Assembly: GCA_950097015.1 (NCBI GenBank) | Contig: CATNEN010000038.1 | Coordinates: 5,332,001-5,396,000 of the forward strand | Direction of reading: 5' to 3' | DNA from: Macrostomum hystrix | Lineage: Eukaryota; Animalia; Platyhelminthes | DNA: 64,000 nt | Part shown: piece by piece, positions 1 through 64,000 of the stretch | Layout of the letters: every line of letters begins with the position of its first letter | How positions within the stretch are numbered: the stretch's first letter is position 1 | Translations under genes and position numbers: made by a program | The notes under the pieces: generated by a model | Told to the model about the DNA's origin: nothing | The model's database searches: none | What the model saw: only the letters and a program-made list of their open reading frames with translations

Positions 1-120
1 ACTAGTAGTTAGCTTTACTTTTGCTCTACTGTAGTAGTCTCAACTCTCCTGGAACCTGAACCAGAACCGAAAATCCGATTCATCGAACGACCGGAATGCG
101 ATTCATCCCTCGGATTCATA

Positions 121-2080
121 CAAGCCATCCCACTGCCACTTCAAGCCATCCTAATACCCCAAGCCATCCCACTGCCACTTCAAGCCATCCTAATACCCCA
201 AGCCATCCCACTGCCACTTCAAGCCATCCTAATACCCCAAGCCATCCCACTGTCACTTCAAGCCATCCTAATACCCCAAGCCATCCCACTGTCACTTCAA
301 GCCATCCTAATACCCCAAGCCATCCCACTGTCACTTCAAGCCATACTAATACCCCAAGCCATCCCACTGTCACTTCAAGCCATCCTAATACCCCAAGCCA
401 TCCCACTGCCACTTCAAGCCATCCTAATACCCCAAGCCATCCCACTGCCACTTCAAGCCATCCTAATACCCCAAGCCATCCCACTGCCACTTCAAGCCAT
501 CCTAATACCCCAAGCCATCCCACTGTCACTTCAAGCCATCCTAATACCCCAAGCCATCCCACTGCCACTTCAAGCCATCCTAATACCCCAAGCCATCCCA
601 CTGCCACTTCAAGCCATCCTAATACCCCAAGCCATCCCACTGCCACTTCAAGCCATCCTAATACGCCAAGCCATCCCACTGCCACTTCAAGCCATCCTAA
701 TACCCCAAGCCATCCCACTGCCACTTCAAGCCATCCTAATACCCCAAGCCATCCCACTGCCACTTCAAGCCATCCTAATACCCCAAGCCATCCCACTGTC
801 ACTTCAAGCCATCCTAATACCCCAAGCCATCCCACTGTCACTTCAAGCCATCCTAATACCCCAAGCCATCCCACTGTCACTTCAAGCCATACTAATACCC
901 CAAGCCATCCCACTGCCACTTCAAGCCATACTAATACCCCAAGCCATCCCACTGTCACTTCAAGCCATCCTAATACCCCAAGCCATCCCACTGCCACTTC
1001 AAGCCATACTAATACCCCAAGCCATCCCACTGCCACTTCAAGCCATCCTAATACCCCAAGCCATCCCACTGCCACTTCAAGCCATCCTAATACCCCAAGC
1101 CATCCCACTGCCACTTCAAGCCATCCTAATACCCCAAGCCATCCCACTGCCACTTCAAGCCATACTAATACCCCAAGCCATCCCACTGCCACTTCAAGCC
1201 ATCCTAATACCCCAAGCCATACTAATACCCCAAGCCATACTAATACCCCAAGCCATACTAATACCCCAAGCCATACTAATACCCCAAGCCATCCTAATAC
1301 CCCAAGCCATCCCACTGCCACTTCAAGCTATCCTTATACGCCAAGCCATCCTAATACCCCAAGCCATACTAATACCCCAAGCCATACTAATACCCCAAGC
1401 CATCCTAATACCCCAAGCCATACTAATACCCCAAGCCATACTAATACCCCAAGCCATACTAATACCCCAAGCCATACTAATACCCCAAGCCATACTAATA
1501 CCCCAAGCCATACTAATACCCCAAGCCATACTAATACCCCAAGCCATACTAATACCCCAAGCCATACTAATACCCCAAGCCATACTAATACCCCAAGCCA
1601 TCCTAATACCCCAAGCCATACTAATACCCCAAGCCATCCCACTGCCACTTCAAGCCATCCTAATACCCCAAGCCATCCCACTGCCACTTCAAGCCATCCT
1701 AATACCCCAAGCCATCCCACTGCCACTTCAAGCCATCCTAATACCCCAAGCCATCCCACTGCCACTTCAAGCCATCCTAATACGCCAAGCCATCCCACTG
1801 CCACTTCAAGCTATCCTTATACGCCAAGCCATCCTAATACCCCAAGCCATCCTAATACCCCAAGCCACCCTAATACCCCAAGCCACCCTAATACCCCAAG
1901 CCATCCTAATACCCCAAGCCATCCTAATACCCCAAGCCATCCTAATACCCCAAGCCATCCTAATACCCCAAGCCATACTAATACCCCAAGCCATCCCAAT
2001 ACCCCAAGCCATCCTAATACCCCAAGCCATCCCACTGCCACTTCAAGACATCCTAATACCCCAAGCCATCCCACTGCCAT
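121..2080. repeat. Minisatellite, 39-bp unit made of 21-bp (caagccatcccactgccactt) and 18-bp (caagccatcctaataccc) subunits
   Basis: Direct tandem periodicity; pure 18-bp runs at ~1200-1630 and ~1830-2020. Confidence 0.97.
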
Positions 2081-2659
2081 GCACTTCTTGCAATTTCTAG
2101 GAGAGCACGGTACAAGAATGGTAGAAGTCACTGCTGCCAACACGACACTGAAGAGTGCGTACATCCGAGTCCATTATTTTCTTTCATTGCTAATATTATG
2201 GAGATATTGCAAGCGTAGCATGTCTTCAATTGCAGAGGCTGCGGTAGTCAGATGAAAGTCGTAGCAGCACTGGCTGCTGCTGGAGTTGGTCTATTGCTTC
2301 TTCTAGTATTGCGCTAGGTCTCATGAACTGAATCAACCTGAAAGACCAAACTGGACGACAAGAAAGAAAGCAAATACATTACTACAACTAATTTCGAGAG
2401 TAAAAACAGGTCAATTTTAGCCACTTTTAGGAGCAAGCGGCATATTAGGGTCACTAAAAGCCTTGTTTAGTTTTTTTATTAGGAGAAGTCCGCATTACCT
2501 TCAGACATTAGAATCACTTTTTTAGCCTTCACAAAAACGCAAGAAAATCTATAACGGATTATTTTAAAAAATGTTGATTAACACCTTTAACACCCACATA
2601 AAAATACAGTGTGTAACTCCTATATCTAGCAGTGCGCACTTAATTTCATTTATTAAACT

Positions 2660-2900
2660 TAATTTGAGCCAATCAGGCACTTGTGCAGCCGACAGCACAG
2701 CCGCATGCAGCTATTCCGCGCCGCATTTTAAGGCTGCGTATTGGAGTTCAGTCCATGGACTGGAGGAAAACGCCACCGACCCTGAATTACCCCTCAGACA
2801 GCTGGGTGAACTGAAGCGATGCAGAGTAAAGAGTCTTGCTAAAGAACCCACAAATTGTTCCAGTGGGGTCGGGAATCGAACCTCTGACCTTTAAGTCGTG
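2660..2900 (-). mobile_element. tRNA-derived SINE, family B (CORE-like central domain)
   Basis: Minus strand has B-box GGTTCGATTCC then ttctttagcaagactctttact...cttcagttcacccagctgt (CORE-like). Shares cctcc..agtcc..ggactga and gcgg....aatagctgc with the copy at ~59440. Confidence 0.5.
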
Positions 2901-3154
2901 AGTCCGACTTGAGAGTAAATATATATTAAAGAAAGTGTGAACTGGGAGGCTGGGATAATGAGATGGAGTGACCAATCACAGGGTCTCACTGTACCCTAAA
3001 AAACACCCACCCCTCCACGACATAGAAGTGTTCGAGATTTTTTTGGAATCCTGTCTGACAACATGGCATAATACACCCCCCAGATACTACTTCTATGCTG
3101 AATCCGTAGAACTGTTCGTATTTCTATTTTGGAAAACTTTAAGCATTTTGTGGC

Positions 3155-3627
3155 AGTCTGTCTGTCTCTCTGTCTGTCTATGTGTCTGTCAAGGACCACT
3201 AGTAGATAGTCTACTTAAGTAGTCCGTGGTGTCTGTCTGTGTCTCTGTCAGTCTGTCTGTGTCTCTGTCAGTCTGTCTGTGTCTCTGTCAGTCTGTCTGT
3301 GTCTCTGTCAGTCTGTCTGTGTCTCTGTCAGTCTGTCTGTGTCTCTGTCAGTCTGTCTGTGTCTCTGTCAGTCTGTCTGTGTCTCTGTCTGTCTGTCTCT
3401 GCCTGTCTGTCTGTCTGTCTGTGTCTCTGTCTGTCTGTCTGTGTCTCTGTCTGTCTGTCTGTGCCTGTCTGTCTGTCTGTCTGTGTCTCTGTCAGTCTGT
3501 CTGTGTCTCTGTCAGTCTGTCTGTGTCTCTGTCTGTCTGTCTGTGCCTGTCTGTCTGTCTGTCTGTGTCTCTGTCTGTCTGTCTGTGTCTCTGTCTGTCT
3601 GTCTGTGTCTGTCTGTCTGTCCGTCTG
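3155..3627. repeat. (TCTG)n-derived micro/minisatellite, 20-bp unit gtctctgtcagtctgtctgt
   Basis: Direct periodicity. Confidence 0.95.
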
Positions 3628-4140
3628 TCTTATTTTTATCCCAATGCTCAATAGAGCGGTCATTCTCCCCACCTTACCAGCCAGTCGATCTCCCCTTATT
3701 GGTTGGAGCATGTCAGGTGCTCGGGTTCCCATACATTGCCTCCTCAATCGAAGTCTCGTGCCCCAGACACCGGGGTTGAAGAGCGCACAACAAGCGACCA
3801 AGCTATAAAATCGGGACTGAATGAAAAACATCGGCTGACAAGTAAGGACACAGAAATCGATGGCACTTTTATTCACTCCTCGAGCCAAATACTCGGTGTT
3901 TAGTTTCGCCCTTTTGGCACCCCGAGCCAGATGGAAGGTGCCTAAAATCGAATTCCCTTCTTCCAGCTCCCCTCAAAGCAAAACTTGAGTGAGTTCTTGA
4001 GTGAGCTTGAGTCAATGGTCGGCTCGACTTTCAAGCAGTTACCAGCTGCCTTGAGTCACCTTCAAATGTTAGCTACATGCGATATTGTGATTGTGAATGG
4101 TTGCTTGTGACTTATCTCGCCACCTCTGCATACATTTCCC

Positions 4141-4940
4141 TCCTCTGCCATTTCTTCCTTTCTCCTCCGCCATTTCTTCCTTTCTCCTCCGCCATTTCTT
4201 CCTTTCTCCTCTGCCATTTCTTCCCTTCTCCTCTGCCATTTCTTCCTTTCTCCTCCGCCATTTCTTCCCTTCTCCTCCGCCATTTCTTCCTTTCCCCTCC
4301 GCCATTTCTTCCTTTCCCCTCCGCCATTTCTTCCTTTCTCCTCCGCCATTTCTTCCTTTCTCCTCCGCCATTTCTTCCTTTCCCCTCTGCCATTTCTTCC
4401 TTTCCCCTCCGCCATTTCTTCCTTTCTCCTCCGCCATTTCTTCCTTTCTCCTCTGCCATCCTTTCTCCTCTGCCATTTCTTCCTTTCTCCTCTGCCATTT
4501 CTTCCTTTCTCCTCTGCCATTTCTTCCCTTCTCCTCCGCCATTTCTTCCTTTCTCCTCTGCCATTTCTTCCTTTCTCCTCCGCCATTTCTTCCTTTCTCC
4601 TCCGCCATTTCTTCCTTTCTCCTCCGCCATTTCTTCCTTTCCCCTCCGCCATTTCTTCCTTTCTCCTCCGCCATTTCTTCCTTTCTCCTCCGCCATTTCT
4701 TCCTTTCTCCTCTGCCATTTCTTCCTTTCTCCTCTGCCATTTCTTCCTTTCTCCTCCGCCATTTCTTCCTTTCTCCTCCACCATTTCTTCCTTTCTCCTC
4801 TGCCATTTCTTCCCTTCTCCTCTGCCATTTCTTCCTTTCTCCTCTGCCATTTCTTCCCTTCTCCTCTGCCATTTCTTCCTTTCTCCTCTGCCATCCTTTC
4901 TCCTCTGCCATTTCTTCCTTTCTCCTCCGCCATTTCTTCC
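4141..4940. repeat. 22-bp pyrimidine-rich minisatellite (catttcttcctttctcctccgc)
   Basis: Direct periodicity. Confidence 0.97.
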
Positions 4941-5131
4941 TCAGAGTGTGAGATTGTGTCAGAAGTCCTTTGCTTGTACGCTTTTTCCTATTGGCTGTCC
5001 TTGGGGGCGTAACTTCCTGAGTTTGTATTTGAGTCTGTGATTTGAGTCTGTGATCTGAGTCTGTGATTTGAGTTTGTGATTTGAGTATTGGCATTGAGTT
5101 TACTGCACTGACTTGAAATTTAACGATCAGC

Positions 5132-7044
5132 ATGGACATCTCAGGACTGAGCGTGTCCTACAACTTGACTACTGGCAGCATGCTCAATGTTGTGCCTGGT
5201 AAGTCCATCCATCCATCCATCCATCCATCCATCCATCCATCCATACATCCATCCATCCATCCATCCATCCATCCATCTATCCATCCATCCATCCATCCAT
5301 CCATCCACCCATCTATTCATCCATCCATCCATACATCTATCCATCCATCCATCCATCCATCTATTCATCCATCCATCCATACTTCTATCTATCCATCCAT
5401 CCACCCATCCATCCATCCATCCATCCATCCATCAACCCATCCATCCATCCATCCATCCATCCATCTATCCATCCATCCATCCATCCATCCATCCATCCAT
5501 CTACACATCCTCAGAGATCACCTATCCTGGCCTGGTTATTCTGCTGTTCGGTTGCATTGTCGGCGGTCTGGGCAATATTCTCATCATATTGGCCGTTGTG
5601 CTCCGCAGGGTGAGATTTAGTTCAACTATAATCCTGTTCTTAATTTGTTTACTATCTAAGAAAAATGTAAAAATGCCACCCCTGACTGAAATCAATCCAC
5701 GCTCCAGTCGTTGCATCAGCTGAACAACATCTTCGTGGTGAACCTGGCTATCGCTGACCTCCTGATGACACTCATTGTCGACCCATTCGGCGTAGTCAGT
5801 GAGTCACTGAATAATTAGTGATAAGATTAGCTTGACCTACCTGATCACATTGGTGAGACTCACTAAACCTTATCCCCTTGACCCACTAGATCTACCTGGT
5901 TCCCTTGACCCACTAGACCTACCTAGTTCCCTTGACCCACTAGATCTGATCCACTTGACCCACTAGACCTACCTGGTTCCCTTGACCCACTAGATCTGAT
6001 CCACTTGACCCACTAGACCTACCTGGTTCCCTTGACCCACTAGATCTGATCCACTTGACCCACTAGACCTACCTGGTTCCCTTGACCCACTAGACCTACC
6101 TGATTCCCTTGACCCACTAGATCTACCTGGTTCTCTTGACCCACTAGACCTGATCCACTTGACCCACTAGACCTGATCCCCTTGACCCACTAGACCTACC
6201 TGATCCCCTTGACCCACTAGACCAAGTTTTTTTCTCAGACACTTGTCTCCATCTGGCAGGCATTTTCCATGGTCAAATTTACTACATGCAACGGCCCGCC
6301 TTATGCATCATTGTTGCCTCGGTCTGCCTGACTGCCTGCTACTGCTCACTGCTCAGCCTAGGGGCCATTGCAGTCAACCGCTACATCCACATCTGCCACC
6401 CTGGCAGCTACAGAGCCGTCTACAGCCGACGCTCCACATTGGCTATGTGCGTCAGCCTGTGGATCGTCAGCTTCCTGCTGGAGCTGCCAAACTTTCTTGG
6501 CTGGGGCGGGCACACGTACGATTGGAAGAACATCACCTGCCTTTGGGACCGACTGGCTTCCAGATCCTACACCATCTTCTTCGGCTTCGTGGCTGTCGGC
6601 CTGCCCTGTTGCGTCATCGCTGTCTGCTATCTGCTAATCTTCCTCAAAATTCACCAGACCACCAAGAATGTCAAGAAACTTCTAGCAGCCAATGAGCAGT
6701 CTGAGCAGCAGCAGCAGCAGCAGCAACACAGCTTCAGCTCAGCTCGCCTTGCAAAGACCCTGTTCCTCGTATTCGCTGTCCTTGTGATCTGCTGGACACC
6801 GTTCACTGTTTTAGTGGTGTTCGACTACAACAACCGCCTGCCAATGCACTTCCACGCTTACAGCACCTTCCTTGCGCACTCCAACTCCACCATCAACTTC
6901 CTGGTCTACGGCCTGACCAATCGGGAGTTCATGAAAGGCTACCAGGAGGCGCTGAAACGTCTGGCCGCGGCCTGCCACCTTGGCAACCGGCGTAGCAACC
7001 GCGTGGCCAATGAGAGCTCAATGGCTATGCCGGAAATTCACTGA
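5132..7044 (+). CDS. Class A GPCR, melatonin-receptor-like; exons 5132-5198, 5515-5609, 5708-5798, 6260-7044
   Basis: GT-AG junctions keep frame. TM1 GN (GGLGNILII), TM2 [12 protein letters not shown]3 NRY motif ([10 protein letters not shown], melatonin-receptor type), TM6 CWTP, TM7 [12 protein letters not shown]. Confidence 0.9.
5205..5500. repeat. (CCAT)n microsatellite filling GPCR intron 1
   Basis: Starts immediately after the gtaagt donor and ends ~12 nt before the acceptor. Confidence 0.97.
5875..6223. repeat. Minisatellite (cttgacccactagacc core, 23-27-bp units) in GPCR intron 3
   Basis: Direct periodicity. Confidence 0.93.
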
Positions 7045-8062
7045 TTGGCCTCCGCCGTTCCTGGGGTTCGAATTTTCTGAAGACGCATTCTGATTGGTTG
7101 TCAGAACTAAACCATGGTACATATCCAATCTGATTGGTCAATAGTTTGCGCCTAATTATTTTCCGCTACCCTCAATCTCATCACACCGGTCTAATATAGT
7201 ACAACTTCGACACCATTTTGGTATCAATATCTAGAGAGCTAACTTTAACAATAGCGACAAGCTGACATATTTTTCACGAAATTCGTGACTTATGAAGAGC
7301 AAATTCGTTCATTGAATCGCAGACAAACACACACAGCTCAAGCGAAGAGCTCATCTACCTACCTGATTTAGCTTTGATCTGAGCATCATTAAGAATATAA
7401 TTGTGACTGGTAATTAATCATGGAACCCACTCAAGCCGAAATTACAATTGTGAGCCTCAAGCCAATGCCCTGTTTTGCACCTGACTGCTAATGAAGCAAA
7501 AAACACAGGAGAAAGGGAAGAGGTTAATTCAGTTGCAAATTCATGGGCAGAACGGCTTTGGCTTTGAGCTTTAGCGATCGAGTTCGGTATGACTTTGAGT
7601 GTTTCTCAAGCATCAGCTGGCTGGGTGAAATAAGGTACCTTACCTTACGATAAAACTCAATTGAATTCGCTACTTTTGCATAACGAAACTTATTCAGTTC
7701 GGCGACTGTACGGATGGAGGTAAATATCAGTAAATGGATGCGAATGTAGCGTTTGACTGATCCGATGCAGCATAATGCATGTCCATGATCATAGCGTGAA
7801 CCTGTGCTGCGCTACTTCGAATGGCTACATGTAATAACGAAAATTAAATAAGAGGACGGAACAACAGTTTTTTGGAGTTGTTGAAGCTATAAGGTTCTGA
7901 TCTCATTATAAGTATTTACTCTTTAACTGTAATGCTCACACTACATGTAAATCATTGACTTGCATTGGGGATAGATGTACGGATACGTACATTCAGTACG
8001 TATAAATCTACACGTAACATTAGTGTATTGATATAGCACATTTAGTTGATAATAATACTATA

Positions 8063-8315
8063 CCTTTTCAACTTCGGATTCGTCAAAAGTGAGTTCGAAT
8101 TCGTCAGCCTATATAAAACTATAGAGCACTCAAGGGAATGAGAAGGGGTGTCTATGGTAATTTCTTTCGAGAAAGTGACTTCGAATTCGTCAAAGTAAGT
8201 GAAGTTCGTCAGTGCAAAAGCAGCCTGATCAGAAAGTGTCTTCGCTTCGTCTATGGCAAGAAAGCAAAGTGCCCAGTGTAAATTTAAGCGAGAAAGTGAG
8301 TGAAATTCGTCAATG
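8063..8315 (+). repeat. Left terminal inverted repeat (253 bp)
   Basis: Reverse complement of 10787-11039; internally rich in TTCGTCA and GTCTATGG motifs. Confidence 0.95.
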
Positions 8316-8338
8316 TAAAATAAGTCAGCAATCTTTCA

Positions 8339-8821
8339 TTACTCATCTACGTAGATTAAATTCCTTACAAACAGTCCAGTTTCTAGCATCCAGGTCATGT
8401 GTAGAAAGTAATCTAGCTTCTTTTGTCACGTCACTATTGCAATCTCCGTGAACCCGCCGTACATCTTTTAATGTAATGCACAAAGTCCCGTCAAGCCGAC
8501 GACTAATTGCCTGCGTTGTCACGACACGAGCAGCAGGAAAGTCTGCCACAAGCTTTGCTGCATTTCTTTTAGCGTTACAGTCGGCTTCTCTTCCACGTAC
8601 CTCGTCAATGCCTCGAGCATCTCCTCAGTGAACTTTGGTCTCAACACACCTCCACGCGCGTTAAGATCAATCCTATCTTCATCTACATATCTTCTGATAA
8701 TGTCATTGGCAGTCGTCCTCTTGATGTCCAGTTCAACTGCGAGAAGTCTCCAGTCTCGTCCCTGTTGAAAACATCGCACGAGTCTAGAGCGATCCACAGA
8801 CGAAATTCTCATATATGGCAT
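8339..8821 (-). pseudogene. IS630/Tc1-like transposase, N-terminal half (HTH domains to first catalytic D), two frameshifts
   Basis: MPYM...LAVELDIKRTTANDIIRRY...ARGG..PK...EKPTVTLKEMQ (paired-like HTH plus RGG linker); shifted frames give VTTQAISRRLDG..ITLK..CNSDVTKEAR and MLETGLFVRNLIYVDE* (first DDE aspartate motif). Confidence 0.75.
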
Positions 8822-8997
8822 CTCTGACAACAATAAGAGCAGGAAATGAGTAATGAAAGATTGCTGACTTATTTTATATTGTCTCATGATTTCTACACAA
8901 AATAGGCGTTTAATAATCTTTCATTATCAAACGGTTGATAATGCATGACTAAATTTAGATACCGTCTATGGTAATTCGTCAGAAACTTTGGTCTTAA

Positions 8998-10490
8998 ATG
9001 TTCGAAGTTACAGCGAAGACTTCTCAGTTTTTCATTTTAAGCCGTCTTCGCTTGCCTGCCTTAAACATGACCGCTACGCATCTTATCAATTGGTCTCATC
9101 TGCCGGTTGATAGTCTCGATGGCGTTTCATCCAGCGAATACTCATTCATTGCGGAGCTGAGCAGTGACAATCACCGAGATGACAATCAGCTGGAGGACTT
9201 TATTAACTTCATTACCGATCATTCACGATCTGACGATGAACTGCTTGGTGTCGATCTGCCGGAATGTGAAGATGATGGAGCTTCTGTTGCTACTGATGTC
9301 ATGGACAAGGCCGAGGTGGATTCTCTACCAAGATCGACCAAGGAGCAAATGTTCCTTTATGGCAAAGCGTTTGCCAGCTACATGAGTGACTTGGGTCATC
9401 CTGTTGAAAGTCTCAAAACAATGGAGCCCAGTAGCCTCAACGAGCACCTGCGGTTCTACTACTTTCGGCTTTCTAAACCGAATGGAGAGTCGTACTCGCC
9501 ATCTAGCTTGGTCTGCATTCGGGCCGGCATCCAGCGATTTTTTCACTTCATTATCAAGCGTGAACTCAACATCGTCGATGATCCTAACTTTGCTACTGCC
9601 AATCGCATGCTTCGAGTTAAGGTGCGGGATTTTCATTCTAAAGGCGGGAGCGTGAAGCGTTACGAACCGATAGAGCGCGCCGATCTAACCAAGTTGTCCA
9701 GTTACTTTGATCGCTCGACTGGAGAACGACTACAGGATGAAGTGATTTACACTTTATTGTATGTCTTGGGAGAGCGCGGTCAAGAGCACCTCCAACACCT
9801 TCGTCAGAGAGACATACTCGTAGAAAAAGAAGACGGCGACGGCAAGAAGTATTACGAGCTACCTAACCTCAGAACCAAGAACCAGAGTGCCAATCCAGTC
9901 AAGGCCAAAGGTTTCAACCCAAAACAAGCGAGAATCGAATCTATGGCGGTCAGTATGAACTCATTAAGACCTACCTTCAAGTCCTGCCCAACGAAACCAA
10001 GGACAATTCGTTTTTTCCAAGACCGATGGCAAATAAAGAAGGACAGCTGCAGTTTTAAACTAAGCAGGTTCGTGGGATCAATTGGTTAGGATCGTTCATG
10101 ACTCGATTAAGCACCCTGTGTGAGCTCAGCAAAAAGTATACGAACCATTGCATTCGAGTAACTAGGACGGCTGATCTACACGAAGCTGGCTATACTCTGT
10201 CCGACATCATGAATATCACGGGACATCAATCTGAGTCGACAGTTCGGCGGTATCTATCGAGGAAACGTGACCACACGCTGCGAGACATGGCTACGACTGT
10301 GGGGGAAGCTTAGCAATCAAGTGATTCTCGTACGAACACAGAATTGGTTAGGACTGATCAGCCATCTAACGCTGGATCGTCAAGCACGATGGACGTGAGT
10401 AACCAGAACATTACACTTAGTAGGCAGAACGTCTCAACTATCTTCACGGATTGTCATTTCTCTGGCTGCACTTTCAACTTGAATGGTTAG
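8998..10490 (+). pseudogene. Crypton-like (DUF3504 type) tyrosine recombinase, one frameshift (~9940) and two in-frame stops
   Basis: LNEHLRFYY..KPNGESYSPSSL..IRAGIQR; catalytic set R (GERGQE), K (TKNQ), HxxR (TNHCIR), H (TGHQS), Y (VRRY); C-terminal IFTDCHFSGCTFN typical of this family. Confidence 0.85.
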
Positions 10491-10786
10491 AGACATCTGC
10501 GTCATTGAGAATTGCAACTATAAACAACTAAAAACTGTAAACTGTTCATTGCTTAACCATTGAAGCTGATTTCTCGTTGATATGAAAAATAAACTCGCAG
10601 TTCCACCATAGTCTATGGTAGATGTTGAAAAGTTGGCGTTTGATAATCACAAAATTACACAACGAGAAATAATAAGAGAAAGAATGTGACAATGTAAAAT
10701 AAGTCAGCAATCTTTCATTAATTTCATGGCTTCGCCACTCGTGACTTTGAGCATTATCAAAGCCTAAAACCATAGACACAACTAAC

Positions 10787-11039
10787 CATTGACGAATTTC
10801 ACTCACTTTCTCGCTTAAATTTACACTGGGCACTTTGCTTTCTTGCCATAGACGAAGCGAAGACACTTTCTGATCAGGCTGCTTTTGCACTGACGAATTT
10901 CACTTACTTTGACGAATTCGAAGTCACTTTCTCGAAAGAAATTACCATAGACACCCCTTCTCATTCCCTTGAGTGCTCTATAGTTTTATATAGGCTGACG
11001 AATTCGAACTCACTTTTGACGAATCCGAAGTTGAAAAGG
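10787..11039 (-). repeat. Right terminal inverted repeat (253 bp)
   Basis: Reverse complement of 8063-8315. Confidence 0.95.
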
Positions 11040-11043
11040 TATA

Positions 11044-11490
11044 TTACAGGAGGACTAGGTGGGCAATTTCACATCATTTGGTGACACCAGACCCGCAGCA
11101 GGCAATTCTGCCCATTCCGCTAACACCTAAGGTGCAACTCGAACTCAGCTGGTACGGGAAATCTCCAGAATCCGCCTGACTAAGCCGAATGCAAATTTTC
11201 AGTGTCCTCTTTTTTTAAAGAAAGATGTCCGATGATTGGTTGAACAAATCATTCTGCCCGTTTCGTTGACTCCTGAGCACACACACACACACGCAGATAC
11301 CGTACGCAGGCACACACAGGTGTGTACATCTGCCCTGACTTTGCCCGGAGATTGGCCCTCAAGTGCGTAAATCGCACTAAAAGTCCCCAAGCCTTCTCTC
11401 CACGGCAGCGCCCCAAATGAATGTGGCCTCGCCACGGAATCGAGCTCGGGGACCTTGGCGCGAAAGACAAACGCGTTAACCCGTTTAACC
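11044..11490 (-). mobile_element. tRNA-derived SINE, family A
   Basis: Homologous to the copies at 19005, 20125, 21904 and 27594 (tggtgacac.agacc.gcagc, gactcctgagcac, ccccaagccttctct, B-box remnant). Confidence 0.8.
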
Positions 11491-12005
11491 CGTAATCGAG
11501 GGATCGAGTGTAGTGCCCCACCCGGTCGACGGACTGAACAGCTGTTCGCAGCCTTCAGCAGAGGCTGTGAAGTGCCGTCAGCAGTCTGTTGTGAGAACTC
11601 ACAATTCCGTTCTCAATTCCTTCTACAGAAGAACACTAATTTAAGTTATCGAAATCTTTCTTCAACAAAAAAAATAATTTTTTAAAAAAGGTCCAACTAA
11701 AAACTAAAAGTGCAATTTGGCTGCTTCTCGATTCAACAGTCCAATGGTCAGTGTTACACCCTATGCAGGTGTTCTTATTGGCTATCTGAATAGAAAAAAT
11801 AGACATTCTATGTCTATCAAACGGCCCTGTTATCTCCTGTGTTTTCGAGTCAAAGCGCATGACCAATGGGCCATGAACTGTTGAACAGCTTCTAATTTTA
11901 AATAATAACATTTTATAAAATTTAAAATGTACAGAATGGTACAGAATGGCACTGAGTTAATTGCTCAACCGCAATCATTCGCTTCAGACTGAAAGTCTAG
12001 AGAAG

Positions 12006-15000
12006 ATGACCAGCAGCAGCAGCAGCAGCGACCGCCGTCGTCTTCTTCTAAACCTGTTCTTCGGCTTGCTAGCCGTGGCTGGGCAAGTCGGCCAGAATGT
12101 GTCTCTGCCGCTGTGGATCGACTCCGGCCGGCCCGACACCTGCGGCAACCAGTCCGCCGGAAATGACACCGTCGGCTTTGAAGCATCGCTGCCGCTGCTT
12201 CTTGAAGACAGAGCGAGCGCACAGGAGCTACTGGTGCTTGAGGAGGAGCCGGCCATTGCCAACTGCACAATGGCCCGCAGCATCGATAGCTACTTTGTGT
12301 ACACATTTGCCTGCATCAGCTTCGTGGTCATCTTCGGCTTGCTGCTGATTCCGATGAAGCTGCTCAGCCCGGAGAGCCTCGGCCAGACCGAGCTTCGCTT
12401 TCCTCAGTTTGCCCTGTTTCTCATCGGCTTCTTTGACGCCTTGAACGGCGTGCTGGTTGTCTTCGCGTCCAGCGGTCGTCGAACTCTGCCAGCTCTGCAG
12501 CCGATCCTCAGCAATTTCATGATCCCCCTGACCGTGACATTCCGGCTCGCCCTGCTCCGAAAACGGCCCTCGCCGTTGAAGGGTCTCGCCGCGCTTGGCG
12601 TCTTTTTGGCCCTGGTGATCAGCCTGCTGCCCACAATGATCCCATCGCTGGGTGCAGACACAGCCGGAGGGGCCAGCGGAGCTGCCCGGGTGATCTGGCC
12701 GGTCGTCTTCATGCTGGGCTTCGTGCCAGCAGCCGTCATGAATGTCCTGCAGGAGAAGTGGCTCAAGCACCGTCTGGAGGCCGCTGGTGGTGGCCAGTTA
12801 AACCTCATCTTCTTCTTGTTCAGCACGAGCTGCTACCAGCTGCTGACAGCCCTGGCCCTGTTCTGGGTGGACATTGTCCCGGGTTACGGTAATGCCAGCA
12901 GCCTCTGGCAACTCGGCGACAGCTGGCGCTTCGGCATCTCCTGCTTCTTTGGAGGAGACGGCTGCCCGCCAGACTCTGGTATTCGAGGTTCCATGTTTAT
13001 TGGCATGTACACAATTTCCTACATCGGCGGCGGCCTGCTGCTGCGCTACGCCGAGGGCGCCACCCTGCTGGCCGTGGTGTCAGCACTCGTCACTCCGCTG
13101 GGCTTCTTGTTCTGGACCTTCTTCCAGGTTGGTCAGGGTTGCAGGCCGGGTTTGTGCAGTCGGTGGTGGCATTTGTTCAGATGAGGCTCGTATCTGTTTC
13201 AGTCATACTCGTTCTAGTATGATACTAAATACTTTTGGGGTCGGTGGCTGAGTGGATAACGCGTTTTCCTCTCGCACCACGGTCCCAAAGTTCTATTTCG
13301 CGGCGAGGCCGCGTTTTTTGGGGTGCAGCCGCGGAGAGAAGTATTGGGGACTTGTGATTGTCATGTCGCTTTGTTAAGGCTTTTGTTTGCAATTTTTATT
13401 TGGTGTGAATCATTTAACAGTGGCAGTTGTGAATCAGTTAACAGTGGCAGTTGTGAATCAGTTAACAGTGGTAGTTGTGAATCAGTTAACAGTGGCAGTT
13501 GTGAATCATTTAACAGTGGCAGTTGTGAATCAGTTAACAGTGGCAGTTGTGAATCATTTAACAGTGGCAGTTGTGAATCAGTTAACAGTGGCAGTTGTGA
13601 ATCAGTTAACAGTGGTAGTTGTGAATCAGTTAACAGTGGCAGTTGTGAATCAGTTAACAGTGGCAGTTGTGAATCAGTTAACATTGGCAGTTGTGAATCA
13701 GTTAACAGTGGTAGTTGTGAATCAGTTAACAGTGGTAGTTGTGAATCAGTTAACAGTGGCAGTTGTGAATCAGTTAACAGTGGTAGTTGTGAATCAGTTA
13801 ACAGTGGCAGTTGTGAATCAGTTAACAGTGGTAGTTGTGAATCAGTTAACAGTGGCAGTTGTGAATCAGTTAACAGTGGCAGTTGTGAATCAGTTAACAG
13901 TGGTAGTTGTGAATCAGTTAACAGTGGCAGTTGTGAATCAGTTAACAGTGGCAGTTGTGAATCAGTTAACAGTGGCAGTTGTGTATCATTTAACAGTGGC
14001 AGTTGTGAATCAGTTAACAGTGGTAGTTGTGAATCAGTTAACAGTGGTAGTTGTGAATCAGTTAACAGTGGCAGTTGTGAATCAGTTAACAGTGGCAGTT
14101 GTGAATCAGTTAACAGTGGCAGTTGTGTATCATTTAACAGTGGCAGTTGTGAATCAGTTAACAGTGGTAGTTGTGAATCAGTTAACAGTGGTAGTTGTGA
14201 ATCATTTAACAGTGGCAGTTGTGAATCATTTAACAGTGGCAGTTGTGAATCAGTTAACAGTGGTAGTTGTGAATCAGTTAACAGTGGCAGTTGTGAATCA
14301 GTTAACAGTGGCAGTTGTGAATCAGTTAACAGTGGCAGTTGTGTATCAGTTAACAGTGGTAGTTGTGTATCAGTTAACAGTGGTAGTTGTGAATCAGTTA
14401 ACAGTGGCAGTTGTGAATCAGTTAACAGTGGCAGTTGTGAATCAGTTAACAGTGGTAGTTGTGAATCAGTTAACAGTGGCAGTTGTGAATCAGTTAACAG
14501 TGGTAGTTGTGAATCAGTTAACAGTGGTAGTTGTGAATCAGTTAACAGTGGTAGTTGTGAATCAGTTAACAGTGGTAGTTGTGAATCAGTTAACAGTGGT
14601 AGTTGTGAATCAGTTAACAGTGGCAGTTGTGAATCAGTTAACAGTGGTAGTTGTGAATCAGTTAACTGTGGCAGTTGTGAATCAGTTAACAGTGGCAGTT
14701 GTGAATCAGTTAACAGTGGCAGTTGTGAATCAGTTAACAGTGGCAGTTGTGAATCAGTTAACAGTGGCAGTTGTGAATCAGTTAACAGTGGCAGTTGTGA
14801 ATCAGTTAACAGTGGCAGTTGTGTATCAGTTAACAGTGGCAGTTGTGAATCAGTTAACAGTGGCAGTTGTGAATCAGTTAACAGTGGCAGTTGTGAATCA
14901 GTTAACAGTGGCAGTTGTGAATCAGTTAACAGTGGCAGTTGTGAATCAGTTAACAGTGGCAGTTGTGTATCAGTTAACAGTGGTAGTTGTGAATCAGTTA

Positions 15001-15683
15001 ACAGTGGCAGTTGTGAATCAGTTAACAGTGGTAGTTGTGAATCAGTTAACAGTGGCAGTTGTGAATCAGTTAACAGTGGCAGTTGTGAATCAGTTAACAG
15101 TGGCAGTTGTGAATCAGTTAACAGTGGCAGTTGTGAATCAGTTAACAGTGGCAGTTGTGAATCAGTTAACAGTGGTAGTTGTGAATCAGTTAACAGTGGC
15201 AGTTGTGTATCAGTTAAAAGTGGTAGTTGTGAATCAGTTAACAGTGGTAGTTGTGAATCAGTTAACAGTGGTAGTTGTGAATCAGTTAACAGTGGTAGTT
15301 GTGAATCAGTTAACAGTGGCAGTTGTGTATCAGTTAACAGTGGTAGTTGTGTACCAGATGTTCGTGATCAAGATTGAGTGATTCTTCAAGCGTACTGCTT
15401 GACGCAAATGACTTCTACGACTCTTTTTCTTAGAAATGCCGTCTATCTTGACGCACCTTTCACACTGCAGGAGAATCCTTTTATGTTTCACATCGCCACA
15501 AACTACACCACCTGGTTCGCTCTGGCCTCATTGGCCCTGATGGTGCCCGCAATCCTGGCCTACAACTGGCGCTCCGAAGCAGCCGATGAAGCGCGGAGGC
15601 TGCTCATTCAGGGCGATGAAGGATCTGAGATCGACGAGGACGGGATCTACAGAGGGGCCGGAGTGGAGTATTCATACTACTGA
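12006..15683 (+). CDS. CRT-like (chloroquine-resistance-transporter-like, DMT superfamily) membrane transporter; exons 12006-13127, 15471-15683
   Basis: About ten hydrophobic segments; GQNVSLPLW, GFFDALNGVLVVFAS..RT...LQPIL, GFVPAAVMNVLQEK motifs; phase-0 intron cag|gttggt ... ctgcag|GAG keeps frame. Confidence 0.8.
13237..13357 (+). mobile_element. SINE family A, 5' fragment (intronic)
   Basis: GGGGTCGGTGGCTGAGTGG A-box head followed by family-A sequence. Confidence 0.7.
13404..15352. repeat. 24-bp minisatellite (gaatcagttaacagtggcagttgt), ~80 copies, in CRT-like intron
   Basis: Direct periodicity. Confidence 0.98.
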
Positions 15684-16655
15684 CGGATCAGTAGTAGCAG
15701 CTACAAACTGAATTGCTGGCTGACTAGCTTGGGTGCAGTGAAATATCTTCTGAAAATCTATATTTTATAACAGGTTGTGATCGAGCGAAAACAAAAACTG
15801 AGAAATACTTGTCCTTTGCTTCATCTTAAAAAATATTTAATTGAGTTTTTTGCTTTGTTCCCGACGGAGAGCTCTAATCTTCAATATTTAAATAATATTT
15901 TCTCGACTTCCAGTACTCTCATATCACCAATCACAAAGCTGTCAAGTCAAGGGACTTAAATTTTCACAATTCCACAATTCGAAACTCATAATCTTCTAAA
16001 CTACTTTCGATCACAAAAAGCCAGTTTCTGCAGTTGCAGGCCTACATATTTTGGTTTTCAAACCTGCATGCAAGATAGATTGAAAGCTAAAGATAAGATT
16101 TTGGAAACGATTGCAGTGACTGCGGTCGGTTCGGGGTCCAGTTCGGGTTGCAGTACTATTAAGTTTGCAACGAGCTGAAACAAGGGTTAGGACGCTCTGG
16201 GTTGGGTTGGGCCTTGCACTGGGTCGGCATTCTCTCACGCAGTACTCCTAGGTCAACAATACTACTTTCAATAGCTGCACAGCTTATAAAATTGTAATAC
16301 AAAACGCAGGACGCTCTGGCAGTACCAATTTATGATTTAATTATTTATTTATAATGGCACTCATGAGTGGCACTCATAAAGGAGAGACACGATAGAGGCA
16401 CATTCTTATTGTCGTGCGCAGCTAATAGTACAATTATAGTTGTTTTTAGAAGCAGGGGTCTTTCGAGCAAGTAATCCTCAGTCTCGATTGTACTAGATTA
16501 TTTATTAACTTGTAATCCTGATCCTGTTATCCCTGATCATCTGTCAATTTAGCCAGAAATTAAATTGAGAAGTAGGATGCATCATCATCGAGCATGCATC
16601 AAAAATCAAATTAGTGGCCAATGTTACTGTTGCCATTCGCAGTTCAGAACCAGTT

Positions 16656-19516
16656 TCAAGCCCTTCTGTAGACGTAGAACTTTCCTGGCAGGTCATTGTA
16701 ATAGTGCTCCATGATGCCGGTCTGCACCTTCTGCCAGACGCCGTCCGCTTCCAGACGATCCATCGTGGGCTCCAGAACGCGAAGGTAGTCGGTCCGAAGG
16801 TACTCTTCGCGTAGCGCCATGCAGAAGATGCCGCCAGACTTCAAGGTCATTGCCAGCGGCATCAGGTGCATCGGTCCCAGGTGCCCGGGCAGGAAGGAAC
16901 CCGAGGTCACAATGGCATCGTAAGATCCTGATTTGAGAATTTTTGTCGAGAAGAATGAGAAAATTTGCTATTAGCTCTGAAAAAATGTTTCAAAGCGGTG
17001 TTACTTTGTGGGGTTCCTACCCTGCTCCACAGCTTTAATCCTTTCGCTGTCAATGAGCTCTTCGAATAGCTGCTTGTACACCTGCTTCTTGGCGGCTACG
17101 TCCAGCATGCCGCGGCTGCCATCAATGGCATCGATGTTGTCGAAGCCAAGCTCCTTCAGCTGGCGAGTTGGGGTGAGTGACAGTTGGTAGGCGTGAATAG
17201 ATAACTCTGTCGTAGGTCAGTGGCGAAGCCAGGATTTTTGTCTAGGGGGGCCGCGCGTTTTGGGCGCGCCACTATTGGGAGGCGCCACTACCACGGGCGC
17301 CACTATCAGGGGGCGCCACTACCAGTGGGCGCCAGCGCCAATACTAGAGTTGCCACTCTGCCGCGGGGGCGCCACTATCAGGGGGCGCCACTACCAGTGG
17401 GCGCCAGCGCCAATACTAGGGTTGCCACTCTACCGCGGGGGCGCCACTATCAGGGGCGCCACTATTAGGGGCGCCACTATCAGGGGGCGCCAGCGCAACT
17501 ACTAGGGGGTGCCACTACCACGGGGACGCCACTACTCGTACAATGGGGCGCCACATAGTTTTGTCAGCCGATTAAGGGGGCGAGGCCCTCCTTGCCCCCC
17601 CCTGGTAACGCCCCTCTTTAAGGTAAAGTGTAGTTCTATTTTAAACAGAATTCGTTAAAATCTCAACTGACGGCAACGCCGCCAAGACCGGTGCCAGCAC
17701 AGACGTCCAGGATCTGTGCGCTTTTGTCTGGCAGGTACGCATCAGCCAGCCTCGCAATCTTTTGCGGATGAGTGTAGCCGTGAGACATGTTAAGCAGATC
17801 CTTCATGCGATTTTGAGTGAATGTGAGGAGTGTGTTAATGATATGTTACCGTTAGTTTTCAGCGTTTTGTAAATGGTATATATTCCCCATTTATTTTGTT
17901 GTCTAGCGAGCAAGAGGTGTCTCGTTTATTGACCGAGGCGAAGCCGAGGTCAATGATCGAGACACCGAGTGCTTTTGGCCCTAGACAGCTAAATGAGTGG
18001 GGAATATGATATGTATCCCCCGTTCGGTGTGTGTAGCTTTTGTGTGCTACACTTTTTTGCTAGTTTTTGTTAGTCTATGGTTGTTGTCTCGAATTTATCA
18101 GCCCGCGGGGCAGCGGGAAATAAATGATTTATTCACCTAGGGAAATAAATGAAAACATGCGTCACATAGACACTCGCCCGGGGCAAAAGGGGGACACATA
18201 TTTCTTCGTCCCGGACAAATAAATGCTACAACACTAGACCATAGACTTATTGGACCAGGATCGACAAGTGGGGATACATGTGACTGAATTTCATTCGACT
18301 ATTCGTAATCTCTTAAAAGTTTGTGCTAATATCTAACGAAATAAAACCTTTTTGCAATTTTTAGGCTTCCACACGACGTTTTAGGCTTTCCCAGAACAAA
18401 CCCGTTCATATTGGCCGGCAAACTCGTTGTACATCTCTGAAGTTTTTGCTCCTCCGTACGCCATTGTGTCAAACCGGGAGAAGAACACATTTGCTCGGTG
18501 TTCTGTACAATTTGTCTGCTGCTGCTGCTGCTGCTGAACTGATGCCATGGCAGATAACGTACGCTGGCAGTTTAAATGCTACGAGTATAACTCTAACTCA
18601 AGTAAAATGAATATTCTCCAGTTAGCTAATAAGAAGTTGGGTTTCTCAAAAGAGCCTTGATAACGAGATGAAGAGTAGGAGTTACGAGCTACAGACGAGC
18701 TGCTACACGCTTTTGCCTACCATGCTATAATATCGTGACGTCAGTGCAGACATTTTAGGGAAAGCCGTGCACAAGGCAGGAGCATTGCTTTCTCTCCACC
18801 GAAGGTCTCCGTTCTCTCATTGGACGGCATTATCAGTCCATCCTGTCTGATAAAGCGTTTTTGAACGACAAAAAGACTTGACAGATGTTCACAGCAATCT
18901 TCTGGTGCCTAAAGGCTCAGAATGTGGTCTTAGAGACAAAGCATCTCCACATTTTGTCTTCGTTCTCCATTGAATGTAAGCAGAAGATCTTATAGCATGG
19001 AAGGTAATGGCAAATCATTTGGTGACACTAGACCCGCAGCCAGCCAGGAGGCGACTCTGTCGATTTCGCTGACTCCTGAGCACATTTGCACGACAAGCCC
19101 CCAAGCCTTCTCTGCACGGCTGCGCCCCAGTTTAATGTCGCCTCGCCGTGTAATCGAGCTCAGGGACCTTGGCGCGAGAGGCAAACACCTCAACCAGTCT
19201 GCCCTCACCCCCTCAAAGCCGCTGACTTATATTTTGCAAGGGCAATTAAAAACCTTGAGTTGGGAGAAAAAAATAAAAAACAAGTTTTAAACAAAATTCT
19301 ATTTAAGCATAAAAACAATAATATGAATAAGCATGCCCCTTTCTGCTCATTGCTGCAGTCACATTCTGCGTCGATGATGCTCCTCACCTGTTCATAGTTG
19401 CTACTCCAGTCATTGTACATCGACTTCACACCCTGGGGATCTTTAGAGTACAGGTCGTCGACAATTTGGTCGCTTCTGGCCTTGGCGGCGGCGGCGGCAG
19501 TCTCTGACGATGTCAT
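16656..19516 (-). CDS. METTL27: METTL27/WBSCR27-like SAM-dependent methyltransferase; exons 19516-19388 (or 18548-18402), 17800-17672, 17159-17021, 16927-16656
   Basis: MYNDWSSNYEQD; motif I ILDVCAGTGL; GFDNIDAIDGSRGML; YDAIVTSGSFLPGH; LKSGGIFC. All GT-AG junctions in frame. Confidence 0.85.
17218..17616. mobile_element. MITE-like non-autonomous element (hAT-like ends) with internal ggggcgccacta repeats
   Basis: Imperfect TIR CAGTGGCGAAGCCAGG ... CCTGGTAACGCCCCTC; flanks tcgtaggt / tttaaggt are only a degenerate 8-bp TSD. Confidence 0.55.
17876..18280. mobile_element. Double-hairpin non-autonomous element, possibly Crypton-related
   Basis: Hairpin 1: atattcccca..gtctag..gtgtctcg..attgacc[gaggcgaagccga]ggtcaat..cgagacac..ctagac..tggggaatat. 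Hairpin 2: atgtatcccc..agtctatggt ... accatagact..ggggatacat. Confidence 0.55.
18402..18548 (-). CDS. Candidate alternative first coding exon of the METTL27-like gene
   Basis: ATG-initiated, 49 codons ending MYNEFAGQYER|gtttgt; parallels MYNDWSSNYEQ|gtgagg of the upstream exon in sequence and phase. Confidence 0.7.
19005..19212 (-). mobile_element. SINE family A, internally deleted copy
   Basis: Shares head and tail blocks with the other copies. Confidence 0.75.
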
Positions 19517-20124
19517 GACGAAAACAACGAGAACGATCTTCTAATTCGGTGAATCCAGCGAATAAGCAGCTTAATATTTTTCTGTTGGCAACTCTAATTA
19601 CTTCTCAATGGTGCGACTTAGCGGTCGAAAAGCTTGTTCGCTGATGTTGTTATTTTTAGAAAAGTCGATTGTACTTTTAGCGCACTGTTTTGCAACTGGA
19701 AAACGCTTCACTGGGCAAGGTTTGAAGCTGCCGCAGCCGCCACTTTACCAGAGGAAGCCCTGTTAGTTTTCCTATTAGAGCGGCTGCCAAGCTTGTCGGC
19801 GATAAGAAAAGGTACAGAATTCCATAAGAAAACATTTTTTACGGAGTTAATGGAAATGGAATTATTCTGCAGAAATGATTTTTATCTTCGCACTGTATGC
19901 AAAGTGTTGTGAGAAAATGTACAGACGGACGTCGCCCAACGGAAAACTTTACACATTTTCTCTGCGAAAATTTTTGGTTTCATTTTCATTACTCATTAAT
20001 TATTCTATTAATGCTTTTATACCACACTTACCGCAATGAATTCAAAGTCCAGAACAGAACAAGCATTTTACAAGTTGATTTTACAAGTCCCGAGTACTAA
20101 TAATAATAATAGTACTATTAATAC

Positions 20125-20435
20125 TTACAGGAGGGCTGCGGGCAATCTCGCATCATTTGGTGACACTAGACCTGCAGCCAGTGAGGAGGCAATTCTGCCC
20201 ATTTCGCTGACTCCTGAGCACACACGCACAGTCGCACACATATACTGTACGCAGCTGGCACACAGGCAGGCACACCCAGGTGTGTACATCTGCCCTGACT
20301 TTCTCAACGTCTGGCAGTCTATGCTTTCACTGTGCCTTGGAGGTTGGTCCTCAAGGGCGTCAATCGCACGACAAGCCCCCAAGCCTTCTCTCCGCGGCTG
20401 CGCCCCAATTTAATGTGGCCTCGCCACGAAATCGC
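20125..20435 (-). mobile_element. SINE family A, 5'-truncated copy with (TAT)-rich tail at ~20098-20125
   Basis: Colinear with 27594-27950. Confidence 0.8.
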
Positions 20436-21903
20436 AAACCTCTAATCCCGTGTACTACAAAAGGAAGAACGATGCTGGTTCCCTCAAATTTCGAAAGAAA
20501 CATTGCAAGCAAGGAACGTTTCGTTTCTGCGTTTCTTCAGTCCGGAACGTCGTGGACTTTCTATCAGGACTGACCCCGCGTCCTCAAAAACGTCAGTTAT
20601 TTTCCGCCTGCTCATCTAGAAGTTGCACTTTACTGGCTGGCTAGACGATAGTTTAGCAACTTTGCTCTAATTTATCAATTGAATTTTCTTACAATGACAG
20701 CAAAGAAATTGTGGCTCTCACGTGCGGTGTGTCACTAAAGTGTGTGATAATTGTTACATCTTCCTAGCTTTCGACCAAATGCCGACTTAGGTGCCTCGGC
20801 ATTCCTCAAAGTCGACGCGAGTAGCAGTGACAATTTACCGTCTGCTTCGGCTGAGTTCCCTCCAGTGGTGGCGTTCCAGCGACTACCAGAGCAGAAGGAG
20901 ATGCCGACACCGCCCGCCTGGCCGTTATCGATGCCAGAGCCACTGCCGCTAAAGCCTACAGAGCCTTTACAAGAGTAAGGCACTTACAATCACATTGTTG
21001 ATCAAATTGGCACCTCCGCCTCCTCCCCCAGTCGTCGTAAAGATTCCCGCCGCTAAGTCCTCGAGCGCTCGAGTTGAAGATCCAGCCGGCACCCCGGTCC
21101 ACCAGCCAAGCACGGCTGAGAGCCGCCGCAGGACACCGCAGGACATTGCGGACAAGTCCGCCACGTAGGGCTGTCCCTTCGCTCCTCCAACGCCGATGGC
21201 CAGGAAGTTCATGCCGGTGCCGTTCCACTCCGAACTGATCGTCACTCCACTCTTAAATACGTCTCAAATACCTCGCACGTTTCGTTTTGACGTCTGAAAG
21301 GGATGTGTAGCTTTTCATAGCAAAGTAAAGGGAAACTCGGGAAAATTACGAAGTACCTGACAACTTGTCGAACAGCAGCAGTAAACACAGGCAGCTCCGG
21401 CTGTGGAAGGCCTCCAGGTCGCAGCCAAGTCAGTCTCACAGGTAAGTGACAGTCTAGGGTCCCCGGCACGGGCCCTGCTGCGTCAGGGAGCTGCGCACCG
21501 CACCGTACAGGTAGACTGGGACGTCCGTACTCCGAATCCGCTCGGCGCGCAGAGCTTCAATGCTGAAGCAGAGACAGAACGAGTGATATCTGTCCATAAT
21601 GTACTGGCGCACTAGTTTGATTAACATAAACCAACACCGTGTACTACTACGAGTATAGTAATGTGACAAATGCTCTTACTTTTACTCTACTGCAATTAAA
21701 CGCGACCAGGCTGCAGTAAGCACTATGAATACCAATGTTGTTAATACTACAACATATAATAATAATCCAAAGCCATATATTCTTAAAATACAATTTCTCA
21801 TTAATATTGCGACTAATACTAATATTGAACACTATTAGGAATACTGCTTTACTTATAATTTTAGTAAGCTTCCTAACAATAATAGTATTAATATTTCCAC
21901 TTC

Positions 21904-22150
21904 GGGGTGAGTCGCAAAGCGTTTGCCTCTCGCACCAAGGTCCATGAGTTCGATTCCGCGGCGAGTCGGCGCAGCCGCAGAGAGAAGGCTTGGGGGCTTG
22001 TCGTGCAATTTACGCTTTTGAGGGCCAACCTCCAAGGAACTGTGGGAGTGTGTACTGCCTGACAGCGAGAAAGTCAAAGATGTACACACCTGTGGGCATG
22101 TGGGCTCTGGAGTCAGCGGAATGGGGCAGAAGCAATGCCCACTGCCCTCA
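21904..22150 (+). mobile_element. SINE family A copy
   Basis: B-box GAGTTCGATTCC; gagagaaggcttgggggcttgtcgtgc; ggagtcagcggaatggg. Confidence 0.75.
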
Positions 22151-22178
22151 GGCAAGTTTTATGTATTTTATAGTATTA

Positions 22179-23444
22179 AGGGTGAGCCAAAAGTTTCCGG
22201 AATTTTTTTCAGCTGGATCTTCGTACAAATTTTGTTTATGGTATATCTCAAAAGTGGCAGTCATCCACTAGCATACTTGCATGCATGCTTTTATCTCTTT
22301 TACTCAGAATCAGCGCATCTCTTCAGCTCTGCTTGAATAGCCGCTATAGTAATAATAATGGACATGCCTAAAAACGAATGGCGAGCAATTCTGCTCAACC
22401 ACTTTCCACGCTGGAAGAAATGCAGCCGAGGCACATCGCGAGCTATCAAGTCTGATGGGTCATCATGCACCCTCTAAGTCTACGGTGTACGAATGGTTCG
22501 CTCGCTTTGTAGAGGAGGACTGGAACCTGTCCGACAAACCAAGGTCAGGTCGACCCCCCACTGCCGATCAAGGTGCCGTTCTCCATGCCCTAGAGGACAA
22601 CCCGGAGAACAGTGTGCGCAAGTTGTCGGCCACAACTGGAGTGCCCTACAGCACAGTTCGACGGAGCCTGCATGATGCAGGCAAGGTTCCGAAGAAGCCG
22701 ACTCTGGTACCCCACGAGCTGACTCCCCAGCAGATGGGCACTCGGGTCGAGATGGCAACTTTGAACTTCCTCCAGGCCCACTCGCCAAATTTTTCCTAAA
22801 GTCCATCATTGCGCAGGATGAGAAGTGGGTCTCATATGAAAATCCTATCGCATCGGCGGTCTGGGTGAATGCTGATGAAGAGCCACCAATCTGCTCCAGG
22901 CGAGACCCCCACTGTGGGAAGGAGCTCTTGTCCTTCTGGTTCTGCTCATCGGGCCCCATCTTCTGGGAGCTCATCCCGCATGGCGTGGCTGTCACTGCTG
23001 CTGTCATCTGCGAAGAACTGGAGCAAGTTGCCCACCGGCTGCGATCCGTGTGCCCAGGGCACCGGGACAAAGTTTTTCTGTTTGACAATGCCCGACCACA
23101 CAAGGCTAGAATCACCCAAGCCAAACTCGCGAGCCTCGGCTTCAGCGTTTTGCCTCACCCACCTTACTCGCCGGACCTCTCGCCATGTGACTACCATGTG
23201 TTCAGATCCCTCCAGAACTTCTGTGATGGTCGGCGCTTTGCGAACAAGCAGCATGTGGAGTTAGCAGTGCAGGAATGGATCGACTCTAGGCCAAGGAGCT
23301 TCTGGATTGAGGCACTGCCTATGAGATGGGAGAGAGTCAAGGTCTTGAATGGCAACTATGTTACATCGATTTAATCTGTTGACTTTGAATGCGAAAGTTG
23401 ACTATGTTGATGCAATGAAATTCCGGAAACTTTTGGCTCACCCT
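22179..23444 (+). mobile_element. Mariner (DD34D) transposon, ~1.27 kb
   Basis: TIR AGGGTGAGCCAAAAGTTTCCGGAATTT at both ends, TA flanks. Confidence 0.93.
22358..23374 (+). pseudogene. Frameshifted mariner transposase
   Basis: KPRSGRPP linker, LVPHEL, IIAQDEKW, FDNARPH, HPPYSPDLSPCDY motifs spread over different frames. Confidence 0.92.
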
Positions 23445-24285
23445 TATATTAAGATTTCTACTAACACTTCTAATATTTAATACTACAATTTCTAGGCCCA
23501 TATTCCCTGCAACTAGCCTTGCAATTTATTTAACCAACGAAATAATTAAAAACGTGAAATCGACAGTTCAGCATACTACTTCTCAATGATTTCACTAGTA
23601 GTACGGTTAGTAGCTGTAGCCAAAATGTACAGCCTGATATACTACGTACACGCACTTGATAGATAATGCTGAATTAATGTAAAGTATTATTGTATTAAAC
23701 ACTGTAGACTTTGTTATTAATTATTTTTTATAGACAGTTTCTCTGTTTAATAGACTACGAATATATTATTTTAATTTAAACAGCAAGCTAGCTGTCGGTA
23801 AAATTAACAATTTACTAAGCAGGTTACATTCTAATTATATAGTTAATGGCTTGCTGTCTGTAAATTTTTCTTCGGACAGAATACTACAGAACAGATAGAG
23901 CGACAGAAATCAAATAGTTAATAGACACAGACCAAGGAATATGACTTGTTATATTTATTCCTTGGTCTGTGTTAGATGTCACAGTTAACGGTCCTTACCC
24001 TTCTCTCGCTGCTTTTCCTTTCTATCCTCTAAGAACGGCCCCACCCCACACCGTTGGGGGGGTCGCGTTATGTACGCGTCCAATGTACATTGACTCCCAA
24101 GACAACCTCCTCTTCACTGTACACTCAGTTAGTTCTACGCGCTGTCCTCTAAATAGACACACTGAAACTGACGGACGAAAGAAAGGCGAGCTGGGTCGAA
24201 CGTTGCGCAAACGTGTTAGCCCTGTGTGAACTGGCTTGGATTTAAAGTTCAAACTTCAATTTGTTCTTTTGCGTCACTTTTCAGC

Positions 24286-27200
24286 ATGGCTTACGAAGAA
24301 AGGGACCCGCTGATTTTGGGCTCTAAGAGGGGCGGATTTCGAGATAAGAGGTGAGACAATCAATATTTGAAGAGTTTTGCTGTCTTCTTTATTTTTTAAC
24401 TACTTAGAGTCACATCCTGAAGTCTAGGGCTGTGCACTTGCTCCCACCGTCAAATCCTCACACCTCAGGTTGGACACCATCGCTCAGATCCTCAGGTGTG
24501 GGGGCTGGGCAGACTCCTTCAGATCCTCAGGTGCGGGGGCTGGGCAGACTCCCTCAGATCCTCAGGTGCGGGGGGCTGGGCACTCTCCCTCAGATCCTCA
24601 GGTGCGGGGGCTGGGCACTCTCCCTCAGATCCTCAGGTGTGGGTGCTGGGCACTCTCCCTCAGATCCTCAGGTGCGGGGGGCTGGGCACTCTCCCTCAGA
24701 TCCTCAGGTGCGGGGGCTGGGCACTCTCCCTCAGATCCTCAGGTGCGGGGGCTGGGCACTCTCCCTCAGATCCTCAGGTGTTGGGGCTGGGCACTCTCTT
24801 TCAGATCCTCAGGTGTGGGGGCTGGGCACTCTCCCTCAGATCCTCAGGTGTGGGGGCTGGGCACTCTCCCTCAGATCCTCAGGTGTGGGGGCTGGGCACT
24901 CTCCCTCAGATCCTCAGGTGTGGGGGCTGGGCACTCTCCCTCAGATCCTCAGGTGCGGGGGCTGGGCACTCTCCCTCAGATCCTCAGGTGCGGGGGCTGG
25001 GCACTCTCCCTCAGATCCTCAGGTGCGGGGGCTGGGCACTCTCCCTCAGATCCTCAGGTGTGGGGGCTGGGCACTCCCTCAGATCCTCAGGTGTAGGTGC
25101 TGGGCACTCCCTCAGATCCTCAGGTGTGGGTGCTGGGCAGGCTCCATCAGATCCTCAGGTGTGGGGGCTGGGCAGGCTCCATCAGATCCTCAGGTGTGGG
25201 GGCTGGGCAGGCTCCGTCAGATCCTCAGGTGTGGGGGCTGGGCAGGCTCCATCAGATCCTCAGGTTTGGGGGCTGGGCAGGCTCCATCAGATCATTATCG
25301 CTACTTATAAAACGAATAGAAGATGCAAAAGGCAGGGAAGTCGCCAACCCGCACTCGGCTCGCAGATGTGGTCGGGGTGTACTGATCGCGCTGGTGTTCA
25401 CCTTTGCCCTGCTGGCAGCCGTGTTTCTTGGATGCTTTCTCTACTACGCCGCGATGTACGCCAAGGGTGAGCGCTTAGTGTTGATATTGATAGTAATGTT
25501 AGGGTCAACTCGGGTTCATCGAGTAGCTAGCTAATTATTGGCTAAATCGTTATTCATTGTTTGTTTCTAGACAAAGAAGAATTTAAACGCTAAATGCTAT
25601 ACTAACAGTAGTCTAGTAAACATTTGGCATCAATCATGCAAATCTCAGGCACACCCAAATGGTTGCAAGACCGTGTGTCGGACCAGCTGCTCGAGACCTA
25701 CCTGTACAATGGCGTCACCTCCGATGCAACAGTCTGCAGCCTGATTGGCGCCAACATCATCAACGTGCTGAATGGCAGCGCTATGGACGCCGCGGTCGCC
25801 ACCGTGCTGTGCGTCGGTGTGGCCAACTCGCACAGTGCCGGCATCGGTGGCGGCTCCTTCCTCATGCACTTTGATAGGTGATTCACCAGAATACTGATCT
25901 CTGAACACATAGGTTGGTCACGTGACCTGCAGCCTGAACCCACAGATTGGTCACGTGACCAGTAGCCTGAACCCACAGGTTGGTCACGTGGCCAGTAGCC
26001 TGAACCCACAGGTTGGTCACGTGACCTGTAGCCTGAACCCACAGGTTGGTCACGTGACCTGTAGCCTGAACCTACAGGTTGGTCACGTGACCAGTAGCCT
26101 GAACCGACAGGTTGGTCACGTGACCAATAGCCTGAACCCACAGGTTGGTCACGTGACCTGTAGCCTGAACCCACAGGTTGGTCACGTGACCAGTAGCCTG
26201 AACCGACAGGTTGGTCACGTGACCAGTAGCCTGAACCCACAGGTTGGTCACGTGACCAGTAGCCTGAACCCACAGGTTGGTCACGTGGCCAGTAGACTGA
26301 ACCCACAGGTTGGTCACGTGACCAGTAGCCTGAACCGACAGGTTGGTCACGTGACCAGTAGCCAGAACCCACAGGTTGGTCACGTGACCAGTAGCCTGAA
26401 CCTTTCTCACCCACCCCGGCAGCAAAACCAAGCAGGTGTCGGCCTTCGACTATCGAGAAACCGCGCCGGCACTCGCCAATCGGGACATGTTCAACACCCT
26501 GCCGGCCAACGCCACCACAACCGGCGGTCTGGCCATCGGCGTGCCTGGCGAGGTGGCCGGACTGCACCGGGCCCATTCGCGGTTCGGCCGGCTGCCCTGG
26601 AAGCAGGTGGTGGCTCCGGTGTCGCAGCTGTTGCGCAATGGCCAGCGCGTCACGAAGCCGCTCGCCGACGCCATGGCCAGCAAGTTCGACGAAGTGCCAT
26701 CCGCGGGACCGTTCGCCGAGCTGAAACGCTGGATGACCAACCCGGCCACTGGCAGGCCCTACGCAGCCGGCGAAATCCTTCGCGACGAGAAACTCGCCGA
26801 CACCATGGATCGCATCGCAGAGAATCCGGCAGACTTCTACAATGGCAGCCTGGCCGCTGATATTACCAAGGAATTGGCTGACGCAGGTCAGAGGAGTGAC
26901 TACATTTAGGGATGATCCAATGGGATCGGGATCTGAAGAGATCGGGATCTGAAGAGATCGGGATCTGAAGAGATCGGGATCTGAAGAGATCGGGATCTGA
27001 AGAGATCGGGATCTGAAGAGATCGGGATCTGAAGAGATCGGGATCTGAAGAGATCGGGATCTGAAGAGATCGGGATCTGAAGAGATCGGGATCTGAAGAG
27101 ATCGGGATCTGAAGAGATCGGGATTGGAATCGAAAGGGCAGACCGTGATGTCTCTGTTTTTTTCAGATCGAGTCCAAGTTAAATTTAATTAATTAAAACA

Positions 27201-30200
27201 ACAAATCCTTAGGCTCCATCATCACCGCTGATGACATTCGCTCCTACATGGTCGACGAGCCGCAGCCAATCACCGTGGAGCTGGGCGCCAGACGCCTCCG
27301 CCTGCACTCGATGCCTCCGCCGTGCAGCGGCGCCGTGCTCGGCTTCGTTCTCAACGTAATGGACGGATTCGACAATAAAGCGAACTTAAAACAGGACCTG
27401 GACAGCTATACCAACTTCCTGCACCGTCTGATCGAAGCCTTTAAATTTGGATACGCGAAGAGGTAGCTTGTCGATTGTCTGCCAGAGAAAATCTATTTTT
27501 ATCTACTACGATGTAAACATCACGTGACATCTGACCCTGTGAGCTAAAAATAGCATCATTTGTGTTACACTGAATGCAACGCGCTCACATATGGGGGGTC
27601 AGTGGCAACAGCGGTTAACGCTTTCATTTCTCGCACCAAGGCCCCTGAGTTCGATTCTGTGGCGAGGCCGCATTCATTTGGGGCAAAGCTGCGGAGAGAA
27701 GGCCTGGGGGCCTGTCGTGCAATTTATGCCCTTGAGGGCCAACCTCCAAGTCGCAGTGAGATTGTACACTGCCTGACAAGGAAAAAGTCAGGGCAGATGT
27801 TCACCCTTATATAATTTTGTGCCTGCGTACAGTATCTATGTGCGTGTGTGCTCAGGAGTCAGCGAAATGGGCAGAATTGCCTCCTCGCTGGCTGCGTGTC
27901 TAGTGTCACCAAATTATGTGCCATTGCCCACAGCCCTCCTAGGATTATTATCATTAACAACGCGCACACGTCATCTTTGCCCAGATCTGCCTTAGGCGAT
28001 GCGAGGTACGTCAACGTCACTGAGCTCGTGGCCAACCTGACTTCCGGCGCCTACGCCAATGAAATCCGGTCCAAAATCACGGACGAATTCACACACGATG
28101 TGAATTATTACGGGCCTAGCTTCGAGTGGCAGCCAGACCACGGCACCACCCACATCTCATTGGTGGACTCCGAGGGCAGCTCCGTTGTTGTCACCTCGAC
28201 TATTAACGAATAGTGAGTTTGAACCGCGAACGGAACACCCCTGTACACCCCTGTGTGAGTGAGTGTGTTCAGGAGTCAGCGGAACGGAAAAAATACAAAT
28301 GCGAAATCCCACATACTTTATTATGGCCTGAGCATAGAGATTTAATAAAAAACTCTCCACTGCTCAACTCTCCACTGCTCAACTCTCCACTGCTCAACTC
28401 TCCACTGCTCAACTCTCCACTGCTCAACTCTCCACTGCTCAACTCTCCACTGCTCAACTCTCCACTGCTAATATCTCCACTGCTCAACTCTCCACTGCTC
28501 AACTCTCCACTGCTAATTTCTCCACTGCTCAACTCTCCACTGCTCAACTCTCCACTGCTCAACTCTCCACTGCTCAACTCTCCACTGCTAATTTCTCCAC
28601 TGCTCAACTCTCCACTGCTCAACTCTCCACTGCTCAACTCTCCACTGCTAATTTCTCCACTGCTCAACTCTCCACTGCTCAACTCTCCACTGCTCAACTC
28701 TCCACTGCTCAACTCTCCACTGCTAATTTCTCCACTGCTCAACTCTCCACTGCTCAACTCTCCACTGCTCAACTCTCCACTGCTAATTTCTCCACTGCTC
28801 AACTCTCCACTGCTCAACTCTCCACTGCTCAACTCTCCACTGCTAATTTCTCCACTGCTTAATTCTCCACTGCTCAACTCTCCACTGCTCAACTCTCCAC
28901 TGGTCAACTCTCCACTGCTCAACTCTCCACTGCTCAATTCTCCACTGCTCATTTCTGCACTGCTCAATTCTCCACTGCTCAACTTTCCACTGCTCAACTT
29001 CGCCAGCTTCGGATCGTTGATCAAAGGCCCCAAGACTGGGATTCTGTACAACAACGAGATGGACGACTTTTCTATTCCAAACCGGACCAATTCATACAAC
29101 TTGCCGCCTTCTGAGTCCAACTTCATCCAGGCTGGTGAGTCCGGACTCTGTGCTCAGATTTTCAGTTTGAGTTATTTTCATCTTTGTTGAGATTTTTGTA
29201 TTTATAGTGATATTTTATGATCTCTGATGAGGTTTTGAGATCTCCGGTGAGATTTTAAGATCTCCGGTGAGATTTTGAGATCTCCGGTGAGATTTTAAGA
29301 TCTCCGGTGAGATTTTGAGATCTCCGGTGAGATTTTGTGATCTCCGGTGAGATTTTGTGATCTCTGATGTTTAAGTGCAATCACTGTGAAATTCTCACTT
29401 ATCTTTCCTTCCTTGAAACACCTCAAGCTAGCGCGACGTCCCCTTGAACCCGTCACCCGCAGGCAAACGCCCGATGTCGTCAATGTCGCCAGTGTTTGTC
29501 ACAGAGCAGGGCACGGAGCAGCTCAGGTACATTGGCGGTGGCGCTGGCGGCTCCCTTATCACCACAGCCGTAGCCTACGTGCTGGCCAGGCAGATTTACC
29601 TGAACGAGACAGTGAAGGAGGCCACTGACGCCTTTAGGCTGCACCACCAGCTGGTGCCCAATCACATCATGTACTTCAACTACGACTCTGTGGCTCAGGA
29701 GGTGAGAGCACCCAATGCTGATTCGCTTACAATCTATCGTGTGCGCGAGCCCGTCATTAGCAAAACAACTTCGGCTATTCGTCAGTGGTTCTTCAGGAAT
29801 TTGTCAGTGTTTCTTCAGGAATTTGTCAGTGTCTCTTCAGGAATTCGTCAGTGTTTCTTCAGGAATTCGTCAGTGTTTCTTCAGGAATTCGTCAGTGTTT
29901 CTTCAGGAATTTGTCTGTGTCTCTTCAGGAATTTGTCTGTGTCTCTTCAGGAATTCGTCAGTGGTTCTTCAGGACTTCGTCAGTGTCTCTTCAGGAATTC
30001 GTCAGTGTCTCTTCAGGAATTTGTCAGTGTTTCTTCAGAGATTCGTCAGTGTTTCTTCAGGAATTCGTCAGTGTCTCATCAGGAATTCGTCAGTGTCTCT
30101 TCAGGAATTCGTCAGTGCTTCTTTAGGAATTCGTCAGTGTCTCTTCAGGAATTCGTCAGTGTTTCTTCAGGAATTCGTCAGTGTCTCTTCAGGAATTCGT

Positions 30201-31380
30201 CAGTGTTTCTTCAGGAATTTGTCAGTGTCTCTTCAGGAATTCGTCAGTGTTTCTTCAGGAATTTGTCTGTGTCTCTTCAGGAATTCGTCAGTGTTTCTTC
30301 AGGAATTCGTCAGTGTTTCTTCAGGAATTCGTCAGTGTTTCTTCAGGAATTTGTCTGTGTCTCTTCAGGAATTCGTCAGTGGTTCTTCAGGACTTCGTCA
30401 GTGTCTCTTCAGGAATTCGTCAGTGTTTCTTCAGGAATTTGTCAGTGTTTCTTCAGAGATTCGTCAGTGTTTCTTCAGGAATTCGTCAGTGTCTCATCAG
30501 GAATTCGTCAGTGTCTCTTCAGGAATTCGTCAATGCTTCTTTAGGAATTCGTCAGTGTCTCTTCAGGAATTCGTCAGTGTTTCTTCAGGAATTCGTCAGT
30601 GTCTCTTCAGGAATTCGTCAGTGTTTCTTCAGGAATTTGTCTGTGTCTCTTCAGGAATTCGTCAGTGGTTCTTCAGGACTTCGTCAGTGTCTATTCAGGA
30701 ATTCGTCAGTGTTTCTTCAGGAATTTGTCAGTGTTTCTTCAGAGATTCGTCAGTGTTTCTTCAGGAATTCGTCAGTGTCTCATCAGGAATTCGTCAGTGT
30801 CTCTTCAGGAATTCGTCAGTGCTTCTTTAGGAATTCGTCAGTGTTTCATCAGGAATTCGTCAGTGTTTCTTCAGGAATTCGTCAGTGTTTCTTCAGGAAT
30901 TCGTCAGTGTTTCTTCAGGAATTTGTCAGTGTTTCTTCAGGAATTCGTCAGTGGTTCTTTAGGAATTCGTCAGTGTCTCATCAGGAATTTGTCAGTGCTT
31001 CTTCAGGAATTCGTCAGTGTCTCTTCAGGAAGTCGTCAGTGTTTCTTTAGGATTTTTCAGTGGTTTTTAGGTGTGTTTTTTAATTCATTTTTTCTGCGTT
31101 TTCTCAGTAAGCGTCTGTCGTTTGTCCAGCTTCTATTGGGGCAAAAGTACATTTATAAGTCGTGGTAGCTTCAGGAGTTCGTCTTTTCCTCCATTTTAGA
31201 CGTTTGTCGTAAACTTTGCCGTTAATTTTGCAGACGATATTGTCGGCGCTGGCCAGAAAGGGCCACAAAGCCCAGCTGACAACTTCGCGCAGCGTCGTGG
31301 AAGCCATGCACAGACTGGACGACGGCACCTGGCAGACCAGCGGCGACTTCAGGAAGCCTGCGAAACCTGCCGGCTTCTGA
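24286..31380 (+). CDS. GGT1: Gamma-glutamyltranspeptidase; exons 24286-24350, 25366-25466, 25649-25877, 26423-26886, 27213-27462, 27985-28212, 29007-29134, 29463-29701, 31234-31380
   Basis: N-terminal TM anchor; GSAMDAAVA..CVGV..HSAGIGGG; DYRETAP; GVPGE; HGTTH (catalytic Thr); NNEMDDFS; GKRPMSSMSP; RLHHQL; DFRK. All eight introns GT-AG and frame-preserving. Symbol is family-level. Confidence 0.93.
24483..25292. repeat. 35-bp minisatellite (ctccctcagatcctcaggtgcgggggctgggcact) in GGT intron 1
   Basis: Direct periodicity. Confidence 0.96.
25910..26402. repeat. 33-bp minisatellite with palindromic GGTCACGTGACC, 15 copies, in GGT intron 3
   Basis: Direct periodicity. Confidence 0.96.
26924..27124. 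repeat. 16-bp minisatellite (gatcgggatctgaaga) in GGT intron 4
   Basis: Perfect tandem copies. Confidence 0.96.
27594..27950 (+). mobile_element. SINE family A, near full-length copy in GGT intron 5
   Basis: A-box GTGGCAACAGCGG, B-box GAGTTCGATTC, (ATT)n tail. Confidence 0.85.
28351..29000. repeat. 15-bp minisatellite (aactctccactgctc) in GGT intron 6
   Basis: Direct periodicity, running up to the acceptor. Confidence 0.97.
29230..29365. repeat. 20-bp minisatellite (gagatctccggtgagatttt) in GGT intron 7
   Basis: Direct periodicity. Confidence 0.92.
29778..31065. repeat. 22-bp minisatellite (caggaattcgtcagtgtttctt) in GGT intron 8
   Basis: Direct periodicity with higher-order variant blocks. 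Confidence 0.97.
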
Positions 31381-31942
31381 GCAGCTGGAAGAACACGGCC
31401 TCTCAAACTTGCTCTGGGATTTTTATGAAATCTAACTCGACAAACATCCCAAAGTTATCGATCCTTCAACTTCAAAGACATGCTCGAGCTGACTGCCCAG
31501 ACTTCATAAACAACCCAAATTCTGATTGAGTTCATAAACGCCCCATACTTTCCGACCCCCCGATCTTGTTGCTTTTGTAAATTTAGTTCAAGTCTTGCTT
31601 TTTTTAAATCATTCACGTTTTTTGGTACACAACCCTTAATTGTGCATGCAATTTGTTGATGAAAATAATTCTTCGGATGTTTACTTAAGACTCCGCTACA
31701 TTTATGCTGTTTTGTTTGTTCAAATTATTGTGATTTCATGCATGATTTCTCTGCTGAATCACTGGCTGCCAAATCTATACTTGTTACTGTATAGTAGAGT
31801 GTCTTGAGAAATAGCTGTTCCGTAAATATTTAAATATGTTTCCAGATAATAAAAACTATTTTAATAAAACAAATTTCGATAAATTGCGCCCGCTACTCGT
31901 AACTGGTGCTGCTGTTAATGCTAGGGCTGTGTTTCGTGCGCA

Positions 31943-32545
31943 TAACTCTCGTGTCGATCTTAGACAACTCTCGTGTCGATCTTAGACAACTCTCGTGTCG
32001 ATCTTAGACAACTCTCGTGTCGATCTTAGACAACTCTCGTGTAAATCTTAGACAACTCTCATGTCGATCTTAGATAACTCTCGTGTCGATCTTAGACAAC
32101 TCTCATGTCGATCTTAGACAACTCTCGTGTCGATCTTAGACAACTCTCATGTCGATCTTAGACAATTCTCATGTCGATCTTAGACAACTCTCATGTCGAT
32201 CTTAGACAACTCTCGTGTCGATCTTAGACAACTCTCGTGTCGATCTTAGACAACTCTCATGTCGATCTTAGACAACTCTCGTGTCGATCTTAGACAACTC
32301 TCGTGTCGATCTTAGACAACTCTCGTGTCGATCTCAGACAACTCTCATGTCGATCTTAGACAACTCTCGTGTCGATCTTAGACAACTCTCGTGTCGATCT
32401 TAGACTACTCTCGTGTCGATCTTAGACAACTCTCGTGTCGATCTTAGACAACTCTCATGTCGATCTTAGATAACTCTCGTGTAAATCTTAGACAACTCTC
32501 ATGTCGATCTTAGATAACTCTCGTGTAAATCTAAGATAACTCTCA
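31943..32545. repeat. 22-bp minisatellite (caactctcgtgtcgatcttaga)
   Basis: Direct periodicity. Confidence 0.96.
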
Positions 32546-33208
32546 TATACATCTCAGATGACTCTTATCGATCTCACGTTGTTCTCTGGTTAATCTTGAA
32601 TCACTCTCATATCGGTCTCCGATCATATCTCTCACCCACGTCCCAGCTGTAAATTAGTTGCGCCCATTTACTTAAAAAACAGTCACAAAATGGTTTTGTT
32701 TTAATGATGAACTTGGCAGTTTAATATTTGCTAGTCAGTCCTACTTTAACTTATCGCGTCCAGTTTCTTTAAGATAGAAATAATCAGAGTACAGTAAACT
32801 GTTGGCAGTACGCATGTAAGCCGCTTATCAACTGAATGTTCGACGCTGGTGGCTGCTTTGTGGCAGCTTATCTTATCGACTGCGCTCGTCCCCAATAGGA
32901 AAAAATCCCGTTTTTTTCGCGGATGCGTCCCGAGTTGTGTGTGGCTCATAACCACCTTCTGCGTAGGCGATTCACGCTCTGCGGTCGTATAAGCTGCTCA
33001 AGGGTACCAAAAATACAGCCCGCAATTGCTCAGACAAGCCTCTCGCATGTAAGACTCTCGCGTAACTTTCTGTAGCTTAGTCTCTGACGCACTCATGAAC
33101 TTGTAAGTCATCAACCTGTGTTGTTTCTTACTTCAGTTTTTGCGTATAATTAATTGCCTTCTAAGGTCAAAATGTACCAGGCAGTACCACTATTGAGGCA
33201 TCTCACAT

Positions 33209-34735
33209 AGCAGTCCACACCCCAAGCAGTCCACACCAAGCAGTCCACACCCCAAGAAGTCCACACCCCATGCAGTCCACACCCCAAGCATTCCACACCT
33301 CAACCAGCAGACACCCCATGCAGTCCACACCCCAAGCATTCCACACCCCATGCAGTCCACACCCCAAGCAGTCCACAAACCGAAACCGTTCACACCCCAA
33401 GCAGTCAACACTCCAAGCAGTCCACACCCCAAGCATTCCACACCTCAACCAGCAGACACCCCATGCAGTCCACACCCCAAGCATTCCACACCCCATGCAG
33501 TCCACACCCCAAGCAGTCCACACCCCATGCAGTCCACACCCCAAGAAGTCCACACTCCAAGCAGTCCACACCCCATGCAGTCCACACCCCAAGAAGTCCA
33601 CACTCCAAGCAGTCCACACCCCAAACCTTTCACACCCCAAGCAGTCAACACTCCAAGCAGTCCACACCAAGCAGTCCACACCCCAAGCAGTCCACACCCC
33701 AAGCAGTCCACACCCCATGCAGTCCACACCCCAAGCATTCCACACCTCAACCAGCAGACACCCCATGCAGTCCACACCCCAAGCATTCCACACCCCATGC
33801 AGTCCACACCCCAAGCATTCCACACCTCAACCAGCAGACACCCCATGCAGTCCACACCCCAAGCATTCCACACCCCATGCAGTCCACACCCCAAGCAGTC
33901 CACAAACCGAAACCGTTCACACCCCAAGCAGTCAACACTCCAAGCAGTCCACACCCCAAGCATTCCACACCTCAACCAGCAGACACCCCATGCAGTCCAC
34001 ACCCCAAGCATTCCACACCCCATGCAGTCCACACCCCAAGCAGTCCACACCCCATGCAGTCCACACCCCAAGAAGTCCACACTCCAAGCAGTCCACACCC
34101 CATGCAGTCCACACCCCAAGAAGTCCACACTCCAAGCAGTCCACACCCCAAACCTTTCACACCCCAAGCAGTCAACACTCCAAGCAGTCCACACCAAGCA
34201 GTCCACACCCCAAGCAGTCCACACCCCAAGCAGTCCACACACCATGCAGTCCACACCCCAAGCATTCCACACCCCAACCAGCAGACACCCCATGCAGTCC
34301 ACACCCCAAGCATTCCACACCCCAACCAGCAGACACCCTGAGTCCACACCCCAAGCAGTCCACACCCCAAGCAGTCCACACCCCAAGCAGTCCACACCCC
34401 AACCAGCAGACACCCCAACCAGCAGACACCCCATGCAGTCCACACCCCAACCAGCAGACACCCCATGCAGTCCACACCCCAAGCAGTCCACACCCCAAGC
34501 AGTCCACACCCCAAGCAGTCCACACCCCAAGCAGTCCACACCCCAAGCAGTCCACACCCCAAGCAGTCCACACCCCAAGCAGTCCACACCCCAAGCAGTC
34601 CACACCCCAAGCAGTCCACACCCCAACCAGCAGACACCCCATGCAGTCCACACCCCAAGCAGTCCACACCCCATGCAGTCCACACCCCATGCAGTCCACA
34701 CCCCATGCAGTCCACACCCCAACCAGCCGACTCCC
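33209..34735. repeat. 16-bp minisatellite (gcagtccacaccccaa) with 527-bp higher-order duplication
   Basis: Variant marker cacaaaccgaaaccgtt at 33374 and 33901. Confidence 0.96.
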
Positions 34736-34778
34736 CAAATCAGGCATAGCCAAAGCAGTAAGCAGTAACTAATATCCA

Positions 34779-36058
34779 TTGGCAAATATCAGTTATAACT
34801 CCCATTTATACTCGGACAGAGGAAATTCAAGCTCAGTTGAAGTTGCGGTCGCCAGCAGCGAAGCACCGAGTCCGCTGATATTTGGACTGCTCACCGCTCA
34901 GGCAGCGGTGGGCTACTCCACCCTCGCCTGCGGCCTTATCTTCAACTGTCACGTGATTTTGGCTTTCCGCCGACCCTGCTATCTGAACGACTCAACCCGC
35001 CTGCTGCTGCTTGGCTGCAGCGCCGCCGACATCGCCGTTTTGGTCGTCTCGCTGCTCAACTACCAGCTGTCCCGCCTGCACGGCGTGTCGATAAGAGCAA
35101 TGAATGACTTCCTGTGCAAGCTACACCCCGCGTTGGTGAACTTCTGCACCTTCGCTGCTCACTGGCTGCTGGCGCTGCTCTGCGCCGAGCGGTGGGTGGC
35201 GGCCACTCGGCCGAGACGCTTCAGCTGCTGCTCCAGCCGCAGCCGCCTGCTGGCCCTGGTGATGCTGCTCTGCAATGTGGCCCTACTATCAGCAGTCACC
35301 ATCTTCCTGGTGGTGGCGCACGGACCGAACAGAGCCTGCGACCTCATCGATAATAGCACCGCGACGGTACTGATTGTCAACGGAATAGACTTCGCGCTGC
35401 GCATCGCTGCTCCGACTGTCGTTATGGCCGGCTCTCTGGGACTCCGGTTGGTGATTAGGGATTGGCTGTCTTCGGGATTGGCTGGCTTCGGGATTGGCTG
35501 TCTTCGGGATTGGCTGGCTTCGGGATTGGCTGGCTTCGGGATTGGCTGGCTTCGGGATTGGCTAGCTTCGGGATTGGCTGGCTTCGGGATTGGCTGGCGA
35601 TTGCAGTCCGCTGATTGGCTGTCAGACTCTATTTCGGTCGCTGGCTCCGCAGATACAGAGCTTATTACAAGAGCCGGTCGGCTAGCCCGATTCAGTCGAT
35701 GTCGAATCTGAAGCAGCCGCTGGACGACACAGTCCGGTCGCTGATGTTCGTGCTGGTGTACACGGTCCTGACCGGTCTGCCTGGCCGAGTCTGCTTTTGC
35801 CTTCGGCGTCAGCTGGCCAGCGCCGGCATGCTGAGCTCGTTGGAGGCCGACCAGCTCATCGACTCGCTCATTGTGCTGGCCTACACTGTCCACTGTGCTC
35901 GGCCAGTCATCATGGCCATCACCTCCAGACGATTCCGACGCTGCTGCCGCCGTCAGCTGCCCTGCCCGAGCGCCAGAGTCGGCCCGGCCAAGTCGGCAAA
36001 GCCGTCCTCCTCCTCCTCGGCTGCCGACAAGTCACAGCAGCGTCGGCCAGCCAGTTGA
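34779..36058 (+). CDS. Divergent class A (peptide-receptor-like) GPCR; exons <34779-35446 and 35653-36058, true start not located
   Basis: TM1 CGLIFN, TM2 SAADIAVL, TM3 FLCKLHP...AHWLLALLCAERWVA, TM6 VLTGLP, TM7/H8 ARPVIMAITSRRFR; intron cg|gttggt..ccgcag|a joins the two ORFs in frame. Confidence 0.75.
35457..35596. repeat. 16-bp minisatellite (cttcgggattggctgg) in GPCR intron
   Basis: Direct periodicity. Confidence 0.93.
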
Positions 36059-36209
36059 GCTCACAGTGCAAAATCGGATTGTATTGAAGTCAGGGTTAAG
36101 GACATTGTGGTTTGAGCTCAATATGAATTCAGTTATGCGGATATAGCTCTGGCTGAGGTTTAAGTTGAACACCGTTTGAGTTGAGTCCACAGCGTTCAAC
36201 TTAAACTGG

Positions 36210-38790
36210 GGGTTGAGCACAGTTTGGGTTGAACACAGTATGGGTTGAGCACAGTATGTGTTAAGCACAGCATGGGCTGAGCACAGATTGGGTTGAGCAC
36301 AGTTTGGGGTGAGCACAGTATGGGTTGAGCACAGTTTGGGTTGAGCACAGTATGGGTTGAGCACAGTTTGGGGTGATCGCACAGTATGGGTTGAGCACAG
36401 GTTAGGTTGAACACAGTATGGGTTGAGCACAGTATGGGCTTAGCACAGTATGGGTTAAACACAGTATGGGTTGAGCACAGTATGGGTTAAGCACAGTATG
36501 GGCTGAGCACAGTATGGGTTAAACACAGTATGGGTTGAGCACAGTATGGGCTTAGCACAGTATGGGTTGAGCACAGTATGGGCTGAGCACAGTATGGGTT
36601 AAACACAGTATGGGTTAAGCACAGTATGGGCTGAGAACAGTATGGGTTGAGCACAGTATGGGTTGAGCACAGTATGGGTTAAACACAGTATGTGTTAAGC
36701 ACAGCATGGGCTGAGCACAGATTGGGTTGAGCACAGTTTGGGGTAAGCACAGTATGGGTTGAGCACAGTTTGGGTTGAGCACAGTATGGGTTGAGCACAG
36801 TTTGGAGTGATCGCACAGTATGGGTTGAGCACAGGTTAGGTTGAACACAGTATGGGTTGAGCACAGTATGGGCTGAGCACAGTATGGGTTAAACACAGTA
36901 TGGGTTGAGCACAGTATGGGTTAAGCACAGTATGGGCTGAGCACAGTTTGGGGTGATCGCACAGTATGGGTTGAGCACAGGTTAGGTTGAACACAGTATG
37001 GGTTGAGCACAGTATGGGCTGAGCACAGTATGGGTTAAACACAGAATGGGTTGAGCACAGTATGGGTTAAGCACAGTATGGGCTGAGCACAGTATGGGTT
37101 AAACACAGTATGGGTTGAGCACAGTATGGGCTTAGCACAGTATGGGTTGAGCACAGTATGGGCTTAGCACAGTATGGGTTAAACACAGTATGGGTTAAGC
37201 ACAGTATGGGCTGAGAACAGTATGGGTTGAGCACAGTATGGGTTGAGCACAGTATGGGTTAAACACAGTATGTGTTAAGCACAGCATGGGCTGAGCACAG
37301 ATTGGGTTGAGCACAGTTTGGGGTGAGCACAGTATGGGTTGAGCACAGTTTGGGTTGAGCACAGTATGGGTTGAGCACAGTTTGGGGTGATCGCACAGAA
37401 TGGGTTGAGCACAGGTTAGGTTGAACACAGTATGGGTTGAGCACAGTATGGGCTTAGCACAGTATGGGTTAAACACAGTATGGGTTGAGCACAGTATGGG
37501 TTAAGCACAGTATGGGCTGAGCACAGTATGGGTTAAACACAGTATGGGTTGAGCACAGTATGGGCTTAGCACAGTATGGGTTGAGCACAGTATGGGCTGA
37601 GCACAGTATGGGTTAAACACAGTATGGGTTAAGCACAGTATGGGCTGAGAACAGTATGGGTTGAGCACAGTATGGGTTGAGCACAGTATGGGTTAAACAC
37701 AGTATGTGTTAAGCACAGCATGGGCTGAGCACAGATTGGGTTGAGCACAGTTTGGGGTAAGCACAGTATGGGTTGAGCACAGTTTGGGTTGAGCACAGTA
37801 TGGGTTGAGCACAGTTTGGGGTGATCGCACAGTATGGGTTGAGCACAGGTTAGGTTGAACACAGTATGGGTTGAGCACAGTATGGGCTGAGCACAGTATA
37901 GGTTAAACACAGTATGGGCTGAGCACAGTATGGGTTAAACACAGTATGGGTTGAGCACAGTATGGGCTTAGCACAGTATGGGTTGAGCACAGTATGGGCT
38001 TAGCACAGTATGGGTTAAACACAGTATGGGTTAAGCACAGTATGGGCTGAGAACAGTATGGGTTGAGCACAGTATGGGTTGAGCACAGTATGGGTTAAAC
38101 ACAGTATGTGTTAAGCACAGCATGGGCTGAGCACAGATTGGGTTGAGCACAGTTTGGGGTGAGCACAGTATGGGTTGAGCACAGTTTGGGTTGAGCACAG
38201 TATGGGTTGAGCACAGTTTGGGGTGATCGCACAGTATGGGTTGAGCACAGGTTAGGTTGAACACAGTATGGGTTGAGCACAGTATGGGCTTAGCACAGTA
38301 TGGGTTAAACACAGTATGGGTTGAGCACAGTATGGGTTAAGCACAGTATAGGCTGAGCACAGTATGGGTTAAACACAGTATGGGTTGAGCACAGTATGGG
38401 CTTAGCACAGTATGGGTTGAGCACAGTATGGGCTGAGCACAGTATGGGTTAAACACAGTATGGGTTAAGCACAGTATGGGCTGAGAACAGTATGGGTTGA
38501 GCACAGTATGGGTTGAGCACAGTATGGGTTAAACACAGTATGGGTTGAGCACAGTATGGGTTGAGCACAGTATGGGTTGAGCACAGTATGGGCTGAGAAC
38601 AGTATGGGATGAGCACAGTATGGGCTGAGCACAGTATGGGTTAAACACAGTATGGGTTGAGCACAGTATGGGCTGAGCACAGTATGGGTTAAACACAGTA
38701 TGGGTTGAGCACAGTATGGGTTGAGCACAGTATGGGTTGAGCACAGTGTGGGGTTGAGCGCAGTATGGGCTGAGCACAGTACGGTTTGAG
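36210..38790. repeat. 16-bp minisatellite (gcacagtatgggttga) with higher-order structure
   Basis: Variant block recurs at 36257, 36691, 37271, 37705, 38107. Confidence 0.97.
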
Positions 38791-39329
38791 CCAAGTGTGA
38801 ATTAAGCTCGATATAAGTACAGTTTAAGTTTAGCACAGGTATTAGAAAATGATATTACTTTTTTTCTGTTTCAAAAATCTAAACGTTTTCAGTTTAACTG
38901 TCTATCTGTCAATCTGTAAATTAGATTTTTATATTTGTCAGTCAATTATTGCACTTGTTACTCTTGTTACTCTTGTACAAGCAATCATTTTGTTTGCTTT
39001 TTAACGTAGAAGTTCAAAGAAGTACATAAATATGTTGCATGGAATTTCAGTATTGATTTGGAATGGGGCTTCGTGTCTGCCCGCCCGTTTTTGGCAGACG
39101 CGCCCGAACTGTTTGGAGATTGACTTCTATAGAAAGAACTAGATGCAAACTAATTTCACCTTCGCTTGCTTATTAAACAGATGAAGCAAGCGGAGACTGC
39201 GTGGGAAGCTGGTGAGGGGATTAGCCTGCAAGCCAGGTAATACTGGTTAGCGTAGGCGGGTTTACAGGCCTACTCAAAATTTAGAAACATATTTGGATAT
39301 TATTAGTATAAAATATTTTGGGAGATGAA

Positions 39330-39685
39330 TGGGAGAGGGGTGGATGGGGGATAGAGGGGTTCGATGGGGGGATAGAGGGGTGAATGGGGGGATAGAGGGG
39401 TTGGATGGGGAGATAGAGGGGTGGATGGGGGGATAGAGGGGTGGATGGGGAGATAGAGGGGTTGGATGGGGAATAGAGGGGTGGATGGGGGATAGAGGGG
39501 TGAATGGGGAGATAGAGGGGTAGATGGGGGGGATAGAGGGGTTCGATGGGGAGATAGAGGGGTGGATGGGGAGATAGAGGGGTGGATGGGGAGATAGAGA
39601 GGTGGATGGGGAGATAGAGGGGTGGATGGGGGGATAGAGGGGTTCGATGGGGAGATAGAGGGGTGGATGTGGAGATAGAGGGGTT
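39330..39685. repeat. ~20-bp G-rich minisatellite (gatagaggggtggatgggga)
   Basis: Direct periodicity. Confidence 0.93.
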
Positions 39686-40144
39686 AATTTTATTCCCATC
39701 GTCCTGAGCCGACGGGCTCTGGATGCCGTCTGCTGTGCCGCACTGTGAGTTGATGTTTTTCAAGACAGTCGGGATTTACAAGTTAAACTGCCACCTACAG
39801 CACCACCGCCACTAACTCACTCCCCTCGCCGCGGAACGCTGTATCGATTCTGCCAATCCCTATTTCCCCTTCTAAATCCCATTTCCCCTTCCCCTCTGGT
39901 CTACTCTTCAGCTCAGCCAGCTCCAGTATTCCTTTATCCTCTAGCGAACAATGCTGGCATGAACTTTTGCCTATTCCAACTGACTTTCTTTACCATGCTT
40001 TCTCCCCGAGGCTCTGACTATGATCGCATCACCATGGCAACACAGCAGCTTCTTTATTCTGCAAACCGGCCAGCACTGTCCCGCGAGGCGCCAGGATTCC
40101 CACTCGACTGTGACGGGAAGCTACAATTGTTGCTGTTGCTGTAA

Positions 40145-43100
40145 ATGGATGGATGGTGTTTGTGTATGGATGGATGGATGGTGTTTGTGAATGGATGGAT
40201 GGTGTTTGTGTATGGATGGATGGATGGTGTTTGTGTATGGATGGATGGATGGTGTTTGTGAATGGATGGATGGTGTTTGTGAATGGATGGATGGTGTTTG
40301 TGAATGGATGGATGGTGTTTGTGAATGGATGGATGAATGGTGTTTGTGAATGGATGGATGGATGGTGTTTGTGAATGGATGGATGGTGTTTGTGAATGGA
40401 TGGATGGATGGTGTTTGTGAATGGATGGATGGATGGTGTTTGTGAATGGATGGATGGTGTTTGTGAATGGATGGATGGATGGTGTTTGTGAATGGATGGA
40501 TGGATGGTGTTTGTGAATGGATGGATGGTGTTTGTGTATGGATGGATGGATGGTGTTTGTGAATGGATGGATGGATGGTGTTTGTGAATGGATGGATGGT
40601 GTTTGTGTATGGATGGATGGATGGTGTTTGTGTATGGATGGATGGATGGTGTTTGTGAATGGATGGATGGTGTTTGTGAATGGATGGATGGATGGTGTTT
40701 GTGTATGGATGGATGGATGGTGTTTGTGTATGGATGGATGGATGGTGTTTGTGAATGGATGGATGGTGTTTGTGAATGGATGGATGGTGTTTGTGAATGG
40801 ATGGATGGTGTTTGTGAATGGATGGATGGATGGTGTTTGTGAATGGATGGATGGATGGTGTTTGTGAATGGATGGATGGATGGTGTTTGTGAATGGATGG
40901 ATGGTGTTTGTGTATGGATGGATGGATGGTGTTTGTGAATGGATGGATGGTGTTTGTGTATGGATGGATGGATGGTGTTTGTGTATGGATGGATGGATGG
41001 TGTTTGTGTATGAATGGATGGATGGTATTTGTGTATGGATGGATGGATGGTGTTTGTGAATGGATGGATGGATGGTGTTTGTGTATGGATGGATGGATGG
41101 TGTTTGTGTATGGATGGATGGATGGTGTTTGTGTATGGATGGATGGATGGTGTTTGTGTATGGATGGATGGTGTTTGTGTATGGATGGATGGATGGTGTT
41201 TGTGAATGGATGGATGGATGGTGTTTGTGAATGGATGGATGGATGGTGTTTGTGAATGGATGGATGGATGGTGTTTGTGAATGGATGGATGGATGGTGTT
41301 TGTGAATGGATGGATGGTGTTTGTGTATGGATGGATGGATGGTGTTTGTGTATGAATGGATGGTGTTTGTGAATGGATGGATGGTGTTTGTGTATGGATG
41401 GATGGATGGTGTTTGTGAATGGATGGATGGATGGTGTTTGTGAATGGATGGATGGATGGTGTTTGTGAATGGATGGATGGATGGTGTTTGTGTATGAATG
41501 GATGGATGGTGTTTGTGAATGGATGGATGGATGGTGTTTGTGTATGAATGGATGGATGGTGTTTGTGAATGGATGGATGGATGGTGTTTGTGTATGGATG
41601 GATGGATGGTGTTTGTGTATGAATGGATGGATGGTGTTTGTGAATGGATGGATGGATGGTGTTTGTGAATGGATGGATGGTGTTTGTGAATGGATGGATG
41701 GATGGTGTTTGTGAATGGATGGATGGATGGTGTTTGTGAATGGATGGATGGTGTTTGTGAATGGATGGATGGATAGTGTTTGTGAATGGATGGATGGTGT
41801 TTGTGTATGGATGGATGGATGGTGTTTGTGAATGGATGGATGGTGTTTGTGCATGGATGGATGGATGGTGTTTGTGAATGGATGGATGGATGGTGTTTGT
41901 GAATGGATGGATGGATGGTGTTTGTGAATGGATGGATGGATGGTGTTTGTGTATGAATGGATGGATGGTGTTTGTGAATGGATGGATGGATGGTGTTTGT
42001 GTATGAATGGATGGATGGTGTTTGTGAATGGATGGATGGATGGTGTTTGTGTATGGATGGATGGATGGTGTTTGTGTATGAATGGATGGATGGTGTTTGT
42101 GAATGGATGGATGGATGGTGTTTGTGAATGGATGGATGGTGTTTGTGAATGGATGGATGGATGGTGTTTGTGAATGGATGGATGGATGGTGTTTTGTGAA
42201 TGGATGGATGGTGTTTGTGAATGGATGGATGGATGGTGTTTGTGAATGGATGGATGGATGGTGTTTGTGTATGAATGGATGGTGTTTGTGAATGGATGGA
42301 TGGTGTTTGTGTATGGATGGATGGATGGTGTTTGTGAATGGATGGATGGTGTTTGTGAATGGATGGATGGTGTTTGTGTATGGATGGATGGATGGTGTTT
42401 GTGTATGAATGGATGGTGTTTGTGAATGGATGGATGGTGTTTGTGTATGGATGGATGGATGGTGTTTGTGAATGGATGGATGGATGGTGTTTGTGAATGG
42501 ATGGATGGATGGTGTTTGTGAATGGATGGATGGATGGTGTTTGTGTATGAATGGATGGATGGTGTTTGTGAATGGATGGATGGATGGTGTTTGTGTATGA
42601 ATGGATGGATGGTGTTTGTGAATGGATGGATGGATGGTGTTTGTGTATGGATGGATGGATGGTGTTTGTGTATGAATGGATGGATGGTGTTTGTGAATGG
42701 ATGGATGGATGGTGTTTGTGAATGGATGGATGGTGTTTGTGAATGGATGGATGGATGGTGTTTGTGAATGGATGGATGGATGGTGTTTGTGAATGGATGG
42801 ATGGTGTTTGTGAATGGATGGATGGATGGTGTTTGTGAATGGATGGATGGTGTTTGTGTATGGATGGATGGATGGTGTTTGTGAATGGATGGATGGTGTT
42901 TGTGCATGGATGGATGGATGGTGTTTGTGAATGGATGGATGGATGGTGTTTGTGAATGGATGGATGGATGGTGTTTGTGAATGGATGGATGGATGGTGTT
43001 TGTGTATGAATGGATGGATGGTGTTTGTGAATGGATGGATGGATGGTGTTTGTGTATGAATGGATGGATGGTGTTTGTGAATGGATGGATGGATGGTGTT

Positions 43101-46100
43101 TGTGTATGGATGGATGGATGGTGTTTGTGTATGAATGGATGGATGGTGTTTGTGAATGGATGGATGGATGGTGTTTGTGAATGGATGGATGGTGTTTGTG
43201 AATGGATGGATGGATGGTGTTTGTGAATGGATGGATGGATGGTGTTTGTGAATGGATGGATGGTGTTTGTGAATGGATGGATGGATGGTGTTTGTGAATG
43301 GATGGATGGATGGTGTTTGTGAATGGATGGATGGTGTTTGTGTATGGATGGATGGATGGTGTTTGTGAATGGATGGATGGTGTTTGTGTATGGATGGATG
43401 GATGGTGTTTGTGAATGGATGGATGGATGGTGTTTGTGAATGGATGGATGGATGGTGTTTGTGTATGAATGGATGGATGGTGTTTGTGAATGGATGGATG
43501 GATGGTGTTTGTGTATGAATGGATGGATGGTGTTTGTGAATGGATGGATGGATGGTGTTTGTGAATGGATGGATGGATGGTGTTTGTGAATGGATGGATG
43601 GATGGTGTTTGTGAATGGATGGATGGTGTTTGTGTATGGATGGATGGATGGTGTTTGTGAATGGATGGATGGTGTTTGTGAATGGATGGATGGATGGTGT
43701 TTGTGAATGGATGGATGGATGGTGTTTGTGAATGGATGGATGGATGGTGTTTGTGTATGGATGGATGGATGGTGTTTGTGAATGGATGGATGGATGGTGT
43801 TTGTGAATGGATGGATGGATGGTGTTTGTGAATGGATGGATGGATGGTGTTTGTGAATGGATGGATGGTGTTTGTGTATGGATGGATGGATGGTGTTTGT
43901 GTATGGATGGATGGATGGTGTTTGTGTATGAATGGATGGATGGTGTTTGTGTATGGATGGATGGATGGTGTTTGTGTATGGATGGATGGATGGTGTTTGT
44001 GAATGGATGGATGGATGGTGTTTGTGTATGAATGGATGGTGTTTGTGAATGGATGGATGGTGTTTGTGTATGGATGGATGGATGGTGTTTGTGAATGGAT
44101 GGATGGTGTTTGTGTATGGATGGATGGATGGTGTTTGTGAATGGATGGATGGATGGTGTTTGTGAATGGATGGATGGTGTTTGTGTATGGATGGATGGAT
44201 GGTGTTTGTGTATGGATGGATGGATGGTGTTTGTGTATGAATGGATGGATGGTGTTTGTGTATGGATGGATGGATGGTGTTTGTGAATGGATGGATGGAT
44301 GGTGTTTGTGTATGAATGGATGGTGTTTGTGAATGGATGGATGGTGTTTGTGTATGGATGGATGGATGGTGTTTGTGAATGGATGGATGGATGGTGTTTG
44401 TGAATGGATGGATGGATGGTGTTTGTGAATGGATGGATGGATGGTGTTTGTGTATGAATGGATGGATGGTGTTTGTGTATGGATGGATGGATGGTGTTTG
44501 TGAATGGATGGATGGATGGTGTTTGTGAATGGATGGATGGTGTTTGTGAATGGATGGATGGTGTTTGTGTATGGATGGATGGTGTTTGTGTATGGATGGA
44601 TGGATGGTGTTTGTGTATGGATGGATGGATGGTGTGTATGTATGGATGGATGGATGATGTTTGTGAATGGATGGATGGTGTTTGTGAATGGATGGATGGA
44701 TGGTGTTTGTGAATGGATGGATGGATGGTGTTTGTGAATGGATGGATGGTGTTTGTGTATGGATGGATGGATGGTGTTTGTGTATGGATGGATGGATGGT
44801 GTTTGTGTATGAATGGATGGATGGTGTTTGTGTATGGATGGATGGATGGTGTTTGTGAATGGATGGATGGATGGTGTTTGTGTATGAATGGATGGTGTTT
44901 GTGAATGGATGGATGGTGTTTGTGTATGGATGGATGGATGGTGTTTGTGAATGGATGGATGGTGTTTGTGTATGGATGGATGGATGGTGTTTGTGTATGA
45001 ATGGATGGATGGTGTTTGTGTATGGATGGATGGATGGTGTTTGTGTATGGATGGATGGATGGTGTTTGTGTATGGATGGATGGATGGTGTTTGTGTATGG
45101 ATGGATGGATGGTGTTTGTGAATGGATGGATGGATGGTGTTTGTGTATGGATGGATGGATGGTGTTTGTGAATGGATGGATGGTATTTGTGTATGGATGG
45201 ATGGATGGTGTTTGTGTATGGATGGATGGATGGTGTTTGTGTATGGATGGATGGATGGTATTTGTGTATGGATGGATGGATGGTGTTTGTGTATGGATGG
45301 ATGGATGGTGTTTGTGTATGAATGGATGGATGGTGTTTGTGTATGGATGGATGGATGGTGTTTGTGAATGGATGGATGGATGGTGTTTGTGAATGGATGG
45401 ATGGTGTTTGTGTATGGATGGATGGTGTTTGTGAATGGATGGATGGTGTTTGTGTATGGATGGATGGTGTTTGTGTATGGATGGATGGCATTTGTGTATG
45501 GATGGATGGTGTTTGTGTATGGATGGATGGATGGTGTTTGTGTATGGATGGATGGTGTTTGTGTATGGATGGATGGTGTTTGTGCATGGATGGATGGATG
45601 GTGTTTGTGAATGGATGGATGGATGGTGTTTGTGTATGGATGGATGGATGGTGTTTGTGAATGGATGGATGGATGGTGTTTGTGTATGGATCGATGGTGT
45701 TTGTGCATGGATGGATGGATGGTGTTTGTGAATGGATGGATGGTGTTTGTGAATGGATGGATGGATGGTGTTTGTGAATGGATGGATGGTGTTTGTGGAT
45801 GAATGGATGGTGTTAGTGGATGAATGGATGGTGTTTGTGGATGAATGGATGGTGTTTGTGGATGGATGGATGGTGTTTGTGCATGGATGGATGGTGTTTG
45901 TGAATGGATGGATGGTGTTTGTGGATGAATGGATGGTATTTGTGGATGAATGGATGGTGTTTGTGAATGGATGGATGGTGTTTGTGAATGGATGGATGGT
46001 GTTTGTGAATGGATGGATGGTGTTTGTGGATGAATGGATGGTGTTTGTGGATGAATGGATGGTGTTTGTGGATGAATGGATGGATGGTGTTTGTGGAAGA

Positions 46101-46120
46101 ATGGATGGATGGATGGTGTT
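40145..46120. repeat. 6-kb compound satellite, (ATGG)3-4 + tgtttgtg(a/t), 21/25-bp units
   Basis: Direct periodicity. Confidence 0.98.
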
Positions 46121-46585
46121 TGGATACAGGTCGATGGGAGGTGGATGTGAGCAATGAAGTCCTCAGTGAGTCTGCCATTTCAAAGAACCGGATTCAGGCA
46201 GCGCTGGCTGCACTTTTCCATTTCTGGCCAGGCTGGAAACTGCGGAGCAAGCAATGTCAAACTCGCGCGCCCATTCGCCTCGCGATAAAACAAACAGGCG
46301 GAAGTCGCAAGGCCCATTTCAATGTTGCAGAGCGATGCAGCCAATCTGTCATTGATCGCTAAGGGCAACGCGCCGAGGTCCGGAGAGCAGAGTCAACCGC
46401 AAGCTCATGCCGGGTGCCAAAACCTGCTGCGTGAACAGAGGGACTCGGCTGATGGGGGGCCGCAAAGCCGACCAATGAGAGACCTGCTGGCTTGAATGAC
46501 GAAAGTACAAAATGGTATTTAAGTTTCCCCCGAGCTAAGCAGGTGATTTTCACAAAGCTACACAATATCCAGTTTGAGTAGAACA

Positions 46586-46816
46586 ATGAGCTCAGAATCA
46601 GACACGGACGCTGCGGTCCACAGCAAGAGAAAAAGTGCCAACACAGCGAACAGCAAGCAGCAGCAGCAGCAGCAAAATAAGAAGAAGCCGCAGAAGAAGC
46701 ACAAGGAGGAGCATCGAGAACGGCGCCGGGTCGCCGGAGCGTCCAAGTTCAGCCACTCGACAGCCGGCCGAGGCAACACCAGAGACCGGGAGAGCGAGGT
46801 CTGCGCCCTGCTGTAA
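46586..46816 (+). CDS. Small basic protein (76 aa) ending in CaaX motif CALL; may be a terminal exon
   Basis: ACAATG start, GC3-rich codons and CAG tract like the other genes here, polybasic stretch, C-terminal CALL*. Confidence 0.5.
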   Translation: MSSESDTDAAVHSKRKSANTANSKQQQQQQNKKKPQKKHKEEHRERRRVAGASKFSHSTAGRGNTRDRESEVCALL

Positions 46817-47151
46817 CGCTGACGGAACTGCGTCCAGTCTAGTCGGCTTTACACGACTCTGAAGTTCTCAAAACTTTTTCGACTACTTAATATCCCAGCT
46901 TATAGAACTCGAGTAGGTCAGCAGGTTGGATTATCGATTTTTTACTGGCTACAAAAACCTCACTTTGACGAGTAAAGTATTGCGCTATAAAATTGCATGC
47001 GCTTTTTAGTTTTATCTACACTGATGCTAACTATCTATCTACAGGTCTACAGTACGCATTAAACATTCATCGATAACAGGACACAGGTTTTTGCTAAAAC
47101 AAAGATTTTTAATTTGTAATCATTGTCTTTTTGCTGTTGTTGAGAAAACAA

Positions 47152-47769
47152 GAGAGAGACAAGAAGGTGAGAGCGGCGATCCACAGAGAGATGGAGACAA
47201 GAAGGTGAGAGCGGCGATCCACAGACAGAGACAAGGTGAGAGCGGCGATCCACAGAGAGAGAGAGACAATGTGAGAGCGGCGATCCACAGAGAGACAAGA
47301 AGGTGAGAGCGGCGATCCACAGAGAGACAAGAAGGTGAGAGCGGCGATCCACAGAGAGACAAGAAGGTGAGAGCGGCGATCGACAGAGAGACAAGAAGGT
47401 GAGAGCGGCGATCCACAGAGAGACAAGAAGGTGAGAGCGGCGATCCACAGAGAGACAAGAAGGTGAGAGCGGCGATCCACAGAGAGACAAGAAGGTGAGA
47501 GCGGCGATCCACAGAGAGACAAGAAGGTGAGAGCGGCGATCCACAGAGAGACAAGAAGGTGAGAGCGGCGATCCACAGAGAGACAAGAAGGTGAGAGCGG
47601 CGATCCACAGAGAGACAAGAAGGTGAGAGCGGCGATCCACAGAGAGACAAGAAGGTGAGAGCGGCGATCCACAGAGAGACAAGAAGGTGAGAGCGGCGAT
47701 CCACAGAGAGACAAGAAGGTGAGAGCGGCGATCCACAGAGAGACAAGAAGGTGAGAGCGGCGATCCACA
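47152..47769. repeat. 32-bp minisatellite (gagagcggcgatccacagagagacaagaaggt)
   Basis: Direct periodicity. Confidence 0.97.
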
Positions 47770-48382
47770 ATAAGGCCAGTGCTTCACTGATTCAAAAGAA
47801 GACTGTAACTAAATACCGTTATTCAAATGTGATCTCTAAAATAATCGAATTGAATTCATAACATTAGGCGGAATTTTTTGTGAGAAAAAGATACAAGAAG
47901 CTTAGACGAATTTCTACAGAGGCAGTCTTGTATTCTTGTTGCTTGAAAACGCTCGATTTGAAATCAATAAATTGAGCCAAAAACATAATATAGCATATAA
48001 AAAATTAACACCAGAATAACTGAAACAACTCATTAGTACCTGACTGGACAGCAGACACAAACAAGGAAAAAAAATGTAAATATTTCTGCAACTCGATACT
48101 GAATAAAGCAAACAATAATCTACACATACTACATACAGTTATACATAGTAAGTGCGCGAAAACATTTTAACCAGCTGATTATTATTCTGCTAAAATGCTT
48201 ACTTAAGACTAAACTGAACAGAATTGCAGACACAGGGGTATGCATTTCTATTAAATAGAACTAGATAATAAATCTGATAGTATTGCTTAAGTTTAGTACT
48301 CGATAAGAATTTGTTCAGATACCGACACGTTGCAATTAACGCCCTTCAAATTTTGTTTTTTAGGAAAGCCAAGCCTGAATCT

Positions 48383-49520
48383 TTGACCTCAGGATCCCTG
48401 AGGATAATTGTCCTTGACCTGAGGATCCCTAAAGATAATTGTCCTTGACCTGAGGATCCCTAAAGATAATTGTCCTTGACCTGAGGATAATTGTCCTTGA
48501 CCTGAGGATCCCTAAGGATAATTGTCCTTGACCTGAGGATCCCTGAGGATAATTTTCCTTGACCTGAGGATCCCTGAAGATATTTGTCCTTGACCTGAGG
48601 ATCCCTGAGGATAATTGTCCTTGACCTGAGGATCCCTAAGGATAATTGTCCTTGACCTGAGGATCCCTGAGGATAATTTTCCTTGACCTGAGGATCCCTG
48701 AGGACAATTGTCCTTGACCTGAGGATAATTGTCCTTGACCTGAGGATCCCTGAGGATAATTTTCCTTGACCTGAGGATCCCTGAGGACAATTGTCCTTGA
48801 CCTGAGGATAATTGTCCTTGACCTGGGGATCCCTAAGGATAATTGTCCTTGACCTGAGGATCCCTGAGGATAATTGTCCTTGACCTGAGGATCCCTAAGG
48901 ATAATTGTCCTTGACCTGAGGATCCCTGAGGATAATTTTCCTTGACCTGAGGATCCCTGAGGATAATTTTCCTTGACCTGAGGATCCCTGAGGACAATTG
49001 TCCTTGACCTGAGGATAATTGTCCTTGACCTGGGGATCCCTAAGGATAATTGTCCTTGACCTGAGGATCCCTGAGGATAATTGTCCTTGACCTGAGGATC
49101 CCTAAGGATAATTGTCCTTGACCTGAGGATCCCTGAGGATAATTTTCCTTGACCTGAGGATCCCTGAGGACAATTGTCCTTGACCTGAGGATAATTGTCC
49201 TTGACCTGGGGATCCCTGAGGATAATTTTCCTTGACCTGAGGATCCCTGAGGACAATTGTCCTTGACCTGAGGATAATTGTCCTTGACCTGAGGATCCCT
49301 AAGGATAATTGTCCTTGACCTGAGGATCTTTAAGGATAATTGTCCTTGACCTGAGGATCCCTGAGGATAATTTTCCTTGACCTGAGGATCCCTGAGGACA
49401 ATTGTCCTTGACCTGAGGATCCCTGAGGACAATTGTCCTTGACCTGAGGATCCCTGAGGATAATTGTCCTTGACCTGAGGATCCCTGAGGATAATTGTCC
49501 TTGACTTGAGGATCTGGGAT
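48383..49520. repeat. 31/21-bp minisatellite (aggataattgtccttgacctgaggatccctg)
   Basis: Direct periodicity. Confidence 0.97.
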
Positions 49521-50344
49521 CATTTTCTTTGACTTGATGATATCGCGTAATTGTTTTCTGACATGAAGATCACGGATAATTGTCCTCGACCTGAATATAC
49601 CAATCGACTAATAATTAGGTAAGCTAAAGAAGTTAAGTTAAGAAAAGTTAAGGTAAGGTGAAGAATTTGCATCTTTGACCACAAAGGTAAAAATTATTAT
49701 TTTAGCAGAAAAATGCGATGCTCACCTTGCAGTTTGATTTCATTTGAGAAAAGCCAGGAGCTGAAAAGTGAGCTATAGTTACTACGAGCTCACAATTGTT
49801 CATGAGCTCGTTAAGCTGAGATTATGCGATTAAACAATAGAGTTTTGTAATTTGCTCGAAAAGAACATTTCGCAACTTGACTCAAGAAAAAAAACATTTT
49901 CTTACTTGTAGTGTAGATTTCAAAATAATCTACACTGTGCGCTTATAACTACTGACACACTATCAGCAAGTAGGAAAGTTAGAAAGTGATTTTAAAGAAT
50001 AGGAAAAAAGAAAATTAGATTACATTATCAATCAAGTGAGCAAGCAAGACTGTGTTAAATAGAGAATTGTGTAAAAAAATAAACAAAAAATAATAAACTA
50101 AAGAAATCAGCAACAGTTTAAGACTCGGGAATGTCCAGATTCACTACAGGTGGAGTTAAACAAATACATATATGCCCTTGCTGTGTCCCGTGCCAGCAAT
50201 CAAGGATCTGACAGAAATTCACAAAGTGGGTAAACATGTGGAGCGGCGCGATAGAACAAGCCTTTAACAACTTCAGAATGAACTACAAATATTAAACATT
50301 GCGATGCTCACTGCGACAGCTCGGTGAGCATCTGAGAAGGTAAG

Positions 50345-50727
50345 TGTGCTCACTATAAGCATCTGGGAGATGTGTGCTCACTATGAGCATATGGTAGACG
50401 TGTACTCACTATGATCATCTAGGAGTTGTGTGCTCACTATGATCATCTGGGAGTTGTGTGCTCGCTATGAGCATGTGGGAGTTGTGTGCTCGCTATGATC
50501 ATCTGGGAGTTGTGTGCTCGCTATGAGCATCTGGGAGTTGTGTGCTCACTATGAGCATCTGGGAGTTGTGTGCTCGCTATGAGCATCTGGGAGTTGTGTG
50601 CTCACTATGAGCATCTGGGAGTTGTGTGCTCACTATGAGCATCTGGGAGATGTGTGCTCACTATGAGCATCTGGGAGTTGTGTGCTCACTATGAGCATCT
50701 GGGAGTTGTGTGCTCACTATGAGCATC
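50345..50727. repeat. 28-bp hairpin-containing minisatellite abutting the IP3K stop codon
   Basis: Unit gagcatctgggagttgtgtgctcactat; contains TGCTCA-cta-TGAGCA. Confidence 0.95.
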
Positions 50728-53700
50728 TTAGCTGGCGATAGACTTTACTGTCATATGAGCGAACATGCCAATGAGATTGTCCAAGCCAGTAAGGTAGCCG
50801 TCCTCGTGGTTGCCCTGCAGCCATTCGTCGGTGTGGCTAAGCGGTCCGCCAGGCGCCAAGCGGGTCTTGCCGAAGTCGATCATCCACACGGATGCATGGC
50901 CTGGGGTCTGGTCGTGGACAAACAGCAGCGAGGAGCCAATGAACTGGAAAGTAAGAGATGTAAAGGAGAGAGTAAGTAAGAGAGAAAGTAAGGGAAAAAT
51001 GGAACTGAGGATCAGAGAGCAAAAAAATGAGGATCCGGGATTAATGAAACAGCATCTGAGATAATTGTGACTGAGGATGTGACAGGATCAATGAAAATGA
51101 GGATCTGACAGGATCAATGAAGCTGAGGATCTGACAGGATCAATGAAGCTGAGGATCTGACAGGATCAATGAAGCTGAGGATCTGACAGGATCAATGAAG
51201 CTGAGGATCTGACAGGATCAATGAAGCTGAGGATCTGACAGGATCAATGAAGCTGAGGATCTGACAGGATCAATGAAGCTGAGGATCTGACAGGATCAAT
51301 GAAGCTGAGGATCTGACAGGATCAATGAAGCTGAGGATCTGACAGGATCAATGAAGCTGAGGATCTGACAGGATCAATGAAGCTGAGGATCTGACAGGAT
51401 CAATGAAGCTGAGGATCTGACAGGATCAATGAAGCTGAGGATCTGACAGGATCAATGAAGCTGAGGATCTGACAGGATCAATGAAGCTGAGGATCTGACA
51501 GGATCAATGAAGCTGAGGATCTGACAGGATCAATGAAGCTGAGGATCTGACAGGATCAATGAAGCTGAGGATCTGACAGGATCAATTATATCAATTAAAA
51601 TGAGGATCTGGGATCAAGGAGATTAAGGAGACGGAATTAGTTAAAATGAGGAACTTGTATCAGACCTCTCTCTGAGCGAAGATTTCAGACTTGGCCAAAG
51701 CTTGGCGCAGTCGACGCAGCCTAGTCAGGTAGGCGTCGCGCAAGTCACCGCGGCCCTCCACGAATCCGGCCAGAGTGTCAGCCACCTCAGGTCGGTTTCT
51801 CAAGCGCTTCAGGTCCACATGAGGAGGCCGGTCGGCGGCCAACTGCTGCAGGCCGTCAATGCGGAAGGCCAGGGTGGCTGTGGAGGACAACTGCTCGCGC
51901 CACATCATGTAGCGGGGCTTAGCCACGCCGCAGGCTTCCAGCTCCTCGGTCGTTGGCGCTGACGGGTCCACCTCCACCATCTTGTCGTAGAGATCCCGTC
52001 TCGGCTTGGGATCGCCTGTGGGTAGTGGCGTGACGGATAAAGGTGAGATTTTGAAGGACAATGACACAGAGAAATAGATGGGATTTTAAAGGACAGTGAG
52101 ACAGATAAAAGTAGGATTTTAAGGGACAATGAGAAATTGTTAAATTGGCCTACCCTCTAGCTCGGACTCCAGGTAGGTCCTCGAGCCCATCTTGCAGTCC
52201 ATGAGGCCAGTGCAGCCGGGGAAGTCGGCAAGTAGGTCCTGCATCTCCAGACAGTCCGTGCCGTCATCAAGCCGGACGGTGCCAAAGTAGCGGGGAACGA
52301 ATTCGCTCAGCTGAGCATCAGCGGCGAGCAGTTTCAGGCAGTCAGCCTCGCATTGGCAGAGCACTTTGAGCACAGTGCCAGGACGAAGGCCGGGTCGGAA
52401 ATTCTCCCGATGTCCGGAAAGCTGAACCCAGGGATAGAGCTCCTGACCTCCGGCGGGGGTGTCTGCTCGCTGGACAAACGGTGCACTGAGGGCCGGGGCG
52501 CTGTGCAACTGCTTCCATGACTCCAGCGCCTGCGGGTTGGGATGAGCGATCCTGAGGAATCAGTGGATGGGATGAGGAATCCTGAGGAATCAGTGGATGG
52601 AATGAGGGATCCTGAGGAATCAGTGGATGGGACGAGGAATCCTGAGGAATCAGAGGATGGGATGAGGAATCCTGAGGAATCAGTGGATGGGAGGAGGAAT
52701 CCTGAGGAATCAGTGGATGGGAGGAGGAATCCTGAGGAATCAGTGGATGGGATGAGGAATCCTGAGGAATCAGTGGATGGGACGAGGAATCCTGAGGAAT
52801 CAGTGGATGGGATGAGGAATCCTGAGGAATCAGTGGATGGGATGAGGAATCCTGAGGAATCAGAGGATGGGATGAGGAATCCTGAGGAATCAGTGGATGG
52901 GAGGAGGAATCCTGAGGAATCAGTGGATGGGATGAGGAATCCTGAGGAATCAGTGGATGGGATGAGGAATCCTGAGGAATCAGTGGATGGGATGAAGAAT
53001 CCTGAGGAATCAGTGGATGGGATGAGGAATCCTGAGGAATCAGTGGATGGGATGAGGAATCCTGAGGAATCAGTGGATGGGATGAGGAATCCTGAGGAAT
53101 CAGTGGATGGGATGAGGAATCCTGAGGAATCAGAGGATGGGATGAGGAATCCTGAGGAATCAGTGGACGGGATGAGGAATCCTGAGGAATCAGTGGATGG
53201 GATGAGGAATCCTGAGGAATCAGTGGATGGGATGAGGAATCCTGAGGAATCAGTGGATGGGATGAGGAATCCTGAGGAATCAGAGGATGGGATGAGGAAT
53301 CCTGAGGAATCAGAGGATGGGATGAGGGATCCTGAGGAATCAGTGGATGGGATGAGGAATCCTGAGGAATCAGTGGATGGGATGAGGAATCCTGAGGAAT
53401 CAGTGGATGGGATGAGGGATCCTGAGGAATCAGTGGATGGGATGAGGAATCCTGAGGAATCAGTGGATGGGATGAGGAATCCTGAGGAATCAGTGGATGG
53501 GATGAGGAATCCTGAGGAATCAGTGGATGGGATGAAGAATCCTGAGGAATCAGTGGATGGGATGAGGAATCCTGAGGAATCAGTGGATGGGACGAGGAAT
53601 CCTGAGGAATCAGTGGATGGGATGAGGAATCCTGAGGAATCAGTGGATGGGATGAGGAATCCTGAGGAATCAGTGGATGGGATGAGGAATCCTGAGGAAT

Positions 53701-54588
53701 CAGTGGATGGGAGGAGGAATCCTGAGGAATCAGTGGATGGGATGAGGAATCCTGAGGAATCAGTGGATGGGATGAGGAATCCTGAGGAATCAGTGGATGG
53801 GATGAGGAATCCTGAGGAATCAGTGGATGGGATGAGGAATCCTGAGGAATCAGTGGATGGGATGAGGAATCCTGAGGAATCAGTGGATGGGATGAGGAAT
53901 CCTGAGGAATCAGTGGATGGGATGAGGAATCCTGAGGAATCAGTGGATGGGATGAGGAATCCTGAGGAATCAGTGGATGGGATGAGGAATCCTGAGGAAT
54001 CAGTGGATGGGATGAGGAATCCTGAGGAATCAGTGGATGGGATGAGGAATCCTGAGGAATCAGTGGATGGGATGAGGAATCCTGAGGAATCAGTGGACGG
54101 GATGAGGAATCCTGAGGAATCAGTGGATGGGATGAGGAATCCTGAGGAATCAGTGGATGGGATGAGGAATCCTGATGAATCAGTGGATGGGATGAGGAAT
54201 CCTGAGGAATCAGTGGATGGGATGAGGAATCCTGAGGAATCAGTTGATGGGATGAGGAATCCTGAGGAATCAGTGGACGGGATGAGGAATCCTGAGGAAT
54301 CAGTGGATGGGATGAGGAATCCTGAAGAATAGGTGTATGGATTAGAGATTCTGAAGACTCAGTGATGAAGCCATATTGAAGTAATAGAAGATTAGAAGCA
54401 CTTACCTCAGCCTCAGTCAAGCCAGACTCAATCAGTGCAGCTAGCTGATCGACTGGTGGCAGATTAGCAATAGGCTTACGTGATTCATTTACATTGTTGC
54501 CACTTTCAGAATGCAGCTTTTCTGGATTGCTAGTATCCACACCATTTTTAGCAACATCTCCATTTAGATTTACAGTGATTGATGTCAT
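50728..54588 (-). CDS. ITPK: Inositol-1,4,5-trisphosphate 3-kinase; exons 54588-54406, 52529-52154, 52015-51666, 50943-50728
   Basis: [72 protein letters not shown]; junctions in frame. Symbol is family-level (ITPKA/B/C). Confidence 0.93.
51073..51585. repeat. 26-bp minisatellite (tgaggatctgacaggatcaatgaagc) in IP3K intron 3
   Basis: Near-perfect tandem copies. Confidence 0.97.
52540..54330. repeat. 30-bp minisatellite (cagtggatgggatgaggaatcctgaggaat), ~60 copies, in IP3K intron 1
   Basis: Direct periodicity. Confidence 0.98.
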
Positions 54589-56614
54589 TATTAACTCATG
54601 TACAATAAGAAGGATGATATTAATAGTTCAGAAACCTGAAAAAAATTAGAGCTAACTAGTTATATTAATTGTTAAAACTGTTTAAATTCTGCTACAAAAG
54701 TGACATTATAATCTATACAATAGTGTGAGTAAAATGAGGCAAGGCTAGGCTTATGAGTCCTAAGCAAACTTTCTTACATATAATATAATAGTGCTATTTT
54801 TATGTTCAACTATTTTTACATTCTTGCTGTATGCTATTATTTTCCATTTCAACTTCTCTTAGAAAGAACTAAATTTTACTAAATGTTTGTTTTAATGTAC
54901 TGAATTGTTTTGATCATGTTCCTCACCCACCCTAATTATTAATATAAATACAATTAGGCTATGACCTCTAAGAGTTAACTTTTGGTTACAGCAACTGAGT
55001 AAAAAATATGCAGTCAGTTAGACTTTTAATACTTGTGTTTATTCAGAAATATTGGATGAGTCATTTAATTATATTGAGCCTTTTAGCTATTGGGAGTGAA
55101 GAAATAGGTAAAGTTGCATTGGACTGGACAGAGGAAACAAATGGAGCTTCTGTGTGAAGAATAGGCCTAGACACAAAGCCAATAATGGATATTTAATAAT
55201 ATTTCTGTTTGATTGGGGAAACCTCCAATCTACCAGAAGCCTGAAAGGACTAGGCCTAGTATATATTGAGGTCAACTAAAAAATTTATATTGGCATTATA
55301 TTGCAATTAATTCAGTAAGTTTGAGTATTTGAAAGTGTCTTACCAGTTGGGCACTTATAATTCACTACAACAATAATTGAATAAATACCATTAACAGTTT
55401 TTCACTTACATAGGGGCCTATAATTGGGTAAATTAAAAAAATAATGACACTAGGCCTAATGTTGACTGATAATCATAATTATATTCCAGTTGCTGAAATA
55501 TGTAATTTATATCATAAGAAAAATAGCCCTATTGATGTAGACAACCTCTACCTAGTAGTCATGTTTCATAGAAAGTTACTAGTAACAAATAGTTTGTTTT
55601 AAATAATAGGGCCTACTTTGTTTAAATGAATGGAATAAATGGTTTGCCATATAAATTATTTTATTTCAATAAATTCAACATCAAGTAAGAAAAGTATAAA
55701 TAGGCCCTACACAGGAAAGGAGAGACAAAAAATCAATTTTGTTTAATACAAAGTTTGAATACAATACCAAGAAGTATACAATACCAAGAACCAAGCTTTC
55801 CTGGCTCTGGCTGTGTTCACCATGATGACAGGTAAGTCAATTAATGACTAGGCTACATCGCTACATTCTCTGCAATAAGGCAGGTCCTGGAACATCGAGG
55901 CTGGAAGTCTGCGTCATAGACTTCGAAGCAGCTATGCGCATATATTAATGCGTTAGTTAGAGGAGAGCATCGAAGAAATGTTTTAAACAGACGTTTAAAT
56001 TGATAATTAAAAAACATAAAAAATTCCAGTAGTAAACCCGCCATGCGTTATATTTGCAAGAATATTTATGAAAATTAACAAAAAGCAAATACGTAAACAA
56101 TAAAAAAAAATATATATATAAGAAAATTTGTTAAATACAACAAAAAGTTACGTAATGTTCGTGGATTTACTTTACTGTACAACAACACTGAACAAGTTGT
56201 AACCAAGGCCCACTAGGAGTAGAAGGACGGGAAACAGTGCTTCTTAGAAAAAAAATGAAGGCTGGTTTTCACGAAAAATGCACTACGGAGATAGGAAATT
56301 TTCACATTTTTGAGATTTAAATGGTGACAGCTAGCTTTTGATTGGAAGCAGATACAGTATTGTTCTTTTGATAGCTTGCCTAACATGTTGCTCTTCCGAG
56401 AGTTATTGAGTTTAGTGCATTACAATTTGATCCTCATGCAAAACAAACTGGATGAAAATCGGTTCCGCCATACAACATCGAAGTTCGTGTTAGTTGCAAC
56501 TATATTATAGTTGTGAGTGCAGTAGTTGTGAGTATTACTATTGCAACTCTGCGCCCCCTTAAAGCTGCATGGAAATATATCTGTGCAATTACGAACGTTT
56601 TTCAGTCTGTCAAA

Positions 56615-56830
56615 CAATGCTACCCTTCCGATAAATCATACTACCCCCCCTTCATGCTTCATGCGATAATAATCCATATCGAAAAGTTATATACTGCCCC
56701 ATCGATAAACCAGGCTATATACCCCTCGACAATACCTGCTACCCCTCGACAATCCATGCTACCCTTCGACAATACATGCTACCCCCTCAATAAATCATTC
56801 TGCCCTTTTGAAAACATGTGCCATACCCTT
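56615..56830. repeat. Degenerate ~22-bp tandem repeat (atgctacccctcgacaat)
   Basis: Recurrent ctaccc..cga.aa motif. Confidence 0.55.
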
Positions 56831-57883
56831 AAAGTAATACGTTATGCCCTGGAAATCTCATTAAATTCTTTCTCCTGTTAATCTCATGCTATCTCTTTAA
56901 GAAATCATGATATTCCCTAGATATCTAGATGCTTTTCTCGACAAATTCCAAGCAATTTACGTGATATCTCATGCGTACTATCCATTGATATCTAACGCTA
57001 TATTCTTTAGTTTCATATGTCCCTTCGAAATTTTTTGGTTTCAGAAAAAAAAAAAATAATGATTGCCGCCCCTAATTTAAAAGCAAAAAAGCAAAAAAGC
57101 AAAATCGATTTGCCTATAGCTAAGATTAAAACACTATATAGTATTTTCTCCTAGTTTTGAATCTAATACGAGCTAGCTAACGATTGTAGCAATGCTCAAA
57201 ACACTTGTCTTTCGCTTTGAAAATAGGTAAAAAGGTATGTAATGCTCGAACTGTCTTCATTTAGTTTTGAATGGAATAACTTGAAGCAATGCTCGAAGAA
57301 ATGTTAAAACAAAAGAAGAATAACGAAGAATAACGCTTTTAGCTATGCTTAACATACTTTTTCTAGTTCTGAATCTGATAAGGCTTGCTAGCTGTGCTTA
57401 AAAATATTTCCTTCGTTTTTGTATCGAATAACAATTTCGGATACACTCGAAAAAATCTATATTCTGTTCTCACAGTGGGAAAAGTAAGAAGAGTAATAAT
57501 TATGCCAACTAATATTTGCTCAGCAGAGACCAAAATCACTATCGCCAAGTACAAATTCACATGTGGGTGCGAAAAGCAGTGACGCAATTCCATTCGATTG
57601 GTATAGTATCAGCTAGGCCCTTCTGCTCTTGTAACACACGCGCGGGAGAGAAAAGCACAGATGCAGTCATTTAAAATTGGCAGTATCGGACCCAATTCTA
57701 AAGATGGTAAATAAGTCCTTAAAAATATAGCCGAAAAGAACTGCCTTTTCGAATATTTAATGCCCTTAAAATGAAGAAACGTCTTAGAAAAAATTACTTC
57801 TGACAGCGTGCCATCCATGCACAACCAAAAAATAAACAGGATGAAATAGGTTCAGCTATACTGCAGTTAGATCGAAGCTCGTA

Positions 57884-58135
57884 TAGGTAGGTAGTAGGTA
57901 GGTAGGTAGGTAGGTAGGTAGGTAGGTAGGTAGGTAGGTAGGTAGGTAGGTAGGTAGGTAGGTAGGTAGGTAGGTAGGTAGGTAGGTAGGTAGGTAGGTA
58001 GGTAGGTAGGTAGGTAGGTAGGTAGGTAGGTAGGTAGGTAGGTAGGTAGGTAGGTAGGTAGGTAGGTAGGTAGGTAGGTAGGTAGGTAGGTAGGTAGGTA
58101 GGTAGGTAGGTAGGTAGGTAGGTAGGTAGGTAGGT
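57884..58135. repeat. (TAGG)n microsatellite
   Basis: About 60 copies. Confidence 0.98.
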
Positions 58136-58147
58136 CAAACTACGAAC

Positions 58148-58373
58148 CTCCACCGGACAGCCCTCCACTGGACAGCCCTCCACCGGACAGCCCTCCACTG
58201 GACAGCCCTCCACCGGACAGCCCTCCACTGGACAGCCCTCCACTGGACAGCCCTCCACTGGACAGCCCTCCACTGGACAGCCCTCCACCGGACAGCCCTC
58301 CACTGGACAGCCCTCCACTGGACAGCCCTCCACTGGACAGCCCTCCACTGGACAACCCTCCACTGGACAACCC
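58148..58373. repeat. 15-bp minisatellite (ccctccactggacag)
   Basis: Direct periodicity. Confidence 0.96.
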
Positions 58374-58717
58374 TTTCAAACTAGATCTTCATTTATTTAT
58401 TCATTTTAATTTCATTAAAAAAACGACAAAGTATTTGCTTAAATGATTTGATTGGATAGCAGATAACAGTTACTAAGTCGAACATTTATGCAAATTGAAA
58501 CTCAAACAGACTAAACATATAAAATATTAACCGCGGCTTAAATCTGAATTTTAATCTGTCCGACGGTCAATACTCGAAAAAATAGAATGGAGAAATGAAA
58601 AGGCTAATGCAAACACCTCACTCATGCATCATGCTATAGTTAGTGAGGAATGATATGGCAGTGTATCGCAAAGCACAATCAAGATGAACCCAGTTAAGCA
58701 GATTTCAGTTGGGACTG

Positions 58718-60410
58718 TCACAGTGTCAGGTCCAGACTGTACTGCAGCACTGACCGCCACAGCCGGTGCCAGACCACCTCCAGGAACTCGTTGTGATCAG
58801 CCACCAGGAAGATGTAGTCCAGAATCTTTTCGGAGGCCATGCTGGGCAGCTGGCCGGTGTAACTGTGCCCCGCCCAGAAGGCTGCGAGAGGCACTTTGGC
58901 GGCCGAGGCAAGTACGCCAGTGACATAGACATCGTCAATCCAGAAGAACTTGCTAAACAATGAGCACAGGTACAGGCTCGGCAGGTGAGAGGTTCGCAAA
59001 GCATAGCCGAAGCCTTCACAGTAGGCTGGGTAGCGGGCGGGTGCGAACTCGGCGCGGTTGACGGCCCACTTGGCCTTCGGACCTCGCTTCAATCTCTGCG
59101 GCTTGGCGCCGCGCGTGTTGGAACAGTAGAACCCTTCAGGCGGACTGTGCTGCAGGAATGCCACCAGGTGTACCACATCTGTGAATGTGTCATCGTCTAC
59201 TTTCACCAGGTACTGAGCAGACTGGCAGTGCCCAATCATCCATTCGTAGATGCTCAGGTGCTTCAACGACATGTTGCGATAGTGCTCCATGTAGTCCAGC
59301 TGGATATAAGGGTCGAAGAATTTCTGATTTTGGAGTGATTCTATTGCACTTCGGAGTGATTCTTTCACAGTTTTCTTTAACAGTTTTAGTGATTCTCTAA
59401 CAGTTTACAAATTAAAAGAAAATAGTTTTTGAAGGATGAGAGGTCGGGAGTTCGAATCTCAGCCTAAATTAATTTATTTGTTTCCCTGGGTAGAAAATTA
59501 GGTTGTTATGGCGGCCTCCCTAGTCCCCGGACTGAGCAATTGCGGTGCAAAATAGCTGCGGGTAACAGGTCACTGGCTGTAGAGCTGGTCCGACGAGGTC
59601 TATGTGCATTTTCTATTCATCTATCCAAATAAGCGAGACTTTATTGGTACAACTGGCCTAGCAAAGTCCTGGCTGACTGACCTGCACAATGTCCCTATAG
59701 CGACGACTCTCGGCATCAATGTCCGCCTGTAGTGACTCGTTGTCCGGCCGGGCCAGGAAGAACACGAGCTGGAGCCGGCTGGCCCCGACGTAACGCAGTG
59801 AGCCCCAGGTGCGCCGGATGGTGGCTCGCCGGTTGGCATTCTTGGCGTTGCTGTGTACGGCCGTTAGCAGGAACAGCTGGCCAGTGCACAGGTCCGGCTC
59901 GTTGTGTACGTAGGCAAAGTTCTGCACGTGCCGGAGATTCATTGGTTGCCCATCCTGTAGGGAGCAGGCCCTGGCGCGGTCGACGAGGCTGCTGACCCCA
60001 GGGCCAGTGGCGGCAGCGATTCTGTTCAGCAGAGCCAGTTTCGAGTTTAGGGCCTTCATTTGCCTGCCTTTGAAATGCTGGCGACTGACTTCACCGACTT
60101 TTCGAATGAATTCAGCCACCGCTGGATGCTGCTGCTGCTGAGCCAAAGGAGCTTGGCTCGACTGAACAGGTGCAACTGCCGTCTCTATCGCAGCTGCTGC
60201 AATCACCGAATCCTGACGCATCGGCGGGATGGCTGCCGAGACCGAAGATGTAAAGACTATAGAAGCGATAAGGCAAACGATAGTAGCCAGCAGCACGAGG
60301 AGCGCCATCAATCGACCCAAGCGTCTGGTCGGAGCTAGTATGAAGCAAACTCCACCACAGCAGCAGCTGGCCAGCAGGCGTTTGAACAGCAGCGGCCTCC
60401 TCAGCACCAT
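58718..60410 (-). CDS. Beta-1,3-galactosyltransferase-like (GT31); exons 60410-59682, 59299-58718
   Basis: Type II TM anchor; LLTAVHS, RRATIRRTWG, ESRRYRDIVQ|LDYMEHYRNMSLK, VKVDDD, YPAYCEGFGY, WIDDVYVTG. Confidence 0.92.
59435..59610 (+). mobile_element. tRNA-derived SINE remnant, family B, in the GT31 intron
   Basis: B-box GAGTTCGAATC; similarity to the minus-strand copy at 2660-2900. Confidence 0.45.
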
Positions 60411-61653
60411 GCGTCAATGGCTGCCGCTGCGGCTTCTAGGCGATGATGAAGCTGGTGATGATCGAGTAGGATTGTATTCAGCTGCCACATTCCATTTGCT
60501 TGTCTTCAAAGTTTAGAGGAAAAAACGCTACACAGAGCAGAGCGAAAGGGCGGCAACTGGAGGCTTTGGGGAAGATTCTGACGGGTGGGGCTGCGCGAGA
60601 GCGGGGAAATATTAGTTGGCCTCCCTCTCTCAGCCTTTCCCCTTCAAGCCTGTCTCTCACGGCACGGGCAGTGCAAGGCGCTGACCAATGTACAGCTTCT
60701 CCGGAGGGAACTGGAGAGAGAAATATGCCACCCGCGGCAGTGTACAGGGCTGGCCAAGTCAGCTAAAGTCAGCAGCCAATGACAGAAGAGGACAGAGGAG
60801 CAGACACTGGGAAGACTGTGAACGCGAGACAGCTTGCCAAAGTTGATAAAGAGGAAAACAGGAAAATTTAGCTTATTCTCACTACGCCGATGTGAGTACT
60901 GAGTAGATGAGAACTGGCCTTCGCAACACAGGTGGCAAATGAACTGCGTGGCTTACCTTGAAGTTGTCTATTTAAGAATTATCGGCTTCGGATGTGTCGG
61001 AATGCAAAGGTGTCGCTATGTAAGAACTAGGAAATGAACACTGCGGTAATAAATATGCGCTCATCTAAATAGACCAGGCTGCATCAGTGTCTGTGGCTGC
61101 ACTTGCGCCTAAAATTATTGGCACACGCACGCACGCACGCACAAGCAAGTGAGACCCTGCGTCCCTCCTGTGATATTTGAAACTTTCAAGTCTGCTAAAT
61201 AATTATATATAGTTATGCAGAAGCTTTACCATAGCTAAGTGTGTGGGCGCTTCGCATGTATTGCAGGGTGCGCTGAAATGCAAGGCAATTTTGTAAGCCT
61301 TGCAAGTGAAAATGCCAATTGGTGGTTATACCGCTTACTGTGTGTGCGTATTTGAAACATTTTCGAATGACTGCTATAAATAAATAAAGCACAGTCACAG
61401 CTTTGGTCTATGGCCTGAATCTCAAAAGTTCACACCAAAGCTCCCTTAAGTCTTTACGGTAAATAATTTATTGTATCAGTCACTTGAACTATGCGAAAAA
61501 AATCTATACGAGGCGCGGGGAAGACAGTTTTGTCTATGGCTTTGAGGGCGGAAATGATTTCCAACCCGAAAATCGATAGATAGAATCAGAGACGTATATA
61601 TTTTTTATACTGATATATATATATATTTCTATAAACTGATTAGTATATATAGG

Positions 61654-61842
61654 TTAATTTTTGCTGTCTTGCCCTCCACGCATGCGAAACCTGGATTGGT
61701 GATCATCGTAAGCCAGATCGAAGTCAAAGTTAATGCGCTCTTTAAATGTACGCGGCCGTTTGTTGATTGGCATAGACGCATCAGAATCCTCATCGGACGA
61801 CTCATTGTAGAAATGGATGCCACGGGTTTGAGACAAAGGCAA
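61654..61842 (-). pseudogene. Possible N-terminal fragment of a PIF/Harbinger-type transposase
   Basis: Acidic patch then KRPRTFKERINF...DDHQSRFRM resembles HARBI-like N-termini; truncated, no TIR found. Confidence 0.3.
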
Positions 61843-63164
61843 TTTACAAGTCTGCTAGTCACTTGTTAACTACTTGTAACTTATCAAGCGTCCATGCAAC
61901 GGAAATCACGATTTACTTGTCACTTGTCACACTTGTAGCCGCTTTAAGTGTTCTATGCAACGACCCCCAGGCAGTGCACTCCATCACTGTGCCCTGGAAT
62001 TGCTGTGCTGGAACGCCGTCCAGTGCGGGGACTTGGGGAGGACGCAATACTAACAAGCCAATTTCTAACCCGGGTAAATTCTTTTGCGAAATGTACACAA
62101 GCATGCCTATCTAGCAATGGGTAAACTAAAGCTGTGAGCGCTTGGGAAAAAACTTGCAAAAAATATTGGATAGGACAAAACTGGCTTATCTTTCGCTTCC
62201 TTCGCAATCAACTATCGTATTGACACTGCTCCGGATAAGACAATTCAAGGCGAGAAGGGGTGGCAAGAATTGCAACAAAACAATTTTAGCAGTTTTTTGT
62301 TCGCTATTCTACATTATGTGGTCCTCTATAGAAGGCCTGCTACTAGTTTTTTAGTGCTTTGCATCTGGTTCCTTAGCGAACTCGCTGAACGAAAGATTAC
62401 GTTTTTTCTCAGCCACTTTAGAATAAGGCCCACACGAAGAGTGATAAAGAGGATTTTACAGAACAACTCAATTCTAAAGCTGTAAAGAATGTTGCAATGT
62501 CTAACCAAATTGGATATTAAGGAAAAGTTGATACTAAAAAATGCATAGTCTAGCAATCCTAATAATCAATATTATTATTCAATTATTAGTACTACTAAAT
62601 GTAACGAATTGCTCTTTTGCCCTCTGGCAAAGAATTAAATGTCGCCAATTTATGAAGACTCAATATGAGCAGAGTCAACGCTGAATAAATATTGGAGTAG
62701 CGAACTCACTGGACAAACAATTATAAAATTGAGGAGTCCGTTAGATTGAAAATAAAAAGTTTGTTATATTATTTAATTATACTTTCATACATACATATAT
62801 GTTTAGCAATGTTGCAGATAAATATGAGTTATGGCACTAGTTCATTATAGGTTGTTAAATGTTCAGAATAGAGTGAATATAAGAATTAGAAATGCAGTTC
62901 GTTACCTAAAATATTGATAACAAAATAGAGCAAGATTTACTACGAAAAGATGAAAAGATTTGCTGAAAATTACGATAGCAGATCGCAGTAAAGTTCTGGA
63001 TATAAATAAACAAGCAGAATGACAGCAAAGCACGTATGAATCAAGCAAAACAAATGCGCCGGTGTGAATGTTAAGAGTAGTATATTCCTATAGATATGCT
63101 TCGGTGTGAATATACATATACAGACCAAAACTTTACAGCTCAGCAAAGCAGATGACTACATAGA

Positions 63165-63303
63165 GGCATAGTCTAGCAATCCAACGCATAGTGTTGCAAT
63201 CCAACGAATATTCTAGCAATCCAACGTAGAGTCTTGCAATCCTAATGCATAGTCTAGCAATCCTAATGCATAGTCTAGCAATCCTAATGCATAGTCTAGC
63301 AAT
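63165..63303. repeat. 21-bp tandem repeat (gcatagtctagcaatcctaat); a solo copy lies at ~62542
   Basis: Direct periodicity. Confidence 0.85.
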
Positions 63304-63343
63304 TGTAACGTCTATCCTCGCTACCCAAGCGATCCCGAAGCTT

Positions 63344-64000
63344 TCAGCGCATAGCAAAGGCCTCCCTGTCCAGTTGTCCCTTCAACACGCCAGAGAGAAG
63401 AGCCTCGACCTGCAGGGCGCAGACACCAGCCGGCAAACGCGCCAGTGTCTTGGCGTCGGCGTCGCAGGCGAACACCAGGCTGCACGACTTCAGGGCGCCG
63501 ACACCGACGCCGACGAAGCGACCGCCGGCGCTGGCGACAATCTGGGCCAGACTGGACGGCTCCGGCCGCACCGAGGGAGTAGCGGCCACCGACTGGCCGG
63601 CCAGCAGTGGCGGACCTCGGCGCGATCTCTCGCAGGCGTCGGCTAGGTTGACGCCGAACTCTGTCTCGCCGGCCACAGGATATTTGGCGCCTCCGAGGCC
63701 GCAGTCAAGAAATTTTCCGGCAGTCCGACAGTCGGTCAGCCACTGGACGCTGACCACGGGAACACCGCGTGCCACGCAGCAGAGCAGCTTGACTGTGCGA
63801 CGAACCCGGTCAGTGACCAGGTGGGTGGCTTCAGACGGCGACTCCGTGACCCGACCACCCAATCGGCGGACAAGCGGCACTAAAGTCGACTCGTCCACGC
63901 CAGTAAACAACACGACGACGTCACCGTTAGCAGCCGCCGATGTCGACCTCTTGCGAGCGGGCTCTTCGACGCTCCCGTTGTCGTCAATGTCGGTGGCTCG
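63344..64000 (-). CDS. MDC1: Tandem-BRCT C-terminus of an MDC1-like DNA-damage mediator (5' part outside the window)
   Basis: VLFTG...LGG...ATHLVTDRVRRTVKLLC..ARGVPVVSVQWL; second BRCT TPSVRP..L..IVASAGG...EALLSGVL; frame open to the window edge. Confidence 0.8.
   Translation of the reverse strand, partial: RATDIDDNGSVEEPARKRSTSAAANGDVVVLFTGVDESTLVPLVRRLGGRVTESPSEATHLVTDRVRRTVKLLCCVARGVPVVSVQWLTDCRTAGKFLDCGLGGAKYPVAGETEFGVNLADACERSRRGPPLLAGQSVAATPSVRPEPSSLAQIVASAGGRFVGVGVGALKSCSLVFACDADAKTLARLPAGVCALQVEALLSGVLKGQLDREAFAMR

Follow-up and report, generated by a model that had tools for sequence, protein, structure and literature searches.

The animal, DUF3504-related Cryptons known as CryptonA (Kojima & Jurka 2011, PMC3212892) are about 1.9 kb in length, contain a single ORF and lack a reverse transcriptase. 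Their ORF encodes a tyrosine recombinase with the residues R..K..HxxR..H..Y, and relatives contain QRICH1, DUF3504 and Phage_integrase domains. No terminal repeats were found in animal Cryptons, and the six animal phyla named as hosts do not include Platyhelminthes (PMC3212892). Tc1/IS630 (ITm) elements of the IR-DR type are about 1.6 kb in length, encode a DDE_3 transposase with an N-terminal paired-like HTH, duplicate a TA and have terminal inverted repeats (TIRs) with repeated internal words. In Tec1 and Tec2 of the ciliate Euplotes crassus, a DDE transposase and a tyrosine recombinase are found together inside long inverted ends. Tec elements are high-copy. Both genes occur in every member of the Tec family (PMC3212892). 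A preliminary description of the locus reported here cited the Tec elements for this pairing, which is incomplete, since a composite of a Crypton and a Mariner-type transposon, MarCry-1_FO, has been published from Fusarium oxysporum (PMC3212892). One TIR pair of MarCry-1_FO, flanked by TA duplications, encloses genes for a Crypton recombinase and for a Tc1/mariner-type transposase. Four copies, more than 97% identical, carry both genes (PMC3212892), from which it follows that the DDE enzyme of MarCry mobilizes the whole element.

Here, we describe a unit of the flatworm Macrostomum hystrix in which parts of a Crypton and of a Tc1-like transposon lie within one pair of inverted ends. It was found in a window of 64,000 nt (contig CATNEN010000038.1, positions 5,332,001 to 5,396,000), and coordinates given without a contig name are window positions. 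As first read, the unit would have been the founding member of the first animal transposon family to join a DDE transposase and a tyrosine recombinase; this false lead is now removed. The unit is not a new two-enzyme family but an ordinary nested insertion, because other TIR-bearing copies hold the transposase only and other copies of the recombinase sit at unrelated sites within ends of their own. We assign a probability of roughly 85% to the reading that two independent transposons, designated T (Tc1-like) and C (Crypton), were nested and rearranged here into a single dead composite that arose once. A whole-genome search (220 Mb) recovered the full 2,985-bp unit from the window only, with its parts occurring separately elsewhere. 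None of the other TIR-bearing copies held both genes, and each gene occurs elsewhere within ends of its own, which was the outcome named in advance as speaking against an undescribed, Tec-like metazoan family, and that proposal is not supported. The alternative offered with it, a TIR element that had acquired a Crypton, was essentially right, with the correction that the Crypton used its own chemistry to integrate at CAATG.

The composite unit (8059-11043) is bordered by near-identical inverted ends of 257 nt (99.6% alike). As inverted arms, positions 8056-8315 and 10787-11046 are 99% complementary over 260 nt; when the palindromic TATA is left out, the arms are 253 nt in length and the unit reads CC...GG over 2,977 bp (8063-11039), as had been described. 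A paralogous empty site (C38:7357696-7358053) has the sequence AATAC-TA-TTACAGG. This site holds a single TA, and the true element is therefore TACC...GGTA (8061-11041), flanked by a TA target-site duplication whose left and right copies lie at 8059-8060 and 11042-11043. The flanking TATA noted previously is thus present, but its interpretation as a 4-bp target duplication is ruled out by the empty site. The TA used for insertion has a GPCR-like gene on one side and a transporter-like gene on the other.

The Tc1-like element T measures 1.63 kb, is bounded by 159-nt TIRs, duplicates a TA and encodes a 352-aa DDE_3 transposase for which an intact gene survives; at least 15 copies are present in the genome. 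The TIR-bounded copies (at least 11, of 1.19-1.63 kb) all have the arrangement TATA/CC..GG/TATA, with termini TACC..GGTA. The intact ORF is found in one copy, and its product matches the Pfam families DDE_3 (2.7e-15, above the cut-off; residues 155-283) and HTH_32. A DDE_3-type transposase, TIRs and a TA target duplication, the last confirmed by the single TA at the empty site, place T among the Tc1/IS630 (ITm) elements. Among the T copies, of which there are at least 15, a similarity search revealed no recombinase. Nor are long TIRs a feature of the family, as the canonical TIR is 159 nt and the 257-nt arms, which occur in the window only, are two left ends. The outer 159 nt contain one diagnostic site, column 31, which is G in 4/7 left ends and C in all right ends; it is G in both window arms.

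C is a Crypton of 1.92 kb (1,917 bp) with its own ends, namely a palindrome of ~100 nt at the 5' end and ...GTGACAAT at the 3' end, with AAT common to element and target. About 8 copies at 99.5% identity occur in the genome. The copies on C28 and C37 are full, and those on C39, C34, C38 and C1 carry deletions; all are about 99.5% identical and have the common ends AATGGTTAGTT plus palindrome and GTGACAAT within unrelated flanks. Near-identical copies at unrelated sites indicate that C is independently mobile. In the four copies with readable flanks (C37, C28, C39 and C38:26.4M), the flanks do not resemble T, and bracketing inverted repeats are lacking within 1.4 kb. Like CryptonA, C shows no target duplication and has a short identical word, shared with the target, at both junctions (AAT to CAATG); AAT is found at both ends of every copy. 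A head-to-tail junction of 3' end, AAT and 5' end at C38:8354853-8355111 is consistent with a circular intermediate, and would fit either the entry of a circle into a copy already resident there or a duplication in tandem; the predicted circle junction is GTGACAAT joined to GGTTAGTT. Unlike CryptonA, C ends on the 5' side in a near-perfect palindrome and has subterminal inverted repeats of 17 nt, and its window copy is rearranged and dead. The palindrome is predicted to fold at -47 kcal/mol (z = -14.7), and its apex is a repeated breakpoint in four other C copies, at C64-68.

An intact C ORF of 490 aa is present in one copy, that on C28 (L003:1712-3184, minus strand). Residues R260, K294, H382, R385 and Y417 are invariant among 15 aligned relatives, while position 408 is H or Q. 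The protein has the catalytic R-K-H-R-H/W-Y set of a tyrosine recombinase, and with one long ORF in 1,917 bp the element has no room for a reverse transcriptase. Its Pfam matches, to QRICH1 (4e-5; 24 bits against a cut-off of 30.8) and Phage_integrase (2.6e-5), are both below the cut-offs, and the C recombinase itself has no Pfam match to PF12012. The preliminary assignment of the enzyme to the DUF3504 type draws indirect support from the relatives, 11/15 of which match PF12012 (10/15 match PF25561), and not from the protein's own matches. A PDB sequence search with the recombinase alone as query gave no match. A search with the family profile gave weak matches to XerA and integrases, in which the HxxR and GH..Y segment was aligned to archaeal XerA (5hxy).

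Within the unit, arm 1 (8061-8346, plus strand) is the left end of T (T3-288) and is 98.3% identical to canonical T 1-288. It contains the terminal repeat with three AATTCGTCA-type direct repeats and two GTCTATGG words, followed by the 5' UTR word 's' (8311-8346), where the CAATG site is unoccupied. A 6-nt overlap, ACTCAT (8341-8346), links arm 1 to an inverted block, T790-253 (8341-8881, minus strand), which was identified by tblastn and HTH_32 as the transposase 5' UTR and codons 1-160, with the start at 8824. The Crypton-like body (C113-1917; 8877-10693, plus strand) is 98.8-99.6% identical to the copies on C28, C37, C39 and C34, begins with the 17-nt subterminal inverted repeat ATTGTCTCATGATTTCT and ends in ...AGAAAGAATGTGACAAT. 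Joined to its 3' end is an inverted duplicate of T253-283 from the T 5' UTR (10690-10720, plus strand; 100% identical), so placed that the original right-hand integration junction, GTGACAAT followed by GTAAAATAAG, is turned round. A 6-nt filler, ATTTCA (10721-10726), lies at a breakpoint on the palindrome apex, and its three letters at 10721-10723 belong to neither T nor C. The outer arm and loop of the Crypton 5' palindrome (C67-1; 10724-10790, minus strand) are 98.5% identical to C1-67 and keep the original left-hand integration junction with T, AACTAACCATT against GACGAATTTC, while the inner palindrome arm (C68-112) is missing from the window copy. Arm 2 (T257-3; 10787-11041, minus strand; 98.4% identical to T1-257) is the native left end of the T copy into which the Crypton integrated, and a single position of 257 distinguishes it from arm 1.

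Both gene types reported for the unit were recovered, each in a damaged state. The tyrosine-recombinase gene (8998-10472, plus strand) lies within the C body and, as described, retains all codons for R (GERGQE), K (TKNQ), HxxR (HCIR), and H and Y (GHQSESTVRRY), although its frame is broken. A 5-bp insertion at 9932-9936, where GAATC is duplicated, shifts the frame and is found neither in four other C copies nor in the contigs of four public sequencing runs. Nonsense codons follow at 10056-10058 (TAA; TCA in the other copies) and 10311-10313 (TAG; TTG in the other copies). An alternative genetic code for the in-frame TAA is ruled out, as the other copies have TCA and one holds a clean 490-aa ORF under the standard code. 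Five changes, namely four substitutions and the 5-bp insertion, are private to the window C body and occur in none of the other copies. The Tc1/IS630 transposase remnant (8824-8342, minus strand) covers residues 1-160 of 352, comprising the HTH region only, and its frame is shifted, since compared with other copies it has gained 4 bp near 8406 and lost 1 bp near 8553. No DDE residues are present in the remnant, and T791-1479 is absent from the window. As judged from these sequences, neither gene could work now, because the transposase lacks its DDE domain and the recombinase has a frameshift and two stops; the unit would be movable at most in trans, by T transposase from intact copies.

The unit thus resembles each of the described systems in part. 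Unlike in Tc1/IS630 elements, the transposase is without its catalytic domain and the termini are two left ends in place of a left and a right end. Unlike MarCry-1_FO, the unit is single-copy, has no DDE domain and still displays the Crypton integration junctions in its interior. Unlike in Tec1 and Tec2, the two genes come from separately mobile families and the long ends are secondary.

The history that we propose begins with T (1.63 kb, with 159-nt IR-DR-type TIRs) inserting at the TA, a step that we regard as demonstrated. C (1.92 kb) next integrated into the T 5' UTR at TTCGT-CAATG-TAAAA, as both junctions attest; the form of the target before insertion, TTCGTCAATGTAAAA, is known from canonical T copies. 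This integration took place by site-specific recombination, with CAATG remaining on either side and no duplication. We infer that serial template switches then took place in the course of one or two replication or repair events, which may have been triggered by the ~100-nt terminal palindrome of C together with the inverted ends of T. Synthesis would have stalled at the palindrome apex (C67) and restarted at T283 on the opposite strand, leaving the 6-nt filler, and the whole C body would have been copied back to the palindrome base (C113). A CAAT microhomology could then have allowed a return to T258 and onward synthesis to T790, where the 6-nt microhomology ACTCAT would have led to a switch to T288 and copying back to the terminus. 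The net result would be an inverted C body, an inverted duplication of 27 nt of the T 5' UTR, loss of the inner palindrome arm and a second left end in place of the catalytic half of T (T791-1479). The 257-nt arms would be near-identical because the left end of T was copied to the other side. This template-switch path is a reconstruction that reproduces every junction, not an observed process. The contigs of the public runs include T in a form that lacks the 1,910-bp insert (joint 8876/10787) and the canonical joint of palindrome to body (10781-TAT-8877).

Other paths were considered. A recombinase-mediated inversion between the Crypton 3' junction and the inner subterminal repeat gives the 8876/8877 junction, and it was dropped in favor of template switching because it cannot account for the 27 nt of T that remain attached to the 3' end at 10693/10694. 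A tail-to-tail fusion, through a deletion, of two T copies that had inserted independently is possible and was judged less parsimonious: as the empty site shows the flanks to be contiguous, the second copy would have to have hit the flanking TA of the first exactly.

The most serious competitor to an in-situ rearrangement, and one to which we give a rather low probability, is that the composite was formed elsewhere and then mobilized whole into this TA by T transposase acting in trans, which would make it a non-autonomous Tc1-like element with Crypton cargo, an early hitch-hiker of the MarCry kind. Such a move is compatible with the clean TA duplication and the empty paralogous site, although the original T insertion accounts equally well for the duplication. 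At each terminus the unit has a complete T end of the left type, including every direct repeat of the transposase-binding type, with 1/257 positions differing between the two, and intact T transposase genes exist in the genome; the left-type call at the tip, however, hangs on one polymorphic site. Given G at column 31 in both arms, an in-situ origin needs the last switch to have fallen within ~30 nt of the tip. A donor copy would not be expected after cut-and-paste transposition, but one copy genome-wide provides no evidence of a second insertion. Far less probable is a decayed member of a true dual-enzyme family, Tec-like or MarCry-like, whose enzymes co-operated inside common long TIRs. Its precedents are Tec1, Tec2 and MarCry-1_FO (PMC3212892), the window does place both gene types within one inverted-end pair with a TA duplication, and recombinase and DDE_3 genes adjoin more often than chance in this genome. 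Against this, a recombinase is present in 0 of at least 15 T copies and 0/4 C copies with readable flanks lie in T, the integration junctions of C (CAATG on both sides) survive inside the unit, the long TIR is one end in duplicate and the canonical TIR is 159 nt, and the unit has HTH residues 1-160 in the absence of a complete DDE catalytic domain. The one other neighbor pair that was read, at C34 (L005), moreover involves a different Tc1-like family, junction and orientation.

The three sites of 31-37 nt in the unit (8311-8346, plus; 8846-8881, minus; 10690-10720, plus; 97-100% identity) are real, each contains or abuts the CAAT core beside which the Crypton recombined, and the recombinase gene sits between the second and third. 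That they are recombinase targets, with the transposase and recombinase segments as invertible or excisable cassettes, is nevertheless highly improbable, as all three derive from the T 5' UTR (T253-288), which occurs once per canonical T and is not found in canonical C. This makes them sequence of the target side and not arms belonging to the element. The window recombinase is also broken, and the contigs of the four runs hold neither segment in another orientation, a weak test given that these contigs are short. We consider it equally implausible that the composite is an assembly artefact joining repeats of different loci. The region consists entirely of repeats, and the window-specific internal junctions are drawn from the assembly, since the public contigs are short, break at repeats and do not span them. 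The assembly, on the other hand, comprises 220 Mb in 42 contigs and hence long reads of well over 3 kb, a contig of run X2 covers the left flank into the arm (7600-8088) with zero mismatches, the five private changes in the C body mark a distinct locus and not a collapsed consensus, and at the paralogous empty site the flanks run on without a break.

This locus provides a fully resolved Crypton integration in which both junctions and the unoccupied target are known, which is rare for animal Cryptons. It also illustrates step by step how complex rearrangement is driven by a long terminal palindrome and TIRs, and how 'long-TIR' derivatives originate. Genome-wide, 6/76 recombinase loci lie within 1.5 kb of Tc1-like DDE_3 matches where 0.21 were expected, an excess of about 28-fold. 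The six lie at C39:1595609-1602438, C38:1410244-1412777, C33:1751863-1754748, C10:82033-83843, C41:588753-590558 and C25:3652129-3654119. The pairing of recombinase and Tc1-like genes therefore recurs in this genome, which counts against reading it as one-off, and the non-random association is a quantitative hint that bears on the origin of MarCry or Tec composites. A tentative explanation, which we hold to be possible but on balance doubtful, is that the Cryptons of this flatworm systematically target the ends of Tc1-like transposons, possibly through the shared end word GTCTATGG. The recombinase appears to pick pseudo-copies of the 3' arm of the Crypton (GTCTATGG, then 30-115 nt, then G[AT]C-AAT), and these words are also present in the TIR and 5' UTR of Tc1-like elements. 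If so, Crypton-in-Tc1 nests would be recurrent, and palindrome-driven rearrangement could occasionally turn a nest into a TIR-bounded unit carried by Tc1 transposase. This would offer a natural route to dual-enzyme elements of the MarCry and Tec type, with its first step seen here in an animal. A candidate second composite at C29:5.98 Mb was rejected by its coordinates, which place the recombinase fragment about 0.8 kb beyond the end of a T-like copy.

The 2,985-bp unit at window 8059-11043 was used to search the genome (220 Mb, 42 contigs; the window is C38:5332001-5396000), and the whole unit was found only in the window, its parts occurring apart as two families: a 1.63-kb Tc1-like family (T) and a 1.92-kb Crypton family (C). 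One part of the unit is assignable to the Cryptons and the other to Tc1/IS630, and the best explanation is a rearranged Crypton-in-Tc1 nest. The preliminary description had offered either a dual-enzyme transposon family or a TIR element that captured a Crypton. Its observation is confirmed, and the choice resolves to the ordinary alternative: C junctions with C's own ends lie within T, and the dual-enzyme family falls away with a unit found only at the window.

The canonical T copy (L010:1249-2885) is 1.63 kb long and has 159-nt TIRs and a TA duplication. Its TIRs hold repeated words, namely AATTCGTCA-type direct repeats and GTCTATGG. The intact 352-aa transposase matches DDE_3 (2.7e-15) and HTH_32, and its nearest named relative (45% identity) is from Macrostomum lignano. 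At least 15 T copies were seen, at 96-98% identity. Recombinase similarity was sought in these copies and found in none.

The canonical C copy (L003:1501-3417, minus strand) is 1,917 bp with one ORF, intact (490 aa) in the contig C28 copy only. C copies are ~99.5% identical and lie at unrelated sites with their own ends. The 5' end consists of AATGGTTAGTT, a ~100-nt palindrome and a 17-nt subterminal repeat, and the 3' end, ...AGAAAGAATGTGACAAT, is the inverted partner of that repeat. The terminal palindrome (L003:3285-3417, minus strand, in the C28 copy; also in L002 and L006) is near-perfect, with a 36-bp outer stem and an inner stem-loop (-47 kcal/mol, z = -14.7); the window copy (10724-10790) retains the outer arm only. 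The palindrome merits recording because no terminal repeats were found in the animal Cryptons of PMC3212892, from which family C differs in this respect. Neither T similarity nor bracketing inverted repeats were found within 1.4 kb on each side of the four C copies whose flanks were readable (contigs C37, C28, C39 and C38:26.4M). The nearest named relatives of the C recombinase are Macrostomum lignano proteins (50% identity), and with the transposase match they mark the host as a Macrostomum-like flatworm. Among 15 aligned recombinase relatives, R260, K294, H382, R385 and Y417 are invariant and 11 match DUF3504; in the family profile, the HxxR and GH..Y segment aligns to XerA.

Several further Crypton forms were observed. 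At C38:8354853-8355111 (L008:2204-2462), C1794-1917 is joined head-to-tail to C1-138 via a shared AAT, the pattern expected of a circular form or tandem integration. A ~100-bp mini-element at contig C1:19500299-19500396 (L050) comprises C1-68 and C1882-1917. Another Crypton family, at L041 on contig C39, has 66% DNA identity to C, 18-nt inverted repeats close to its two predicted ends and, exactly at its predicted 5' end, a hairpin (L041:758-816, ~19538326-19538384) of 22-nt arms with ATAGACAAT; this suggests that a terminal hairpin is conserved across Crypton families. Public runs X1-X5 and X9, which cover three organism codes and one outdoor metagenome, contain contigs that match the Crypton body at 99% identity or more, and a 1,802-nt contig yields a 99% identical protein (P0001); this may reflect close relatives, shared strains or transfer.

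Within the unit, the blocks run as T1-288 (8059-8346, forward), T790-253 (8341-8881, reverse), C113-1917 (8877-10693, forward), T253-283 (10690-10720, forward), filler (10721-10723), C67-1 (10724-10790, reverse) and T257-1 (10787-11043, reverse). Two parts are absent: T791-1479, within which the DDE domain lies entirely, and C68-112, which forms the inner arm of the palindrome. Both original integration junctions are kept, at 10790 (...AACTAACCATT|GACGAATTTC) and at 10693 (...GTGACAAT|GTAAAATAAG), and the unoccupied target in the T 5' UTR, TTCGT-CAATG-TAAAA, is seen in every canonical T copy. Since both junctions and the empty target are known, C integrated itself, with no duplication, at a word common to element and target, as is the Crypton mode (Goodwin; Kojima & Jurka, PMC3212892). 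Public-run contigs contain the T form without the 1,910-bp insert (joint 8876|10787) and the canonical C palindrome-to-body joint; these contigs are short and end at repeats, and it is the assembly that documents the junctions specific to the window. A contig running from the left flank into the arm, together with changes private to this C body, marks the window composite as a distinct locus.

Both genes reported in the preliminary description are present in broken form. The tyrosine-recombinase gene (8998-10472, plus strand) has recognizable catalytic codons, as had been claimed, and carries a 5-bp insertion (9932-9936) and the stops TAA (10056-58) and TAG (10311-13), all three private to the window copy. 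The Tc1/IS630-type transposase remnant on the minus strand (8824-8342), likewise borne out, encodes the N-terminal 160 residues with the HTH region only, is frameshifted and has no catalytic residue.

The inverted arms (8056-8315 and 10787-11046) are 260 nt long and 99% complementary, far above chance. The 2,977-bp CC...GG span described earlier (8063-11039, with TATA on both sides) agrees with our reading of the sequence. The same contig has an empty paralogous site at a distance of 2 Mb (L059, C38:7357696-7358053), which reads AATAC-TA-TTACAGG with nothing in between; because it has a single TA, the element proper is TACC...GGTA (8061-11041), flanked by a TA target duplication. This site matches window 7800-8062 (left flank, 97%) and 11040-11135 (right flank, 88%), and the paralogy is a segmental duplication that predates the insertion.

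Rearrangement is invoked because a simple insertion would give the opposite C-body orientation and a 159-nt right TIR. We infer that the present shape arose by template switching, and a single chain of switches reproduces all junctions. Synthesis would have stalled at the palindrome apex (C67) and restarted at T283 of the opposite strand, leaving 6 nt of filler and copying back across C1917-113. It would then have returned to T258 via CAAT microhomology, continued to T790, and switched at ACTCAT (6 nt, 8341-8346) to T288 to copy back to the terminus. Consistent with this path, deletion breakpoints recur at the apex (C64-68) in four further copies of C (contig C39, C38:8.35 Mb, C1:19.5 Mb and C33:2.90 Mb). 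The chain would also account for a 31-36-nt stretch of T 5' UTR that occurs three times (8311-8346, plus; 8846-8881, minus; 10690-10720, plus); these copies are target-side sequence absent from canonical C, and not recombinase arms, contrary to a reading as invertible cassettes. The two TIR arms differ at 1 of 257 positions, which also fits this path; they are a recent duplication of one end rather than a family trait. Only one position in the outer 159 nt is diagnostic, and both arms show the left-end type there. Two histories would explain this: a last switch within ~30 nt of the tip or, as we consider unlikely, formation of the composite elsewhere, with T transposase then carrying it here as a unit.

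Dual-enzyme transposons are known: Tec1 and Tec2 of Euplotes have both a DDE transposase and a tyrosine recombinase, and in MarCry-1_FO of Fusarium, which has four copies with 16-bp TIRs and TA duplications, a Crypton is fused to a Mariner-type element (PMC3212892). A 2026 paper on Glomhopper (PMC13465315) states that a DDE gene within a Crypton was reported for MarCry only. Such families are defined by several copies that bear both genes, by conserved long TIRs and by a catalytic DDE domain, all of which the window unit lacks. Of modest value are the structure of the Crypton ends and the association of Cryptons with Tc1-like elements.

That association extends across the genome. With 76 recombinase loci listed for the genome, and 150 hits to DDE_3, six recombinase loci have a DDE_3 match within 1.5 kb, versus 0.21 expected under uniform placement (~28-fold excess): C39:1598370-1602438, C38:1410772-1412777, C33:1751863-1754748, C10:82033-83843, C41:588753-590558 and C25:3652129-3654119. 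Two of these are probably one segmental duplication. On contig C34 (L005:3206-4118, minus strand, ~1461433-1462345), a decayed second Tc1-like transposase gene that shares 40-50% identity with T adjoins a 5'-truncated C copy on the same strand; this contact differs from that in the window in Tc1-like family, junction and orientation. In 4 of 7 independent C insertions, the 120 nt upstream of the 5' junction contain an exact match to GTCTATGG or to its complement (~0.01 expected per flank, from the rest of the window), and C's own 3' end has GTCTATGG 72 nt ahead of GACAAT. C itself, like 4 of 7 of its targets, has G[AT]C directly ahead of the shared AAT. The two elements T and C have 31 exact 10-mers in common (6.3 in shuffles), along with three exact 12-mers: AATCTTTCATTA, which lies upstream of the start codon in each, GATTTCTACACA and TCTATGGTAATT. 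The window holds 11 occurrences of GTCTATGG (2.1 expected): those within the unit (8150, 8249, 8964, 10611, 10770, 10846, 10945) sit in the Tc1-like TIRs and near both Crypton ends, and the others are at 18073, 18239, 61406 and 61532. On the simplest reading, C is hypothesized to prefer targets resembling its own 3' arm, as offered by Tc1-like ends.

At 17880-18007, a ~128-nt palindrome is built of nested inverted repeats with arms of 27 and 31 nt, adjoining the inverted GTCTATGG pair at 18073 and 18239; it has no recombinase similarity and may be the end of a non-autonomous element. The ~90 nt right of the unit (11043-11135) belong to a dispersed repeat of very high abundance, with 793 first-look candidates at ~80% identity and very high depth in public runs. 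The unit lies between an ORF resembling a rhodopsin-type GPCR exon (6286-7044, plus) and a 407-aa multi-pass membrane ORF (11961-13184, plus), and several minisatellite arrays surround it, such as that at 13404-15380 (period 24).
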